This document shows positions 1-64,000 of a stretch of 64,000 nucleotides of DNA, piece after piece. The notes below the pieces were generated by a model, which saw nothing but the letters and a program-made list of their open reading frames with translations, made no database searches and was not told the DNA's origin. Where the stretch lies: NCBI GenBank assembly GCA_021604805.1, contig BQJR01000004.1, forward strand, positions 513,794 to 577,793. The letters run 5' to 3'. Source of the DNA: Planctomycetota bacterium. Lineage in GTDB: Bacteria > Planctomycetota > B15-G4. The number at the start of each line of letters is the position of its first letter. The stretch's first letter is position 1. Made by a program: the position numbers and the translations under genes.

Positions 1-1053
1 CTCGGCCTGATCGTCCCCTGCCGCAACGAAGCACGCGTGATCGGGCGCAAGCTGCGCAACCTCGCGCTGGCGCGCTGGCCGAGCTGCGCACGCCCGCACC
101 GGCTGCTCATCCTGGATGACCACAGCGCCGACGACACGGCGGAGCGCGCGCGCGCCTTGTGCGAACAACTGTTCGCGGCGCGCGCGTCGGAGATCCACGC
201 TGAGGTGCTCGTGAACGCGCACGACCCCGGCAAGGTCGGCGCGCTCAACACCGCGCTCGAGACCTTGGGCGACGACGTCGACCTCGTGGTGCTCACCGAC
301 GCCGATGTCCTGATCGACGAACACGCGCTCACCGAACTCAGCGACTTCCTCGCACAACGCCCCGCCTTGGGCATGGCCTGCGCGCGCCAACAGTTCGCGG
401 AAACGCTGGGCGAAGACGGCCGAGCGCTCGCCCCCGGGCGCCTCGCGCTCACCGACGCGGCCGGCACCTACGACCGACTCACCGCCGCGGTGCGCGCCTG
501 GGAATCACGCGGTGGACGACTCTTCTCGGTGCACGGTCAGCTGCTCGCATGGCGCGCGTCGCTCGGGTTGCGCCCCACGCCCGGCATCGCCGCCGACGAC
601 CTCGAGTTGATGCTCGGCGTGCGCGCCGCGGGACTCGGCGTGGCGCTCGCCCCCGGCGCCGTGTTCGTGGAAGAGAAGCCGCCCGCCGGCGCCGGTCGCC
701 GCACGCAAGAGATTCGTCGCGCACGAGCTTATGTGCAGATCGCGCCGCGCTTCCGCGCCTCGCCCGGCAGCGGGTTGCTCACGCGCTTGCAGTTCGCGGC
801 CTACCGTTACCTACCGCTGAATGCGCCGTGGTTGCTGCCGGTGGTCGCGCTGCTCGGCCCGTCGCTGCTGATCTTCGGCTTGCGTTCCTTCACCGGGCTC
901 GTGATCGGCAACCTGCTCGCGCTGGCGGTGATCGTGTTCCTGTGGTCCCCCGCGGGGCGCAAGGCTGTGCGTCTGCTCACGATCATCTCCACGGCGAGGC
1001 GCATGCAAGCCATGGGTGAGCTGAGCGATCGCTGGGAGATGCCGCGCCCCTGA
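1..1053 (+). CDS. Family-2 glycosyltransferase, 5' end outside the window
   Basis: Frame 1 is open from nt 1 (LGLIVPCRNEARVI...), so the listed start at 37 is internal. Motifs seen are 'LLILDDHSADDT' and 'VVLTDADVLID' (GT2 nucleotide-sugar/DxD region). The C-terminus has hydrophobic helices (LLPVVALLGPSLLIFGL, LLALAVIVFLW). Confidence 0.8.
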   Translation, partial: LGLIVPCRNEARVIGRKLRNLALARWPSCARPHRLLILDDHSADDTAERARALCEQLFAARASEIHAEVLVNAHDPGKVGALNTALETLGDDVDLVVLTDADVLIDEHALTELSDFLAQRPALGMACARQQFAETLGEDGRALAPGRLALTDAAGTYDRLTAAVRAWESRGGRLFSVHGQLLAWRASLGLRPTPGIAADDLELMLGVRAAGLGVALAPGAVFVEEKPPAGAGRRTQEIRRARAYVQIAPRFRASPGSGLLTRLQFAAYRYLPLNAPWLLPVVALLGPSLLIFGLRSFTGLVIGNLLALAVIVFLWSPAGRKAVRLLTIISTARRMQAMGELSDRWEMPRP

Positions 1054-1136
1054 GTCGCGCGCGGTCGCTCGCGCAGTCCCGGCGCTCGGCAACTCCTGCG
1101 CGAGGTCTCGCCCGCACAGCGCCCGCCCTCGCACGC

Positions 1137-2516
1137 TCAGTCGATGACCTGCGCCCACCACGACGCTTGCTGGACGATCTCCAGAGTGTCGGCCACGGCA
1201 GCGCTGTTGCCGGCCAGGGGCAACTCACCCGGACCGAGCGTGGGCGCGTAGGTGCCGTAGATCTCACCCACGAGGTTGATCACCACGAGTTCGCCAGGCT
1301 GCACGTCCACCGTGCGACGGATCAAGCGCTGGCTGCGCCCTGTGAGTTGCAGCGCGAGTGAGTGCTCGCCGCGCGGCACGTTGAGCCGCAACGCACCGAG
1401 TGAGTTGGGCAGCAGCGACCAGCAGCGCGTGTCGGAGCCGGCCAACTCCGAGAGCCCCCAGTTGGTGATCAAGCCCGCGAAGAAGCCGGCGAGCGCGGCG
1501 TACTCCTGGTCGTTCTTGGAGTCGCTCGAGGCCTTCACCGACTCGCGCGCCGCTTTCGCCACACCCTCGGCCACGAGCGCGCGCCCCACGGCCTGGAAGA
1601 GCGCGGCCGCGAGCAGCGTGGGCAACTCTTGGTCGTAGCGCTGCGCCACGTGCTCACCGTAGTCGAAGAGCATCGGCACCTTGCCCTGATCGACGCCGTC
1701 GAGCTCCACGGACACGGCGTCGTAGAGCGCGGCGCGCTGCACGAGGTGCGGCACGTTGAGGCGGTGGATCGTGCTGCCTGCGGGGAAGACGTACTGAGTT
1801 TCGCGTCGGATCGGGGCCTGTCCGAGCTGCGCGATCACCACGACCATCGCGGGCTCCTCGCCCTCCACGAACTGCTGCCCCGCTGCGGGCTCGTGCTCGT
1901 TGAGCGAGGTGTCACCGGCTTCGCGTTGCGCGCCGGTGGCCTCGCCGAAGTCGCCGGACAGCTCGAGACTGAATCCGGCGAGCGCCCACGCGAAGGTGTT
2001 GGCGAAGCGCTCGTCCTCGCTCACGTCTTCCATGGTGACGAGATTGCGCATGCGCCGCGCTTCGATCTCCGCCCCGCCGACTTCGCCGCGCGCGAGGTAG
2101 TTGATCATGTTCTGCGTGTTGAGCATCACGCGCTCGGGCGGGCTCGCGCGCCACTTGGCGGCTTCTGGCGCGAAGGCGAACTCGGCGACTTCTTCGTAGC
2201 CGGCGCTGGTGTAGTCGAGTACTTCGAGGGAGTCGTCGACGCGTTCGAAGGCAGCGCTCGATTCTTCGTAGCGTTCCGCGGCTTGCAGCGCGATGCCGAG
2301 CTCGAGGCGCAGCAGTTGCTCGTCGTTGTCGCCCTCGGCTTCGGCGATCAAGCCTTCCAGCGTGGTCACGGCGCCGGCCACGTTCTGGCTGTAGAACTGC
2401 TTGTGCGCAACAGCCAGGCGCTCGTCGTAGTTAGCGCAGGCAGTCAGCGAACAAAACGCGGCGAGCACGCCAAGCATGACTGCGTGGCGGCTCGCCGTAG
2501 AGCGTCCCCAGATCAC
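1137..2516 (-). CDS. Lipoprotein of unknown function (COG3014-like)
   Basis: The N-terminus ...RHAVMLGVLAAFCSLTAC has a lipobox (LTAC). The protein is long and acidic, with helical repeat-like N-terminal sequence. It lies directly downstream of the LpoB-like gene with a 13-nt gap. An alternative start is the ATG at 2477. Confidence 0.65.
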   Translation of the reverse strand: MIWGRSTASRHAVMLGVLAAFCSLTACANYDERLAVAHKQFYSQNVAGAVTTLEGLIAEAEGDNDEQLLRLELGIALQAAERYEESSAAFERVDDSLEVLDYTSAGYEEVAEFAFAPEAAKWRASPPERVMLNTQNMINYLARGEVGGAEIEARRMRNLVTMEDVSEDERFANTFAWALAGFSLELSGDFGEATGAQREAGDTSLNEHEPAAGQQFVEGEEPAMVVVIAQLGQAPIRRETQYVFPAGSTIHRLNVPHLVQRAALYDAVSVELDGVDQGKVPMLFDYGEHVAQRYDQELPTLLAAALFQAVGRALVAEGVAKAARESVKASSDSKNDQEYAALAGFFAGLITNWGLSELAGSDTRCWSLLPNSLGALRLNVPRGEHSLALQLTGRSQRLIRRTVDVQPGELVVINLVGEIYGTYAPTLGPGELPLAGNSAAVADTLEIVQQASWWAQVID

Positions 2517-2529
2517 GATGCAGCCCGAT

Positions 2530-3111
2530 TCAGTCGGTGATCTGCTTGGTGATCGGCACCTCGCTCTGGAACACGCGGCGCGTGGTCGCGACCTCGGTGA
2601 CCTTCAAGAAGAGGTAGTACTGCACGCGCTTGCGGTCGCCCAACTTCTCGGTGGTTTCACCGATGCGGCCGTGCACGAAGTAGTGGATGCCGAACTCCTT
2701 GCCGAGTGCTGCGATCGTGGCGGAGTCGACATCGTCGCCGAGACTGCGCTTGCGCTCCCGCAGGATCGCGTCGGCAGCGAGGGTGTCGTTGGAGACCACG
2801 GCGAAGACGCCGTCGTTCACGAGCTTGGTCTCGAAGGACTCGATCAGGTTGCGCAACCCAGAGTCGATGTGCTCGCTGGTGTCATTGTCGATGCTCAGGA
2901 TCGCGATCTTGCGATCGGCCGAGTCGATGCTCATCGCGAACTTGCTGCTGTCGAACTCCTGGTACCAGGAGTCGAGTGCGCCTTCGAGGTCCACACGGTC
3001 GAGCTTGGTGCTGAGAGCGGCTTCGTCAGCTCCGGGGCCGCGCACGACCGAGGGCCCGAAACAGCCGGTGAGAAGTGCGCAGCAGGTCAGCAAGGTCAGC
3101 GTGCGAAACAT
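2530..3111 (-). CDS. LpoB/COG3417-family lipoprotein (penicillin-binding-protein activator-like fold)
   Basis: MFRTLTLLTCCALLTGC has a lipobox, and GGAG sits 7 nt upstream of the ATG at 3111. The body (ILSIDNDTSEHIDS...LVNDGVFAVVS...FGIHYFVHGRI...YYLFLKVTEV) follows the LpoB/FlgO-type pattern as I recall it. Confidence 0.7.
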   Translation of the reverse strand: MFRTLTLLTCCALLTGCFGPSVVRGPGADEAALSTKLDRVDLEGALDSWYQEFDSSKFAMSIDSADRKIAILSIDNDTSEHIDSGLRNLIESFETKLVNDGVFAVVSNDTLAADAILRERKRSLGDDVDSATIAALGKEFGIHYFVHGRIGETTEKLGDRKRVQYYLFLKVTEVATTRRVFQSEVPITKQITD

Positions 3112-3179
3112 GGTCGATCTCCACGACTCAGGCATTCGGGGTTCGGGTGACGAAGCAAAGTCGCCCCCCAGGGGGAAAC

Positions 3180-3833
3180 TCAGCGTGTGTCCACGAGCTC
3201 TTCGTTGGGGCGGCCCGTGATGTCGGCCAAGCAGGCTTCGGCGGCGGCCGCGGCTTCCTTGATCTCGTCGTCGCCGCCACCGAGGTAGAGCCGACCGTAG
3301 GCGCCGAAGGTCACGACCTCGAGCAGCCGGATGGGCGAGGCCTTCTCGGCCTCGTTGGCGGCCAGGATGGCGTAGCCCGCGGGGTGCGTTTCCAGGATGT
3401 AGAGCGCCTGGCCCTTGAGCAGCTGGTCGCCGTGGCGGAAGCGATTGATCAGCATGGTCTGGTACGGGCTCGTGCCCGTGATGATCTCGCTCGTGACCAC
3501 GCGCGGTTGCAGGCGGTCTTCCATCTCGAGGCCGAGGTCGTCGAGGATCGCTTCGCCGGCGGCGCGCACGTCGCCCTGGTTGAAGGAGTGCACCTCGAGC
3601 ACACCGAAAGCGCGCTCCACGATCTGCATGCCGGGGGTCACGTCGGCCGCTTTGAGCGCCTTGTCCGTGAGCCGGTTGATGGCGATGCCGGGCTGCACCT
3701 CCACGAACAGCGAGGCCTGTTCTTCGATGGGCAGGTAGCCCTGCGAGACCGTGGCGAGGAACGACGCCAGCTGCGGTTGCAGCACGTCGAGATACACGTA
3801 GGTCCGCAGCGAGATCTTGCGGGCGTCAGCCAC
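3180..3833 (-). CDS. Tandem BMC-domain shell protein, BMC-T double-stacking class (CcmP / CsoS1D / Haliangium BMC-T2-like)
   Basis: There are two BMC-like domains: 'LFVEVQPGIAINRLTDKALKAADV...GVLEVHSFNQGDVRAAGEAI' and 'LYILETHPAGYAILAANEAEKAS...GRLYLGGGDDEIKEAAAAAE'. Each is preceded by a ~35-aa pre-domain. The N-terminus 'LRTYVYLDVLQPQLASFLATVSQGYLP' closely resembles the CcmP and Haliangium BMC-T2/T3 N-termini as I remember them. The start is GTG with GGAGG 7 nt upstream. Confidence 0.85.
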   Translation of the reverse strand: MADARKISLRTYVYLDVLQPQLASFLATVSQGYLPIEEQASLFVEVQPGIAINRLTDKALKAADVTPGMQIVERAFGVLEVHSFNQGDVRAAGEAILDDLGLEMEDRLQPRVVTSEIITGTSPYQTMLINRFRHGDQLLKGQALYILETHPAGYAILAANEAEKASPIRLLEVVTFGAYGRLYLGGGDDEIKEAAAAAEACLADITGRPNEELVDTR

Positions 3834-3849
3834 CTTGGTGCCTCCTCTA

Positions 3850-3869
3850 TTACTGCCGGTCTTACTGCC
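3850..3869. promoter_or_regulatory. Direct repeat TTACTGCC-N4-TTACTGCC in the relatively AT-rich divergent region upstream of the BMC-T gene
   Basis: Read directly: TTACTGCC at 3850-3857 and at 3862-3869, a 12-bp period. It lies between the RBS of the BMC-T gene and the divergent lipoprotein gene. Function is unknown; it may be an operator or promoter element. Confidence 0.25.
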
Positions 3870-3963
3870 AATGGGTGCTGGGCCGCGCCCATGCCTGCGT
3901 CACATCGCACGCATCGAGCCGACATGCGGCCACGAGCTTTCCCATCGTAGCAAGACCGCTATC

Positions 3964-4932
3964 ATGTCGCGTCCCATGGGATCTCCACTCAGAAACACCC
4001 TCGCCCCGCTGCTCGCCGGCCTGCTGCTCACGGCCTGCGGCGGCTACGAAGCGAGCGAAACCGAGGCCTCCGCGCTGCCGCCCGGGAGCCTCGCCGGCAC
4101 GATCGAGCTGGGTCTCGACGCCGAACCCAGCGAGTTCGCCTCGCTGTTCGTGATGGCGCGCCGCGACCCGTCCAGCGCCCTGCCCGACCTGCTGCGCAAG
4201 TTCCCGGTGGATGCGCTGCCGCAGAGCTTCGTGCTCGACGCCCGGCATCTGCTGCGCGCGGGCAAGGTGAGCGGCACGTGGCACCTGAGCGCGCGGCTGG
4301 ATGCCGACGGCGAGTTGCTGCCCAGTCGTGACGACGTGGAAGCGCACCTCGGCCCGGTCGACACGGACACGAGCGGGCACGTGCTGCGGCTCGACACGCT
4401 CGTCACGCGCACGGTCACTCCCGACGACGCCGGCCTGCCGTCGAACCATCCGGCGCTGGGCGGCCCCGCCGAGATCGCCGCCGCCCCCGACGCCAGCGCG
4501 CTCCCCGGCGGTCACCCGCCCGTGGGTGGCGCGCCCAGCGGACACGAGTCTGCGGCACCCGCCGTGCCGCGCGAAGCAGGCCCACGCTTCGTCGGCCACG
4601 TGGAGCTCGGCCAGGACTTCGCGGCCAAGAACGGCAGCGGCACGCTCTTCCTGATGCTCAAGAGTTCCACCGCCGCACGTGGCATGCCGCGCGCCGCGAT
4701 GCGCATCGACAACCCACGCTTCCCGCTCGAGTTCGACATCGGCCCCGAGCACGTGCCGCTGCAAGTGGAGAACAAGGCCGACTTGCTCGCCGGCACGCTC
4801 TACCTCAGCGCGCGTCTCGACGCCGACGGCAACGCGCTCAGCAAAGACTCGGGCGACCTGGAGAGCGACGTGCTCGAAGTGCAGGCCGACCAAGACCCGA
4901 TTCATCTCGCGCTCGACAGGAGCCTCCCGTGA
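3964..4932 (+). CDS. Lipoprotein with an internally duplicated ~110-aa domain (CcmI/CycH C-terminal-like)
   Basis: MSRPMGSPLRNTLAPLLAGLLLTACGG has a lipobox. Two copies of a module end in 'LSARLDADGELLPSRDD' and 'LSARLDADGNALSKDSGD'. They are separated by a Pro/Gly/His-rich linker. Upstream codons of the listed ORF (3817-3963) look non-coding. Confidence 0.7.
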   Translation: MSRPMGSPLRNTLAPLLAGLLLTACGGYEASETEASALPPGSLAGTIELGLDAEPSEFASLFVMARRDPSSALPDLLRKFPVDALPQSFVLDARHLLRAGKVSGTWHLSARLDADGELLPSRDDVEAHLGPVDTDTSGHVLRLDTLVTRTVTPDDAGLPSNHPALGGPAEIAAAPDASALPGGHPPVGGAPSGHESAAPAVPREAGPRFVGHVELGQDFAAKNGSGTLFLMLKSSTAARGMPRAAMRIDNPRFPLEFDIGPEHVPLQVENKADLLAGTLYLSARLDADGNALSKDSGDLESDVLEVQADQDPIHLALDRSLP

Positions 4933-6239
4933 ACATCGCCATGGCCCGCGCGCACCGCGAAGCCTTCCTCTCCGCCATGGGCAGCGGCGCCGCCGTGTTG
5001 CGCACCGGCCCGGAGCTGGTGCGCAGCCGCGACACGCACTTCAGCTTCCGCCCCGACTCCGACTTCTGGTACCTCACGGCCTACCCCGAACCCGACGCCG
5101 TGCTCGTGCTGATCCCCGGCCGCAGCGAAGGCCAGATGGTGCTCTTCGTGCGCCCCCGCGATCCCGAGATGGAGACTTGGCACGGGCGACGCGCCGGTGT
5201 CGAAGGCGCGCGCGAGATCTACGGCGCCGACGAAGCCTTTCCCATCGCCGAGCTCGACACGCGCTTGCCGCAGCTGCTGCGCGGTGTCGACGAGCTGTAC
5301 TACAAGACCGGCAACGACGCCGACTTCGATCGCAAGCTGCTCGGGCACGTGCGCGACATGAACTTCAAGACGCGCGACGGCGTCACCGGGCCCGCGGCCT
5401 TCGTCGACCCGGGTTTGTTGCTGCACGAGATGCGCCTGTTCAAGTCGGACGACGAGCTCGACTACATGCGCAAGGCCGCCGAGATCACCGCCGAAGCGCA
5501 CGCCGCCGCCATGCGCACGCTCGCGCCCGGCGTGCACGAGTACGAGATCGAGTCGGTGGTCAACGGCACCTTCCGTTCGCACGGCGGATCGGGCCCCGGC
5601 TACACGTCGATCTGCGCGGGCGGCGACAACGCGAACATCCTGCATTACACGGTGAACAACGAACCCGTGCCCGACGGCGCCTGCCTGTTGCTCGACGCCG
5701 GCTGCGAGTACTCCGGCTACACCGCCGACGTCACGCGCTGCTTCCCGGCGAGCGGCACGTTCAGTTCCGCGCAGCGCGAGCTCTACCAAGTGGTGCTCGA
5801 CGCGCAGCTCGCCGCCGTGGAACACGTGAAGCCCGGTGTGACCTTCGAGTCGGTGCACGAAACCTCCACGCGCAAGCTCACCGAGGGCCTGATCAGCCTC
5901 GGCCTCGTGCGCGGCAGCGTGGACGAAGTGCTCGAAGACCGCAGCTTCCAACGCTGGACGATCCACAAGACCAGCCACTGGCTCGGCCTCGACGTGCACG
6001 ACGTGGGCAGCTACTTCGTCGACGGCACAGGCGGCAAGACCTCGCGCAAACTCGAGCCCGGCATGGTGCTCACGGTGGAACCCGGCATCTACATCCCCGC
6101 CGACGCCGAGCTCGCCGCCGAAGGCATGCGTGGCACCGGCATCCGCATCGAAGACGACGTGCTCGTCACCGAGAGCGGCCACGAAAACCTCACGGCCGCC
6201 ATCCCGAAGAGCATCTCCGAAGTGGAGGCAGCCTGTTGA
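4929..6239 (+). CDS. pepP: Xaa-Pro aminopeptidase (M24B)
   Basis: Motifs seen: 'HFSFRPDSDFWYLT', 'DAGCEYSGYTADVTRCFP', 'SHWLGLDVHD', 'VEPGIY', 'GIRIEDDVLV'. These are the M24B metal-ligand blocks. The GTG start overlaps the upstream stop (GTGA). Confidence 0.9.
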   Translation: MNIAMARAHREAFLSAMGSGAAVLRTGPELVRSRDTHFSFRPDSDFWYLTAYPEPDAVLVLIPGRSEGQMVLFVRPRDPEMETWHGRRAGVEGAREIYGADEAFPIAELDTRLPQLLRGVDELYYKTGNDADFDRKLLGHVRDMNFKTRDGVTGPAAFVDPGLLLHEMRLFKSDDELDYMRKAAEITAEAHAAAMRTLAPGVHEYEIESVVNGTFRSHGGSGPGYTSICAGGDNANILHYTVNNEPVPDGACLLLDAGCEYSGYTADVTRCFPASGTFSSAQRELYQVVLDAQLAAVEHVKPGVTFESVHETSTRKLTEGLISLGLVRGSVDEVLEDRSFQRWTIHKTSHWLGLDVHDVGSYFVDGTGGKTSRKLEPGMVLTVEPGIYIPADAELAAEGMRGTGIRIEDDVLVTESGHENLTAAIPKSISEVEAAC

Positions 6240-7423
6240 ACGATCCCCTGCTGCGCTGGCGCGAGGAGTTCCCGATCCTCGCGAACACCAACTATTTGGT
6301 GAATCACTCGCTGGGCGCCATGCCGCGCAAGGTGCGCGAGCGGCTCGCCGAGTACGCCGAGATGTGGGCCACGCGCGGCATTCGTTCCTGGGCGGAGGGT
6401 TGGTGGAGCTCGCCCGTCGACACGGGGAACCTGGTGGGCAAGATCCTCGACGCGCCCGAGAACAGCGTCGTCATGCACCAGAACGTGTCGGTGATCCAAG
6501 GCCTCGTGGCCTCGTGCTTCGACTTCATGACGCCGCGCAACAAGATCGTCTACACGGACATGAACTTCCCCACCGTGATGTACGTGTGGGAAGCGCAGCG
6601 ACGGCGCGGCGCGAAAGTCGTGTCGGTGCCGAGCCGCGACGGTGTCGGTGTCGAAACCCAAGACCTGCTCGACGCCATCGACGAACGCACGCTGCTCGTG
6701 CCGATCAGTCACGTGCTCTTCCAGACCGGCTTCAAGCAAGACCTCGAAGCCGTGATCGCGAAGGCGCACTCCGTGGGCGCGCTCGTGATGGCCGACTGTT
6801 ACCAGAGCACCGGCACCGTGCCCTTCTCGGTGCGCGAACTGGGCGTGGACATGGCCTGCGGCGGCTCGGTGAAGTGGCTCTGCGGCGGCCCCGGCGCGGG
6901 TTACCTCTACGTGAACCCGGAGCTGCGCGACACGCTCGAGCCCGCGCTCACCGGTTGGATGGCGCACGCCGAACCCTTCGCCTTCGAGCCCGGTTCACAA
7001 CGCTACGCCGACGACGCCACGCGCATGCTGCACGGCTCCCCCGCCGTGCCCGCGCTCTACGCCGCGCAGTCCGGCTACGAGATCATCGCCGAGGTCGGCG
7101 TGAAAGCGATCCGCGAGAAGAGCGAGCGCCAGACCACGCGCTTCCTCGAAGGCGCGCTCGAACGCGGCTTCACGTCCAAGTCGCCCACCGATGTTTCCAA
7201 GCGCGGCGGCACGATCACGGTGCAAGTCGAACACGCGCCCGCGGTCGTGAAAGCCCTCGCCGCGCGCGACATCCTGATCGACTGCCGCCCCGACGTGGGC
7301 CTGCGCGTCTCCCCGCACTTCTACACCAGCGACGACGAACTCGACGCCTGCCTCGACGCGATCAAGGAGATCCGCGACGAAGCGTTGTGGAAGCCGTTCG
7401 CGGAGCAGGCGAGCGTTTACTGA
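6236..7423 (+). CDS. kynU: Kynureninase-family PLP-dependent hydrolase
   Basis: 'YLVNHSLGAMP', the 'W...W' N-terminal block, 'DCYQSTGTVPF...VDMACGGSVKWLCGGPGAGYLYV' (PLP-lysine block), and 'GSPAVPALYA'. Only the last ~395 codons of the 914-codon ORF look coding. The TTG at 6236 overlaps the pepP stop, so the start is uncertain. Confidence 0.7.
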   Translation: MNDPLLRWREEFPILANTNYLVNHSLGAMPRKVRERLAEYAEMWATRGIRSWAEGWWSSPVDTGNLVGKILDAPENSVVMHQNVSVIQGLVASCFDFMTPRNKIVYTDMNFPTVMYVWEAQRRRGAKVVSVPSRDGVGVETQDLLDAIDERTLLVPISHVLFQTGFKQDLEAVIAKAHSVGALVMADCYQSTGTVPFSVRELGVDMACGGSVKWLCGGPGAGYLYVNPELRDTLEPALTGWMAHAEPFAFEPGSQRYADDATRMLHGSPAVPALYAAQSGYEIIAEVGVKAIREKSERQTTRFLEGALERGFTSKSPTDVSKRGGTITVQVEHAPAVVKALAARDILIDCRPDVGLRVSPHFYTSDDELDACLDAIKEIRDEALWKPFAEQASVY

Positions 7424-7615
7424 GGCAACCGGGCAAGGGGCGGGACCACTCCTCGCGCCGCGATTGACAGGCCCGGTGACCGCGGTACCGTGGCCGCATC
7501 GTGTGGGGCGAGACGGTCGGTAAGTCTCCGACAGCAACGTCACGTTCGACGCGGTGAACGCGCCGGGCAGCGCAGGACGACTCGGCGTGCATCCTTCTCC
7601 GGAGCCACGAGTCGC

Positions 7616-10171
7616 ATGCAGATCCTTCGAACGTCCGCGCGCCACATCGCCCGTCACGCACTCGGCGGCGCCGCGCTCGCCGCATTGCTCGCCGCCCCGC
7701 TGCAAGCGAACGATTCCTTCCTGGTGACGACCCCCGGCTCGCCGGGCACTGCTGGCCTCGTCCCCGAACTGGCCGGCAGCGGACCAGGGACGCCGGGCTC
7801 CACCACCAACTCACTGCGTCTCAGCGAAGCCCTCCCCGTCAGCGCCGCCGTGGCCGTGGTGGGCTTCAGCCAACTGGCCGCGCCGTTCAAGGGCGGCGTG
7901 CTCGGCCCCACGCCCGATTTCCTCCTCGTCGGGTTCGCGACCGACGCCGAGGGCACGCTCGAGGTCCCGTTCAGCATCCCGGCCTCGCTGCCCTTGGCGA
8001 CCCAGATCCTGACCCAGTTCTGGATCGCGGACGCCGGCGCGAGTGCGGGCTTTGCGTCGAGCAACTCGGTGCTCCTTCGCGTGCGCTCGCACGCGAGCCT
8101 CGAAGCTCTGTATCCCAGAGCCAGCTATCTGGTCGGCAACTCCCCGCGCGCCGTCGCGAGCGCCGACCTGAACGCCGACGGGGTGCTCGACCTCGTCGTC
8201 GCGAACCACCAGAGCAACTCGGTGTCGAGCCTGCTCGGCAAGCCAGCCGGCGGGTTCGAGGCCGCCAAGCACTTCCAGGCCGGCGACAACCCGAGCGCCG
8301 TCGCGATCCACGACCTCGACAACGACGGCGTGCCCGACCTCGCCGTGACGAACGAGGGTTCGGGCCAGGTGTCGGTACTGCGTGGCCTCGGCTTCGGCAA
8401 CTTCATGCCGCCGCAGGGCTTCGCGGCGGGCGACAAGCCACGCGGCGTGGCCGTGGGCGACTTCGACGGCGACGGCTGGGCCGACCTCGCCGTGGTGAGC
8501 GAGACCTCGCGCGACGTGGCCGTGCTCCGCGCCGACGGGCTCGGCGACTACGAGCTCTTCGATCGTCATCAGGTCGGCCAGAAGCCCAACTCGATCGTGA
8601 CCGCCGACTTCGACGGCGACGGCGCGCTCGACCTCGTCACGGCGAACTTCGACTCCGACGACATCTCGGTGCTGCTCGGCCTCGGCGACGGCACCTTCGC
8701 CACGCCCGTGCACACCGGCGTGGGCAACGGCGCCTACTTCCTCGCCGCCGACGACCTCGACGACGACGGGAACATGGACCTCGCCATCGCCGTGCGCGCC
8801 GGCGACAGCGTGCGCGCCTTCTACGGTCAGGGCGACGGCAGCTTCAACTCGATCTTCAACTCGCTGGTCGGCGACCAGCCCCACTCCGTGACCATCGCCG
8901 ACCTCGACGGCGACGGCACCCCCGAGCTCGTCACCACGAACATCGCCGACGAAACGCTCACCATCCTGCAGGCTCAGAACGGACTCTACGAAGCTGTGCA
9001 CACCTTCCCGATCGGGCCGACGCCCATCGCCGCCGTGTCGGGCGACTTCGCGGGCGACGGCGAGCTCGACCTCGCCGTCGTGTCACTCAACGGTAACAAG
9101 GTGTCCGTGTTGACCGGCGACGGCGCGCTGAGCTTCGACGAACACCCCACGGTCTTCGCCGGCGAAGCCACGAGGCGCGTGGTGTCCGGCGACATCAACG
9201 GCGACGGCCACACCGACCTCGTGGCGTTGCTCGTCGACGGCCCCGACAGCCTCGCGACCCTGCTGGGCGACGGCCTCGGCGGCTTCGGTGCCGCCACCAC
9301 GGTCTTGGACGCGGGCTTGATCTCCGACATCTGGCTCGCCGACCTCGACGGCGACGCCGTGCTCGACATCTTGTTCCACGAGTCGGCCTCCGGCATCGTC
9401 GGTGTCGCGCTAGGTGCCGGCGACGGCAGCTTCGGTACTGTGCAGCAGTCCACGACGCCCCCCACCGCCACGCGCCTCACGCTCGGCGACGTGAACCTCG
9501 ACGGTCTGCCCGACCTCGCGTTCCCCGTGAGCTCCACGATCAACATGGTCGGGGTGATGCTGAACGCCGGCGACGGCAGCTTCGGCGCGGCGCAGACCTT
9601 CGTGTCGGGCTTCGGCCCCACCGACTTGGCCATCGCCGACATGAACGGCGATGGGCTGCCCGACCTCACTGTGGCGAACGCGAACGCCGGGCGCGTCGTG
9701 GTGTTGCCGGGGCTGGGCGACGGCAGCTTCAGCGCGGCGCTGCCCGGGATCCTCGCGGACGGCGCGCCGCACACCATCAACATCGCCGATCTCGACGTCG
9801 ACGGTGTGCCCGACGCGCTCGTCGGCGTGGGCAACACGCTGCGTGTGATGCGCGGCCTTGGCGGCGGCGTGCTCGACGCCCCGCAGACGCTCACCGACCT
9901 CGTCGGCGCGCACCTCCAGATCGTCGACGTGAACGCTGACGGGATCGTGGACCTCGTGAGCTTCCTCGCGATCCAGCGGGACGTGCTCGTCACCGCGGGC
10001 CTAGGTGGCTTCGAGTTCGCGACGCCACAGTCGTTCTCCGTGGGTCCCGATCTCTACCAGGGTGTCGTCGACGACTGGAACAGCGACGGCGCCCCGGACA
10101 TCGCCGTCGCACTGGGCGACATCCGGCGGATCGCCCTGCTGTTCAACCAAGCGGGAGCCGACAAGCCGTAG
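7616..10171 (+). CDS. Secreted FG-GAP/VCBS repeat protein
   Basis: The signal peptide is MQILRTSARHIARHALGGAALAALLAAPLQA. More than 10 repeats of the 'DLNADGVLDLVVAN / DFDGDGWADLAVV / DLDGDGTPELVTTN' type are present. Confidence 0.85.
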   Translation: MQILRTSARHIARHALGGAALAALLAAPLQANDSFLVTTPGSPGTAGLVPELAGSGPGTPGSTTNSLRLSEALPVSAAVAVVGFSQLAAPFKGGVLGPTPDFLLVGFATDAEGTLEVPFSIPASLPLATQILTQFWIADAGASAGFASSNSVLLRVRSHASLEALYPRASYLVGNSPRAVASADLNADGVLDLVVANHQSNSVSSLLGKPAGGFEAAKHFQAGDNPSAVAIHDLDNDGVPDLAVTNEGSGQVSVLRGLGFGNFMPPQGFAAGDKPRGVAVGDFDGDGWADLAVVSETSRDVAVLRADGLGDYELFDRHQVGQKPNSIVTADFDGDGALDLVTANFDSDDISVLLGLGDGTFATPVHTGVGNGAYFLAADDLDDDGNMDLAIAVRAGDSVRAFYGQGDGSFNSIFNSLVGDQPHSVTIADLDGDGTPELVTTNIADETLTILQAQNGLYEAVHTFPIGPTPIAAVSGDFAGDGELDLAVVSLNGNKVSVLTGDGALSFDEHPTVFAGEATRRVVSGDINGDGHTDLVALLVDGPDSLATLLGDGLGGFGAATTVLDAGLISDIWLADLDGDAVLDILFHESASGIVGVALGAGDGSFGTVQQSTTPPTATRLTLGDVNLDGLPDLAFPVSSTINMVGVMLNAGDGSFGAAQTFVSGFGPTDLAIADMNGDGLPDLTVANANAGRVVVLPGLGDGSFSAALPGILADGAPHTINIADLDVDGVPDALVGVGNTLRVMRGLGGGVLDAPQTLTDLVGAHLQIVDVNADGIVDLVSFLAIQRDVLVTAGLGGFEFATPQSFSVGPDLYQGVVDDWNSDGAPDIAVALGDIRRIALLFNQAGADKP

Positions 10172-10204
10172 GCTGTCGGCGGAGTGGGTTGCATCGGGAG
10201 CGGG

Positions 10205-10239
10205 TGAGTGAGACGGGCGCAGTCGCAGCCCCTCACTCA
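10205..10239. terminator. Hairpin between convergent gene ends (8-bp stem TGAGTGAG / CTCACTCA, 19-nt loop)
   Basis: 10205-10212 pairs with 10232-10239. It overlaps the kynA stop codon and has no U-tract. A terminator role is inferred only from position. Confidence 0.35.
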
Positions 10240-11067
10240 GTCGCTCAACACCGTCCGCACCGCCCAAAGATCCGGGAAGGCCCGGCGGTTCAGCGTCGTG
10301 CGCAGATACCGGATCCCATCAAGGTTGCCGGTGGTGCCCTTGCCCGTGCCCGGCTTGTCGCCGATCTGACGCTCGACCATCATCACGTGGTGGCGTCGCC
10401 AGAGGATCAACTGCTCGTCGAGCTCCACGAGGCCTTCGAGCAACTCGTAGAGCGCGGGGTCGTTGTCCGGTTTGTCGTAGAGCACTTTGAGCGCGAGCAG
10501 GCTGCGTTCTTCGTCGGCTTCGCTGCGCTCGGCGCTGGGCGTGACCACGTCGAAACCGCGCTGGCGGAGCAGCTCGTAGGCGACCTCGTCGATCGACTCG
10601 GCCTCGAGGCGTTTGAGCAGCGCGGGGTGACGCGGGTCTTCGCGCGTGAACGCGGCCAGCGTGGCGTCTTTCAAACCGAGCATCGCTTCGACTTCGCGGA
10701 ACTGCACCGACTGGAAGCCGCTCGCGGGATTCAGCTTCTTGCGGAAGGCCATGAAGTCGGACGGGCGCATCGACTCGAGCACGTGGATCTGCTTCACGAG
10801 CACCTTGAAGATCTCCTGCACGCGACGCGACAGGCGCGTGGCGGTGTAGATCTCGGAGCTGCCACCGACCTTGAGCGCGGCGAGGATCGCGTCGAGCTCA
10901 TGCCGCACGAGCTTGAACCACAGCTCGTAGACCTGGTGCACGATGATGAACTGCAGCTCGTCGTGCGCTTCGGGAACGGTGAGACAATGCTGCTGATCGA
11001 GCAGCTCGGGCACCCGCAGGTACTCGGAGTAACGGATCGGTTCGCTGCCTTCGCTGCCGTAACCCAC
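10237..11067 (-). CDS. kynA: Tryptophan 2,3-dioxygenase
   Basis: 'YSEYLRVPELLDQQ', 'HDELQFIIVHQVYELWFKLVRHELD', 'GTGKGTTGNLDGIRYL'. These are characteristic bacterial TDO blocks. Confidence 0.9.
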   Translation of the reverse strand: MGYGSEGSEPIRYSEYLRVPELLDQQHCLTVPEAHDELQFIIVHQVYELWFKLVRHELDAILAALKVGGSSEIYTATRLSRRVQEIFKVLVKQIHVLESMRPSDFMAFRKKLNPASGFQSVQFREVEAMLGLKDATLAAFTREDPRHPALLKRLEAESIDEVAYELLRQRGFDVVTPSAERSEADEERSLLALKVLYDKPDNDPALYELLEGLVELDEQLILWRRHHVMMVERQIGDKPGTGKGTTGNLDGIRYLRTTLNRRAFPDLWAVRTVLSD

Positions 11068-11235
11068 GCTGCCCTACCTCACTCGTTGTCGCTCTCGCTC
11101 GCTGCGACCACGCTCGACACGCCGCCGAGTGTCCGCCGCAACGACACACGGCGCCGGGACGCGCACAGCATCCCGACGCCGCGTTGACGCGCCAGCCTAG
11201 GCATCGCCCAGGCTGGCGTCCATGCGCACTCGAAC

Positions 11236-12285
11236 TCAGTCTTCCTTGAACAGGTGCACGTCGCGCTGCGGGAAGGGAATCGAGATGCCTTCCTTGTCGA
11301 ACTCTTGCTTGAGCGCCTTGGTGAGGTCGAACTTCACCGCCCAGTAGTCGCCGGTCTTCGACCACGGACGCACCACGAAGTCGACCGTGGAATCACCCAG
11401 GTTGCTGACCTCGATCTGCGGCGCGGGGTCCTTGAGGACCAGCTCGTGCGCGGTGACGACGCGCTCGATGACCGCGCGGGCCTTGTCGATGTCGTCGCCG
11501 TAGCCGATGCCCATGGTCATGTCGACGCGACGCGTGTCCATGGCCGTGATGTTCGTGATCGTGCCGCCCCAGATCGAGCCGTTGGGCACGATCACCTTCT
11601 GGTTGTCGGGCGTCATCATCGTGGTCGACACGAGGGTCATGGCCGTGACCTTGCCGGTGGTGCCACCCGCGGTGACGACCTGCCCGATGTCGTACGGACG
11701 GTAGAGCAGGATCATGATGCCGGCCGCGAAGTTACCGAGCGTGTCTTGCAGCGCGAAGCCCACCACGAAACCGAGCACGCCGGCCGCAGCGAGGAAGGGC
11801 GCCACGTCGACACCGATGGTGCCGAGCGCCACGATCAAGCCGATGAAGAACACGACCTTGCGAACCGTGGTCGTGGCGAAGGTCTTGAGCAGGTCGGACA
11901 CGTTCAGCTTGGCGCCGGAGAGCGCCTTGCCCGTGAGGCCCGCGAGCGCGCCCGCCAAGATCTTGAAGACCAACAAGATCACGAAGAACATCAGCAACTT
12001 GAGCGCGAAGGCGGCGCCGTCTTCTTCGAGCCAGGTCATGCCCTTGTCGGTCCACTTGGTGACGAAGTCCACGGCGTCACCCGGGGAATCCAGGCCGATC
12101 GCGTCGCTGGCTTCCTCAGCGGCCTCGTCGGCAGCATCGGCTGCGTCTTGGGCGGCGTCGGCCGCGTTCTCGGCGGCGACTGCGGCGTCCTCGGCAGCGG
12201 CGGACGTGTCGGCATCCTGCGCCGACACCAGCGGATTGAACAGGGCGACGAGCAAGGTCGTCGACAACAAGAACATGCGCAACAT
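11236..12285 (-). CDS. MscS-family mechanosensitive channel with signal peptide and acidic Ala/Asp-rich N-terminal region
   Basis: 'GFVVGFALQDTLGNFAAGIMILLYRPYDIGQVV' (MscS TM3/beta-domain signature). The N-terminus is MLRMFLLSTTLLVALFNPLVSAQ, followed by DAA/EAA low-complexity sequence. Confidence 0.9.
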   Translation of the reverse strand: MLRMFLLSTTLLVALFNPLVSAQDADTSAAAEDAAVAAENAADAAQDAADAADEAAEEASDAIGLDSPGDAVDFVTKWTDKGMTWLEEDGAAFALKLLMFFVILLVFKILAGALAGLTGKALSGAKLNVSDLLKTFATTTVRKVVFFIGLIVALGTIGVDVAPFLAAAGVLGFVVGFALQDTLGNFAAGIMILLYRPYDIGQVVTAGGTTGKVTAMTLVSTTMMTPDNQKVIVPNGSIWGGTITNITAMDTRRVDMTMGIGYGDDIDKARAVIERVVTAHELVLKDPAPQIEVSNLGDSTVDFVVRPWSKTGDYWAVKFDLTKALKQEFDKEGISIPFPQRDVHLFKED

Positions 12286-12323
12286 ACGAAGACTCCAACG
12301 ATGAGTTCGGGGTGGGTGGTGCG

Positions 12324-12470
12324 GGGCGCCGATGAGCGTGGCGCGGAGACTGGTGTTGTGAGGGGAGGTGCAGGGCGCCGATGAACGTGGCGCGGAGACT
12401 GGTGTTGTGAAGGGAGGTGCAGCGCGCCGGAAATCGACGCGCGGAAACTGGTGCTGTTCGGGATCCTGCC
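12324..12470. repeat. Three tandem ~49-bp direct repeats in the divergent mscS / CoA-ligase intergenic region
   Basis: Units 12324-12372 and 12373-12421 differ at 2 positions (GGGCGCCGATGA[G/A]CGTGGCGCGGAGACTGGTGTTGTGA[G/A]GGGAGGTGCA). The third unit, 12422-12470, is degenerate. Confidence 0.8.
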
Positions 12471-12700
12471 GAGCGCCCGTGAGCGGCGCGCAGAGACAAC
12501 TCGCCGAAGCGATTCGCGGCTCAGCTCGGGGGCAAGAATCTAGCGAAAACGTCCCGCCTCACGCGAATCTGGACAGTTGCACACGAGGCGTCCACAGCCA
12601 GCTCGCGAGCAGCGCCCCCTCGACACCGGTCGCGAGGCCCGCGAGACTGTGCCGCAACCCGCCAACGGGTGGCGAGAAGCCCACGAGGAGATCCATCTCG

Positions 12701-14269
12701 ATGTTTCCCGAGCGCTTCAACCTGGCCCGCTACCTGCTCGAACACAACCTCGAGGCGGGCCGCGGCGACAAGCTCGCGCTGCGCTGGCGCGACGAGGCCC
12801 ACACCTACGCCGGGCTGTGCGCCGCCAGCAGCCGACTCGCGCGCGCGATGGTCGAGCTCGGCCTGCGACAGGAAGAACGCGTGCTCATCGCGCTCTCCGA
12901 TCGCCCCGAGTTCAGTCACGCCTTCTTCGGCACGCTGAAAGCGGGCGCCGTGTTCACGATGGTGAACCCGCTCAACGAAGAGGCCGCACTCGCCGACCTG
13001 CTCGAGTACACACGCGCGCGCATCGCCATCATCGACGCCGAGCTCGCGCCGGTCTTCGAGCGACTCGCGCCCAAGGCGCCGCACTTGTTGCACACGATCG
13101 TGGCCGGTGGCGCGAGCAGCAAAGAGCGCCCCGAACTCGCACACGGGCAACACGCCTTGCTCGACCTCGTGCAACAAGCGCCCGCCGGCGAGTTCTGCGT
13201 CGACACGCATCTGCACGACGTGGCGGGTTGGTTGTTCACGTCGGGAAGCACCGGGCGACCGAAGGCCGCGGTTCACTTCCACGAAGACTTCGCCTTCAAC
13301 GTGGAGCAGTACGCCAAGGGCGTGCTCGGCATCCACGAGAGCGACGTGACCGCCGGCGTGCCCAAACTGTTCTTCGGCTACGCCACGGGCACGAACCTGA
13401 TGTTCCCGTTCGCTGTCGGCGGGAGCACCGTGTTGTTCAGCGAACGCTCCACCCCCGAGCGTCTCTTCGATCTCATCGAAGAAGAGCGCCCCACGATCCT
13501 GACCTCGGTGCCGACCATGATCGGCCGCATGCTCGCGCTCGAAGAGGAAGCCAGCGCGCCGCGCGACTTGGCCAGCCTGCGCCTCGTATTGAGCGCCGGC
13601 GAGAAGTTGCCCGAAGCGCTGCAGGTGCGCTGGCAGGAGCGTTGCGGCGTGGAGATCCTGGATGGCATCGGCAGCGCCGAACTCTTCCATATCTACATCA
13701 GCAATCGCCCAGGTGCGGTGCGTCCCGGCAGCTTGGGCCAAGCCGTCCCCGGCTACGAACCCATGGTGGTCGATGAAGACGGTCGCGAGCTCCCCGCCGG
13801 CGAAACCGGCCGCTTGATCGTCCGCGGAGAATCAGCGGGGCTCTGCTACTGGCAGGCGCACGCGGCGAGCAAAGAAACCTTCCGCGGTGACACGGTGTGG
13901 AGCGGCGACCTCTTCCGTCGCGACGCGGATGGCTACTACTACTGCGAAGGCCGCGCCGACGAACTGCTCAAAGTCGGCGGCCGCTGGGTCGCCCCACACG
14001 AAGTCGAGGAGTGCCTGCTGCGCCACGATGCTGTGGCCCAAGCCGCCGTCGTCGGCTTCACCGACGGCGAAGGCCTCGTGAAACCGCGCGCCTTCATCGT
14101 GTGCCACGGCGGCCACAGCTCCGACGAGCTGCTCGCCGCCGCGCTGCAAACCTGGGTGAAGGAAGACCTCGCCCCGCACAAGTACCCACGCCGCGTGGAC
14201 TTCCTTGTGGACCTGCCGAAGAACGATCGCGGGAAAGTGAACCGGCGAGCGTTGCGCGAGTTGGAGTGA
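12701..14269 (+). CDS. Benzoate-CoA ligase-family aryl acid:CoA ligase (AMP-dependent synthetase)
   Basis: The N-terminus 'FNLARYLLEHNLEAGRGDKLAL' is typical of the benzoate/aminobenzoate-CoA ligase clade. Also seen: 'LFTSGSTGRPKAAVH', 'GDLFRRDADGYYYCEGRADELLKVGGRWV', 'PKNDRGKVNRRAL'. The ATG at 12701 was chosen; upstream codons span the tandem repeats. Confidence 0.85.
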   Translation: MFPERFNLARYLLEHNLEAGRGDKLALRWRDEAHTYAGLCAASSRLARAMVELGLRQEERVLIALSDRPEFSHAFFGTLKAGAVFTMVNPLNEEAALADLLEYTRARIAIIDAELAPVFERLAPKAPHLLHTIVAGGASSKERPELAHGQHALLDLVQQAPAGEFCVDTHLHDVAGWLFTSGSTGRPKAAVHFHEDFAFNVEQYAKGVLGIHESDVTAGVPKLFFGYATGTNLMFPFAVGGSTVLFSERSTPERLFDLIEEERPTILTSVPTMIGRMLALEEEASAPRDLASLRLVLSAGEKLPEALQVRWQERCGVEILDGIGSAELFHIYISNRPGAVRPGSLGQAVPGYEPMVVDEDGRELPAGETGRLIVRGESAGLCYWQAHAASKETFRGDTVWSGDLFRRDADGYYYCEGRADELLKVGGRWVAPHEVEECLLRHDAVAQAAVVGFTDGEGLVKPRAFIVCHGGHSSDELLAAALQTWVKEDLAPHKYPRRVDFLVDLPKNDRGKVNRRALRELE

Positions 14270-14306
14270 CGGCGTCGCGAGAGCACGCAACTCACAGGGG
14301 GATTGC

Positions 14307-15785
14307 ATGAAGCAGGCAAGTTGGTGGGTGGCAGCGCTCGTGATCAGCGCGTCGATCGGCATCTCGTGTGGGTCGAGTTCGCCCGGCGACGCGCAGCCTG
14401 AGTTCGACACGCAGAACTCAGACACCAGCACTTCGAATACCGATGCGGTCGACGCTCAGCCGACAGATGCAGACGCTCAGACCGCAATCGCGAGCGCCGC
14501 TCAGGCCGAGACCGCGAGCACCGATCAGGCCGACGGCGTCGCCGAGATCCGCGGCACGATTCTCGGCCCTGACGGCAACGCTCGCGCCGACGTGCGCGTC
14601 TGGCTCTGGCGCCCGCGACCGGACAACGAGTGGCCGCGCCGTCGCTTCACGCTCGCCCAACCGCCCGGCGAACCCGCGCCGCCGCCGGCTTGGATGTCGA
14701 TCGAGCACGTGACCACGAACACTGAGGGCGTGTTCGTGTTCCACGATCCGCCGCCCGGCGAGCTGCGCGTCACCGGCGGTTTCGGTGATGTCGAGTACGA
14801 GTCGCAAGTCGTCGCGGCCGCGCTCGTGCTGCAGGGCGCTCAGCGCGTCGACCTGGGCGTGATGCCCTTGGGCCGTGACCGTGAGCCGCAACGCCTGCGC
14901 TTCCAGGCTCAGCTCGACGGCGTGCCCGTAGATCCCGGCGAGGTCATCACGGACCCGGCGAGCTTCAAGCTCGGCGCGACCTTCCATGACGTCGGCGACT
15001 GGCCGATCACGGGCACCGCCAACGGGCACGGCTTCGACCGCGACGTGCTCGTGTACGGCTTGCCCGCGTCGCGCTGGCTGATCACTGTCGGTGGACAGAA
15101 CAAGCCGGGCTTCCAACGCGGACAGGTGTTCCCACCCACGAGCACGCCGCGCGCTTCGATCGTCGAGATGCCCGGCGCGCGCGTCGTCATTCCCGTCGAC
15201 TTCCGCACTGTAGTCAATGTCTCGTTGAACACGACCGTGCACGCCAAGATGCCCGCGCCCGAGAGCTTCGACGCGATCGTGTTCGACCAAGACCTCAGGA
15301 TGCTCCAGCGCGTCGAGCAACTTCACCCGGGTCCGTCGCCGCGCCCGAACTTCTACGCGCCCGCAGGTTCCTACGCGCTGGTGATCCGCGAAGCGCGCCC
15401 GGCCCCTGGCACGAACACCAAGCACGTGCTCGGCGTGAAGCATTTCGAGGTCAGCGCACCGGGCCCCGTGGATCTGCACGCCGAGCTGTCCGCAGGCTGC
15501 ACCCTGAAGGGCGTGGTGCTCGACTCACAAGGCGCGCCCATCGCCAACGTTCCGATCACGCTCTGGCCCGCCGGTTCGATGGCGGCGGCCCACCACGAGG
15601 CCCAACTCGGCGGCGCGCGCACCGATCACGCAGGCGCCTTCGAGATCACCGGCGCGCCTGCCCACGCAGCGCTCACACTGCAAGGCTATGGCACGGGCAG
15701 CTACACCCAGGTGGGAACGCTGCTGCAAACCGGCGAGCCCGGCAGCGTGCTCGACCTCGGCGACATCGGCGTGCCCGAAAACTGA
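14307..15785 (+). CDS. Lipoprotein with carboxypeptidase-regulatory-like beta-sandwich repeats
   Basis: MKQASWWVAALVISASIGISCG has a lipobox. 'IRGTILGPDGNARADVRVWLW' and 'LKGVVLDSQGAPIANVPITLW' are CarboxypepD_reg-like. No catalytic motif was seen. Confidence 0.65.
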   Translation: MKQASWWVAALVISASIGISCGSSSPGDAQPEFDTQNSDTSTSNTDAVDAQPTDADAQTAIASAAQAETASTDQADGVAEIRGTILGPDGNARADVRVWLWRPRPDNEWPRRRFTLAQPPGEPAPPPAWMSIEHVTTNTEGVFVFHDPPPGELRVTGGFGDVEYESQVVAAALVLQGAQRVDLGVMPLGRDREPQRLRFQAQLDGVPVDPGEVITDPASFKLGATFHDVGDWPITGTANGHGFDRDVLVYGLPASRWLITVGGQNKPGFQRGQVFPPTSTPRASIVEMPGARVVIPVDFRTVVNVSLNTTVHAKMPAPESFDAIVFDQDLRMLQRVEQLHPGPSPRPNFYAPAGSYALVIREARPAPGTNTKHVLGVKHFEVSAPGPVDLHAELSAGCTLKGVVLDSQGAPIANVPITLWPAGSMAAAHHEAQLGGARTDHAGAFEITGAPAHAALTLQGYGTGSYTQVGTLLQTGEPGSVLDLGDIGVPEN

Positions 15786-15842
15786 ACTTCGCCGGCGTTC
15801 GCGGCGATCGCTGGGCGTTCAGCGTTGCGTGCCGAGTTCCGT

Positions 15843-15870
15843 GCGAAGCGCGCTCAAGTACGCGCTTCGC
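15843..15870. terminator. Perfect 10-bp GC-rich hairpin between convergent genes
   Basis: GCGAAGCGCG (15843-15852), loop CTCAAGTA, CGCGCTTCGC (15861-15870). It lies between stops at 15785 (+) and 15886 (-). There is no U-tract. Confidence 0.5.
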
Positions 15871-15885
15871 CGCTGCGTAGCCCGC

Positions 15886-16560
15886 TCAGCTGTCCTCGCT
15901 CGGTGCGTCTTCCAGCGTGACGCGCGAGTCGTAGTACACGTCGTGGAAGCTGGCGTCGTCGTCGTAGGCCGGGTCCCAGGTCGTGAAGCCGCCCACGAAG
16001 TCGACGATCTCGCCGATGTTCACGAAGAGCCCGAACTGGATCACGGGGATCACGAACTCGGCGCCGATGCGGAAGCGGTCGAGCGTGGGCGGAGCGTTGA
16101 AGCCCCACAGGTTCACTTCGCTCGGGGGCTGGTTGCCGCGCGGGCCGGTGGCGTGGTCGTTGAGCGTGGTGATGTTCGCGAAGAGCACGTGCACGTCGGC
16201 GCGCTCGTGGTCGCCGTCGGGGTCTTCCTGTTCATCCCAGCTGAGCGAGCCGCGGCCGCCGTCGACACCGGCCACACCGAAGTGCAGGAACCACTTGGCC
16301 TGCTGGATCGTGGAGCGACGTCCGAACCACTCGCGGGTGTAACCCAGCGCAGCGAGACCCCCGCCGGCGCCGAAGTAGGTGGTGACTTCGGCCTTAGCAC
16401 CCACACCCACGCCCACGCCGTACTTCAGGTCGATGATGTCGGTGAGGTCCATCAGGCGATCGCCGCCGTAGTCGGCCACCGCGCAGGAAGACTGGGCCAA
16501 GGCCAGGCCGGCGATCAGCAGGCAGGCAAGCAGACGAGTGGGCTTCACGAAGAGGCGCAT
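15886..16560 (-). CDS. Lipoprotein, unknown function
   Basis: MRLFVKPTRLLACLLIAGLALAQSSC is a signal with lipobox. The body is Gly-rich and beta-like with an acidic C-terminus. The longer listed ORF (to 16815) has an Arg/Ser-rich, non-coding-looking N-terminus. Confidence 0.6.
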   Translation of the reverse strand: MRLFVKPTRLLACLLIAGLALAQSSCAVADYGGDRLMDLTDIIDLKYGVGVGVGAKAEVTTYFGAGGGLAALGYTREWFGRRSTIQQAKWFLHFGVAGVDGGRGSLSWDEQEDPDGDHERADVHVLFANITTLNDHATGPRGNQPPSEVNLWGFNAPPTLDRFRIGAEFVIPVIQFGLFVNIGEIVDFVGGFTTWDPAYDDDASFHDVYYDSRVTLEDAPSEDS

Positions 16561-16729
16561 GGGCAGGCGGGTCCGGCTCGGCAAGGAAGACGCTGAAGAA
16601 CGGGCGAAGCAGCGAGTATCGCGGTGCCGGGGGCCTCGGGCAAGCGCGACGGACGGCTGAGACGCCAGCGGGCGGCGCACCCGTCCCGCCGAGTAGACTC
16701 GCCGTCCCTGCCCCACGAGTGCCCCCTTC

Positions 16730-17476
16730 ATGACCGACCTCGCCAAGTTGAGCTGGACCGGCGTCGAGGCCCTGCTGGCCCGCGGCTGCGCGGCGATCCT
16801 GCCGGTGGGCGCCACCGAGGCTCACGGCCCGCACCTGCCGCTCGACACCGACGTGACCATCGCCCTGGGCATGTCCCGGCGCGCCGCCACCACGCTGCAG
16901 GCCCGCGGCCAAGCCGCCGTGGTGCTGCCGCCCTTGGCCTACTCGCTCACCGATTGGGCGGCGCCCTTCAGCGGCACCTTGGGGCTCACGGCCGACGAGG
17001 CGCGCACGCTGCTGCTGGCCGTGCTGCGCGGCGCGGCGCGCACCGGCTTCCGTCCGCTGGCCATCGCCAACGGGCATCTCGAGGCCGGCCACGTGGCCGT
17101 GCTGCGCGAGGTCGCCGCCACGATCCAAGAGGAGACGGGCGTGCCCGTGGCCTTCCCGGATGTGACCCGCCGCCGCCTCGCCGAGCGTCTCACCGACGAG
17201 TTCCGCTCGGGCGCCTGCCACGCAGGTCGCTACGAAGGCTCGCTCGTGCTCGCCGACGATCCCCAGAGCGTGGACGACGACGCCGCCGCGAAGCTCCCGC
17301 CCGTGAACAACTCGCTGGTCGACGCGCACCGCGCCGGCGCGCAGAACTTCGTCGAAGCCGGCGGCCCGCTCGCGTACTTCGGCGCCCCCGCGGAAGCCAG
17401 CGCCGAAGAAGGCCGCGCCACCTTCGAGTTGCTCGCCACGATGCTCGTGGAGTCGATCGACGAAGTCAGCAGCTGA
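16730..17476 (+). CDS. Creatininase-family amidohydrolase
   Basis: 'AILPVGATEAHGPHLPLDTD' and 'IANGHLE'. These are creatininase/MftE-family metal-binding blocks. Confidence 0.85.
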   Translation: MTDLAKLSWTGVEALLARGCAAILPVGATEAHGPHLPLDTDVTIALGMSRRAATTLQARGQAAVVLPPLAYSLTDWAAPFSGTLGLTADEARTLLLAVLRGAARTGFRPLAIANGHLEAGHVAVLREVAATIQEETGVPVAFPDVTRRRLAERLTDEFRSGACHAGRYEGSLVLADDPQSVDDDAAAKLPPVNNSLVDAHRAGAQNFVEAGGPLAYFGAPAEASAEEGRATFELLATMLVESIDEVSS

Positions 17477-20400
17477 CGCGCACGCGTTGGCCGTCGGCGA
17501 GGTAGAGCAGCGATGCGGAGACCGCGCTCGCTTCCAGTTGCAACAAAGCGACGAGTGCGTCGCAGTAGCGCTGCATCTGGCTGCGGTGCGCCGCTTGCGT
17601 GACGAGGTCGTCGGCGGCGGGCGCGCGGCCGGTCTTGAAGTCGATCACTTCGGCGGAGAGCGCGCGGCCGTCGGGGGCGCGTGACACGTGCACGCGATCG
17701 AAACGACCGTTGCTCGGGGCGCCTTGCTCGTCGCGGAACTGGAAAGCGCGCTCGCGCCAGAGTTCGAGGCTCGGAGTGCTCCCGCTCGATGCAGCCGACG
17801 CGCGCGGCCTGCCAGCCGCATGCAACTCATCGGACGCGCTGTCCAGCGTGAGCACGGCACGCACCTCGGGGGCGCGCAGGCAGGCGAGGAAGCTGCGCCA
17901 TTCGTCGCGGAGTGCGAGCCGGGTCGTGTCGGCGCCATCGCCGAGCAGCGCCGCGAGCGCGAGGGCCTGCGCGTGCTCGGCGTCGAACTCGGGCGCGCCG
18001 TCGGCGTCGAGCCAGGTGAGCTCTTCACACCAGGCGTGCCAGACCAGCCCGCGCAGACGCGCTTCTTCCGAGTGCGTGGACCACGTGTCGGGATCACCCA
18101 GCGCTTGGGTGGACGCGATCCAGCGTGCGGCGTAGGTGTTCGTGTCGCGGTCGGCGTCGAGCGAGGCGTGGGCGTCCGTCGCGGTGTCGGCGCTCGCGGT
18201 GGGCGTTGCGCGCGCCGCTGGCGTGGTGGGCACAGCTGACGTGTCGGGCGCGGCGGGGACGTGGTCGTCGGACGGCGCTTGCCACGTCGACTCCCACTCG
18301 CTGAGGTCCACGGCTTCGCTGATCAGGCCGGCGTAGCTGCGCGCGGGCTTGCCACGTTCGGCGTCGGGCAGCACGAGTTCCAGGCGCGTGCGCGCTCGCG
18401 TGAGCGCCACGTAGAGACTGCACAGATCGCCTTCCGCGCTGCGCGCCGTGGCTTCGTGCAAGCGCTGGCTGAGCGTGGCGTGTTGCTCGATCCACGCGAT
18501 GCTGCCGCCGATCCAAACGCGTTCGATGCGCGCGAAAGGATCGCTGCGCTGCACCAGCGGTGAGGCCTCGCGGTTGAAGGACACGCCTTCGAGTTCAGGC
18601 AGCACGACCGTGTCGAAGGCCAAGCCCTTCGACTTGTGGATCGTGAGCACTTGCACGCCTTGCGCGTCGGGGTGCGCCACGGCTTCGCTCTCCACGCGCG
18701 CGAGGAAATCGGCCAAGCGCAGGTCGGGCAGTTCATCGTGACGCTCGGCGAGCTCCACGAGTTGACCGAGTCGTACGTCGTCCCAGGTGCTCACCGACTC
18801 GTGGGCCTCGAGCAGGGCGCGCAGCTCTTCCACGAGGCCGGCCGTGCCGCGCAGAGCCCAACGCTGGCGCAGCGCGGCGGCCAAGGCGTCGTCGGCTTCG
18901 GCGCGTGCTTCGGCGAGCGCGCGCGGGTCGACCTGAGCTCCGGCGCGTGCTTCGGCATCCACGTCGGTGTCGGCCTGCGCTTCGGGAACGAGGCCCAGCG
19001 CGGCGCCCAGCGGCGTGAGTTCCAGGTGCAGACGCGCGAGGCCGTCGCCAGGGTGCTCGGCGAAGCGCAGCGCAGACAGCAGCACGCGCACGGCGTTCGA
19101 GTCGGTGAGCGGCGCGCCGCCTGCGCCGCCCGCCGGCACCCCTTCGGCACGCAAGGCCTGCAGCATCTGCGCGACGGGTTTGTTCGTGCGCAGCAGCACG
19201 CCGATGCTGCGTTCGGGTTCGCGCTCGCGAAGCGCGGCGATGCGTTGCGCCGTGAAGCCTGCGAGCAACTCGCGACGTTGGTCGGCGGAGGCGTCGTCGC
19301 AAGGCACGCGATGCACGCGCACGCAGCCTTCGAGGTCGGGCTTGGCGGCGCGCGGCGTCACCCAGCGCTCGAGCCAGAGTGCACGCGCGGCGCGCAGGCC
19401 GGGGTCGTTGTCGAAGACCGAGCAGCGATCCAAGTGGGAGAACACGGCCTGCACGAAGTCGAGCAGCTCGGGCGCCGAGCGGTAGTTGTGTTCGAGCCCG
19501 GAACTCCGCAGATCGTGGCGCTCAGCGAGACCCGCGAGCAACCGCGAATCCCCACCGCGGAAGGCGTAGAGCGATTGCTTGAGATCACCGACGGCCACCA
19601 ACGAGCCGAGCTCGCGCGCGGCCAACAACGGTTGCACGAGTTGCTCGAACACACGCCACTGCAGCGGCGAGGTGTCCTGGAACTCGTCGAGCAGGAGGTG
19701 CTGCAGCTGCGCTTCGGTGCGGTGCGCGAGCAAGGCCGGCGAGAGCGAACCGACGCGTTCCAAGGCGCGCGGCAAGTCGTCGAAGCGCAGGGCACCTGCG
19801 GCGCGCTTGGCGGCGGTGTACATCTCGTGGAAGCGCGCGAGCAGGGAGCCCATCGCACGCGTGCGTCGGGCGAGCTCTGCCTCGAGGAACAACAAACCTG
19901 CTGCGATCAACGCGCGCAGACTCTCGCGCAGCGGCGGCGTGAAGTCGGCGCGCGCGAACTGCGCGTCGTCGAGCAGGGCCCGCTCGCTCATCGTGTGTTC
20001 GAGCAGCGCGCGCCAGTTCTCTTCGGCGAGGGCTTCGAGCAAGGCCGTGCGCGCCTTCACGAAACCCGAGACCTCGGTGCCCTTGCTCTTCGTGACCGGC
20101 AAAGGCGCCTCGGCGAAGGCCGCGACGAGTTGCGCGAGGCGAGCTTCGTCCGGCAAGTCGCTGGGTTCGGGCGGCGCGAAGGCGTCGGGTGCCGCGTCGA
20201 GCCAGAGCTCATAGGTCGACGCGATGTCGTCTTGCAGACTCTCGTGCGTGGCGCGCGCACCTTCGGCACCGGCGCCGCGCCAGGCGCGCAACAACTCGAG
20301 CAGCTCTTCGCGATCGCTCTCGGCGAGCAAGCGCGAGAGCACTTGCTCGCGCAGGCGTTGATCCTCGGCCGCGTCCACGAGTCGCCAGTCGGGGGGCAAC

Positions 20401-20759
20401 TCCAACTCGGCGCCGAAAGCCTGGGCGAGACGACCGAAGAAGGCGTCGAGCGTTTCCACGTGCAGCGGATCGCCGCCGCGTAGGAGCGCCAGCAGGAGCG
20501 CCACGCAAGCCTCGCGACGGGGCAGCTCCCCGTCGGCGCCGGCAGGGAGCTGCGCGCGCGAAGCTTCGTCGTCGAGCGCGTGGAGCAGGCGTTCGTGCAG
20601 GCGCTCCGAGATCTCACCGGCCGCCTTGCGCGTGAAGGTCGTGCCCAGAACGGAACTGGGTTCCGTGCCGCCGAGCAGCAGCGCGAGCAGTTGCTGACTC
20701 AACGCGTGCGTCTTGCCCGTGCCCGCCGACGCGAGCATGACTTCGTGCCGACCACTCAT
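17466..20759 (-). CDS. addA: UvrD/Rep-type helicase-nuclease, AddA-like
   Basis: 'ASAGTGKTHAL', 'DEFQDTSPLQW', 'VGDLKQSLYAFRGGD', 'NYRSAPELL', 'TIHKSKGLAFDTVVLP', 'LYVALTRARTRLELV'. The C-terminus has PD-(D/E)XK ('VIDFKTGR...QMQRY'). The start overlaps the addB stop (ATGA). Confidence 0.85.
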   Translation of the reverse strand: MSGRHEVMLASAGTGKTHALSQQLLALLLGGTEPSSVLGTTFTRKAAGEISERLHERLLHALDDEASRAQLPAGADGELPRREACVALLLALLRGGDPLHVETLDAFFGRLAQAFGAELELPPDWRLVDAAEDQRLREQVLSRLLAESDREELLELLRAWRGAGAEGARATHESLQDDIASTYELWLDAAPDAFAPPEPSDLPDEARLAQLVAAFAEAPLPVTKSKGTEVSGFVKARTALLEALAEENWRALLEHTMSERALLDDAQFARADFTPPLRESLRALIAAGLLFLEAELARRTRAMGSLLARFHEMYTAAKRAAGALRFDDLPRALERVGSLSPALLAHRTEAQLQHLLLDEFQDTSPLQWRVFEQLVQPLLAARELGSLVAVGDLKQSLYAFRGGDSRLLAGLAERHDLRSSGLEHNYRSAPELLDFVQAVFSHLDRCSVFDNDPGLRAARALWLERWVTPRAAKPDLEGCVRVHRVPCDDASADQRRELLAGFTAQRIAALREREPERSIGVLLRTNKPVAQMLQALRAEGVPAGGAGGAPLTDSNAVRVLLSALRFAEHPGDGLARLHLELTPLGAALGLVPEAQADTDVDAEARAGAQVDPRALAEARAEADDALAAALRQRWALRGTAGLVEELRALLEAHESVSTWDDVRLGQLVELAERHDELPDLRLADFLARVESEAVAHPDAQGVQVLTIHKSKGLAFDTVVLPELEGVSFNREASPLVQRSDPFARIERVWIGGSIAWIEQHATLSQRLHEATARSAEGDLCSLYVALTRARTRLELVLPDAERGKPARSYAGLISEAVDLSEWESTWQAPSDDHVPAAPDTSAVPTTPAARATPTASADTATDAHASLDADRDTNTYAARWIASTQALGDPDTWSTHSEEARLRGLVWHAWCEELTWLDADGAPEFDAEHAQALALAALLGDGADTTRLALRDEWRSFLACLRAPEVRAVLTLDSASDELHAAGRPRASAASSGSTPSLELWRERAFQFRDEQGAPSNGRFDRVHVSRAPDGRALSAEVIDFKTGRAPAADDLVTQAAHRSQMQRYCDALVALLQLEASAVSASLLYLADGQRVRVSC

Positions 20760-23668
20760 GCGTCGGCCTCCGGCAAGAGTGGACCGAGCGAGCGCGTGCG
20801 CGGTCCGCCCACGAGTCCTAGCCCCGAAAGCGCGCGCAAGCTGGGGTCGTCGGCGAGGAAGCGACCCGCGCCCAAGGCGGCGATTTCGCCGGCCCGCAAA
20901 CGACGCACGATCTCGCCCGCCGTGGCGCGCGCGTGGGCGAGGTCTTCAGCGTTCCACTTGGCGAGCATCACGGCCTTGCTGGCGGCCGACTTGGGCAACA
21001 CGAAGTAACCCAGGGCAGGATCGCCGAAGCGTTCGCGCTCCGAGTCCAGTTCAGCGACGAGCTCGAGATAGAGCGGCAGCTGCAGCTTCTTCCACGCGCC
21101 GCGCTTGCCGCCGTGGTCCTTGTCGGGGCTGTCGCCCGACTCACCGGTCTTGTAGTCGAGCAGCATCCACTCGCCGGTGGACGCGTTGACGTCGATGCGA
21201 TCGATGCGCCCGCGCAGCGCGATCTGCTCGTTGCCCAGGCGCACGACGACCGGGCGCGTGGGCTTCCACTCCACGTGCGCGATGCGCCAACCCGCCGCGG
21301 CGTGCGCGGCCTGCGCGCGCGCGAAGTGGCCCAGTCGCCAACCGAGTTGGTGCAACTGCACGCTCACGGCGGGCGCGACCTCGGCGCCGAACCGACGCGC
21401 GCGCAGCTGCTCGAGCGCCTCGTCGAACCAGGCCGTGAGCGCTTCGGGATCGCTGCTGTCGCGCAACTCGGAGCGACCGAAGTTCTCGAGCAACTCGTGC
21501 GCGAGCGAACCGAAGGCGCCGCCGTCGAGTTCGTGGGCGCTGTCGTCTTGCCCGCGGCGCCGCAAGATGCGCTCCACGTAGCATTGATAGGGCGAGGCCA
21601 GGAAAGCGTCGAAGTCGGTGACGCTCAGGCTCTCGATCTCGGGCGCGCTGCCAGCCACCAAGGGTGTGGGCGGCGTCACGCTCGGGGTTTCGGGCGCCGC
21701 GTCGACAGCAGGCAAGGGCGCCAAGGCTCGGTGCGCGGCCGCGAGCGCCTGCGCGTCGTCGCCGGCGAAGGCCAAGCGGCTCGTGCGCAAGGGATCGCCC
21801 TCGCGACCTTGCCGACCCGAGTGCAGGCGCAGGTCCACGCCGCGTTCGAGCGCGCACAACAAGGCCCAGTGATCGCGCGCTGAACGCGCCGCCGTGTGCG
21901 GCAGGCCCAGCTCCTGACACAAACCGTCGGGCAACCACGCGTGTCGACGCGACATCGCGGGCAAGCTGCCTTCGTTGAAGCCGGCCAGCAACACGGCGCG
22001 CGCGCTGGAGAAGGCGAGGTCGCCCACGCCGAGCGCATCCAGCGCCGTGCCTTGCACACGCTCTTCAACGGTGGCGTCGGCGAGCGCTTCTTCGATGCGT
22101 TGCAGCAACTCAGCCGGCGCGAAGCTCGCGTGGCTCGGGAGCTCTTCGGCTTGCTCGAGCATCTCGCGCAGACGCCCGGCCGCTGGCCCCCCGAGCAGCT
22201 CCGCGCCCGCCTCGCACGTGCACAACGTCGCCAACGCACGGCGCAGCGCCGCCACGAGTTCGACGGCGGGACGCGGCGCGTCACGCCCGAACACGCCGAG
22301 CAACTCGCCCAACGCGTCGCGACCGGCCTTCAGCGCGCGTGCGCGTGCCTTGCTCTCGTCGACACGCCTCGCACGCGACGCGTCTTCGCCCGTCTCGTGC
22401 ACGAGCTCACGCCAATGCCGCGGCAAGCTCGCGGGCAGGTGCGCCTCGCGGTAAGCATCCAGCGGGCGCACCAAACTGCTGAGACCGCGCGCGCGGAACC
22501 ACGCCTCGAAGGCGGGCTGCCGCACGAGCGCCGCGAAGCTCGCTGCGCTGCGCCGCTCGAGATGCTCGCGCAACGCGGCCAAGCAACGCGCCAGGGGTGA
22601 ACGCCGCCACGGACGACCACCCGCGTCGCGCAGAGCGAAACCACGTGTGGAGAGTCGTCGGCGCACGGGCGCGTGCAGCTCGCGGTCGGGCAAGCACAGC
22701 ACGAGCTCGTCGCGCGCCGCGAGCTCGGGGCGCGCGTCGACCTCACGCAGGAGCGCATCGGCTTGCGCGGCGGGATTCTCGTGCACCGTCCAGCGCTCGA
22801 GCAACTCGGGCAGGGCGTGCGCAGCCAGCGCCTCGGGTTGCAGACGCCCCCACGCGTCGTGCAGCTCGGCGGCGCGCGCGCTCTCGCCGGGCAGCAGGAT
22901 GTCGATGCGTTCCACACGCCGCGCGAGCTGACGTTCGAGCAGCGGCGACACGTCGACCACACCGACCAACACCACACGTGGCACGGCGCGCGCCGGCAGG
23001 TCGAGGCTCTGGCGACGCCGTTCGTGCGGATCGCTCAGCCCCGCCGACGCCAGCTCGCGCAGCACGCGGCGCTGCAAGTCGGCGAAGAGCAACCAACGCT
23101 CGCCGTCGGGACCGATGCTGTCGCGCGCCTCGGCCACGTCGGTGCCGTCGAGGTCGGCGGCGGCGAGGTCGGCGTGCAGCGCGCGCAACTTCGCGGCCAC
23201 GCTGCGACGCGCGCCCGGCGAGTCGGCCTGTTCGGGGAGCAACAACGCACGCGCCGCGTCGGGCAGCGACTCGAGCGCGCGTTGCCACTCGTGACTGCGC
23301 AGCAAGCGCCCCGCCACCGGCGCGATCTGCGTGGCGAGCTCCGGCTCGCGCACCAGCTCGGGGAGCGTGGGCCGCGCCAACAGATCGCCGAGCTGCCCCA
23401 CCGTGAGCAACTCAGGCCACGCGTCACTGCTCCCCTCGGCGACACCGGTTTGCAGCACCGAGAGGAGCGCCGCGTGCGCGCGAGCTCCCGGCAACACCAC
23501 CCACGCGCCCGCGAGTTCGTCCGCGGGCAGCTGCTCTCGCAACCAGCGCGCGACGAGCTGCGGGAACAGATCGTCGCAACCCAAGAAGTGGCGCTGCGGT
23601 CCGTCGGTCGGGTTGACCGGAGGATCCGACGAGTCGAAAGGCAGCGGAGCAGTGGTGTCGTTCCCCAC
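20756..23668 (-). CDS. addB: AddB-like PD-(D/E)XK nuclease subunit (no Walker A seen)
   Basis: The C-terminal nuclease block is 'RGRIDRIDVNASTGEWMLLDYKTGE...LQLPLYLELV'. The gene is large and translationally coupled upstream of addA. I saw no GKT/S P-loop. Confidence 0.75.
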   Translation of the reverse strand: MGNDTTAPLPFDSSDPPVNPTDGPQRHFLGCDDLFPQLVARWLREQLPADELAGAWVVLPGARAHAALLSVLQTGVAEGSSDAWPELLTVGQLGDLLARPTLPELVREPELATQIAPVAGRLLRSHEWQRALESLPDAARALLLPEQADSPGARRSVAAKLRALHADLAAADLDGTDVAEARDSIGPDGERWLLFADLQRRVLRELASAGLSDPHERRRQSLDLPARAVPRVVLVGVVDVSPLLERQLARRVERIDILLPGESARAAELHDAWGRLQPEALAAHALPELLERWTVHENPAAQADALLREVDARPELAARDELVLCLPDRELHAPVRRRLSTRGFALRDAGGRPWRRSPLARCLAALREHLERRSAASFAALVRQPAFEAWFRARGLSSLVRPLDAYREAHLPASLPRHWRELVHETGEDASRARRVDESKARARALKAGRDALGELLGVFGRDAPRPAVELVAALRRALATLCTCEAGAELLGGPAAGRLREMLEQAEELPSHASFAPAELLQRIEEALADATVEERVQGTALDALGVGDLAFSSARAVLLAGFNEGSLPAMSRRHAWLPDGLCQELGLPHTAARSARDHWALLCALERGVDLRLHSGRQGREGDPLRTSRLAFAGDDAQALAAAHRALAPLPAVDAAPETPSVTPPTPLVAGSAPEIESLSVTDFDAFLASPYQCYVERILRRRGQDDSAHELDGGAFGSLAHELLENFGRSELRDSSDPEALTAWFDEALEQLRARRFGAEVAPAVSVQLHQLGWRLGHFARAQAAHAAAGWRIAHVEWKPTRPVVVRLGNEQIALRGRIDRIDVNASTGEWMLLDYKTGESGDSPDKDHGGKRGAWKKLQLPLYLELVAELDSERERFGDPALGYFVLPKSAASKAVMLAKWNAEDLAHARATAGEIVRRLRAGEIAALGAGRFLADDPSLRALSGLGLVGGPRTRSLGPLLPEADA

Positions 23669-23692
23669 GACGCCAGACTAGTGCTCCCCGCG

Positions 23693-24841
23693 TCAGCCCT
23701 CAATGCCGCGCTGACGACGAGCTCGCTGGGCCGCACGCCGCGCCGCGTTCTGCGCCTCCTGGTCGAGCTCCTCCGCGGCGGCGCGCGGGCTGAGCGGCGC
23801 GTGCAAGTAGATCGACTTGCGCAACTGCGCTTCCCAGAGCGGCGCCATCGGCGTGCCTTCCAAGCGCATGTCGCCCCAGTTCTCCAAGCCGACGTGCTCG
23901 CGGAAATCGCGGTTGCTGTAGCAGAAAGCGCGGATCACCGGGTAGCGACGGATCAGGTCGAAGAAGGGCTGGAACCAGAGGCGCCAAGTGTTGCGATCGT
24001 GGATGTCGAGCTTGCTGGGCGCGGCCTCCGGCAGCATCACGGGTTTGCCGCGCGCGCGTGCGTCGCGCAGGAAGTCCACCACCCTCGCGCGCAGGTCGGT
24101 GTGCGACAGGTCGGCATAGAAGATGTCGATCGACCACCAGTCGACCCAGGCATCACCGGGGTACCAGAGTTCGAAGTCGGGCTGCACGTCGCGCAAGGCC
24201 TTGTAGCTCCACATGTGGATCGCGTTCTCCACGCCAGCGGCACGGAAGCGTTCCACGATGTAGCGGTAGGCCTTGACGAACTCGCGCGGCTGATGCCCGA
24301 TCTTGGGCACGTTGACCTCGGGCGCGATGCGCAGGAACACCGGGCGCCCCGCTTGTCGCACGAGCTCGACGAGCTGGTCGAGCTTGGTGTCGAAGTGGCC
24401 GGCGGTCACGTCGGCGCCGAGGCCGCGCATCTGATCGTTGCCGAGCGAGGCGCGGAAAGAGATCGAGAGCACGGGCAGGCGCGTGGCGTGGTGCTGCATG
24501 TAGCCGCGTAGGTCGTCGACCAAGTCGTCGAAACTCACGCGCTCGGTGGGCGCCAGGTTCACGCCCATGCGCACCAACATCGGCGGCGTGGCCGGGAAGG
24601 CGTTCACGTAGCCCTCGACCTCGCGCGGGTTCCACATCGGGCCCACGCCGTGCAGCACGTGATCGAGCTTGCCGGTGCGCAGGGTCTCGAGGCCGTAGGT
24701 GCGCACCGGCGCGCGCGCGTCGGGGGGCTCAGCGCCCGGCGCGAGGTACGTGACCGGCACCGAAACAGACTCACTCGATGCGTTCGGCGACGCGCACCCG
24801 AGCGCGGCACCGAGACCCAGCAGCGACAACATGCGCAACAT
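23693..24841 (-). CDS. Lipoprotein glycoside hydrolase, clan GH-A (GH26/GH5-like)
   Basis: MLRMLSLLGLGAALGCAS has a lipobox. 'VFLRIAPEVN' is acid/base-Glu-like, 'WYPGDAWVDWWSIDIFY' was also seen, and 'KPVMLPEAAP' is nucleophile-Glu-like. The family assignment is tentative. Confidence 0.6.
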   Translation of the reverse strand: MLRMLSLLGLGAALGCASPNASSESVSVPVTYLAPGAEPPDARAPVRTYGLETLRTGKLDHVLHGVGPMWNPREVEGYVNAFPATPPMLVRMGVNLAPTERVSFDDLVDDLRGYMQHHATRLPVLSISFRASLGNDQMRGLGADVTAGHFDTKLDQLVELVRQAGRPVFLRIAPEVNVPKIGHQPREFVKAYRYIVERFRAAGVENAIHMWSYKALRDVQPDFELWYPGDAWVDWWSIDIFYADLSHTDLRARVVDFLRDARARGKPVMLPEAAPSKLDIHDRNTWRLWFQPFFDLIRRYPVIRAFCYSNRDFREHVGLENWGDMRLEGTPMAPLWEAQLRKSIYLHAPLSPRAAAEELDQEAQNAARRAAQRARRQRGIEG

Positions 24842-24943
24842 TCAGCGCCTCCTCGAGAGCGGCCGCGACGAAGTCGTCGCGCACAGAGACCACGTGAAAC
24901 AAGCCTCGAGAGCGCAGGTGACGCTCAGCCCGGTGTGCTCAGC

Positions 24944-26911
24944 TCAGCCCGGCGAGCCTTCGCCCGGCGCGAGCAGCTCGCCCACGAGCTTCGCGAAGCG
25001 CGAGGGGTCGCTCAGCTGACTGCCTTCGGCGAGCAGAGCCTGTCCGTGCACGAGCTCGAGGAACTGGTGGAAGCGCGGGCTGTCGGCGTCGGCAGCGTGC
25101 AGTTCCTTGAGGCGCGACACCACCGGGTGCGACGGGTTCAGCTCGAGCACACGCTTGTTCGCCGGCACTTGCTGACCGCTCGCGCGCAACATGGCTTCGA
25201 GCTGCGGCGACAGGCCACCCTCGGCGCCCACGAGCACCGCGGGGCTCTCCTTGAGGCGGCTGGAGAGGCGCACCTTCGACACGTAGTCGTCGAGCGAAGC
25301 TTGCGCGGCGCCGAGCAGACCTTCGAGTTCCTTCTCCTGCTCTTCGCGCTCGCTCTTCTGTTCGTCGGTTTCGGCGGCGGCGTCACCCTGTTCGAGCGAA
25401 CGCAGCGGCTTGCCTTCGAACTCGTTGAGGCGCTGCACGACCCACTCGTCGACCGGGTCGACCAGGAACAAGACTTCGTGTCCCTTGCCGGACACGGCCT
25501 CGAGGTGCGGCGACTTCTCCACCGAATGACGGTCGGCGCCGGTGACGTACCAGATGGCTTCCTGGTCGGGCTCCATGCGGTCCACGTACTCGGCGAGCGT
25601 GCAGGGCTCGGCACCCTTGCTCGTCTGCCACAAGCACACCTTGGCGAGCTCGGCGCGGTGGGCGTCGTCGATGTAGAGGCCTTCTTTCAGCACCGAGCCG
25701 AAGGCCGTCCAGAACTCCGCGTAGGTCTCGCGCTCCTTCTTGAGCATCTCGCCGAAGGTGTCGAGCAGCTTCTTCACGAGGCGCTTGCGAATCTGCGCGA
25801 TCTGGCGGTTGTGCTGCAGCGTTTCGCGCGAAACATTGAGCGGCAGGTCGCTGCTGTCGACGAGCCCGCGCACGAAGCGCAGCCAGCCGGGCAGCAACTC
25901 TTCGCACTCGGCCATGACGAAGACCTTCTTCACGTACAGGCTGAGGCGCGAGGCCTGCTTGCTCGGGTCGAGGATCTCGGCGTTGCGCTGCGTGGGCAGG
26001 TAGAGCAGCGCCGTGTATTCGTGGGTGCCTTCCGCGCGGAAGTGGATCGTGCGCAGCGGCTTGTTCCAGTCGTGCGTGAGGTGCGAGTAGAACTCGTCGT
26101 AGTCGCTCTGCTCGATCTCGTTGCGCGGGCGCACCCAGAGCGGCTTGCGCGAGTTGAGCGTCTGCAGCTCGGTGACCGTGGTGGGTTCTTCGTCGCCCTC
26201 CTTGGTTTCCGTGCGCTCGACTTCCATCTGCACGGGGTGCTCCACGAAGTCGGAGTACTTCTTCACGATCGTGCGCAGCGCGTACTCGTCGGTGAAGTCG
26301 GCGTGCTCGGACTCGGGGTCGGCGTCGCGCAGCAGCAAGGTGATGCGTGTGCCCACGCTTTCCTTGTCAAAGCTCTCCACGGAGAACTCGCCGTCGCCCT
26401 TGCTCGACCAGCGCGTGGCCTCGGTCTCACCGAGCCTGCGGGTCTCGAGCTCGACCTCGTGCGCGACCATGAAGGCGCTGTAGAAGCCCACGCCGAACTG
26501 GCCGATGAGTTCCGGCGCGGACTCGGTGGCGACGTCCTCACTCTTGCCCTTGCCCTTCTTCGTGGCGGTCTTGCTGGCGCGCAACTGCTCGAGGAAGGCG
26601 CGCGTGCCCGAGCGCGCGATGGTGCCGATGTTGTCCACCAGCTCCTGACGGCTCATGCCGATGCCGTTGTCTTCGATGATCAGCTTGCGACCTTCGGGGT
26701 CGCGTTCGAGACGGATCTGCGGCTCCCAGTCGTTGTCGCGCAAGGCCTCGTCGCTGAGGGCGGCCACGCGGCGCTTGTCGATGGCGTCGGAAGCGTTGCT
26801 GATCAACTCGCGCAGGAAGATCTCCTTGTGCGAGTAGAGCGAGTGGATCATCAGATCCAGGAGTTCGCTGGTTTCGGCTTGGAAGCGGTGGGTTTCAGCT
26901 TGGGCGGTCAT
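24944..26911 (-). CDS. htpG: Molecular chaperone HtpG (Hsp90)
   Basis: 'FQAETSELLDLMIHSLYSHKEIFLRELISNASDAIDK' and 'GQFGVGFYSAFMVA'. The ATG at 26911 was chosen; the 78 upstream codons of the listed ORF look non-coding. Confidence 0.95.
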   Translation of the reverse strand: MTAQAETHRFQAETSELLDLMIHSLYSHKEIFLRELISNASDAIDKRRVAALSDEALRDNDWEPQIRLERDPEGRKLIIEDNGIGMSRQELVDNIGTIARSGTRAFLEQLRASKTATKKGKGKSEDVATESAPELIGQFGVGFYSAFMVAHEVELETRRLGETEATRWSSKGDGEFSVESFDKESVGTRITLLLRDADPESEHADFTDEYALRTIVKKYSDFVEHPVQMEVERTETKEGDEEPTTVTELQTLNSRKPLWVRPRNEIEQSDYDEFYSHLTHDWNKPLRTIHFRAEGTHEYTALLYLPTQRNAEILDPSKQASRLSLYVKKVFVMAECEELLPGWLRFVRGLVDSSDLPLNVSRETLQHNRQIAQIRKRLVKKLLDTFGEMLKKERETYAEFWTAFGSVLKEGLYIDDAHRAELAKVCLWQTSKGAEPCTLAEYVDRMEPDQEAIWYVTGADRHSVEKSPHLEAVSGKGHEVLFLVDPVDEWVVQRLNEFEGKPLRSLEQGDAAAETDEQKSEREEQEKELEGLLGAAQASLDDYVSKVRLSSRLKESPAVLVGAEGGLSPQLEAMLRASGQQVPANKRVLELNPSHPVVSRLKELHAADADSPRFHQFLELVHGQALLAEGSQLSDPSRFAKLVGELLAPGEGSPG

Positions 26912-27092
26912 CGTGAATCCGTGTCCTGAGCGGTGCGTGAGGACCGCGCATTGTAACGACGCGGGCAGGCCTGCGGCGAGTCGTGCGAGCGGGCCGGCCC
27001 GATGCGCTGAGCGGGCGACCGACACGCGCGGCGTGGGCCGCTGGCGGACCGCAGGCCGAGATCCCGCACTGGAGGCAGCGGCCGTGCCGAAG

Positions 27093-27108
27093 GGAGACGC
27101 GCGTCTCC
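27093..27108. promoter_or_regulatory. Perfect 16-bp palindrome GGAGACGCGCGTCTCC upstream of the tail-collar gene
   Basis: Read directly. It lies 43 bp upstream of the ATG at 27151, in the htpG/tail-collar divergent region. Function is unknown; it may be an operator or a hairpin. Confidence 0.3.
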
Positions 27109-27150
27109 GCATCCGTCGCTCGAACTGGCCCCACTCAGGAGGCAAAGCCC

Positions 27151-27768
27151 ATGAAGACGCTCAGCAAGACGCTCTCGATCCCCGTTCTCGCCGCCACGCT
27201 GGCGCTGGCCTCCTTCAGCGCGCTGGCCCCCGAAGCGTCTCCGGCGCGCTTCGGCAACGACCCCTTCATCGGGGAGGTGGCGCTCTTCGCGGGCAACTTC
27301 CCGCCACGCGGTTGGGCTTTCTGCGACGGCCAGCTGCTCTCGATCCCCCAGAACTCAGCGCTCTTCTCGATCCTCGGCACGACCTATGGCGGCGACGGTC
27401 GCAGCACCTTCGCGCTGCCCGATCTGCGCGGTCGCGTGGCCGTGCATCCAGGAACCGGCCCCGGCCTGACCACGCGCAAGCTGGGTCAACGCCTGGGCTC
27501 GGAAGCCACGCACATCACGATCGCCCAGATGCCGACGCACAGCCACAACCTGCGCGCCTTCAGCAAGGCCGGCACGAACGACTCCCCCGCCGGCGACGTG
27601 CTCGCCAACGCGGGCACGCGCTTCTATTCGCCCGAAACCCCCAACGTGGACATGAACGGCACCGCGATCTCGAACGCGGGGGGTGGCCAGTCGCTTTCGC
27701 TGCTGCAGCCCTCGCTCGGCCTGAACTACATCATCGCCTTGCAGGGCACCTTCCCCGCGCGCCAATGA
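27151..27768 (+). CDS. Phage-tail-collar domain protein (MdpB/COG4675-like) with signal peptide
   Basis: 'FIGEVALFAGNFPPRGWAFCDGQLLSIPQNSALFSILGTTYGGDGRSTFALPDLRGR' and 'MPTHSHN'. AGGAGG lies 9 nt upstream of the ATG at 27151. Confidence 0.85.
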   Translation: MKTLSKTLSIPVLAATLALASFSALAPEASPARFGNDPFIGEVALFAGNFPPRGWAFCDGQLLSIPQNSALFSILGTTYGGDGRSTFALPDLRGRVAVHPGTGPGLTTRKLGQRLGSEATHITIAQMPTHSHNLRAFSKAGTNDSPAGDVLANAGTRFYSPETPNVDMNGTAISNAGGGQSLSLLQPSLGLNYIIALQGTFPARQ

Positions 27769-27917
27769 GCGGAGCAGCGGGACAGCCACAGGGATCGAGG
27801 CTCGGGCGAGGCGGCCAGGCCGACGGCCCCGTCCACGCGCCGATTTGAGAGAATCCCGAGCGCCCCTGCGAACATCCGGGGCACCTCTCACACGCACTCC
27901 CTCCCGAGATCCCCAAC

Positions 27918-29021
27918 ATGTTCCGCTCACTCTGGGCCGCGTCGTCGCTGGCCCTGCTGGCGGCCTTGAGTTCGCCCGCCGCAGCGCTGCAAGCCGAGCA
28001 GGTCGACGAGCTCCCCGGCTACTACCAGTTCTACAAGCGCACCGGCGACATGGCCGAGCTCGAAGCCGAGCGCACCTTCGCCGCGGCCATGGAGGCCGGC
28101 GAGTACGAAGCGCTGCACCCCGGCACGCCGCTCGTGGACCTCGCGCTGCCCACGGCCAACGGTGTCGACCTGCGCATCCGGCGCAACCTGGGCAAGCGCA
28201 ACACGCTGCTCGTCACCTTCCGATCGTGGTGGTGACTGTTCTGCATGAGGCAGCTCGTGCAGCTGCATGATTCACTTCCGATCTTCGACGCGCTCAACAC
28301 CGACATCATCGCCGTGGCTCTCGAGGAGAGTGACCCGGCCAAGCTCAGCCGCATCCCGAAGCTCGTGGGCGACAAGATCACCTACGTGGCCAACGCCAAG
28401 GGGCGCGCCGACGGCAAACTCCCCAAGACATCGGCGCTGCTGATCGACCGCGACGGCATCGTGCAAACCGTGTTGCCGGGCATCGTGCAAGCGCGCGCGC
28501 CCACGCGTTTGATCCTCGACGAGCTGGCCGCGATGACCGGTGTCACGATCCCTTCGCGCGAGGAGATCAGCGACGACCCCGACGCCGGGCCGATCAGCGT
28601 GCGCTGGGCCTGGTCGCATGACAGCGTGGGGCCCGACGAGCCGCTCAAGCTGATCTTCATGCCCGAGTTGGGCGAGGGCGTCACGCTCGCGGCCGCGGGC
28701 GAGAACCAACTGACGGCGTCGGTCGAGCTGCCGGAAGGTCTCGAGTTGGTCACCGACTTCACGTTGCCCAAGGGCGAGGCGCCCGACGGCATCCGCGGCG
28801 TGGCGAGCGTGTATCGCCGCGACGTTCCGCTCGGCGCGCTCGAGCTGCGCGGCACCGAAGCGCTCAGCGACGGCGAGGCGATCGTGCGCGTCACGCTGAC
28901 CTCGTCGATGTGCACCAAGCGCGGCTGCCACACGCCCGAAGCCGTCGTCTACGAGCTACCGATCCGCACGAACGCTTCGGCCAAGCGGCGCGGCGAGCTC
29001 TTCAACTGGGCGAGTTGGTGA
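27918..29021 (+). CDS. Candidate selenoprotein: secreted thioredoxin-fold redoxin (U-x-x-C) fused to a DsbD-alpha-like domain; in-frame TGA at 28233-28235
   Basis: ORFs 27918..28235 and 28245..29021 share one frame. The junction reads ...LLVTFRSWW-TGA-LFC-MRQLVQLH...IIAVALEE, which is the redoxin layout with TGA in place of the first active-site Cys. G/C-saturated third positions continue across the TGA. The signal peptide is MFRSLWAASSLALLAALSSPAAALQA. The C-terminal 'SSMCTKRGCHTPEAVVYELPI' is DsbD-N-like. Confidence 0.75.
28244..28269 (+). promoter_or_regulatory. Candidate bacterial SECIS hairpin
   Basis: The hairpin starts 9 nt after the UGA. 28244-28246 (CAU) pairs with 28267-28269 (AUG). 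A GAG bulge follows. 28250-28255 (GCAGCU) pairs with 28261-28266 (AGCUGC). The apical loop is CGUGC and contains GU. It was folded by eye only. Confidence 0.55.
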
Positions 29022-29062
29022 GCATCCCGCAGGAGGAGCGCGCGAGTCGCTAGGATCGGGCG

Positions 29063-31447
29063 ATGCCCGTGACTGCCTCGCGCCTCCTCCTGCGGTTTCG
29101 TCTGCTCGCCGCGCTCGCGCTCGGTGCGCTCGGCGTGGGTTGCGGCCCCAGCGCGCCGCCGCCCGACTTGTTGCGGCTCGACTCGCAGCTCCTGCCCGAT
29201 CTCCAGCTCACGCCGCCGGATGCGGCAGCAGCGAGCGCCGAGCTCTTGGCGAGTTGGCCGGCAGCTTCGGGCGCGCCGCTCCGCTTGCACCGCGTGCAGC
29301 CGCTGGGCGACGGCGGGTTGCGACTCACGGAAGCCCCCGAGCGCGAGGCCTTTGCGCTCAAGGCGTCGCGCATCCTGCTGCTGGACGCCGCACCTGGCGA
29401 GCTGCTGCGCGTGGAGGTCGAGTTCGAAGGCCTCGGCCCGACGCGCGTGATCGGCGGCATCACGAGCTTGCCCGAACGCTTGCGCGCCGGTGACACGCGC
29501 GCGGGCAGGTCGGCGCAAGGCCTGCTGCGCGCCGTGCGCGACGACGCGCGTCCGCTCCCCACCGAAGTCGCGGGAACGGTGCAGCTCGCGCGCGCGCTGC
29601 ACCGGATGCCCGCGGATCACACACAGCTGGCCGTGATGCTCAAGGGCAGCGCGGAGCCGGCCCGCCTGTTGGCCGTGCGCGTGGAGCGCCTGTCACTCAC
29701 GGAGTACCTGGCCGAAGATCTCCCGCGCGTGCACGAGATCAAGCCGCAGGCCCAGGTGCTCTCACGCGCGCTGCGTCTGGAACGCGACGTACGCCGCGGT
29801 CTGCGCCTCGACCCCGACACGATCTGGCGCTGGCGACTCCCCGCACACGAACGCGCTTACCGTTTCGAAGCCGCGCTCGGCCTCGCCCCGCGACACGTCG
29901 CGCTCGGCGGGAAGCTGCATCTGCGGGTGCTCGCCGATGGCGCAACGCTCTTGGACCGCGAACTCAGCGGGAGCGCCGACCTGAGCGTGTCGGCGTGGAC
30001 GCCGCTGCGCGCGGAGTTGCCCGTCGGGACACGCACGCTCGAAGTGCACGCCAGCTGGCCCAGCGGCGACGGCCCGCTCGCCATGCTCGCGCACCCGCGC
30101 TTGCGTCGCGCCGAACTCGAAGCGCCGCCGAACCTGCTCGTGATCAGCCTCGACACGCTGCGCTCGGATCGCCTCGGAGCCTACGGCGGCCCCGCACCCA
30201 GCGCGCACCTCGATGCCTTCGCCGCGCAGAACCTGATGTTCACGCGCGCCTACGCACCCTCGGCCTACACGCTCCCCGGACACGCCAGCCTGCTCAGCGG
30301 GCAGCTCCCCGCGCTGCACGGTGCGCGCGATCTCAAAGACAAGGTCGACGCCGAACGCACGCCGCTGCTCGCGCCGAACTTGGCCGCGCAAGGCTACGTG
30401 ACCGCGGCCTTCACCGGCGGCGGCTTCCTCTCCACGAGCTTCGGCTTCGGCGCCGGCTTCGACCGCTTCGCGCACAACGACCCATGCTGGCCGGTGGACA
30501 CACAACGCGGGCAGCAGCTGCTCGGCCTCCCCGATGAAGGCGCTTACGAACTCGCCCTGCTGCAGCGCTCAGGCGTGGATCAGCTCGCCGCCTGGCTCCA
30601 CGCACAACCGCCGGGCGCACCCTTCTTCGCGCTCGTCCACACCTACGCCACGCACAACTACGCGCCCAATCAACGCTGGCTCGAACGCGCAGGATTGCTC
30701 GACGACGACGGCGCCGAACGCCCGTTCTCCCACGCCGAGAGCAAAGCCTTCCACGCCGGCCAACTCGAGCTGCGCGACGCCGTGTACGAGCAGTTCGCCG
30801 CGCACTACGACGCCAGCATCGGCATGGCCGACGACTTCGTGGGCACGCTGCTCGACGCGCTCGAACGCAGCGGGCACGCGCAGGACACCGTGGTCGTGAT
30901 CACCTCGGATCACGGCGAAGAGCTCGGCGAACACGATCGCTTCGGACACGGCCGGTCGCTGCGCGAAGGTGTCACGCGCGTGCCGCTGCTGGTGCGCGTG
31001 CCCGGCCGCGCCGCCGCACGCATCGAAGACAGCGTGAGCTTGGCCGACGTCGCACCGTGGTTGCTCCGCCTGCTCGGCCAGCCCGTGGACCCGCGCATGC
31101 AAGCGCCGCCGGCCCTGGCGCCCGACACGCTCGACCCGCCCACGCGGCACACCACGCTGCTCGACCTCGGCGCCGGCTCGATCGACCTCTGGGCGCTGCG
31201 CGAGGGCGATCACAAACTCGTGTTCGACGCCGCCCGCGACAACTGGCAACTCTTCGACCTCGCGAGCGCACAAGGCGAGCACCGCGACGTGTCGTCGGAG
31301 GAGCCCGAGGTGCTCGACGCGCTGCGTCACAAACTCGAGGGCTACCGCGCGCTGGCCGAAGCGCGCGAAGCCGCGGGCGAAGGCCTGCTCGATCCCGAGA
31401 CGCGCCGGCAGCTCGCGCAACTCGGCTACCTCGACGGGGACGACTGA
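29063..31447 (+). CDS. Lipoprotein, alkaline-phosphatase-superfamily (sulfatase/NPP-like) hydrolase with ~330-aa N-terminal extension
   Basis: LLAALALGALGVGCG has a lipobox. Also seen: 'NLLVISLDTLRSDRLGAYGG', 'SAYTLPGHASLLSG' (Thr at the nucleophile position, not Cys/Ser), 'VVITSDHGEELGEH', and a C-terminal 'LAQLGYLDGDD'. Confidence 0.8.
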   Translation: MPVTASRLLLRFRLLAALALGALGVGCGPSAPPPDLLRLDSQLLPDLQLTPPDAAAASAELLASWPAASGAPLRLHRVQPLGDGGLRLTEAPEREAFALKASRILLLDAAPGELLRVEVEFEGLGPTRVIGGITSLPERLRAGDTRAGRSAQGLLRAVRDDARPLPTEVAGTVQLARALHRMPADHTQLAVMLKGSAEPARLLAVRVERLSLTEYLAEDLPRVHEIKPQAQVLSRALRLERDVRRGLRLDPDTIWRWRLPAHERAYRFEAALGLAPRHVALGGKLHLRVLADGATLLDRELSGSADLSVSAWTPLRAELPVGTRTLEVHASWPSGDGPLAMLAHPRLRRAELEAPPNLLVISLDTLRSDRLGAYGGPAPSAHLDAFAAQNLMFTRAYAPSAYTLPGHASLLSGQLPALHGARDLKDKVDAERTPLLAPNLAAQGYVTAAFTGGGFLSTSFGFGAGFDRFAHNDPCWPVDTQRGQQLLGLPDEGAYELALLQRSGVDQLAAWLHAQPPGAPFFALVHTYATHNYAPNQRWLERAGLLDDDGAERPFSHAESKAFHAGQLELRDAVYEQFAAHYDASIGMADDFVGTLLDALERSGHAQDTVVVITSDHGEELGEHDRFGHGRSLREGVTRVPLLVRVPGRAAARIEDSVSLADVAPWLLRLLGQPVDPRMQAPPALAPDTLDPPTRHTTLLDLGAGSIDLWALREGDHKLVFDAARDNWQLFDLASAQGEHRDVSSEEPEVLDALRHKLEGYRALAEAREAAGEGLLDPETRRQLAQLGYLDGDD

Positions 31448-31450
31448 GTC

Positions 31451-32182
31451 ATGCGCCCGCCGCCCTTGGGCAACCGCCGCCGCCGCGACGAACTCATGGA
31501 CGACCCCGCGCTCGACGCGGCGCGTCATCACGAGGCGCTCGAGGGCCTGGCGCGCCTGCACCGCGCGAGCTTCACGGCGCGTCGCATCTGGTCGCGGCTG
31601 GCACCCTTGGCCCGCACGCAAGACACACCGCTGCGCGTGCTCGACGTGGCCTGCGGCGGCGGCGAGTTGCTCGTGGATCTCGCGCAGCGCGCGCGTCGTG
31701 CCGGTCTCGAACTGGAAGCGTGGGGTTGTGATCGGAGCGACGTCGCCCTGCAACACGCCGAGAACGCCGCGCAGCGTGCCGGACTGTCCGCGCATTTCCT
31801 GCAAGCCGACGTGCTGCACGAGCTGCCGCTGCACACACCCGACGGCGCTCCCTACCACGTGATGCTGAACTCGCTGTTCCTGCACCACATCTCCGAGACC
31901 GAAGCCTTCCATTTGCTCACGCGCCTGCGCGAGCACGCCACGCGCGCGGTGCTGGTGCACGACCTGCTGCGCTCGCGCGCGGGTTGGCGCTGGGCCTGGC
32001 TCGGCTCGCGTTGCCTCACGCGTTCGCCGGTGGTGCGTCACGATGCGCTGGCCTCGGTGGAGTCCGCCTTCAGCTACAGCGAGCTCGGCTTCCTGTTCGG
32101 TCGCGCCGGCATGCACCGCAATCAAACCCGAGTCTGGACGCCGTGGCCCGCGCGACTGCTCGCGCTCTGGCAACGACCGTGA
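31451..32182 (+). CDS. Class I SAM-dependent methyltransferase
   Basis: 'VLDVACGGGELLVDLA' is the SAM motif I. The start is 3 nt after the upstream stop, and the stop overlaps the next start (GTGA). Confidence 0.8.
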   Translation: MRPPPLGNRRRRDELMDDPALDAARHHEALEGLARLHRASFTARRIWSRLAPLARTQDTPLRVLDVACGGGELLVDLAQRARRAGLELEAWGCDRSDVALQHAENAAQRAGLSAHFLQADVLHELPLHTPDGAPYHVMLNSLFLHHISETEAFHLLTRLREHATRAVLVHDLLRSRAGWRWAWLGSRCLTRSPVVRHDALASVESAFSYSELGFLFGRAGMHRNQTRVWTPWPARLLALWQRP

Positions 32183-33375
32183 CGCGAACTCCGATCCTGG
32201 TGGTGGGCGGCGGACCGGCGGGCGCGCTCGCGGCGCGCGGCTTGGCCTTGCGCGGGCAACGCGTGGCCTTGATCGAAGCTCGCTCACAGGCCCATGACAA
32301 AGTGTGCGGCGCCTGCTTGCACCCCGAGGCCGTGCGCGAACTCGATCGCGCCGGGCTCGGGCAGCTGCTCGAACACGCGCAGGAGTTGAGCTCACTCGAG
32401 CTCTTCCGCAACGCACGACGGGTGCGCTTGCAGGTGGCGCTCGGCCGCGTGTTGTCGCGTCGTGCGCTGGACGAAGCGCTTTTGCTCGCCGCAGTCCACG
32501 CCGGCGTGGAGCTGCGCCGCGGACACAGCGCGGTCTCGCTCACGACCCGTCACGACGGCGTGGAGCTCGACGTGCGCGCGCCCACCGGTGAGGTCGCACG
32601 CGAGCACGCCTCCGTGGTGTTGCTCGCGAACGGGCTCGGCAACCTACGCGTGTCGAGCAGCGCCGGCCCGAGCGCCTCGCGCGCCGCGGCGGGAAGCGCA
32701 CCGACATCGCGCGCCACGACAGCGAGCAGGGCGTCAGCGGGCGCACGTGCGCGTCGACCGGCGCGGGCGCGGCGTTTGGGCGCGGGCGCGATCCTCCCGG
32801 CGTCCGCTCCCGGGCCCGAGCGCGGCCTGCTGCAGATGTTCGTCGCGCCGGAGGGCTACATGGGCGTCGTGCGCCTGGAAGACGACCGCCTCGACCTCGC
32901 CGCCGCCTTCGATGCCGAAGCCTTGCGCAACGCGGGCGGCGCCGCCGACCTGGCCGCGCGACTGTTCGCGCGCGCCGACCATGCGCTGCACGAGTTCGCA
33001 GGCCGCGCGCGTTGGCGAGGCACGCCCGCGCTCGCGCGACCGGAAGCACCCACGCTGCAGCACGTGCTCCCGCTCGGCGACGCCGCCGGCTCCGTGGAAC
33101 CCTTCACCGGCGAGGGCCTGCGACGCGCCTTCGTCCAAGCGAACGCCGTGGTGGAGCACACGCTCGACGCCGTTGCCGGGAACGGGCAAGCCGCCGCTCG
33201 CTGGGCCCGCACGCGACGCGAGCTGTTGCGCGCGAACACCGCGCGCGTGAACCGTCTCGCTGGAGCCCTGCGACATCCGCGCGTGGTGGCTTTGGGCGTG
33301 GGGCTGGCGTCGCTCTGGCCCGCGGCTGCCGAGCGCGTCGCGGGAAGCTTGCACGGCCGAACGGTGCTGCGATGA
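32179..33375 (+). CDS. FAD-dependent oxidoreductase (geranylgeranyl-reductase/hydroxylase-like); the central ~130 nt has the codon signature of another frame
   Basis: 'ILVVGGGPAGALAARGLALRGQRVALIE' is a Rossmann GxGxxG; 'LLANGLGN' and 'GYMGVVRLED' were also seen. Residues encoded by ~32643-32775 are S/A/R/T/P low complexity. See the finding on the frame anomaly. Confidence 0.7.
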   Translation: MTRTPILVVGGGPAGALAARGLALRGQRVALIEARSQAHDKVCGACLHPEAVRELDRAGLGQLLEHAQELSSLELFRNARRVRLQVALGRVLSRRALDEALLLAAVHAGVELRRGHSAVSLTTRHDGVELDVRAPTGEVAREHASVVLLANGLGNLRVSSSAGPSASRAAAGSAPTSRATTASRASAGARARRPARARRLGAGAILPASAPGPERGLLQMFVAPEGYMGVVRLEDDRLDLAAAFDAEALRNAGGAADLAARLFARADHALHEFAGRARWRGTPALARPEAPTLQHVLPLGDAAGSVEPFTGEGLRRAFVQANAVVEHTLDAVAGNGQAAARWARTRRELLRANTARVNRLAGALRHPRVVALGVGLASLWPAAAERVAGSLHGRTVLR

Positions 33376-34427
33376 GCGCCGCGCTGCTCGGCTTCGGCGC
33401 GGCCTGGCCGCCCCACGAACTCAGCGCCGCGCGTTGCGTCGAGTTGCTCGCGAGCTGCACGCGCGTGCCCGAACGCACGCTCCGCGCACTCGTGCGTCGC
33501 TCGGGCGTGAACACACGTCGCGTGGTGCTCCCGACCGAGGGCGAAGCGGGCTTGCGCGAACTGCTGCAGAGCGAAGCCCCCCGCGGCCCCGGCACCGCGC
33601 GTCGCATGCAACTGTTCGCGCAACACGCGCCGCCGCTCGCCGAAGCCGCCGCGCGCGAGGCCTTGCTCGAGGCCCGAGTCCACGCCGGCGCGATCACCCA
33701 CCTCGTGTGCGTGAGTTGCACCGGTTTCGTGGCGCCCGGCCTCGACCACGCGTTGAGCACCGCGCTCGCGCTGAGCCCCGACGTGCAGCGCACCCAGGTC
33801 GGCTTCATGGGTTGCCACGGCGCGCTCAACGGGCTGCGTGTGGCCCAGGCCTTCGCCGAACAGAACGCACGTCATCGCGTGCTCTTGGTGGCCGTGGAGC
33901 TGTGCAGCCTGCACGTCCAGACGGATCCCGACAACGCGCAACTCGTGTCCAACCTGCTCTTCGGCGACGGCGCCGCCGCGGTGCTGCTCGCTTCCGAAGG
34001 GAACGGGCCGCGTCACGTGGGCGGCGCCAGTCACTTACTGCCCGACAGCGCTGAGCTCATGAGCTGGCGCATCGGCGACGCGGGTTTCGAGATGGGCCTC
34101 TCTGCCGAAGTGCCGGCCGTGCTGCGCGCGACCCTGCGCCCTTGGGTCGACGCGCAACTCGCCGCCCACGCGCTCACCCGCAACGACGTCGGTGCTTGGG
34201 CGGTGCACCCCGGCGGCCCGCGCATCCTCGACGCCGTGGAGCAGGCGCTCGAGCTCCCGCGCCGCGCACTCGCTGCCTCGCGTGAGTTGCTCGCCACGCG
34301 CGGCAACATGTCGTCGCCCACGGTGCTCATGTTGCTGCGCGGGTTCGCCGCAGCCGACACGCCGCGCCCGTGGGTGGTGCTGGCCTTCGGGCCCGGGCTC
34401 AGCGCGGAACTGGCGTTGCTGACGTAG
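33372..34427 (+). CDS. Type III polyketide synthase (chalcone/stilbene synthase family)
   Basis: The catalytic triad contexts are 'VSCTGFVAPG' (Cys), 'WAVHPGGPRIL' (His) and 'GNMSSPTVL' (Asn). The ATG overlaps the upstream stop (ATGA). Confidence 0.9.
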   Translation: MSAALLGFGAAWPPHELSAARCVELLASCTRVPERTLRALVRRSGVNTRRVVLPTEGEAGLRELLQSEAPRGPGTARRMQLFAQHAPPLAEAAAREALLEARVHAGAITHLVCVSCTGFVAPGLDHALSTALALSPDVQRTQVGFMGCHGALNGLRVAQAFAEQNARHRVLLVAVELCSLHVQTDPDNAQLVSNLLFGDGAAAVLLASEGNGPRHVGGASHLLPDSAELMSWRIGDAGFEMGLSAEVPAVLRATLRPWVDAQLAAHALTRNDVGAWAVHPGGPRILDAVEQALELPRRALAASRELLATRGNMSSPTVLMLLRGFAAADTPRPWVVLAFGPGLSAELALLT

Positions 34428-34496
34428 GCACGCGTCGGCACGCGTTGGCACGCGTCCGCACACGTGGGCGCGCGTCGGTCGGCGTCGGCGCGCGTC
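34427..34496. repeat. Seven tandem 10-bp units (GGCACGCGTC and variants) filling the whole space between two convergent stop codons
   Basis: The units are GGCACGCGTC GGCACGCGTT GGCACGCGTC CGCACACGTG GGCGCGCGTC GGTCGGCGTC GGCGCGCGTC. The first G overlaps the TAG of the PKS gene, and the last bases overlap the MarR stop. Confidence 0.85.
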
Positions 34497-35007
34497 AGCT
34501 TGTGGGCGGGAGTTCGCCTTCCAGCTCTGCCAGCAGCCGCCGCAGGATGCGTTCCAGGCTGGTGCGATCCCGCTCGGGCAAGTTCGCCACGGCGCTCGTG
34601 GCTTCGTCGAAGCGCGCTTCGAGGGCGCTGTCGACCGTGGCGAGGCCCTGCTCGGTGAGCGACACGCGCACGCCGCGCCGATCTCCGGGCTGCGCTTCAC
34701 GGCGCACGAGGCCGGCCGCCTCGAGCCGGTCGATGCGGTTCGTCATCGCGCCGGGAGTGAGCAGGATCGTGCGACTCAGCTCGGTAGGCGTGAGCCGGTA
34801 GGGCGCACCTTGGCGACGCAGCGTGGCGAGCACGTCGAAAGAGGACAGCGCCAGCTCGTGGGGCTCGAGCGCCTGCCCGACGCGCCGCTCCAGGAGCTTG
34901 CCGAGCAGCAGCAGGCGCCCCACCACACCGAAGCCTCCGGTGTCGAGATCGGGCCGCTCCGTTGCCCATTGAGCCTGAATCGCGTCGATGCGGTCGTTCT
35001 CGGTCAT
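34495..35007 (-). CDS. MarR-family transcriptional regulator
   Basis: 'FDVLATLRRQGAPYRLTPTELSRTILLTPGAMTNRIDRLEAAGLVRREAQPGDRRGVRVSLTEQG' is a winged HTH. The ATG at 35007 is preferred; codons 35008-35037 are rich in A/T at third positions. Confidence 0.85.
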   Translation of the reverse strand: MTENDRIDAIQAQWATERPDLDTGGFGVVGRLLLLGKLLERRVGQALEPHELALSSFDVLATLRRQGAPYRLTPTELSRTILLTPGAMTNRIDRLEAAGLVRREAQPGDRRGVRVSLTEQGLATVDSALEARFDEATSAVANLPERDRTSLERILRRLLAELEGELPPTS

Positions 35008-35046
35008 GCGGCCCGTTCTACTCGATCTTCCTTCCACATAAAACTA

Positions 35047-35085
35047 TTTGACGTCGAAACTCCTGTGGGTACTTTGACATCGAAC
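35047..35085. promoter_or_regulatory. Direct repeat TTTGAC(G/A)TCGAA(A)C x2, candidate MarR operator/promoter in an AT-richer divergent region
   Basis: TTTGACGTCGAAAC at 35047-35060 and TTTGACATCGAAC at 35073-35085, a 26-bp period. The first copy is a near-palindrome around GACGTC. The region lies between marR (-) and the MBL gene (+). Confidence 0.4.
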
Positions 35086-35159
35086 TACCTGTCGCGAGCG
35101 GGGGCGCTGCTCCCGCGTCGCATCGACCTCGCCTCGTCCCCCCAAACTCGGAGCCCACC

Positions 35160-35966
35160 ATGACCCGCTTCCTCTGCATCACCTGCGGCACGCAGTACGC
35201 CGACCGCGCAACGCCCCCCGAGCACTGCGCGATCTGCGAAGACGACCGCCAGTACGTGGGGCACGACGGTCAACGCTGGACCACGCACGCAGAAGTCGTC
35301 GAGAACCACACGCTGCGCATGGAACAACACGCAGGCCTGCTCGCGCTGGGCGTGACGCCCAGCTTCGCCATCGACCGACGCTCCTTCCTGCTCCCCACCG
35401 ACGCCGGCAACCTCCTCTGGGAGGCCCAGTGCATGGTGAACGACGAGGCCGTGGCGCGCCTGCGCGAACACGGCGGCGTGGACAAGATCGTGATCTCGCA
35501 CCCGCACTTCTACTCGGCGATGGTCGAGTGGAGCGAAGCCCTCGACGACGCGCCGATCCTCTTGCACGAAGCCGACACCGAGTGGATCCAGTTCCCGCAC
35601 CGCTCGATCGAGACCTGGTCCGGCGACACGCTCGCGCTCTCCGAGAGCGTGACGCTGATCCGTTGCGGCGGACACTTCACCGGCAGCACCGCGCTGCACT
35701 GGAGCGAGGCGCCGCGCGGTGGCGGAGCGCTCTTCTCCGGCGACGCGCTGCAAGTCGCCGCCGACCGTCGGCACGTGTCCTTCATGTACAGCTACCCGAA
35801 CATGGTCCCGATGCGGACCAGCAACGTGCAGCGCATGCGCGATCGCCTCGCGCCGTACGAGTTCGAGGACGTGTTCGGCTACACCTGGGGCTCCGACATC
35901 CGCGGCGGTGCTCGTGCCGCTGTCGACGCTTCCTACGAGCGCTACTTGGCCGCCGTGCTCGGCTAG
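35160..35966 (+). CDS. MBL-fold metallo-hydrolase with N-terminal Cys4 zinc-ribbon-like motif
   Basis: 'CITCGTQYADRATPPEHCAICED' is a CxxC...CxxC motif. 'KIVISHPHFYSAM' is a degenerate HxHxDH block. It is divergent from marR. Confidence 0.8.
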   Translation: MTRFLCITCGTQYADRATPPEHCAICEDDRQYVGHDGQRWTTHAEVVENHTLRMEQHAGLLALGVTPSFAIDRRSFLLPTDAGNLLWEAQCMVNDEAVARLREHGGVDKIVISHPHFYSAMVEWSEALDDAPILLHEADTEWIQFPHRSIETWSGDTLALSESVTLIRCGGHFTGSTALHWSEAPRGGGALFSGDALQVAADRRHVSFMYSYPNMVPMRTSNVQRMRDRLAPYEFEDVFGYTWGSDIRGGARAAVDASYERYLAAVLG

Positions 35967-35982
35967 CCCGGCGCCGCGTGGG

Positions 35983-36804
35983 TCAGCTCGCGCTGGCCGC
36001 GGCGCCCGCGTCGCCAGGTGCTCCTGGCGCTTCGGGCAGACGACCTTCGAGCGCTTCGCTGATCACGTGCTTGGTCGTGTCGTGGAAGTTCTTGCGCAAC
36101 ATCCAGCGCAGGAACTCGGGCTCTTGCTCCACGAGTTCGGCCAGCGCGCGGCCGCGGAACTTGCTGAAGCCGAGCACGGCCTTGCCGTCGCGCCAGAGGA
36201 CCTTGCCTTCGGCGTCGAGCGCGTCGGGCGGGGCTTGTTGGGCCCAGGCCGAGAGGCCGCTGGGATCGCGCGGCAGATCATCGTGCTCGCGCAGCTGACC
36301 GATGAGCACGTCGGCGGCGGCCTCGGCGTCGGCGGCGGCGCTGTGCGCGTCTTCCAGTTCACGACCGGCGTAGCGCTTGGTGGCGGCGCCGAGCGTGCGC
36401 GGATCGAGACGCATGTAGAGCTGGAAGCTGTCGATGACCGCCGTGCCGCCCTCGGGGAACTCGTGCCCCGCGCGACGGAACTCCTCGCGCAGCAACGGCA
36501 CGTCGTACTTGACCACGTTGAAGCCGGAGAGATCGCAGCCCGCGAAGTACGCGAGCAGTTCGGCGGCGAGATCTTCGAAGCGCGGGCAGTCGGCCACGTC
36601 GGCATCGGTGATGTGATGCACAGCGATGGCTTCGGCGGGGATCTTGCGACCGGGGTTCACGCGCCAGGTGCGCGCGCTCCGCGTGCCGTCGACCTCGAGC
36701 TTCACACAGCCGACCTCCACGATGCGGTCGGTGAGCGTGTCGACACCCGTGGACTCGAGGTCGAAGACCACGAGCGGGCGAGAGAGCTGGAGCGGCGCAG
36801 ACAT
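35983..36804 (-). CDS. DEDDh 3'-5' exonuclease (DnaQ-like) with C-terminal extension
   Basis: 'LVVFDLESTGVD' (Exo I), 'FNVVKYDVPLL' (Exo II) and 'HSAAADAEAAADV' (Exo III, H-x4-D). Confidence 0.85.
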   Translation of the reverse strand: MSAPLQLSRPLVVFDLESTGVDTLTDRIVEVGCVKLEVDGTRSARTWRVNPGRKIPAEAIAVHHITDADVADCPRFEDLAAELLAYFAGCDLSGFNVVKYDVPLLREEFRRAGHEFPEGGTAVIDSFQLYMRLDPRTLGAATKRYAGRELEDAHSAAADAEAAADVLIGQLREHDDLPRDPSGLSAWAQQAPPDALDAEGKVLWRDGKAVLGFSKFRGRALAELVEQEPEFLRWMLRKNFHDTTKHVISEALEGRLPEAPGAPGDAGAAASAS

Positions 36805-36856
36805 GGGAACCTCCGGAAGTGAGCGCCGATCCTAACCGCGCGGACGCCTCCGGCGC

Positions 36857-37792
36857 TCAGCTCGCCTCGCCTACCAAGCCGTTGCTCGCGCTGAAACCTG
36901 CGGGCGCTGCGGGATCCGCGATCCAAGTCTGGAAGAAGATCTCGAAACCGGCGGGCACGCCGGCGGGCCAGGTGGCCGGGAGCGTCCAGCCGCCGCCGGC
37001 GTTCACGGGGGGCGCGTTGCTGATGAAGTCGGGGCTGGGGACGAGCGTGCCCTGCTTGAAGGCCAGGCTGAGGTTGCTCGTGCCGAAGACCACGAAACTC
37101 TGCGCGCCGGGCAAGGCGTTGCTGAGCGTGAGACCGACGGGCGCACCCGCTGCGAGTTCACCGAAGCCGTCGAGCACGGGCGGGAGTTCGGCGCTGCCGG
37201 CGAGACCGAGACCGAGGTCGAGCCAGCTCACGGGTTGCAGCGTCACGCTGGCCACGATGCGCAGCGCGGTGATCGGCGCGGTCACGGTGCCGAAGGGCGT
37301 GTCGACGACGGTGCTGCCGAGCGTCACGTCGACCAGATTGAAGTAGCCCTTGCCGCTGGCGTCGAGGCCGAAGCTGAAGGTGCCGGCCACGGCGGTGGGC
37401 TCCGGCGGCTCGGGCACGATCACGTCGAAGTCGAGCAAGGCCAGCGGCGCGGGTCCGGCGAAGTTCGCGGCGACGACGAGTTGTTCCGGCGGGATCTCGT
37501 CGGTGACGTCGACCGTGATGGGAATGATCACCGTGGCCGTGACTTCCACCATCTCGATCGTGACCACCGACTCGTAGGCGAAGGCATTCGGATCGACGCT
37601 CGTGGGCGAGACCCAGTTCACGTCGCCGCCGGTGGTCGTCTCGTCGATGGTCCAGCTGACGGCGCTGCCGAGCGCAGGCGTGAGCGCAGCACCGAGCAGC
37701 GCTTCGTGCGACACGGCGCTCGGCGCCTGCTGCGCAACGGCCGACATGCTGAGGGTCGCGAGGAGTCCGAGTCCGAGGGCGAGGCTGCGCAT
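36857..37792 (-). CDS. Secreted protein of unknown function sharing a C-terminal ~90-aa module with the FG-GAP protein at 7616
   Basis: The signal peptide is MRSLALGLGLLATLSMSAVAQQ. The C-terminal 'LSNALP...FKQGTLVPSPDF...FQTWIADPAAPAGFSASN' parallels 'LSEALP...FKGGVLGPTPDF...TQFWIADAGASAGFASSN' at 7814-8083. Confidence 0.65.
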   Translation of the reverse strand: MRSLALGLGLLATLSMSAVAQQAPSAVSHEALLGAALTPALGSAVSWTIDETTTGGDVNWVSPTSVDPNAFAYESVVTIEMVEVTATVIIPITVDVTDEIPPEQLVVAANFAGPAPLALLDFDVIVPEPPEPTAVAGTFSFGLDASGKGYFNLVDVTLGSTVVDTPFGTVTAPITALRIVASVTLQPVSWLDLGLGLAGSAELPPVLDGFGELAAGAPVGLTLSNALPGAQSFVVFGTSNLSLAFKQGTLVPSPDFISNAPPVNAGGGWTLPATWPAGVPAGFEIFFQTWIADPAAPAGFSASNGLVGEAS

Positions 37793-37843
37793 GCTGTTCT
37801 CCGGTGGGCGCGCGGGTTGCGCGGGGCCTCGGAGTCTACACGG

Positions 37844-38398
37844 CTACGGCGCGACCTGTTGCGCGCGCCAGCCTCCGGGGCTCAGCAAGTAAGTCGGGTG
37901 CATGAGCTGCGTGGCGGGATACAGCTCGTCGCGGTCGTATTGGAAGCCCAGGCCGGTGAGGATCGCCTTGGACGCGGCGCCCTCGGGGTGATGCCCGGCG
38001 AAGAGTTCGTCGACCTCCATCTCTTCGAAGGCGCGACGCAGCACGCGCGCGGCGGCTTCCTTGGCGAGCCCTCGCCCCCAGAACTCGGGACGCAGGTGGT
38101 AGCCCGTTTCGAGACGACCCCGCGCGAGGTCTTTCGGGCGCACGCCCGCGCAACCCACGTGACGACCGGTGCTGCGCTCGAACATCGGCCAGTACTGGTA
38201 GCCGTGTTCTTGTTGCAGCGAAATCTCGAGCGTCAGTCGCGCGCGCACCTCGTCGGGCGAGAACACGCCGTTCACGTGTAGGTGCTGCATCACGCGCGGG
38301 TCGCCCCAGAGCGCGCTGGCGAGATCGAGGTCGTCAGCGCGCCACCAACGCCACGCGAGGCGCTCGCTCTCGAACAACCACTTGTCTTGCGTCGACAT
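37844..38398 (-). CDS. GNAT-family N-acetyltransferase (RimJ/RimL-like)
   Basis: 'GYHLRPEFWGRGLAKEAAARVLRRAFEEMEVDELFAGHHPEGAASKAILTGLGF' is the acetyl-CoA-binding R/Q-x-x-G-x-G/A block. Confidence 0.85.
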   Translation of the reverse strand: MSTQDKWLFESERLAWRWWRADDLDLASALWGDPRVMQHLHVNGVFSPDEVRARLTLEISLQQEHGYQYWPMFERSTGRHVGCAGVRPKDLARGRLETGYHLRPEFWGRGLAKEAAARVLRRAFEEMEVDELFAGHHPEGAASKAILTGLGFQYDRDELYPATQLMHPTYLLSPGGWRAQQVAP

Positions 38399-38425
38399 GT
38401 CACGCCTCCCCGCGTGCCGTGAGAC

Positions 38426-38620
38426 TCACTGCCGGCGCACGCGGGCCGCGCGACGGCGGCGCAGCAACCAGACACCGGCAAGCGTGAGCGCGAAGGCCGC
38501 GAGCGTGACCGGGAGGTGCGCCGGCTCGAGCAGCCAGTGCCAGGCGCTGTGCTGCAAGGCGGGCTCCCCGTGGCCGTCGTGAACGAGGGCGAGCGACGAG
38601 AGGATCGAGTGGGACCACAT
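38426..38620 (-). CDS. Small (64 aa) His-rich single-pass membrane protein
   Basis: The sequence is MWSHSILSSLALVHDGHGEPALQHSAWHWLLEPAHLPVTLAAFALTLAGVWLLRRRRAARVRRQ. GAGGAG lies 7 nt upstream of the ATG. Third codon positions are almost all G/C. There is a TM helix followed by an Arg cluster. The longer listed ORF (to 39037) looks like a shadow of the + strand gene. Confidence 0.55.
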   Translation of the reverse strand: MWSHSILSSLALVHDGHGEPALQHSAWHWLLEPAHLPVTLAAFALTLAGVWLLRRRRAARVRRQ

Positions 38621-38690
38621 GGCAAACTCCTCGGTTGGTCCACCCAGCGTGCCCGCGCGACGCGCGTCAACGCAAGCCCCGGAGCTCCCC

Positions 38691-39419
38691 ATGCAGCACG
38701 ACCAGCGCGTCTTCAACTCGCCTCTCTGCATCGAGCACGCGCGCAGCCTCCTGAGTGTGCTCGATCCGCAAGACGCCTTCACCGCGCTCGACGTGGGCTG
38801 CGCGCGCGGGGAGCTGCTCGCGCTCTGGATGGAGCTCGGCGGTGGGCGCTGCTTCGGCGTGGACCCCGATCGCTCCGAGACCGCCCTCGCGCGGCGGCGC
38901 CTGGCGCGCTTCGCCGATCGCGTGCGCTTGCAGACCGCCCCCATCGCCGAGGCCGAGCTCCCCGGCGCGTTCGACGTGGCGATGTGCCTCGGCGCCACCC
39001 ACGCCTTCGGTGGCGTGGGCGATGCGCTGCGCGCCACCTACGTGGCGCTCGCGGAACTGCTGCGGCCCGGCGGTCGCATGCTCATCGGTCACGGTTTCTG
39101 GAAGCAGACGCCCGCGCCTGAGTACCTCGCCGCCACCGGCATCGACCCGGCCGAGTTGTGCAGCCACGCCGAGAACCTCGAGCTCGGCGAATCCCTCGGC
39201 CTGCGCACGCTCTACGTGAGCGCCAGCAGCACGAGCGAGTGGGACGCCTTCGAAGCGGGCTCAGGGTTGGCCGCCGAGCGTCGCCTGGATCTGCAACCCG
39301 ACGATCCCGAAGCGCAGGCGCTCGCGGAACGACGTCGTGCGTGGCGGCGCGCCTCCCTGCGCTGGGGCCGCGACACGATGGGCTTCGGCTTCTACGTGTT
39401 CGAGACGCCGCGCAGCTGA
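38691..39419 (+). CDS. Class I SAM-dependent methyltransferase
   Basis: 'ALDVGCARGELLALW' (motif I) and 'LRPGGRMLIG'. GGAG lies 6 nt upstream of the ATG at 38691. Confidence 0.8.
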   Translation: MQHDQRVFNSPLCIEHARSLLSVLDPQDAFTALDVGCARGELLALWMELGGGRCFGVDPDRSETALARRRLARFADRVRLQTAPIAEAELPGAFDVAMCLGATHAFGGVGDALRATYVALAELLRPGGRMLIGHGFWKQTPAPEYLAATGIDPAELCSHAENLELGESLGLRTLYVSASSTSEWDAFEAGSGLAAERRLDLQPDDPEAQALAERRRAWRRASLRWGRDTMGFGFYVFETPRS

Positions 39420-39441
39420 CGCGCGCCGCGCGGGCCTGTGC

Positions 39442-40128
39442 TCAGCGCGTCGCGCGGGTGGAGTCGGCGAAACTCACCGAGCGCAGCGTCACGAAGCGGT
39501 GCTCGGCGGTGACGGCGGGTTCGGCGCAGCGCGGCAGCAAGCGGCGCGTGAAGTGCGGACCGTCGAGCACCCAGGTGTGGTACTCGCCGTTCTCGCCGCA
39601 AGCGTCGACCAGGCCGGCCGCGTGATCGGCTTCGAGTTGCGCGAGCAAGCCGGCATCCAAGCGTTGGCCAGCGAGCGCGCCGTCGCGGTAGCTGCGCTCG
39701 GCGAGGGACACGAAGACTTCGTAGCCGTCGCGCACGAGGCGCCGCAAATGGGGCACACGCTCTGCGCCCCACAGCGGGCGCCACACGTCGCACAGCCCGC
39801 GCGCGCGTTCCTCGATCCAGTTCGAGTGGCCGTCGACCTCGGCGATGTCACCGGTGATCAGAGTGCGCACGCCGTCGTCGCGCAACTCGGCGATGGCGCG
39901 CTCGTAGCCTTGCTCGAAGGGTTCGCGCACCACACGACGTTCGTGCGGCCAAGGCAGGGCGGCGGCCTGCGCCTCGATGAGCGCCAAGGGGTGCGCCTTG
40001 AAGTCGGGTTCGCCGGCGGGCACGAAGGTCACGAGGCGCAGCTCGGCGAAGCGCTCTGCGGCTTCAGCCAGCGCCACGGCGGAGTCCTTGCCGCCCGTCC
40101 AGAGAACCGCCGCGGGTGAATCACTCAT
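39442..40128 (-). CDS. PP-loop ATP pyrophosphatase, Dph6/MJ0570-related (COG2102-like)
   Basis: 'AAVLWTGGKDSAVAL' is an SGGKDS-type PP-loop. 'ACGENGEYHTWVLDGP' is a conserved C-terminal block of this family as I recall it. Confidence 0.75.
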   Translation of the reverse strand: MSDSPAAVLWTGGKDSAVALAEAAERFAELRLVTFVPAGEPDFKAHPLALIEAQAAALPWPHERRVVREPFEQGYERAIAELRDDGVRTLITGDIAEVDGHSNWIEERARGLCDVWRPLWGAERVPHLRRLVRDGYEVFVSLAERSYRDGALAGQRLDAGLLAQLEADHAAGLVDACGENGEYHTWVLDGPHFTRRLLPRCAEPAVTAEHRFVTLRSVSFADSTRATR

Positions 40129-40292
40129 GCGCGCCAGGATGCCTGGACGAAAGGCGAATTGCGCGTCCCGGCAGCTTCGCCACGCTGCGGTATCCTTCAG
40201 AGCGCGAGGCGCACCCGAAGCGTCTCCAGGCACGAACCCGCCACGCGCGATGCAGCTCCGGAGCTCAGCGCGACCATCGAGAGATCACCGGC

Positions 40293-42545
40293 ATGCGCGC
40301 ACCGCTTCTTCTGAGCACTGTGTTCCTCAGCCTCGCTGCGCTCGCCACGGCGCAGCACGCCCCGCGCACGAGCAAGGCACCGCACAGCGCCGCGCCACAG
40401 AGCGAACGCAGCGTGCAGCTCACGGAACTCGACATCACGGTGATCGACCGACGCGTGTTGCAGGCCGACGGTCGCGTGCTGCGACACACCACGCTCCCCG
40501 ACGGCACGCACGTGGACCTCGATGCCCTGCGCGCCGAAGACCACGCGCTCGGTCTGTCGCGACGCGGCAAACTCACTCCCGCGCTCAGCGCCGCCGTGGA
40601 CGCCCTCGCCCCCGACGAGCGCATCCAAGTGGCCTTCTGGCTCACCGAACCCGCCGACGGCCGCGACCTCGGCGCCGAGTTGCGCGCGCGCGTGCGCGGC
40701 GTGGATTCCGAAGACATGCGCGTGGCCCTCGACGCCGCGCGCACGCTGAACATGGCCGCCGCCGCCGAACGTTACGCGGCGCCCAACCGCGCCTTCGCCG
40801 ACGTCGTGGAGCTGCTGGGCGGCGAGGTCGTCCACGAAGGTGAGTTCTGGCCGCTGCTCATCGCGGAGCTCAACGAGAGCAGCTTGCGCGAGTTGGCCAA
40901 CGACCCGCGCGTCGACGAGGTCTACCTCAGCCAGCGCGAATGGATGCACGAAGGCGACAACGCCCAAGGCACCCTGCGCACACCCTTCGTGTGGGACCAA
41001 GGCGTGACCGTGGGCGGCGGTGTGCGCGTGCTCGTGAACGACACCGCACAAGTGCAAGTCGGCAACTCCTTCTTGCCGGCCGTGATCGCGCTGAACAGCT
41101 CGGGCACCGGCTCGCACGCCACGGGCGTGGCCGGCAACATCGCGAACTTCCACCCCACCTACCAAGCCGCGGCGCACACGCTCGACAAGCTCTACACAGC
41201 CGGCGGCAGCGGCGACACGAACGCTCCGATCATCTGGGGCGACGCGATCGCGCAGGGCATCGACTTCGGCAACTGCTCCTGGTGGAACGGTCTCAAGGGT
41301 TCCATCGCCTTCCTCGACCGCTTCTTCGACCACACGATCCGCAACCACGGCGTGATGATGTTCAAGTCGAACGGGAACCAAGGCAGCACGAGCTCGCCTT
41401 ACGGGACCACGCCCGGCCAGGGCTACAACATGACCTGCTCCGGCGCCTACCTCGACCAGGACAACATCGGTTGGGAGTCCGACGAGATGTCGAGCACGAG
41501 CTCGTACTGGGATCCGCTGGAAGGTCACACCAAGCCGGAGATCGCGAGCCCGGGCACCTGCGTCACGACCACGGGCACGGGCGGCACCGGCTTGCAGACC
41601 TGCTTCGGCGGCACGTCGTCGGCGAGCCCGCTCACCACGGGCTTGGCCACGCTGCTCGCCGGCGGTGAACCGCAACTGCTCGCCGAGATGACCAGCGTCA
41701 AAGCGATCCTGATGGCTTCGGCTTGGCACAACATCGAGGGCGACGCGCTGCTCTCGGAGAAGGATGGCGTGGGCGGCCTGCACGCGCCTGCGGCCTGGGC
41801 CATCGTGCGCGACGAACAATGGTGGCACGACGAGGTCGTCGACGCGGACTTCGCGGGCGGCACGCTCGACATCGACATGCCCTTGCTCGCCGGCGAAGAG
41901 ACCCGCGTCGTGGCGCTCTGGTTCAGCAACCCGAACGACGCGCTCTCCACCGACGTGCTCGAGCTCGACGTCGACATGTCGATCTTGGATCCCGACGGCC
42001 TGCCCGTGGCCAGCTCGATGAGCGCCGCGAACCCCTTCGAGATCGCGTCCTTCGTGAGCGCGAAGAGCGGCACCTACACCGTGCGCCTGAGCAAGCAGCG
42101 CTTCGACGGCGACAGCGAGCCGCTGTCAGTGGCCTGGAGCACGCGCAACGACACGTCGACCGCGCGCATCGGCTTGGCGCCCTTCAGCGACGACTTCGCC
42201 GCGGGCAACACCGTGATCTTCCAGCTGCACGAAGAGTTCGAAGGCCCCGGGCGACTCTACTTCGCGTGGGCTTCGCTGAGCGGCAAGCCCGGCATCGCGC
42301 TGCCCGACGGCCTCACCGGCTTCCCGGTGGCGCTCGACATGGTGGGCAACTTCATCGTGAACGAACCCGGCTTCATCGGCTTCCTCGACGGCGCGGGCAG
42401 CGCCACCTTCGGACTCCAACTCCCGAACGGCCCGGCCATCGTGGGCCTCGAGCTGCACATGGGCGCCGCGATCCTGGGCCCGAGCACGATGGTGAGCGAC
42501 GTGTACACCATCGCCGACGAGGTCGTGCTGACCGTGGCACCCTGA
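40293..42545 (+). CDS. Secreted subtilisin-family (S8) serine peptidase with C-terminal beta-rich domains
   Basis: The signal peptide is MRAPLLLSTVFLSLAALATAQ. The catalytic contexts are Asp 'VRVLVNDTAQ', His 'GTGSHATGVAGNIA' and Ser 'FGGTSSASPLTTGLATLL'. Confidence 0.85.
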   Translation: MRAPLLLSTVFLSLAALATAQHAPRTSKAPHSAAPQSERSVQLTELDITVIDRRVLQADGRVLRHTTLPDGTHVDLDALRAEDHALGLSRRGKLTPALSAAVDALAPDERIQVAFWLTEPADGRDLGAELRARVRGVDSEDMRVALDAARTLNMAAAAERYAAPNRAFADVVELLGGEVVHEGEFWPLLIAELNESSLRELANDPRVDEVYLSQREWMHEGDNAQGTLRTPFVWDQGVTVGGGVRVLVNDTAQVQVGNSFLPAVIALNSSGTGSHATGVAGNIANFHPTYQAAAHTLDKLYTAGGSGDTNAPIIWGDAIAQGIDFGNCSWWNGLKGSIAFLDRFFDHTIRNHGVMMFKSNGNQGSTSSPYGTTPGQGYNMTCSGAYLDQDNIGWESDEMSSTSSYWDPLEGHTKPEIASPGTCVTTTGTGGTGLQTCFGGTSSASPLTTGLATLLAGGEPQLLAEMTSVKAILMASAWHNIEGDALLSEKDGVGGLHAPAAWAIVRDEQWWHDEVVDADFAGGTLDIDMPLLAGEETRVVALWFSNPNDALSTDVLELDVDMSILDPDGLPVASSMSAANPFEIASFVSAKSGTYTVRLSKQRFDGDSEPLSVAWSTRNDTSTARIGLAPFSDDFAAGNTVIFQLHEEFEGPGRLYFAWASLSGKPGIALPDGLTGFPVALDMVGNFIVNEPGFIGFLDGAGSATFGLQLPNGPAIVGLELHMGAAILGPSTMVSDVYTIADEVVLTVAP

Positions 42546-42575
42546 CGCGCCGGTCGCGCGCGCCGCAGCGAGCGC

Positions 42576-43190
42576 TCAGCTCAACGGCGCGCCGTCGAAG
42601 GTGTCGAAGCGCACGACCTCGGACATCGGCAGGCGTCCGCTGGGACGCGCGGCGCTGGTGCCCTTGCCGAGCGTGATCATCATCACGGGCACGTGATCGG
42701 CGGGGATGTTGAGCACCTCCGACACGCGCTTGGGATCGAAGCCGATCATGGGGCAGGTGTTCAGGCCGAGGGATTGCGCGGCGAGCATGAGCGTCATGGC
42801 GGCGAGCGATCCGCTGCGGATGGCCTCGTCGCGCTGCAGGCTCTCGTTGCCTGCATAGAAGCCGCCGATCATGGGCGTCATCTTGGCGGCGACGTCTTCG
42901 CCGGCTTCGGTCCAGATGCGCTCGGCGTCGTCGTGCGCGGCGAGCTTGCCGCACACGATCACGTCGATGGAGGCCTCGCCCACATGCGACTGGTGCCAGG
43001 ACGCCGCCTTGAGCGCTTGCTTCAGCTCGGCGTCACGCACCATCACGAAGCGCCAGTGTTGCAAGTTGAAGGAGCTCGGCGTGCGCAAGGTGAGTTCCAT
43101 GAGCTCGCGCAACGTGGCTTCGTCGATCACGTGGTCGGGGTCGTAGCTCTTCACGCTGCCGCGTTCGCGGATGGCCTGGCTGAGTTCCAT
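42576..43190 (-). CDS. Nitroreductase-family FMN oxidoreductase
   Basis: 'IRERGSVKSYD', 'RTPSSFNLQHWRFVMV', 'SLGLNTCPMIGFD'. Only the last 204 codons of the 502-codon ORF look coding. Confidence 0.9.
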   Translation of the reverse strand: MELSQAIRERGSVKSYDPDHVIDEATLRELMELTLRTPSSFNLQHWRFVMVRDAELKQALKAASWHQSHVGEASIDVIVCGKLAAHDDAERIWTEAGEDVAAKMTPMIGGFYAGNESLQRDEAIRSGSLAAMTLMLAAQSLGLNTCPMIGFDPKRVSEVLNIPADHVPVMMITLGKGTSAARPSGRLPMSEVVRFDTFDGAPLS

Positions 43191-43319
43191 GATGAGGGTC
43201 TCGGGGGGGAGAACGGGTGCGTGGTTGTAACCGCTGCGCGCGCATGGGTTCCACGCCGAGCCGCTGGGGAAGGCGCGCGCGTCGTCTAAACTGCGCGCCG
43301 TTCCTCCCGAGGCTCCACC

Positions 43320-45623
43320 ATGCACACAGCTTGCTGCCACCTCGTCGCGGCGCGCCGGTTTCGTTTCGGCGCGACGACTCCAGGACGCCGTGACGCGCGG
43401 ACTCCCGAGCGCGTCGTCGTGCAGGCTCCAGGGGGCCATGTCGCGCTGACTCCGGGGCACTTCGTCGCGCGGGCTCCAGAGCGCTTCCTCGCGCGGATCC
43501 GCATCGGGCTGCTCAGCGTGGTCTCGTTCGCGACACTCGGCGCGGTGCTGAATGCACAAGCCGGCGAGCTGCCGGAGCAGGAGCGCGACGGCCGTGTGTG
43601 GTCCTTTGCCGCGGACCCCGGTGAGCTCGACGGCCTCTCGCAACTCGGTGACGAGTCCGACGACCTGCCGCGCCCCGTGCTCCTCGCCGGCGACGCCGAT
43701 GCCGACGGCGACGGCGTGCCCGACCTCGCGATCGCCTCGCCCGGCACCGACGAAGTCCGCGTGCACTCGGGCAAGACCGGCGCGCTGCTCAGCACCCTCG
43801 CCAACCCGTCCCCCGGGCTCACCTTCGGGCGCGAGATCGCCTTCGCCGGCGACACCAACGGAGATGGCCGCAGCGAGATCCTGATCGGCTTCGGCGCGGA
43901 ACTCGGCGGCGCGCTGTCCACGGGCGGCGGCGCCGAGGGAGTCTCCGACCGCGGTGTGCAGCTCTTCGCGCTCGAAGGTGGCGACGCCCTGCACACACTC
44001 GATGAGATCGACGACGCGCTCGCCTTCTGCGGCCTCGGCGATGTCAACGGCGACGGCTTCTCCGACTACGCCGTCGCGCGGCACGACTCACCGATGGGCA
44101 TGCGCAGCGTGGAAGTGCGCTCGGGCGCCACGTCGGCCGTGATCCGCACGCACAGTCAGCTCATCGACGACAACGCCTTCCTCGACTTCGGCGCGCGCGT
44201 GGCCGGCGTGGGCGACCTGAACGCCGACGGCGTGCCCGACCTCGCCGTGTCTGCGCCCGGAGCCGAGCTCGCCATCGACGAAGGCGGCGCGCTACCGCTC
44301 GCGGGTCGCGTGCTCGTGTACTCGGGCGCGAACGGCAGCGAGCTGCTCGACATCGCGGGCCCCGCCGGCGGCGCGCGCTTCGGCCTCGCGTTGCGCGCCG
44401 CCGGTGACCTGAACGGTGACGGCACCCGCGACCTGGTCGCCTTCAGCCAGAGCGAGAACCCCTTCGAGCTGCTCACCGGGAGCGTGCACGCCGTGTCGGG
44501 CTCCGACGGGAGCGAACTCTTCCAGGTGCAGAGCTCGCTGGCCACGTCGGGCTCCGATGCGGCTGGCAACATGCTCGGTTCCGGCCGCTTGGTGGATGCC
44601 TGCGGCGCGGGCGATGTGAACGGCGATGGCTTCGACGACGTCGTCGCCGCCGTGATGCTCGACGCCGGTCTCGACGCGCCGGCCCTGCGTGTGTTCTCCG
44701 GTGTCGACGGGAGCTTGCTGCGCGGCCTCGCGCTGCCCGACGGCGAAGGCGTCGTGCTCGTCTCGCCCGCCGGAGACCTGAACGGCGACGGTCACGCCGA
44801 GCTCGCCGTGACCACGCGCGGAGCAGGCGGCGCGGCCGGTCTCGCGCAGGTCGTGTTCGGCGGCGACCCGTGGTTCGGCACGCTCGGCGACCGCGTGCAG
44901 CACATCACCAGCCCCGACGCGAGCGACGCGTTCTTCTTCGCAGCCGTGAAGGGCACGCGCCTCAAAGCCGCGCTCAAACGCCTGAAGCAAGGCACGCTGC
45001 TCCCCGCGCTCGACGTGATCGGCCCGCTCCCGTTCACCGACTCACTGATCGGCGAGCAGCCGCTGCTCGCTGCGAACGGCAAGTCGGTGAAGTTGCCCAA
45101 GAACTTCACGCTGCCCGACACCGGCGTCTATCGCATCGAGGTCTCGGCGGGTGACGGCAACGCAGGCGCCTACCAACTCAAAACGAGCGGCGGCAAACCG
45201 AAGGTGTCCGGCGTGATCGACGCCGGCGGCCCCGACGACGAGCCCCCGGTGGTGCTGCCGGGCCAGAAAGTGATCGGCACAGTGGAAGCAGGCGAGGTCA
45301 CCTCCACCGTGGTCCCCGCCGTAGCCGGTTCCGAAATCACCATCACCGTGAAGCGCGGCAAGGGCAGCGCCCTCAACCCCGAGTTCGGCCTGCTCTTCCA
45401 AGGCGTCACCGACCTGATCTTCATCTTCCCCGAAGGCACCGCGATCAACCCCAAGACCGCCCGAGTCAAAAAGTTCACCCTCCCCGAAACCGGCCTCTAC
45501 CGCATCGAAGTCAGCGGCGCCAACAACAGCGCCGGAACCTTCACCCTCCGCACAAAACAAAAGCCCCCAAAAGGCAAAACAAAGTCAAAGCTGCCCACCC
45601 CCCTAAACCAAACACCCCAATAG
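43320..45623 (+). CDS. FG-GAP repeat protein with two C-terminal PPC-like beta-sandwich domains (start uncertain)
   Basis: 'DADADGDGVPDLAIASPG', 'DTNGDGRSEILIG', 'DLNADGVPDLAVSAPG', 'DVNGDGFDDVVAA'. The C-terminal duplicated blocks are 'FTLPDTGVYRIEVSAGDGNAGAYQLKT' and 'FTLPETGLYRIEVSGANNSAGTFTLRT'. The hydrophobic signal-like segment (LLSVVSFATLGAVLNAQA) sits ~60 aa after the listed ATG. Confidence 0.75.
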   Translation: MHTACCHLVAARRFRFGATTPGRRDARTPERVVVQAPGGHVALTPGHFVARAPERFLARIRIGLLSVVSFATLGAVLNAQAGELPEQERDGRVWSFAADPGELDGLSQLGDESDDLPRPVLLAGDADADGDGVPDLAIASPGTDEVRVHSGKTGALLSTLANPSPGLTFGREIAFAGDTNGDGRSEILIGFGAELGGALSTGGGAEGVSDRGVQLFALEGGDALHTLDEIDDALAFCGLGDVNGDGFSDYAVARHDSPMGMRSVEVRSGATSAVIRTHSQLIDDNAFLDFGARVAGVGDLNADGVPDLAVSAPGAELAIDEGGALPLAGRVLVYSGANGSELLDIAGPAGGARFGLALRAAGDLNGDGTRDLVAFSQSENPFELLTGSVHAVSGSDGSELFQVQSSLATSGSDAAGNMLGSGRLVDACGAGDVNGDGFDDVVAAVMLDAGLDAPALRVFSGVDGSLLRGLALPDGEGVVLVSPAGDLNGDGHAELAVTTRGAGGAAGLAQVVFGGDPWFGTLGDRVQHITSPDASDAFFFAAVKGTRLKAALKRLKQGTLLPALDVIGPLPFTDSLIGEQPLLAANGKSVKLPKNFTLPDTGVYRIEVSAGDGNAGAYQLKTSGGKPKVSGVIDAGGPDDEPPVVLPGQKVIGTVEAGEVTSTVVPAVAGSEITITVKRGKGSALNPEFGLLFQGVTDLIFIFPEGTAINPKTARVKKFTLPETGLYRIEVSGANNSAGTFTLRTKQKPPKGKTKSKLPTPLNQTPQ

Positions 45624-45873
45624 CAGTCGCAGTCGCAGTCACAGTTGCAGTTGCAGCGCAGCCACAGTCGCTGCCGCTGTGCAGTTGCCGTTGCCGTTGC
45701 AGTTGCCGTCGCTGTCTGTCCCAGCGTCACCGGCCGTGTCACGGCGGCGCGCGCCGGGGAACGCTGCGAAGGAATGTTCGAGCCGAAGGCGAGCCATTCC
45801 TTCGCAGCGTTCCCCAGGCAGCGCCGCACGAGGCCCGTCCCGAGTGCGCCAGCCCCGAGTGCGCCAGCCCCTT
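45624..45873 (+). repeat. Composite long-hairpin intergenic repeat, copy A (reference orientation)
   Basis: A hexamer array (CAGTCG/CAGTTG/GTTGCC) spans 45624-45718. A perfect 21-bp inverted repeat follows: GGGGAACGCTGCGAAGGAATG (45756-45776) and CATTCCTTCGCAGCGTTCCCC (45795-45815), with an 18-nt loop. The outer flanks GCGGCGCGCGCC / GGCAGCGCCGC extend the stem. CGAGTGCGCCAGCCC occurs twice at 45841-45870. The element fills the whole gap between the two convergent stop codons. Confidence 0.85.
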
Positions 45874-47742
45874 TCACCCCCGATAAACCGCCACCACCTC
45901 GTCCTCCAAAATCGCCGCCCCAAACGCCGCCTCCAACGTGCCCTGCAACGCCTGCACCTGCCCCGCCCCCCGCGTCCGCTCCTCGAGATGCCCCCACTGA
46001 CGCACGTGCATCAACTCCTCGCGCGCAAAGCAGAACGGCGCCCAGATCACGCCCTTGGGCCCTTCGAGTGCAGCACGCTTCCGCGGCACGAGCTTGTGCA
46101 ACACCACGATGTTCACCCGCGACGCCTGCATCTGTGCGCGCAACGCGGCGACACGCCCGCGAGCGAGTTGCGCTTCAGCGGCTTGCCAGGCATCGGTCGC
46201 GGCGCGCTGTTCGGGGCCCAGCGCGAGGTCGGTCACGTAGCCCTGCGCCACGGGGTGACCGTGCACGGTGGCGAGGTGATTCACGCGCGCTTCTTGTGAG
46301 CCGCCGAGCACGGGCAGGTGCACCACGCCTTGCACGTCGCGTTCCACGGCGAGCAACTCGATGGCCTCCGACGGCGACACGTCGAAGGTGCGCACCGGCG
46401 CGGGCGCGAACTCGAGCGCCATGAGCAACACGGCGCCGGCCATGAACACGCGGTGCGGACGCCCGGGCCCTGAGCGTCGACTCCAAGTTCCCCAGCACGA
46501 CGCGAGCAGGATCGCCACGCAGAACTGCACGAGCAACAGGAAGCGATCGGGTTTGCGGAGCATGGAGAACAGCGGCAAGTCCACGAGCGCCGCCGACGGC
46601 AAGGCGCTGCCCGTGCTCTCGCCACCGATGCTCAGCGTGGGTCCGAGACTCATCACGAGGAACACGAGCGCGAGCACGAGCCAGTAACTCTGCTTGAACA
46701 GCCCGCGCCACCCGAGCGCGAGGAAGAGCAGCGTGCTCCAACCCAACATCGTCGGCCAGGAGACGAGCCACTCTTCGGGCGGCCCCTTCCACAAGAAGCC
46801 GAGCAGGTCGTTGCTGCGCATCGCGGCACGGCCGCTTTCCGACGCGGCGTCGCCGGCTCCCGCGCCCGACAACATCGCGGAGATCAACGGCCAAGCCACG
46901 AGCGCCACGGCAGCGGCGGCCGCCACGCCAGCGCCCACGAGACGCTTTGCGCCTGTGAGCCAAGGTGTTTCCGGCGACCACCACTTGCCGCCGAGCACCA
47001 ACAGCGCGCCAAGCCCGCCGGCGTACACGAGGTAGTACTCGGAGGTGGCCGCGAGCCAAGCCGCCGAGAGCGCCACGCCGAGCATGCGTCCCGCGCCACC
47101 GCGTCGCCAGCAACACACCATCGCCCAGACGGCGAGCGGCAAACCCTCCATCGAACCCAGGTTGAGCTGCGCGAAGTAATAGAGGTGGAAGGGCGCGTGC
47201 GCGTAGAGCACGCCGGCCAGGATCGCGCCGGCACGACACCCGGTGAGTTCGCGCGCGAGCTGACACATGGCGAAGCCCGCCAAGGTCATGTGCAACAAGA
47301 GCAGCCACTTGAAGGCGTCGTGCGGGGAGCCGAGTTGCGAGAGCTCGCCGCCGAGCAGAGCGTTGCCCGGCGAGAGCGTGTGCCGCGCGAGGTCGACGCC
47401 GCGCGGCCAGTGCAGCGCCTGGGTCTCGAAGGGCGAGATGCCTTGCTCGACGACCGCCTCGTGCATCCACCAGAAGTTCCAAGTGTTGACGAAGTAGTCG
47501 CCGCGTCGCGCCACGGCCTGGTCGGGGGACCACGCGAGCGGCCATGTGAGCAACACCGCGAGCGCCGCGAAGAGCGCGAACTCCTTCAGGCGCGGGAGGA
47601 AGCCGGCACCCGGTGCGAGCGCGCAACTCCCGTCGCCGGGGGCGGGCTCGCCGGCAACGACGCCGCTCGCGGAAGACTCCAGCGCTCCGGGCGACGCAGC
47701 GGACGCGGCATCCGGCGCGGGCTCCTGCGGCGCGTCACTCAT
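45874..47742 (-). CDS. Large polytopic membrane protein, GT-C/YfhO-like (putative lipid-linked-sugar-dependent glycosyltransferase)
   Basis: About 12 hydrophobic segments. The N-terminal loop 'DYFVNTWNFWWMHEAV...HWPRGVDL' resembles GT-C/YfhO-type proteins, and there is a C-terminal soluble domain. The ATG at 47742 shares one base with the upstream stop (TGATG). The family call is tentative. Confidence 0.7.
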   Translation of the reverse strand: MSDAPQEPAPDAASAASPGALESSASGVVAGEPAPGDGSCALAPGAGFLPRLKEFALFAALAVLLTWPLAWSPDQAVARRGDYFVNTWNFWWMHEAVVEQGISPFETQALHWPRGVDLARHTLSPGNALLGGELSQLGSPHDAFKWLLLLHMTLAGFAMCQLARELTGCRAGAILAGVLYAHAPFHLYYFAQLNLGSMEGLPLAVWAMVCCWRRGGAGRMLGVALSAAWLAATSEYYLVYAGGLGALLVLGGKWWSPETPWLTGAKRLVGAGVAAAAAVALVAWPLISAMLSGAGAGDAASESGRAAMRSNDLLGFLWKGPPEEWLVSWPTMLGWSTLLFLALGWRGLFKQSYWLVLALVFLVMSLGPTLSIGGESTGSALPSAALVDLPLFSMLRKPDRFLLLVQFCVAILLASCWGTWSRRSGPGRPHRVFMAGAVLLMALEFAPAPVRTFDVSPSEAIELLAVERDVQGVVHLPVLGGSQEARVNHLATVHGHPVAQGYVTDLALGPEQRAATDAWQAAEAQLARGRVAALRAQMQASRVNIVVLHKLVPRKRAALEGPKGVIWAPFCFAREELMHVRQWGHLEERTRGAGQVQALQGTLEAAFGAAILEDEVVAVYRG

Positions 47743-49214
47743 CAGCGGGCCGTCGAACGAGCGAAGAGGATCGGTCCCCAACTGCCGCCCGAGCGGAGTT
47801 CCCAGCGGAAGAGCTTCTTGGCGAGGCCTGGCGCGATCACGTTCAGGAAGGGCGAGCCGTGGTAGACCGAGCCGAAGGTCTCGATGGCGAAGCCGTTGCG
47901 CTCCAGCGCCGCGCGCAGTCGCTTCGGGTGGAAGCGGCAGATGTGTTGCGCGCCGCCGCCCATCTCGGCGCCGCCACCGAAGCGGTCCACGATCCATTCG
48001 AGCATCGGCCAGGTGCTGCGGTAGTTCGGCGTGGTGAGCAGCAGCTGTCCGCCCGGCGCGAGCATGCGTCGCAACTCACTCAGATAGAGGTCGACGGTGT
48101 CTTCGGGCAGGTGCTCGATGACCTCGAGCACGACCACCTTCTGGAACGAACCCGACGCGAAGGGCAGCTGCGTGATGTCGGCGGCCACGCAGCGCACACC
48201 GACACCGCCGTCGCTCGCCAATCCGCGCAGGTAATCCATGGTGGCCGGGTTGCGGTCGGTGGCGTAGGAGAAGCCCACGCGCTCGGCGGTGCGCGTGGGG
48301 ATGTCGCTCGAACCGGCGCCGACTTCGAGCACGCGATCGGTGGGCAGGAACTCGAGTTGGTCCTCGACCATCGGCCACTTCTGCGCGTGCCAGAAGCGCT
48401 GCACGGGGTGGCCGTGCTCGCGCGCGTGGTGCTGGTAGTTCTTGGCGAAGCGGTCGGCGAGCACGCCGCTGCGACGCAGGCGTTTCACCTTGGCGCGCAC
48501 TGCCCACAGGCGACGCAGCATGCGCCACCCGTCGCGGAACAACTTCACCGTGCTCGGCTGATGTCGGTAGACGAGCACCACCGGCAACTCGGCGATCTCC
48601 TGGTTGCTCAGCTCGAGCAGCGCGAGGATCTCGAGGTCGAAGGCGAAGCGATCGGCTTCCACTTGCGGGAAGAGTTCGCGCGCCACCTCGCCGCGGTAGG
48701 CCTTGAAGCCGGCCTGGATGTCCTGCACGTGCAGGCCGAGCATGCGTCGCGTGATCCAGCCGAACACGCCGCCGACCACGTGTCGACGCCCCACGTAGGC
48801 GAAGTCTCGCGGGTTGAGTTGGAAGCGCGTGTTGGGGTCGCGACGGTTGGCGATGCTCGCGCCGGCGCCCGCGATGAGCGCGTCGAGGAAGGCTTCGGCG
48901 TCGTCGAGCGAGTAGGTGGCGTCGGCATCCACGGTGAGCACGTACTCGCCGAGCGACGCGGCCACGGCAGTCTTGAGCGCGGCGCCCTTGCCGCGGTTCT
49001 CGTCGTGCGTGAGCACACGACACTCGGGATGACTGCCCGCCCAGGCCTCGAGGATCAGCGCGGTGTCGTCGCTGCTGCCGTCGTCGACGGCGATCACTTC
49101 GCAAGGGCGACGCAAGCGCTGGATGAGCGCGTGCACCTCGTCGAGGGTCTGCGTGAGACGCGCCTCGCCGTTGTACACGGGCAACACGATCGTGAGGTGC
49201 AGGGGCTCAGCCAT
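47742..49214 (-). CDS. Fusion of Dpm1-like family-2 glycosyltransferase and class I SAM methyltransferase
   Basis: The N-terminal half has 'LTIVLPVYNGEARL', 'VIAVDDGSSDDT', 'RGKGAALKTA', 'VLTVDADATY', 'QAGFKAYR'. The C-terminal half has 'VLEVGAGSSDI' and 'LAPGGQLLLTTPN'. The start overlaps the upstream gene by 8 nt (ATGGCTGA). Confidence 0.85.
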   Translation of the reverse strand: MAEPLHLTIVLPVYNGEARLTQTLDEVHALIQRLRRPCEVIAVDDGSSDDTALILEAWAGSHPECRVLTHDENRGKGAALKTAVAASLGEYVLTVDADATYSLDDAEAFLDALIAGAGASIANRRDPNTRFQLNPRDFAYVGRRHVVGGVFGWITRRMLGLHVQDIQAGFKAYRGEVARELFPQVEADRFAFDLEILALLELSNQEIAELPVVLVYRHQPSTVKLFRDGWRMLRRLWAVRAKVKRLRRSGVLADRFAKNYQHHAREHGHPVQRFWHAQKWPMVEDQLEFLPTDRVLEVGAGSSDIPTRTAERVGFSYATDRNPATMDYLRGLASDGGVGVRCVAADITQLPFASGSFQKVVVLEVIEHLPEDTVDLYLSELRRMLAPGGQLLLTTPNYRSTWPMLEWIVDRFGGGAEMGGGAQHICRFHPKRLRAALERNGFAIETFGSVYHGSPFLNVIAPGLAKKLFRWELRSGGSWGPILFARSTAR

Positions 49215-50643
49215 CGGAGTCGGCACCGCCCTTCGGGGAGTCGTTCGCGCCGTCGTCCGGGTCGACGAAGTCGTCGTCGCCACCGAGGTAACCGAGCGCG
49301 CTCAACTGCTCGCCCGTGTCGCCGCTCGTGTCTTGCAAGCGGGCCTCGAACTTGATGCCGCTCGGCGACGCCGCACGCGTGAGCGCGCCGAGTTGCTGCT
49401 TGCCCACGCCGCCGGACAAGGCCTGCAGCTCGCGCGGATCGACGGCCAAGTCGTAGGCGTCGGCACCATCGCGACGCGGCACGCGCACGCCGCCGAGCAG
49501 CACGCGCCTCACGACTTTCACGTCGCCCTCGATGAGCGCATCGGTGTGCCACTTGAAGGCCGACATGCTCGCGTAGAGCGGGCGGTCAGGCGTGGGCGTG
49601 TCGGGCGTTCGTCCTGCGGCGACGGTTTCGATCCAGGGATGCCACGAGAAGCCCGGCAGCGTGATCGGCTGGCCCGCGCGCGACACGCCGATCCAGTCGA
49701 GCAGCGTGGGCAGCACGTCGACCGCGCTGGCAGCATGCGGCACGCGCACACCGGCGGGCACCGGCGCGCCCTGCAGCACCATGAGCGGCACGCGTAGGTT
49801 GAAGTCGTGCATGGTCTTCTTGCGGCGACGGAACTGTTCGCCGCGGCCCACGCTCTCGTCGTCGCCGAGGTCCTGGCCGTGATCGCTGGTGAGCACGAAC
49901 AACAGGTCGCCGTCGTAGCGCGCGCTGAAGAACTCGTGCAGCTCGGCGATCTTGTCGTCGATCCAACGCACGGAACTCGTGTAGTCGTGCTCGAAGGGCG
50001 CGTGGTCCCAGGGGCCGTGCACGTCGATGAAGTGCACGTAGGTGAACTCGTGTTCGGCCACGTCGCGCTGCGACCAGTGCGCGATCACTTCGGGGTTCAC
50101 CGTGTCGGCGAACATGTCGGTGGTCCAGGCACTGGGTTTGCCGGCCCCGTGCTTGCCACGCTTGTTCCCGAGGTCGTTGATGAAGGCGTCGATCTCGTAG
50201 TGGTCGAAGCCCTCGTGGAAGGAGTTCCACGTGTTCAAGAAAGGGTTCGTGACGAAGCCCGCCGTGGCGAAGCCGGCCTCGCCGAGCGTTTCGTGGAGCA
50301 GCTCGATCTCGGGGTCGAAGGTGAGCAGCTGGTTGCCGCGGTCGGTGCCGTTGGCGCCGTGCTGCTGCGGGTAGAGGCCCGAGAACAGGCTCAGCACCGA
50401 GGGGTACGTCCACGGGGCGGTGGAGCGCATGCGCTCGAACGTCACGCCGCGCTCGGCCAGCGCCGTCACGCGCGGCATCTCGGCGGCGGCGGTGTCGGCG
50501 CGCAGCTGGTCCACGAGCACCAGCACCACGCCGCGCGGGGCATCGTGGCTCAAGGCTGGCGCGGTGGACTCAGGGTGCGCAGGCCCGCACGCGACCAGGC
50601 AGCTGGCAGCAACGAGCAGGCGGAGCACGGGCGACGCGATCAT
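49207..50643 (-). CDS. Lipoprotein, alkaline-phosphatase-superfamily (sulfatase/NPP-like) hydrolase, paralogue of 29063..31447
   Basis: MIASPVLRLLVAASCLVACG has a lipobox. Also seen: 'VVLVLVDQLRADT', 'APWTYPSVLSLFSG' (Thr nucleophile position), 'FVLTSDHGQDLGDD', and a C-terminal 'LSALGYLGGDDD'. Confidence 0.8.
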   Translation of the reverse strand: MIASPVLRLLVAASCLVACGPAHPESTAPALSHDAPRGVVLVLVDQLRADTAAAEMPRVTALAERGVTFERMRSTAPWTYPSVLSLFSGLYPQQHGANGTDRGNQLLTFDPEIELLHETLGEAGFATAGFVTNPFLNTWNSFHEGFDHYEIDAFINDLGNKRGKHGAGKPSAWTTDMFADTVNPEVIAHWSQRDVAEHEFTYVHFIDVHGPWDHAPFEHDYTSSVRWIDDKIAELHEFFSARYDGDLLFVLTSDHGQDLGDDESVGRGEQFRRRKKTMHDFNLRVPLMVLQGAPVPAGVRVPHAASAVDVLPTLLDWIGVSRAGQPITLPGFSWHPWIETVAAGRTPDTPTPDRPLYASMSAFKWHTDALIEGDVKVVRRVLLGGVRVPRRDGADAYDLAVDPRELQALSGGVGKQQLGALTRAASPSGIKFEARLQDTSGDTGEQLSALGYLGGDDDFVDPDDGANDSPKGGADSDG

Positions 50644-50762
50644 CGAGGCAAGCTTATCAGCCAGACGGGCGCGAGCCGCGTCGAGGAAAGAGCCGCGCGA
50701 ACGCTCGGCCAGGGAGGGTCCGGGCGCCCGCGCGGCAACCGTAGGCAGGGGTCGCTCCCGAC

Positions 50763-51299
50763 CTACGGCAAGTAGAAGATCCCGGTGGCGGGGTCGAGGG
50801 CGAGCACGCGCAGGCTGTCGCCCGCGCGCAGCGTCACGCCGCCGCCGGCGAGTGGCACGCCTTGGGAGTCGAAGATCGCGGCCTTGCCGGCGCTGCCGAA
50901 GTCCGCAGAGCTGATGTCGACGCCGCCGCCGAAGGTCGAGCCGCGCGCGTCCACGACCCAAGCGCTCTGGGTGAGCGGGTCCTGCACGAGGGCGCCGCGT
51001 TCGTCCACGATGCCGAGTCGATCACTGGAGACGTCGAAGAGCACGCCGTGCGGCTCGTGTGTGCTGCGCGCCAGCTCGCGGGCGCGCGCCGCAGCCTCGC
51101 GCACCTGCATCTCCATGACCTCGAGCAGGTGTTCGTGACGGGCAGTGCTGTTCAGACCCACCACGCCCGCGAGCACACCGAAGATCGCCAGAACCACCAG
51201 CAACTCGGCGAGCGTGAACCCGTCCGCGCGGAGCCGCGCGCGCAGGCGCCGCGCCGAACACGCGGCAGGCGCGTTGCCAGGCAGGTCGGGCGGAGTCAT
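50763..51299 (-). CDS. Prepilin-type N-terminal methylation-domain protein (GspH/FimT-like pseudopilin), solitary
   Basis: 'RADGFTLAELLVVLAIFGVLAGV' is the G/FTLxE prepilin cleavage-methylation motif plus a hydrophobic helix. Only the last 178 codons of the listed ORF look coding. Confidence 0.75.
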   Translation of the reverse strand: MTPPDLPGNAPAACSARRLRARLRADGFTLAELLVVLAIFGVLAGVVGLNSTARHEHLLEVMEMQVREAAARARELARSTHEPHGVLFDVSSDRLGIVDERGALVQDPLTQSAWVVDARGSTFGGGVDISSADFGSAGKAAIFDSQGVPLAGGGVTLRAGDSLRVLALDPATGIFYLP

Positions 51300-51510
51300 G
51301 TGGGTGCGTCTCCCTTGTGGTTCGGAGACCGCCGTGGGGCGCTCGCGAGATGTTGCCGTGGTCTGCGTTCTGCACTCTCTCTCCCCCGCAGGTCTCGCGC
51401 CGTGTTGCCGCGCCTCGCGAGAGGCTCTTGGGGTCTGGACGCTCCTGTCGACCGCAGGTAGGGGTGAGTTGAGCACCCACTGACCCGACTGCGCGCGCGG
51501 CCCTCGGCAA

Positions 51511-52860
51511 GTGACTGCTAAGCTGTCGCGACCCAATGACAGGAGAGCAGCTTTGCGTATCCCCCTCTTGCTGAGCTTGGCCCTCGGCCTCGCAGTCAGC
51601 GACGCTTCGAGCGCGCAGGAAGCGCCCGTGGCCTTCACCGGCGCGCGCCTCATCCCGATCGCGGGGCCTGAGATCGCCGACGGCGTGCTCGTGATCCACA
51701 ACGGCCGGATCACCGCGCTGGGCGGCGCCGACACGCCGATCCCGCTGGACGCCACCAGCGTGGACGCGAGCGGTCGCGTGATCATGCCCGGCCTCGTCGA
51801 CACACACAGCCACGTGGGCGAGCCCTGGGGCGGCGATGCCAGCGGCCCGCTGCACCCCGCCGTGCGCGTGATCGACAGCCTCAACGTGCGTCACCCGTCG
51901 ATCCAGCGCGCGCAGGCGGGCGGCATCACGGTCGCGAACCTGATGCCCGGTTCAGGTCACTTGATGAGCGGGCAGACGGCCTACCTCAAGTTGCGCGACG
52001 GTCGCAGCCTCAACGACTTGCTGCTGCGCCACGAAGACGGCCGCGCCATGGGCGGCATGAAGATGGCCAACGGCACGAACAGTCAGCGCGACGCGCCTTT
52101 CCCCGGCACGCGCGGCAAGTCGGCCGCACTGGTGCGCGAGTTGTTCACCAAGGCGCAGGCCTACGCGGCCAAGAAAGAGCGCGCGGGCGACGACGTCGAG
52201 AAGCAACCCGAGCTCGACCTCGAGATGGAAGCGCTGCTCGAAGTGCTCGACGGCCGACGCGTGGTGCACCATCACACCCATCGCCACGACGACATCATGA
52301 CCGTGCTGCGCCTGGCCGATGAGTTCGGCTTCCGCGTGGTGCTGCAGCACGCCAGCGAAGCCTGGAAGGTCGCCGACGAGATCGCGGCGGCCGGCGTGCC
52401 CGCGTCGGTGATCCTGATCGACTCGCCGGGCGGCAAGCTCGAAGCCGCCGACATGAACTGGGCGACGGCGGGCGTGCTCGAGAAGGCCGGCGTGGACGTC
52501 GCCATGCACACCGACGACGCCATCCTCGACAGCCGCATCTTCCTGCGCTCGGCCGCGCTGGCGCACCGCGCAGGCATGTCGCGCGAAGGCGCGCTGGCCT
52601 CGGTCACGCTCGCCGGCGCCAAGATGCTCGAGCTCGACGACCGCCTCGGCTCGCTCGAAGTCGGCAAGGACGCCGACCTCGTGGTGCTCAGCGGCGACCC
52701 GCTCAGCACCTACACGCACGTCGAACAAACGTGGATCGACGGCGAGCAGGTGTTCGACCTGAGTCAGGAACAAGACCGGCTGTGGGCCACCGGCGGTTGG
52801 GGTGCCAGCGAAGGCTCGGGCCCGCCCCCACACATGTGCTGCTTCGGGAGGATCAAGTGA
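51511..52860 (+). CDS. Secreted amidohydrolase-family metallo-hydrolase
   Basis: 'VIMPGLVDTHSHVG' is the HxH metal motif; 'HHTHRHDDI' and 'VAMHTDD' were also seen. A signal-like N-terminus is present. The start is uncertain. Confidence 0.85.
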   Translation: MTAKLSRPNDRRAALRIPLLLSLALGLAVSDASSAQEAPVAFTGARLIPIAGPEIADGVLVIHNGRITALGGADTPIPLDATSVDASGRVIMPGLVDTHSHVGEPWGGDASGPLHPAVRVIDSLNVRHPSIQRAQAGGITVANLMPGSGHLMSGQTAYLKLRDGRSLNDLLLRHEDGRAMGGMKMANGTNSQRDAPFPGTRGKSAALVRELFTKAQAYAAKKERAGDDVEKQPELDLEMEALLEVLDGRRVVHHHTHRHDDIMTVLRLADEFGFRVVLQHASEAWKVADEIAAAGVPASVILIDSPGGKLEAADMNWATAGVLEKAGVDVAMHTDDAILDSRIFLRSAALAHRAGMSREGALASVTLAGAKMLELDDRLGSLEVGKDADLVVLSGDPLSTYTHVEQTWIDGEQVFDLSQEQDRLWATGGWGASEGSGPPPHMCCFGRIK

Positions 52861-54185
52861 TGACGACTTCACGGAACTCGGCGGCGCGCCTCGGCGCTCG
52901 CACGATCGCTGCACTTGGTGTGACCGCGCCACGCGGCGCTCGCACGGTCGCGGCCTTCCCCGCAGCCGCGCGTCTCGGCGCGTGCCTGGCGCTGCTCTTG
53001 CTCGCAGCGCGCGTGTCGTCGCAGGACATCGCCGTGCGCGGCGAGCTCGTGCACACCATGGCCGGCGATCCGATCGCGAACGGCGTGGTGGTCATTCGCG
53101 GCGGCAAGATCGCGGCGGTCGGCCCCGCGGCGTCGACACCGATTCCTGAAGGCTTCGAAGTGCTCAGCGCCTCCGTGGTCGTGCCCGGCTTGATCGACGC
53201 GCACGCCACCGTGGGCCTCACCGGTTGGCTCAACCAGGACGACGACCAGGATCACTTCGACGCCAGCGCCGCGCTGCAACCCGAACTGCGTGCGGTCGAC
53301 GCCTACAACGCGCGCGATCCGCTCGTGGGCTGGTTGGCGAGCTTGGGCGTGACCACGGTGCACACCGGTCACTCACCGTCGGCGGTGATCTCGGGCCAGA
53401 GCTTCATCGCGAAGACGCGCGGCGGCACCGTGGCCGATGCCGTGCTCGTGCCCGCGGCGATGGTCTGCGCCACGCTCGGCGAGCAAGCCGCGACGGGTGA
53501 GGGCAAAGCGCCCGGTTCGCGCAGTCGTGCGGCGGCGATGTTGCGTCAAGCGCTGCTCGACGCGCAGGCCTACGCCGACAAGCGCGGAAACGACGACGAG
53601 AGCAAGCGCCCCGACCGCAACCTGCGCCACGAAGCGATGGCGCGCGTGTTGTCCGGCGAGCTGCCGCTGCTCGTCACGGCGCACCATCACCAAGACATCT
53701 CGACCGCGCTGCGACTGGCCGAGGAGTTCGGCTTCCGGCTCGTGCTCGACGGCGCCGCCGAAGCGCACCAGTTGCTGCCCGAGATCAAGGCGGCGGGCGT
53801 GCCCGTGATCCCGCACCCGGCGATGGTGCGCGCTTGGGGAGCGACCTCACCCTTCGCGAACGCGTCGATGGAACTGCCGCACTTGTTGCTAGAGGCCGGC
53901 ATCCCGATGGCGCAGCAGAGCGGCTTCGAAGACTACGTGCCGAAGGTGCGCGTGGTCTTGCTCGAGGCCGCCGTGGCCGGACGCTGGGGTCTCACGTTCG
54001 AACAGAACCTGGCGTCGATCACGCGCGAAGCCGCTGAGTTGCTCGGCATCAGCGACAAGGTCGGCACGCTCGAAGTCGGCAAGCACGGCGACCTCGCGCT
54101 CTACGACGGCGACCCCTTCGAGTACGTCACGCACTGCGTGGGCACGGTGATCGAAGGCGAAGTCGTGAGTGACATCGTGCGCTGA
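52860..54185 (+). CDS. Secreted amidohydrolase-family metallo-hydrolase (paralogue of the upstream gene)
   Basis: 'VVVPGLIDAHATVG' and 'VTAHHHQDI'. The ATG at 52860 shares a base with the upstream stop (TGATG). Confidence 0.85.
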   Translation: MTTSRNSAARLGARTIAALGVTAPRGARTVAAFPAAARLGACLALLLLAARVSSQDIAVRGELVHTMAGDPIANGVVVIRGGKIAAVGPAASTPIPEGFEVLSASVVVPGLIDAHATVGLTGWLNQDDDQDHFDASAALQPELRAVDAYNARDPLVGWLASLGVTTVHTGHSPSAVISGQSFIAKTRGGTVADAVLVPAAMVCATLGEQAATGEGKAPGSRSRAAAMLRQALLDAQAYADKRGNDDESKRPDRNLRHEAMARVLSGELPLLVTAHHHQDISTALRLAEEFGFRLVLDGAAEAHQLLPEIKAAGVPVIPHPAMVRAWGATSPFANASMELPHLLLEAGIPMAQQSGFEDYVPKVRVVLLEAAVAGRWGLTFEQNLASITREAAELLGISDKVGTLEVGKHGDLALYDGDPFEYVTHCVGTVIEGEVVSDIVR

Positions 54186-54270
54186 GTTCACCGGCGCGAC
54201 GCCCTTGCGAGAGCGTGGTCAGCGAGTCACCCTGAGCACTTCGCCAATCCAGGCGCACAGGGGATCTGTC

Positions 54271-55032
54271 ATGAGCGACCAAACCGCCAACCTCGCAGTG
54301 TTCATCGACCTCGAGAACCTCGCCATCGGCGTGCGCGAGGACAAACTCGGCAAGTTCGACGTCGAAGTCGTGATGCGGCGCCTGGTCGAGAAGGGCAACA
54401 TCATCGTGCGCAAGGCCTACGCCGACTGGTCGCACTTCGAGGAGTACAAACGCCCGCTGCACGAGGCCGGCGTGGAACTCATCGACATGCCCGGCAGCAA
54501 GCTCACCGGCAAGAACAGCGCCGACATCAAGATGGTGGTCGACGCGCTGGAGATGGCCTTCACGCGTCAACACATCGACGTGTTCGCGCTCTGCACCGGC
54601 GACTCCGACTTCTCGCCGCTGGCCAGCAAGCTGCGCGAGAACGGCAAGCGCACCATCGGCATCGGCGTGAAGAAGAGCACGAGTCGCATCCTGAAAGACT
54701 CCTGCGACGAGTTCATCTACTACGACGACCTCGCCAAACCGCGCACCAAGAAACGCGGCGGCAAGATCTCGAAGCTCCCCCAGAAGACCCGCGAAGGTTT
54801 CGACCTGCTGCTCGACGCGGCGCGCGCGCTGCAACGCGAGAACAAGGACCTCAACAGCTCGCTCGTGAAGGACACGATGAAGCGCATGCAGCCGCAGTTC
54901 AACGAGGAGTACCACGGCTACAGCAGCTTCGGAAAGCTCCTCGAAGACGCGCAGGCTCACAAGCTGATCAGGCTGGGCACGAACCCGAAGAGCAAGACCT
55001 GGGTCATCGAGGAAGTGCTCGAAGACGGGTGA
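54271..55032 (+). CDS. NYN (LabA-like) ribonuclease-domain protein with C-terminal OST-HTH/LOTUS domain
   Basis: 'LAVFIDLENLAIG', 'GKNSADIKMVVDAL', 'ALCTGDSDFSPLASKLRENGKRTIGIG'. The C-terminal 'VKDTMKRMQPQFNEEYHGYSSFGKLLEDAQ' is LOTUS-like. Confidence 0.85.
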   Translation: MSDQTANLAVFIDLENLAIGVREDKLGKFDVEVVMRRLVEKGNIIVRKAYADWSHFEEYKRPLHEAGVELIDMPGSKLTGKNSADIKMVVDALEMAFTRQHIDVFALCTGDSDFSPLASKLRENGKRTIGIGVKKSTSRILKDSCDEFIYYDDLAKPRTKKRGGKISKLPQKTREGFDLLLDAARALQRENKDLNSSLVKDTMKRMQPQFNEEYHGYSSFGKLLEDAQAHKLIRLGTNPKSKTWVIEEVLEDG

Positions 55033-55210
55033 CTGCCGGACTGCGGCTGGCGCACTCGTCACGGGCCTCGGCCGGCGCTGCCTGGGGATGGGCGCTGCCG
55101 GACTGCGGCTGGCGCACTCGTCACGGGCCTCGGCCGGCGCTGCCTGGGGATGGGCGCTGCCGGACTGCGGCTGGCGCACTCGTCACGGGCCTCGGCCGGC
55201 GCTGCCTGGG
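55033..55210. repeat. Perfect 62-bp tandem repeat, 2.9 copies
   Basis: The unit is CTGCCGGACTGCGGCTGGCGCACTCGTCACGGGCCTCGGCCGGCGCTGCCTGGGGATGGGCG. It starts at 55033, 55095 and 55157, and the copies are identical where they overlap. The array starts immediately after the NYN gene stop. Confidence 0.9.
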
Positions 55211-55290
55211 AAGCGCTGCGAGAGGAATGGCTCGCCTGCGGCTCGAACATTCCTTCGCATCGCTTCCCGGCGCGCGCCGGAGTGGACGGG
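55033..55290 (-). repeat. Composite long-hairpin intergenic repeat, copy B (inverted relative to A)
   Basis: The hairpin arms are GGGAAGCGCTGCGAGAGGAATG (55208-55229) and CATTCCTTCGCATCGCTTCCC (55248-55268). The loop GCTCGCCTGCGGCTCGAA is the reverse complement of the copy A loop with 1 change. The ACTGCGGCTGGCGCACTC motif occurs 3 times within the 62-bp array. Confidence 0.85.
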
Positions 55291-55469
55291 GGGAACTGCA
55301 CCAGCCGGTTTCGGGGTCGCCTGAAGAAGAACGGTGTTTGCGCGTGAGGTACTCCGCCGCGTGACGGTTCATCGCCAGCGCTCATGTCCGTGTCGACTCA
55401 AACGGCAATGCGCGCTCCACGCCGCGACGGCGCAGCTCCCACCGCAAGCGGTTCGCCGCTCGCGATGCA

Positions 55470-55502
55470 CGGCTCACGGCTCGCAGTTCGCAGTTCGCTG
55501 TC
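55470..55502. repeat. Heptamer array (CGGCTCA CGGCTCG CAGTTCG CAGTTCG CTGTC)
   Basis: Read directly. It lies between repeat copies B and C. Confidence 0.6.
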
Positions 55503-55559
55503 TTTCCCCCGCGAGCAAGCACTGATCCCACCGAGTGTCGCAAGCGCCAGCACGCGTCT

Positions 55560-55749
55560 CGCAGCCGCAATCGCTGTCTGCTGTTTGCTGTTCCCGGCGC
55601 CACCGATTCCGTCACCGGCGGTGCGCGCCGGGGAACGCTGCGAAGGAATGTTCGAGCGAAGCGAGCCATTCCTCTCGCAGCGTTCCCCAGGCAGCACCGC
55701 CCGAGGCCCGCAACAAGTGCGCCAGCGCAGTTCAGCAGTTCAGCTGTTC
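55560..55749 (+). repeat. Composite long-hairpin intergenic repeat, copy C
   Basis: The arms are GGGGAACGCTGCGAAGGAATG (55630-55650) and CATTCCTCTCGCAGCGTTCCCC (55667-55688, one extra C). Then come AGGCAGCACCGCCCGAGGCCCG, AAGTGCGCCAGCGCAGTT and GCAGTTCA x2. The tail overlaps the last codons of the VOC gene. Confidence 0.8.
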
Positions 55750-56555
55750 GCCCCCGAGCAGTCCTTCCCACCAACCGCAACAGGATCATGCTGGAACAAA
55801 CAAACGTGCGCCCCCGTCGGGTCCGCGATCATCGTGAACTGTCCGACTTCGGGGATCGGCATCACCGGCACGACCGTCGTCGCACCGAGTTCCATCGCCT
55901 TCGCGAGCGACGCGTTCACGTCGATCACGTTCACGTAGTTCATCCAGTGCGGGGGCGCTTCGCCGGCTTCGGGCGGCAGTTGCATGCAGCCGCCGGTGTG
56001 CTTGTCGCCCTTCATCCACATGGTGTAAGTGCCCATCTCGCCCATGTCGGTGTCTTGGATCTCCCAGCCGAACAGCTTGGTGTAGAAGGCTTTGGCGCCG
56101 GCTGTGTCGGTGGTCATCAGCTCGGTCCAGCAGAAGGCGTGGTTGTCCATGTCGCCGAGCGGCGTGCCGCAGCGCTTGCCTTCCTGGAAGGCTGAGAGCG
56201 CGGCGCCTTGCGGGTCGGCGAACACGACCATGCGGCCCACGTCGGGGATGTCCATCGGCGGCATGAGCACCTTGCCGCCGAGCTCGGTGACCTTGGCGGC
56301 GGTGGCGTCGACATCGGCGGAACGCACGTAGGGCATCCAGTGCGACGGCACACCTTCGAACATCGGGCCGGACATGCCGTAGAGGCCGCCCACGTCTTTA
56401 CCGTCGAGTTTGAGTTCGTGGTACGTGCCGTGCTCACCCATGTCCTTCGGTTCGGATGTCCAACCGAAGAGCGCGCCGTAGAACGCGAGCGCCGCGTCGG
56501 CATCGGTGGTGGCGAGCTCGAACCAGCAGAAGCGTCCGGGTTCAGCGTTGGTCAT
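55740..56555 (-). CDS. Two-domain VOC (glyoxalase/bleomycin-resistance/dioxygenase) family protein
   Basis: Internal duplication: 'FCWFELATTDADAALAFYGALFGW' and 'FCWTELMTTDTAGAKAFYTKLFGW'. 'HWMPYV' and 'HWMNYV' were also seen. Confidence 0.85.
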   Translation of the reverse strand: MTNAEPGRFCWFELATTDADAALAFYGALFGWTSEPKDMGEHGTYHELKLDGKDVGGLYGMSGPMFEGVPSHWMPYVRSADVDATAAKVTELGGKVLMPPMDIPDVGRMVVFADPQGAALSAFQEGKRCGTPLGDMDNHAFCWTELMTTDTAGAKAFYTKLFGWEIQDTDMGEMGTYTMWMKGDKHTGGCMQLPPEAGEAPPHWMNYVNVIDVNASLAKAMELGATTVVPVMPIPEVGQFTMIADPTGAHVCLFQHDPVAVGGKDCSGANS

Positions 56556-56827
56556 GGGGTCTCTCCGAGAAACGGCGCGCGCCTGCGGCCGGTGTCGTGA
56601 CGTGAAGGATCGAGCGCGACAGGAAACGCGCGCGAGCGCGGCGAGTCTACACCGCAGTCATCACAGCGTGGGCGCGCAGCCTGACGCAAGCAGCGCGGCG
56701 CCGCCAGGAACTGTCGCATTCCTTCAAGCGGGGTCCTGTGACCACAAGAGTTGACGCGCAGTCGGCGACCATTGCGCGCGCCAAGGCGTGTTGCGCGCGT
56801 TGGCGGACGGCACCGTGCACGCGTGAC

Positions 56828-56867
56828 ACTGCGGAACTGCGGCACTGCGGCACCGCGACACCGCGAA
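56828..56867. repeat. Octamer array ACTGCGGA ACTGCGGC ACTGCGGC ACCGCGAC ACCGCGAA
   Basis: Read directly, just downstream of the acs stop. It shares the ACTGCGGC string with the motif of repeat copies B and D. Confidence 0.6.
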
Positions 56868-56901
56868 ACGGTGGCGGCATGGCAGCGCCACACACCGCGA
56901 C

Positions 56902-58842
<1,941 letters not shown>

Positions 58843-58931
58843 CTCGCGCTCTCCTGCGGGGGACATCGGGCTGAGGAGAATACCAAGCTCGCGCGCCCTG
58901 GTAGGATCGCCCGCCTCTCGAGGAGACCACC

Positions 58932-59894
58932 ATGTTCCGCATCGTGCTGCCCTGCGCCTTGCTCGCTTCACTGTTCCTGTTGCCGGCCGCGTCGCCGAGC
59001 AGGCAAGACCCCACACAGGTCGAGCTGCAAGTCGTGGAACTCACCGACAAGCTCTCAGTGATCATGGGCATGGGCGGCAACATCGGCGTGTATCACGGCA
59101 GCGACGGCGTGCTCATGGTCGACGACCAGTTCGCCAGCCTGAGCGATCGCATCCTGGCCAAGCTCGCCACGATCAGCGACGGCGACTTGCGCTTCCTGGT
59201 CAACACGCACTGGCACTGGGACCACTCCGAAGGCAACGAGAACATGGCCGCCGCGGGCGCGCTCATCGTGGCGCACGAGAACGTGCGCGCGCGCATGAGC
59301 GTCGACCAGGTGATGCCGGCCTTCAATCGCACCGTGGAAGCCTCGCCCGAGAGCGCGCTTCCGGTGATCACCTACGCCGACGGCCTCAGCTTCCACTGGA
59401 ACGGTGGACGCGTGAACTTGAAGCACATGGGAGCCGGCCACACCGACGGCGACTCGATCGTGCACTTCGTCGACGAGAACGTGCTGCACACGGGCGACCT
59501 GTTCTTCCACGGCATGCTGCCCTTCATCGACCTCGGCAGCGGCGGCAGCGTCGACGGCATGATCGACGGCGTGCGCAGCGCACTCGCACTCGCAAACGAC
59601 GACACCCAGATCATCCCGGGCCACGGCCCCGTGGCGAGCAAAGCCGACCTGCAGACCTATCTCGACATGCTCGTCGACGTGCGCACGCGCCTCAACTCGA
59701 ACCTCGAAGCGGGCTTCACCGTGGAAGAGTTGGTGGCCTTCAAGCTGCTCAAGCATCTCGAGGCCGACTACGGCGGCGGCTTCATGAGTGTCGACCAGTT
59801 CACCGGCATCGCGGCCTCGAGCTTGCTGCGCGCGATGAACGCGCGCGAGGCTGGCGACGCCGCACTGAGCGACACCGACAGCGAGCAGGGCTGA
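58932..59894 (+). CDS. Secreted MBL-fold metallo-hydrolase
   Basis: The signal peptide is [21 protein letters not shown]. '[13 protein letters not shown]' is the HxHxDH motif; 'GAGHTDGDS' was also seen. Confidence 0.85.
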
Positions 59895-59935
59895 ACGTAG
59901 CGGGGAGCGTTGCGCGCGAAGCAAGCGGCAACGTC

Positions 59936-60613
59936 TCAGCGTTCCGCGACCAGCAGCCAGCGGCCATCGCGCGGCGTGTCGAGCGCGGCGCAACGCCAAC
60001 CGGCGCGCGCCAACTCGTGCTGCACGAAGTCCGCGTGCGGCCACAACCAATCGTAGGGCGCGCCGACCGAGCCGTCGTACTCGAGGTGCTGGCGTGAGAC
60101 GCCGCAATCGGCCTCGTCCGGGGGACCGCGCCCGTCGACGATCCAGCGCCCGCCCGGGCGCAGCACACGCGCGGCGTCTTCCGCGAGCCAAGCCAGACCT
60201 TCGACGTCGCCGGCGAGTCCGATGCCGTGCATGAGCAGCAGCAAACTGTCGCAGCAGGCGTCGGGCGCTTCGGCGAGTGAGCCGAGCTGCACGTCCTGCA
60301 CGCCGCGTGCGCGCATCACGCTGACCGCGTGGCTGTCGACGTCGTAGGCGCGCACGCGCAGGCCGCGCGCCTGCAACGCGAGCGCGTGGCAACCGGCGCC
60401 CGCGCCCAGGTCGAGCACGTCACCGCGAGCGGCTTGCAGCGCACTGTGCTCCCAGTCGTCGAAGTCGGCGGGCTCCCGGAAGAAGTGCGCCGCGTCGAGC
60501 CTTTCCACGTCGCCACCGTGAACGTGCACCTCGATCGGCCCCGCGGACGCACCGCGCCACTCGTCACGCAACGCACGCCCTTGCGGTTCCCACGGCGCGA
60601 GCTGGCCGGTCAT
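59936..60613 (-). CDS. Class I SAM-dependent methyltransferase
   Basis: 'VLDLGAGAGCHALALQARG' (motif I) and 'LRPGGRWIV'. Confidence 0.8.
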   Translation of the reverse strand: MTGQLAPWEPQGRALRDEWRGASAGPIEVHVHGGDVERLDAAHFFREPADFDDWEHSALQAARGDVLDLGAGAGCHALALQARGLRVRAYDVDSHAVSVMRARGVQDVQLGSLAEAPDACCDSLLLLMHGIGLAGDVEGLAWLAEDAARVLRPGGRWIVDGRGPPDEADCGVSRQHLEYDGSVGAPYDWLWPHADFVQHELARAGWRCAALDTPRDGRWLLVAER

Positions 60614-60837
60614 CGCGTCGGCGCCCTCATTGTTCCCGCGTGTGGTGCGCGAGCGTCGAGTCGACCAGGTCGCAGGCGCCCCGCGAGTCCTCGTGCTTCA
60701 CAAAGGCCATGTTGTGGTCCCCCGTGGGTCGGAATCGTGAGGCTGTGAGTCTAGCGACTCCACTGGCGTGAACGATCTCGCTGGAAGCCGAGGGCTACAG
60801 CTGCGCATCCTGTCGGCCCTTCGAGCATGGAGTCCGC

Positions 60838-61716
60838 GTGACGCGCCCCGCTGCCATCCTTCCTCCCGCACCGATCGAGCGCCGTAGGTGGGCGGAGCGC
60901 GCAGACAGCCCCTCGCGTGCCGCCCGCTCGACACCGGCGCTCCGCCGCGCGACGTCGAGTCACATCGCGCTGGGAGCGGTGGCGGCATGCGCGCTCGTGC
61001 TCGACGCCTGCAGCGGGTTGCCGCCGCGCGCCACCGCGCAACGTTCGAGTTTCGCCACCGACTCGGTCACGACACGGGCGGGCACGGTCGAACTCGAACT
61101 CGGCGGCGGGCTGGGTCCTCGCAGCGACCGCGATCTCGTCACGGCCGTGAAGTACGGGCTCGACGACTTCACCGAGGTCTACGTCTGCGGAAGCCCGTAC
61201 CTACGCGCGCGCGTGAGCGGCGAAACACTCCGCGGCCGCAGCGCCACCGACCTGGGCTGGCGTCACCGCTTCTACGAGAGCGAAGACATGGCCGCGGGCG
61301 TGCAAGCGATCGCGCGCATCGCACACGGCAGTGAACACGAGGGGCTCGCCGGCCGCGAGAACGACTACTTCCTCGCGGGCATCCTCGACAGCTACGGCGA
61401 GCACATCGGCATCACGGCCTTCTACCAGCTCGGTTCACTCGGCGCGTCGGGCGAGCAGCGCGACACACAACACGCGCTCTCCGTGATCGCGGGCGCCGCG
61501 CTCAGCGAGCAGCTCGACGCCTTCACCGAGGTCTTCGGCGAGTTCACCCACGCGCGCAGCGCGAACCCCGTGGCCGCGCAGCTCGGCGTGGCTTGGAACC
61601 GCAGCGCAAACGTGATCTGGGACCTCGCGTTGCAGCGCGGGCTCAACGACGACGGCGGTCACACACGGGTGTTCTTTGGCGTGACTTGGAACTTGGGGGC
61701 GCTGAGCGACGGGTAG
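60838..61716 (+). CDS. Putative outer-membrane beta-barrel transporter (MetA-pathway/phenol-degradation-like family); start uncertain
   Basis: Alternating beta-strand-like pattern: 'GTVELELGGG', 'GWRHRFYES', 'FYQLGSL', 'AAQLGVAWN', and a C-terminal 'RVFFGVTWNLGAL'. The N-terminus has 'ALVLDACSG', which is lipobox-like. The family call is tentative. Confidence 0.55.
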   Translation: MTRPAAILPPAPIERRRWAERADSPSRAARSTPALRRATSSHIALGAVAACALVLDACSGLPPRATAQRSSFATDSVTTRAGTVELELGGGLGPRSDRDLVTAVKYGLDDFTEVYVCGSPYLRARVSGETLRGRSATDLGWRHRFYESEDMAAGVQAIARIAHGSEHEGLAGRENDYFLAGILDSYGEHIGITAFYQLGSLGASGEQRDTQHALSVIAGAALSEQLDAFTEVFGEFTHARSANPVAAQLGVAWNRSANVIWDLALQRGLNDDGGHTRVFFGVTWNLGALSDG

Positions 61717-62020
61717 GTGTCGTGCGCGAGGGGGCCTTGAACTGCGGCTGGCGCACTCAGGGAGGGCCTTGAACTGCGGCTGGCGCACTCGGGGAGGGCC
61801 TTGGCCGGCGCTGCCTGGGAAGTGTTGCGAGAGGAATGGCTCGCTGCGCTCGAACATTCCTTCGCAGCACTTCCCGGCGCGCGCCGTGGTGGCTCGCTCG
61901 CGGGGGCGACGGGGACAGCTGCTGCGGCTGTGACAGAAACGGCGACTGCAACGGCCACGGCAACGGCCACTGCAACGGCCACTGCAACGGCCACTTCAAC
62001 AGCAACTACAACTGCAGCTG
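61717..62020 (-). repeat. Composite long-hairpin intergenic repeat, copy D (inverted relative to A)
   Basis: A 32-bp tandem GGGCCTTGAACTGCGGCTGGCGCACTC[A/G]GGGA occurs 2.3 times (61732-61803). The hairpin arms are GGGAAGTGTTGCGAGAGGAATG (61817-61838) and CATTCCTTCGCAGCACTTCCC (61855-61875). A 12-mer/hexamer array (GGCCACTGCAAC)n spans 61941-62020. Confidence 0.85.
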
Positions 62021-62058
62021 GGGAGCGATTCTCTTGCGGCGCTCCTGCTGCTGCGCTG

Positions 62059-62508
62059 TCAGACCCCGAACTGTTTGAGGTGGTGGCAGAAGTGCTTGTA
62101 GGCCAGCCGTCCCCACTGATCGCCGCTGAGTGGGCCGAAGATCGGGTGCTTGCCCGTGAGTGGCAGCGGGCCGTTCTCCACGAGCGCGTCGAGCTCGCCG
62201 AGCAAGGCCTCGCGCTGCGCCTCGAACTCTTCGGCGTTCACCTCGGGCGTGAGGTAGGCGGGCGCCTTGACACCCTTCGGCAGCGGGATCGGGCCGATGA
62301 AAGCCCAGGCGATGAGCGAACGGTAGAGGCTGCTGCCGGGCGCCTTGCGCTGCGCATCGGGGTAGGCCAGCTGCAAGGCCTCGCGCAAGTGCCGCATGAG
62401 ACGCGCGGCGTCGAGCTTGCCCCAGCGCGGTTGCGTGTCGGGCGTGACCGCCGCCAGCCGCGCGTTGAGTTCGTCGAGCGAACCACCTTGGAACACGCTG
62501 CGCGTCAT
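62059..62508 (-). CDS. DinB-superfamily protein (DUF1569-like)
   Basis: 'PRWGKLDAARLMRHL' and the C-terminal 'HPIFGPLSGDQWGRLAYKHFCHHLKQFGV' are typical of DUF1569 as I recall it. The gene starts 4 nt after the glgC stop. Confidence 0.8.
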   Translation of the reverse strand: MTRSVFQGGSLDELNARLAAVTPDTQPRWGKLDAARLMRHLREALQLAYPDAQRKAPGSSLYRSLIAWAFIGPIPLPKGVKAPAYLTPEVNAEEFEAQREALLGELDALVENGPLPLTGKHPIFGPLSGDQWGRLAYKHFCHHLKQFGV

Positions 62509-62512
62509 CGCT

Positions 62513-63787
62513 TCAGATCACCGTGCCGTCGGGGATGACGGCGTCCTTCGGGATGATCACGATGCCGTCGCGGATGTAGTAGTTGTCGCCGTCGGCATCG
62601 AGCACGTTGGCCGCGTTCTCGATGCGCACGCCAGCGCCGATGCGGCAGTTCTTGTCGAGGATCGCGCGGCGGATGAGCGTGCCTTCACCGACGCCCAAGG
62701 GCGGCATGGCGCGCGCGGCGCAGGCGGCGCGTTCGGTTTCGGTCTCGTAGACATCGTTGCCCATCACGAGCGCGCCGTCGAGTTCCACGCCGTCGTGCAG
62801 GATCGAACGGATGCCGACCACCGAGCCTTCGATCTTCGCGCGTCCGATGATGCAACCTTCGGTGACGAGCGAGCGCGTGATCTGTGCCTCGTTGAAGCGC
62901 GTGGGCGAGAGGAAGCGCGGGCGCGTGTAGAGCGGGAACTCGGGATCGTAGAGCGCGAACTGACCGGGCTCGGCCAGCGCCAGGTTAGCGCGGTAGAACG
63001 AACCGATCGTGCCGATGTCTTCCCAGTACCCGCTGAAGTAGTGCGCCGCCACGCGGTAGCGATCGAGCGCAGCCGGGATGATCTCCTTGCCGAAGTCGTT
63101 GGCTTCGGGATGCGCGGCGAGCAACTCGTCGAGCACCCATGGCGAGAAGACGTAGATGCCCATGCTGGCGAGGTAGGGCGCGCCGAGTTCTTCGCCGTCG
63201 GCGGCGGCCGGCATGGTGTCCACGCGCATGGCGTGCAGCGCGTCGCCCTCGGGCTTCTCGGCGAAGCGCGTGACCATGCCCTCGGCATCGGCGTGCAGCA
63301 GGCCGAAGCTGCTGGCGAACTCCTCGGCCACCGGGCACACGGCGATGGTCACGTCGGCGTGACTCTCTTCGTGGCGACGGATGAAGCCCTCGTAGTTCAT
63401 GCGGTAGAGGTGATCACCGGCCAGGATCAACACGTGCTTCGTCTTGCCGTCGCGCACGTGACGCAGCGAACGGCGCACGGCATCGGCGGTGCCCTGGAAC
63501 CAGTTGCGGTTGCCCTGGGTCTGCTCCGCCGCGATCACCTCGACCAAGCTGCCCGAGAGCACACCGAAGTGATACGTGCGGCTGATGTGACGGTTGAGCG
63601 AGGCCGAGTTGAACTGCGTGAGCACGTGCATCCGCGTGATGCCGGAGTTGATGCAGTTGCTCAGCGGGATGTCGATCAGACGGATGCGGCCCGCGACGGG
63701 AACGGCGGGCTTGGCGCGGTCGCGCGTGAGCGGGAAGAGGCGCGAGCCTTGCCCGCCCCCCATGATCACGGCGGTGACGTCTTTCAA
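62513..63787 (-). CDS. glgC: Glucose-1-phosphate adenylyltransferase
   Basis: 'VIMGGGQGSRLFPLTRDRAKPAVPVAGRIRLIDIPLSNCINSGI', 'WFQGTADAV', 'FSGYWEDIGTI'. The TTG at 63787 was chosen because it overlaps the upstream stop (TTGA). The listed ATG at 63874 would overlap the upstream gene by ~90 nt. Confidence 0.9.
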   Translation of the reverse strand: MKDVTAVIMGGGQGSRLFPLTRDRAKPAVPVAGRIRLIDIPLSNCINSGITRMHVLTQFNSASLNRHISRTYHFGVLSGSLVEVIAAEQTQGNRNWFQGTADAVRRSLRHVRDGKTKHVLILAGDHLYRMNYEGFIRRHEESHADVTIAVCPVAEEFASSFGLLHADAEGMVTRFAEKPEGDALHAMRVDTMPAAADGEELGAPYLASMGIYVFSPWVLDELLAAHPEANDFGKEIIPAALDRYRVAAHYFSGYWEDIGTIGSFYRANLALAEPGQFALYDPEFPLYTRPRFLSPTRFNEAQITRSLVTEGCIIGRAKIEGSVVGIRSILHDGVELDGALVMGNDVYETETERAACAARAMPPLGVGEGTLIRRAILDKNCRIGAGVRIENAANVLDADGDNYYIRDGIVIIPKDAVIPDGTVI

Positions 63788-64000
63788 GGAATCCAGTCTG
63801 CGACGAACACGTTGGTCTCGCCGTGCTCGCTGCCGTTGCGGTTGCTCGCGAAGGCCAACTTGCTGCCGTCCCACGAGAACATCGGGAAGCCGTCGAAGCT
63901 CTCGTCGTTGTGCGTGATGCGCTCGGGCTCGCCACCGTCGAGCGACACCATCCAGATGTCGAAGATGCGTCCGCTCTCGCTGCCGATGTTGCTGGCGAAC
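63784..64000 (-). CDS. C-terminal fragment of a PD40/TolB-like beta-propeller protein (5' end outside window)
   Basis: The minus-strand translation from 63999 is FASNIGSESGRIFDIWMVSLDGGEPERITHNDESFDGFPMFSWDGSKLAFASNRNGSEHGETNVFVADWIP*. This is the PD40 repeat pattern. The fragment is not in the ORF track because it lacks a start in the window. Confidence 0.7.
   Translation of the reverse strand, partial: FASNIGSESGRIFDIWMVSLDGGEPERITHNDESFDGFPMFSWDGSKLAFASNRNGSEHGETNVFVADWIP

What the first reader, a model, noticed from the sequence alone, without database searches (positions are those of the whole stretch)
55033..55749. Two oppositely oriented copies of the hairpin element in one intergenic region, one preceded by a perfect 62-bp x3 amplification
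The 707-bp gap between the NYN gene (+) and the VOC gene (-) holds copy B (inverted) and copy C (direct), about 330 bp apart. Together they form a large inverted repeat around a stretch with no credible ORF. That stretch contains a heptamer array at 55470-55502.

Immediately after the NYN stop, a 62-bp unit is repeated at 55033, 55095 and 55157 with no mismatches. Each unit contains the ACTGCGGCTGGCGCACTC motif plus the outer 19 nt of the hairpin flank (GGCCGGCGCTGCCTGGGGA). The amplification therefore looks like recent slippage or unequal crossing-over that used the element itself as substrate.

The tail of copy C (GCAGTTCA GCAGTTCA GCTGTTC) supplies the last codons and the stop of the VOC gene. 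Element insertion may have remodelled that C-terminus.
Basis: seen in the sequence. Interest (0 to 1): 0.6.

Follow-up and report, generated by a model that had tools for sequence, protein, structure and literature searches.

The report
Hairpin repeat pair with amplified flank
The gap between two tail-to-tail genes holds two copies of a lineage-specific long-hairpin repeat, one attached to each gene's end and both shared with two sister species; the perfect 62-base triplication next to one copy is a recent local expansion of a kind that recurs at the foot of these hairpins, so this is a new variant of a familiar class of bacterial intergenic repeats.

Summary
A perfect 62-bp x2.9 array (55033-55210) follows the NYN stop codon. 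Two oppositely oriented hairpin elements lie 319 bp apart, with no coding potential between them. The VOC stop codon sits inside an 8-mer array.

The interpretation needs revision.
- B and C are not the two ends of one unit. Each is a separate copy of a 12-copy family and is attached to the stop codon of its own gene.
- The core is about 125 nt: a GCTGGCGCAC motif, a 32-bp covarying stem, and an invariant loop. It carries a hexamer-repeat tail. The "heptamer array" is the tail of copy C.
- Both positions also carry an element in two species about 80% identical in the flanking genes. A third relative has the same NYN/VOC pair with a 95-nt spacer and no element.
- In the sister species the copy after NYN has a single well-formed motif and no 62-bp array. 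The triplication is therefore specific to this lineage and recent.
- Such amplification recurs. Five of 12 copies, plus an unrelated hairpin family, carry tandem arrays with different periods. All six arrays end within 15 nt of the foot of the hairpin, which suggests hairpin-provoked slippage.
- The VOC C-terminus is mostly native; at most the last 4 codons are affected.

The likely role, a transcript-end hairpin between convergent genes, is inferred and not shown.

The parts
54271..55032 (+). NYN-domain gene. Its native stop codon TGA (55030-55032) is followed directly by the array.
   Evidence: PF01936, E=1.5e-37. The C-terminus ..EEVLEDG aligns with homologs. GC3 is 0.92.
55033..55210 (+). 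62-bp x2.9 perfect tandem array. Each unit is 7 nt of local flank (CTGCCGG), the motif ACTGCGGCTGGCGCACTC, a spacer, and the outer ~14 nt of the left hairpin arm.
   Evidence: TRF reports 100% matches, score 356. Motif hits at 55040, 55102 and 55164. No such array at the corresponding copies in sister species.
55164..55290 (+). Element copy B, core (motif, hairpin, GGCGCGCGCCG).
   Evidence: nhmmer and covariance-model hits (135 bits). Alignment A1.
55196..55280 (+). Hairpin of copy B: a ~32-bp stem with conserved bulges and an invariant loop GGCTCGC..GCTCGAAC.
   Evidence: RNA MFE -59.5 kcal/mol, z=-5.7. Across 12 copies, 99.2% of cells pair and 17 pairs show compensatory change.
55291..55467 (.). 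Unique non-coding spacer between the two elements.
   Evidence: The wider interior 55291-55596 matches only itself in the genome. No ORF with gene-like GC3 and no Pfam hit. No promoter- or terminator-like site in this stretch. No Rfam family.
55468..55608 (-). Tail of copy C: spacer plus short-period (RACNGC-type) arrays. Includes the 'heptamer array' at 55468-55498 and GCTGTTT x2.9 at 55573-55592.
   Evidence: TRF. Arrays of this type occur only beside hairpin elements in the genome. The proximal tail is homologous in species S2 (the alignment of L147 runs to window 55566).
55609..55730 (-). Element copy C, core. The hairpin is 55615-55703 and the motif (reverse complement) is 55715-55726.
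   Evidence: Covariance-model hit, 134 bits. RNA MFE -66.7 kcal/mol, z=-8.0. An element at the same position downstream of VOC occurs in L146 and L147-149.
55727..55749 (-). GCAGTTCA x2.9 array at the junction between gene and element. It contains the VOC stop codon (55740-55742) and the last 2-3 codons.
   Evidence: TRF. ORF end.
55740..56555 (-). VOC/glyoxalase-family gene (two domains).
   Evidence: PF00903 and PF18029. Ortholog alignment A2.
45623..45875 (-). Family copy A: hexamer tail 45623-45716, hairpin 45742-45828, and a 15-bp x2.2 duplicated motif at 45839-45871 that abuts the stop of the minus-strand gene.
61732..62012 (+). Family copy D: 32-bp x2.2 duplicated motif at 61732-61803, hairpin 61805-61890, and a 12-mer x6.2 tail at 61938-62012.

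Best explanation
**What is there (shown).** The 707-bp gap contains two separate copies of a lineage-specific interspersed repeat. The core is about 125 nt: a GCTGGCGCAC-type motif, a spacer, a ~32-bp-stem hairpin with an invariant loop, and GGCGCGCGCC. A tail of RACNGC-type hexamer repeats follows. Each copy is joined by its motif end to the stop codon of its own gene, B to NYN and C to VOC. The two copies look like a large inverted repeat only because the two genes converge.

**How old (shown).** Both gene ends also carry an element in two species whose flanking genes are about 80% identical in nucleotide sequence. A third relative has NYN and VOC tail to tail with only 95 nt between them and no element.

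**The 62-bp array (shown to be local and lineage-specific; mechanism inferred).** The 62-bp x3 array arose after the element was in place and only in this lineage. It duplicates the short local flank plus the left end of the element. The most likely mechanism is that DNA synthesis stalls at the foot of the very stable hairpin. The nascent end then realigns upstream on short homology; the string GGCGCTGCC flanks the junction. Unequal exchange between units then raised the copy number.

**Likely function (inferred).** The hairpin probably forms in the 3' untranslated RNA of both converging transcripts and marks or protects transcript ends, by termination or by blocking 3' exonucleases, as REP/BIME elements do. 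The amplification is probably a neutral or mildly tuning by-product.
For: **Family**
- There are 12 full copies in the 4.47-Mb assembly and none in 41 order-level genomes.
- The stem has 32 pairs. 99.2% of cells pair and 17 pairs show compensatory change; 0 of 500 shuffles reach either value. The loop is invariant.

**Position**
- In 10 of 12 copies the motif end follows the stop of a co-oriented gene with high GC3.
- By my reading of the ORF lists, 8 of 9 host intergenic regions are convergent. The baseline is 24%, giving a binomial P of about 8e-5 by my arithmetic.

**Independence of B and C**
- Pair interiors are unrelated.
- B is nearest to C3:386702 at 93%, while B and C are 86% identical.

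**Tail belongs to the element**
- 12 of 14 hexamer arrays in the genome lie within 600 bp of family copies, in fixed polarity. The other 2 lie beside another hairpin family.
- Two copies whose cores are 99% identical share about 290 nt of homology overall (86% with gaps). It starts sharply at ACTGCC and runs through the tail.

**Corresponding loci in other species**
- S1: L154/L155 (NYN) and L146 (VOC). S2: L156 (NYN) and L147-149 (VOC, covariance-model score 123 bits). Empty site: L151.
- No 62-bp array, and one well-formed motif, in the S1 and S2 copies after NYN.

**Recurrent amplification**
- Arrays found: B 62 bp x2.9 (100% identical); C1:1381001, 34 bp x3 (94%); D 32 bp x2.2; C1:1067775, 30 bp x3.2 (89%); A 15 bp x2.2; and an unrelated hairpin at C3:1036146, 32 bp x2.9 (95%).
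- Each array ends between 11 nt before and 14 nt inside the 5' foot of its stem. These coordinates are mine, worked out.
- 7 of the 45 best tandem arrays genome-wide lie beside family copies, whose neighbourhoods occupy roughly 0.4% of the genome by my estimate.

**Hairpin stability**
- RNA MFE is -57 to -70 kcal/mol, with z from -5.7 to -9.9.

**REP precedent**
- REPs act as dual 3'UTR terminator and stabilizer, and convergent pairs with REPs show elevated expression (bioRxiv 10.64898/2026.03.23.713779).
Against: - No RNA data could be consulted, so transcription through the elements and 3' ends at the hairpin are not shown.
- No U-tract follows the stem, so it is not a canonical intrinsic terminator.
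- Both strands fold equally well. The structure therefore does not discriminate between an RNA role and a DNA role, and the conserved T:G wobble gives no real strand preference in energy.
- Copies within one genome resemble each other more than the copies at the same position in other species. This means either concerted evolution or repeated re-insertion at the same sites, and it weakens a simple 'one old insertion' reading.
- All amplified units contain the 12-nt motif, which could instead indicate selection for extra binding sites.
- The exact number of 62-bp units rests on one assembly.
Confidence: 0.6

Rival explanations
1. The element acts at the DNA level. The hairpin or cruciform and the repeated GCTGGCGCAC motif would be binding sites for a DNA-binding protein (a gyrase, IHF or other nucleoid protein, or a recombinase) placed where convergent transcription piles up supercoils. 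The motif amplification would then be selected to add binding sites.
For: - Both strands fold equally well.
- The location is convergent.
- The loop and motif are invariant in sequence while the stem covaries.
- Five of 12 copies have 2-3 motif copies, all including the same 12-nt motif despite different periods.
- BIME-type REP clusters bind gyrase and IHF (established knowledge; REP functions are reviewed in PMC3733652).
Against: - An unrelated hairpin family with a different flank shows the same kind of array ending in the stem. This points to a structural mechanism rather than selection on one motif.
- Array periods of 15-62 bp give no constant spacing.
- Seven copies work with one motif.
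- No partner protein has been identified.
Confidence: 0.2
2. The elements are active non-autonomous transposons (MITE-like, or a so far unknown stop-codon-proximal targeting element). B and C would have arrived, or been replaced, by transposition, and the array would be a by-product of transposition.
For: - Presence varies between relatives. L111 has a copy upstream of a cytochrome-c-peroxidase-like gene, while this genome has none at the matching site. L151 is an empty site.
- Two copies on different contigs have cores that are 99% identical, and their shared homology starts at a sharp left boundary.
- Stem and motif variants are specific to each genome at the same positions, as expected if sites are re-colonised.
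- Five of 10 host genes end in GGG-stop, against 1.8% genome-wide (P=5e-7). This hints at a target preference.
Against: - No Y1/RAYT transposase and no reverse transcriptase. The Y2 search was uninformative.
- No copy flanks a transposase gene.
- No target-site duplication was seen.
- The right boundary is fuzzy, ending in simple repeats.
- There are only 12 copies.
- The assembly is 89% complete, so a partner gene could have been missed.
Confidence: 0.15
3. The perfect 62-bp x3 array is an assembly artefact, an expansion or collapse of a repeat.
For: - Perfect identity of units is what consensus polishing would also produce.
- Short-read Logan contigs break at both elements.
- Reads could not be examined.
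Against: - The Logan contig ends exactly 30 nt after the TGA. That is the k=31 branch point expected only if the unit has a second left context in the reads.
- The assembly is highly contiguous, 11 contigs with the largest 1.44 Mb.
- Similar arrays with mismatches exist at four other copies, so the phenomenon itself is real.
Confidence: 0.05

Closest known systems
REP / BIME / REPIN elements (E. coli, Pseudomonas, Stenotrophomonas; GTAG- and CGTC-tagged families, PMC3733652)
   Same: - Extragenic palindromic hairpins specific to a species or genus.
- Concentrated just after stop codons and between convergent genes.
- Occur singly, as inverted pairs and in tandem clusters.
- Presence varies between relatives.
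- Proposed or shown roles in termination and mRNA protection (10.64898/2026.03.23.713779).
   Different: - The hairpin is about 85-89 nt with a 32-bp stem, against 20-40 nt for REPs.
- No GTAG or CGTC tag.
- No RAYT gene in the assembly.
- Only 12 copies.
- It carries a one-sided 12-nt motif and a hexamer-repeat tail.
- The loop is conserved while the stem covaries.
ERIC/IRU and related enterobacterial intergenic repeat units (RU-1 127 bp; PMC2759123), and MITEs such as Neisseria Correia elements
   Same: - About 100-170 bp long, imperfect palindromes in transcribed intergenic regions.
- Low to moderate copy number.
- Some positions are conserved between species and others variable.
- Can reach into the ends of coding regions.
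   Different: - No terminal inverted repeats with a target-site duplication.
- No parent insertion sequence.
- The family is sequence-unrelated.
- The hexamer tails and the recurrent amplification of the gene-proximal flank are not described for these elements, as far as I know.
Intergenic VNTR-type repeats (mycobacterial MIRU; Neisseria NIME/dRS3 arrays)
   Same: Head-to-tail units of about 40-100 bp directly after a stop codon, with unit number differing between lineages.
   Different: Here the unit is not an independent repeat family. It is a duplicated piece of a hairpin element plus local flank. The unit length of 62 is not a multiple of 3 and carries no ORF.

Membership tests
REP/REPIN (RAYT-associated) | Short (20-40 nt) imperfect palindrome | tested here: not met
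   The hairpin spans about 85-89 nt with 32 pairs.
REP/REPIN (RAYT-associated) | Conserved GTAG or CGTC tag at one end of the palindrome | tested here: not met
   By my reading of alignment A1, no conserved GTAG or CGTC lies at either foot of the stem. CGTC occurs only in copy B's spacer.
REP/REPIN (RAYT-associated) | Cognate Y1 (RAYT) transposase gene in the genome | tested here: not met
   PF01797 gave 0 matches in the assembly, while the control genomes gave matches. Caveat: the assembly is 89% complete.
REP/REPIN (RAYT-associated) | High copy number (typically more than 100 per genome) | tested here: not met
   12 copies.
REP/REPIN (RAYT-associated) | Extragenic position, near 3' gene ends, often between convergent genes | tested here: met
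   10 of 12 copies follow a co-oriented stop codon, and 8 of 9 host regions are convergent.
MITE | Terminal inverted repeats flanked by a target-site duplication | tested here: inconclusive
   The hairpin arms are inverted repeats, but the element is asymmetric, with a motif on one side and a tail on the other. No direct repeat is seen at the sharp left boundary, and the right boundary is lost in simple repeats.
MITE | Parent insertion sequence or transposase sharing the termini | tested here: not met
   All 12 hits are short non-coding copies. No Y1 transposase and no reverse transcriptase were found. The Y2 search was uninformative. DDE-type families were not searched.
MITE | Presence/absence polymorphism at orthologous sites | tested here: met
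   L111 has a copy where G000 C4:36.4 kb has none. L151 is an empty NYN/VOC site.
Intrinsic (Rho-independent) terminator | GC-rich hairpin followed by a U-tract | tested here: not met
   The hairpin is present, but it is followed by GGCGCGCGCC rather than a T run. The scan finds no terminator-like site at either element.
VNTR / tandem repeat locus | Head-to-tail near-identical units | tested here: met
   62 bp x2.9, 100% identical.
VNTR / tandem repeat locus | Unit number varies among strains | not testable with these tools
Between species there are 3 units here and no such array in S1 and S2.
Known RNA families (Rfam 15) | Match at the gathering score | tested here: not met
   No match in the window. 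Only sub-threshold hits to generic miRNA-precursor hairpins. No tRNA or tmRNA.

The most novel reading that the evidence does not exclude
These hairpins may be a maintained system rather than passive repeats. The observations that suggest this are:
- A conserved loop and motif with a freely covarying stem.
- The same gene ends carry an element in three species that are about 80% identical.
- The copies are homogenised within each genome.

Two readings would follow. One is a dedicated factor that recognises the loop or motif and copies or converts the element at stop-codon-proximal sites; this would be a new targeted mobile or gene-conversion system. The other is a family of 3'UTR regulatory modules whose motif number, set by the tandem array, tunes expression.
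Probability: 0.15. Interest if true: 0.65.

Novelty: new variant of a known kind. Interest (0 to 1): 0.4.

Why it matters
Small palindromic repeats are common in bacteria, but their origin and function are still debated, and they are almost unstudied outside Proteobacteria. This locus offers three things.
- A clean set of comparisons: an empty site, two sister species with single-motif copies, and this genome with a perfect triplication.
- A repeated pattern: six tandem arrays that all end at the foot of a hairpin. This makes the link between stable hairpins and local tandem duplication directly testable.
- Evidence that dispersed copies evolve in concert while staying at the same gene ends.

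In practice it also warns annotators and assemblers. These gaps break short-read contigs and carry spurious ORFs.

Tried and rejected
- **B and C as ends of a composite transposon.** Rejected. Pair interiors are unrelated, B and C are not nearest relatives, and there is no ORF inside.
- **REP/RAYT system.** No Y1 transposase.
- **Retro-element with a simple-repeat tail.** No RVT_1 match.
- **IS91 or rolling-circle element.** The Y2 search gave nothing anywhere, controls included, so it is uninformative.
- **tRNA-like or T-loop reading of the loop GCTCGAAC.** No ARAGORN or Rfam support.
- **Strand-specific folding inferred from the invariant T:G wobble.** Rejected as a stability argument, because both strands fold within about 1-3 kcal/mol of each other.
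- **Comparators in the GTDB species genomes.** The family- and order-level genomes lack both the element and the NYN/VOC adjacency. The useful loci came only from exact-protein look-ups of metagenome contigs.
- **Element-supplied stop codon as a general rule.** True for one copy: at C3:966517 the TGA lies inside the variant motif. It is not true for NYN and at most marginal for VOC.
- **Canonical promoter or terminator in the gap.** None at the elements.
Full report
**1. Observation**

- TRF finds a 62-bp unit repeated 2.9 times without a mismatch at 55033-55210, starting at the base after the NYN stop codon.
- The 18-nt string ACTGCGGCTGGCGCACTC occurs once per unit and twice more at another copy of the element. 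That is 5 hits against 0.07 expected.
- Two copies of a hairpin element lie in opposite orientation: B at 55164-55290 (+) and C at 55609-55730 (-). Their nearest arms are 319 bp apart.
- ORFs listed in the gap have GC3 of 0.63-0.76, against 0.86-0.92 for the flanking genes, and no Pfam match.
- There is no Rfam family, tRNA or promoter. The one terminator-like consensus hit lies in the tail of copy C, not at a hairpin.
- The VOC stop codon (55740-55742, minus strand) lies inside the GCAGTTCA x2.9 array.
- The flanking genes are a NYN-domain protein and a two-domain glyoxalase/VOC protein.

**2. The element family**

The window lies in a 4.47-Mb, 68.6% G+C assembly of 11 contigs. It is probably a planctomycete, judging from best-hit names and earlier notes.
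- nhmmer and a covariance model find exactly 12 full copies, four of them in this window.
- None is found in 41 genomes of the same order.
- The core has five parts: a short ACTGC(G/C) lead; a 12-nt motif (GCTGGCGCACTC, or CTGACGCCGCG in three copies); a spacer (..GACGGGCCTCGG); a hairpin of 32 pairs; and GGCGCGCGCC.
- Across the 12 copies, 99.2% of stem cells pair and 17 of 32 pairs show changes on both sides. No shuffle out of 500 reaches either value, and sliding the partner columns destroys the signal.
- The loop (GGCTCGC..GCTCGAAC) is invariant.
- The hairpins are very stable, -57 to -70 kcal/mol as RNA with z from -5.7 to -9.9, and equally stable on either strand.

**3. The tail**

RACNGC-type hexamer arrays are almost confined to these elements.
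- Of 14 such arrays in the genome, 12 lie within 600 bp of a family copy, always in the same polarity relative to it. The other two lie next to a different long hairpin.
- The genome has 29 five-unit pattern matches, against 0-5 in each of 41 relatives.
- The two most recently related copies (C3:966517 and C5:16632, cores 99% identical) share homology that starts sharply at ACTGCC and continues for about 290 nt through hairpin, spacer and arrays. The tail therefore belongs to the copied unit.
- In the finding's region, the 'heptamer array' at 55468-55498 and the array at 55573-55592 are the tail of copy C. The proximal part of that tail aligns with the tail of the copy downstream of VOC in another species.

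**4. Position and orientation**

- In 10 of 12 copies, the motif end follows the stop codon of a co-oriented gene with high GC3.
- By my reading of the ORF lists, 8 of 9 host intergenic regions are convergent, against 24% of intergenic regions genome-wide.
- By eye, the host genes are unrelated in function: an AI-2E-type permease, glycogen phosphorylase, gamma-glutamyltranspeptidase, a DinB-like protein, a molybdopterin oxidoreductase, a cation-efflux protein, NYN and VOC. Only NYN and VOC were checked against Pfam.
- Three regions hold a convergent pair of copies. Their interiors are unrelated.
- B is 93% identical to a copy on another contig and only 86% identical to C.

B and C are therefore not the two ends of one unit. 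Each belongs to its own gene's 3' end, and the large inverted repeat is a consequence of the genes converging.

**5. Corresponding loci in other species**

Exact-protein look-ups of close homologs gave metagenome contigs whose flanking genes are about 80% identical in nucleotide sequence to the window.

| Species / source | After NYN | After VOC |
|---|---|---|
| S1 (SRR20381884/5) | Element; one well-formed motif (L154/L155) | Element (L146) |
| S2 (JGI Ga0118733, Ga0070729, Ga0209692) | ..GACGGGTGA, 11 nt, then one element of the CTGACG-motif type (L156) | 45 nt of hexamers, then a full element, 123 bits (L147-149) |
| S3 (L151, SRR14610213) | NYN and VOC tail to tail, 95-nt spacer, no element | Same spacer, no element |
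| SRR15505515 | No element (L153) | No element (L150) |

- Both gene ends thus carry an element in three species, while the 62-bp array is found only here.
- Within each species, the NYN copy and the VOC copy share that species' own motif type. In S2 they also share the inner-stem variant GAGAAGTG/CACTTCTTC, against GAGGAATG/CATTCCTTC here. Either the copies evolve in concert, or the sites are re-colonised.
- A further S2-like contig (L111) has a copy upstream of a gene whose counterpart in this genome has none. Presence also varies, therefore.

**6. The amplification**

- The unit comprises 7 nt that are specific to this locus (CTGCCGG), the first ~49 nt of the element, and a 6-8 nt joint. 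The event is therefore local and happened after the element was in place.
- It is not unique. The motif end is tandemly duplicated at five of the 12 copies, with periods of 62, 34, 32, 30 and 15 bp and identities from 100% down to 89%.
- A sequence-unrelated long hairpin at C3:1036233 is preceded, again right after a stop codon, by a 32-bp x2.9 array that includes the outer 7 nt of its left arm.
- By my coordinates, all six arrays end between 11 nt before and 14 nt inside the 5' foot of the stem.
- Seven of the 45 best tandem arrays in the genome lie beside family copies, whose neighbourhoods cover roughly 0.4% of the sequence by my estimate.

This regularity across different sequences favours a structural cause: synthesis stalls at the hairpin and the nascent end slips back. 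The string GGCGCTGCC on both sides of the joint in B offers the microhomology.

A weak lead fits a lagging-strand effect but is not established. All copies lie in DNA with negative GC skew, and 4 of 5 '+' copies but only 1 of 7 '-' copies are amplified (one-sided Fisher P about 0.045 by my arithmetic).

**7. C-termini**

- NYN ends ..EEVLEDG, as its homologs do, so the array starts after a native stop.
- The VOC tail HDPVAVGGKDCS is shared with the 82% ortholog of S1, which has the same length of 271 aa. Its alignment with the window around the stop is gap-free by my reading. Only the last four residues differ.
- S2's VOC carries the element but has a short tail, as do orthologs without the element. 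Remodelling by the element is therefore limited to at most the last few codons.
- At one other copy (C3:966517) the host gene does end at the TGA inside the variant motif.
- Five of 10 host genes end GGG-stop, against 1.8% genome-wide (P=5e-7). This is unexplained.

**8. What it is like**

- The nearest known kind is the REP/BIME class, together with ERIC-like long palindromes.
- It fails the defining REP/REPIN features that could be tested: size, the GTAG/CGTC tag, a RAYT gene and copy number (PMC3733652).
- It lacks the MITE hallmarks of target duplication and a parent element.
- A recent study shows that E. coli REPs act as combined terminators and stabilisers in 3'UTRs and are associated with elevated expression of convergent pairs (10.64898/2026.03.23.713779). 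This is the working model I adopt here by analogy, without direct evidence.

**9. Limits**

- Reads could not be consulted.
- A k=31 Logan contig of DRR328265 ends exactly 30 nt after the NYN TGA, as expected if the unit has two left contexts. This supports at least 2 units but not the number 3.
- The sister-species contigs all break inside the hairpins, so the full two-element gap is seen only in this assembly.

Noticed in passing
G000 C3:1036146-1036315 and C1:1044033-1044124 (outside the window): A second long-hairpin family: 20-21-bp perfect stems of different sequence around a shared ~45-nt loop. One copy follows a stop codon and is preceded by a 32-bp x2.9 array that includes the outer 7 nt of its stem. 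The other is preceded by RACNGC arrays. Contig C3 ends inside what looks like a convergent partner copy.
   Followed up: partly
G000 C3:158202-158279 and C1:464183-464256 (outside the window): Two hairpins with perfect 27-29-bp stems. Their loop (GTTTGAGCGCARCGAACC) resembles the reverse complement of the family loop, while the stems differ. By eye, both appear to lie just after the stop of a co-oriented gene. They may be a distant subfamily that the covariance model misses.
   Followed up: partly
window 56825-56869: A CACTGCGG x4.9 octamer array lies in the acs-VOC spacer. It shares the ACTGCGG string that leads into the family motif, but there is no hairpin there.
   Followed up: no
stop codons preceding element copies (window 55027-55032, 45866-45871, 61710-61715; G000 C3:386065-386073, C5:16771-16776): Five of 10 genes that abut an element end in GGG followed by a stop, and three end in GACGGG-TRR. 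The genome-wide figure is 1.8% (P=5e-7). NYN's terminal Gly is native, so this looks like a target or retention preference. It is unexplained.
   Followed up: partly
L127 (relative G008 C34:~255.2-255.8 kb) and L130 (relative G027 C1:~209 kb): Relatives of the same order have compound hexamer microsatellites (GAAGCC, GATCCC, AACAGC, AACTGC; CTGCTC, TTGCTC, GTGCTC, AACTGC) in intergenic DNA. In G008 these are followed by an unrelated hairpin whose stem I read as perfect and 27 bp long. The pairing of hexamer arrays with a long hairpin may be wider than this family.
   Followed up: no
G000 C3:386356-386468 and C1:1068016-1068244 (interiors of the two other convergent pairs): A perfect 13-bp x8.7 array (CAACTGCGGGCTG) and a 48-bp x4.7 array lie between paired copies. 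All three paired gaps are rich in tandem repeats.
   Followed up: partly
L154:3840-3885 (S1 copy after NYN): The loop start reads GTGGACGAGCCTTCG rather than GTGGCTCGCCTTCGG. This could be a loop variant or a flipped loop. The contig ends there.
   Followed up: no
L154:3760-3820 and L146:1226-1270 (S1 flanks): By eye, the S1 flank after NYN holds a degenerate motif-like stretch (GCTGGGCGC) about 38 nt upstream of the well-formed motif. The S1 flank after VOC holds a short GGGGCTGA repeat. Old, decayed duplications may therefore exist there. This was not tested.
   Followed up: no
G000 contigs C7, C9, C10 (2.8-4.3 kb, 40-53% G+C): Small low-GC contigs with their own long hairpins and repeats. 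They are probably not part of this chromosome (contaminant, plasmid or phage fragments).
   Followed up: no
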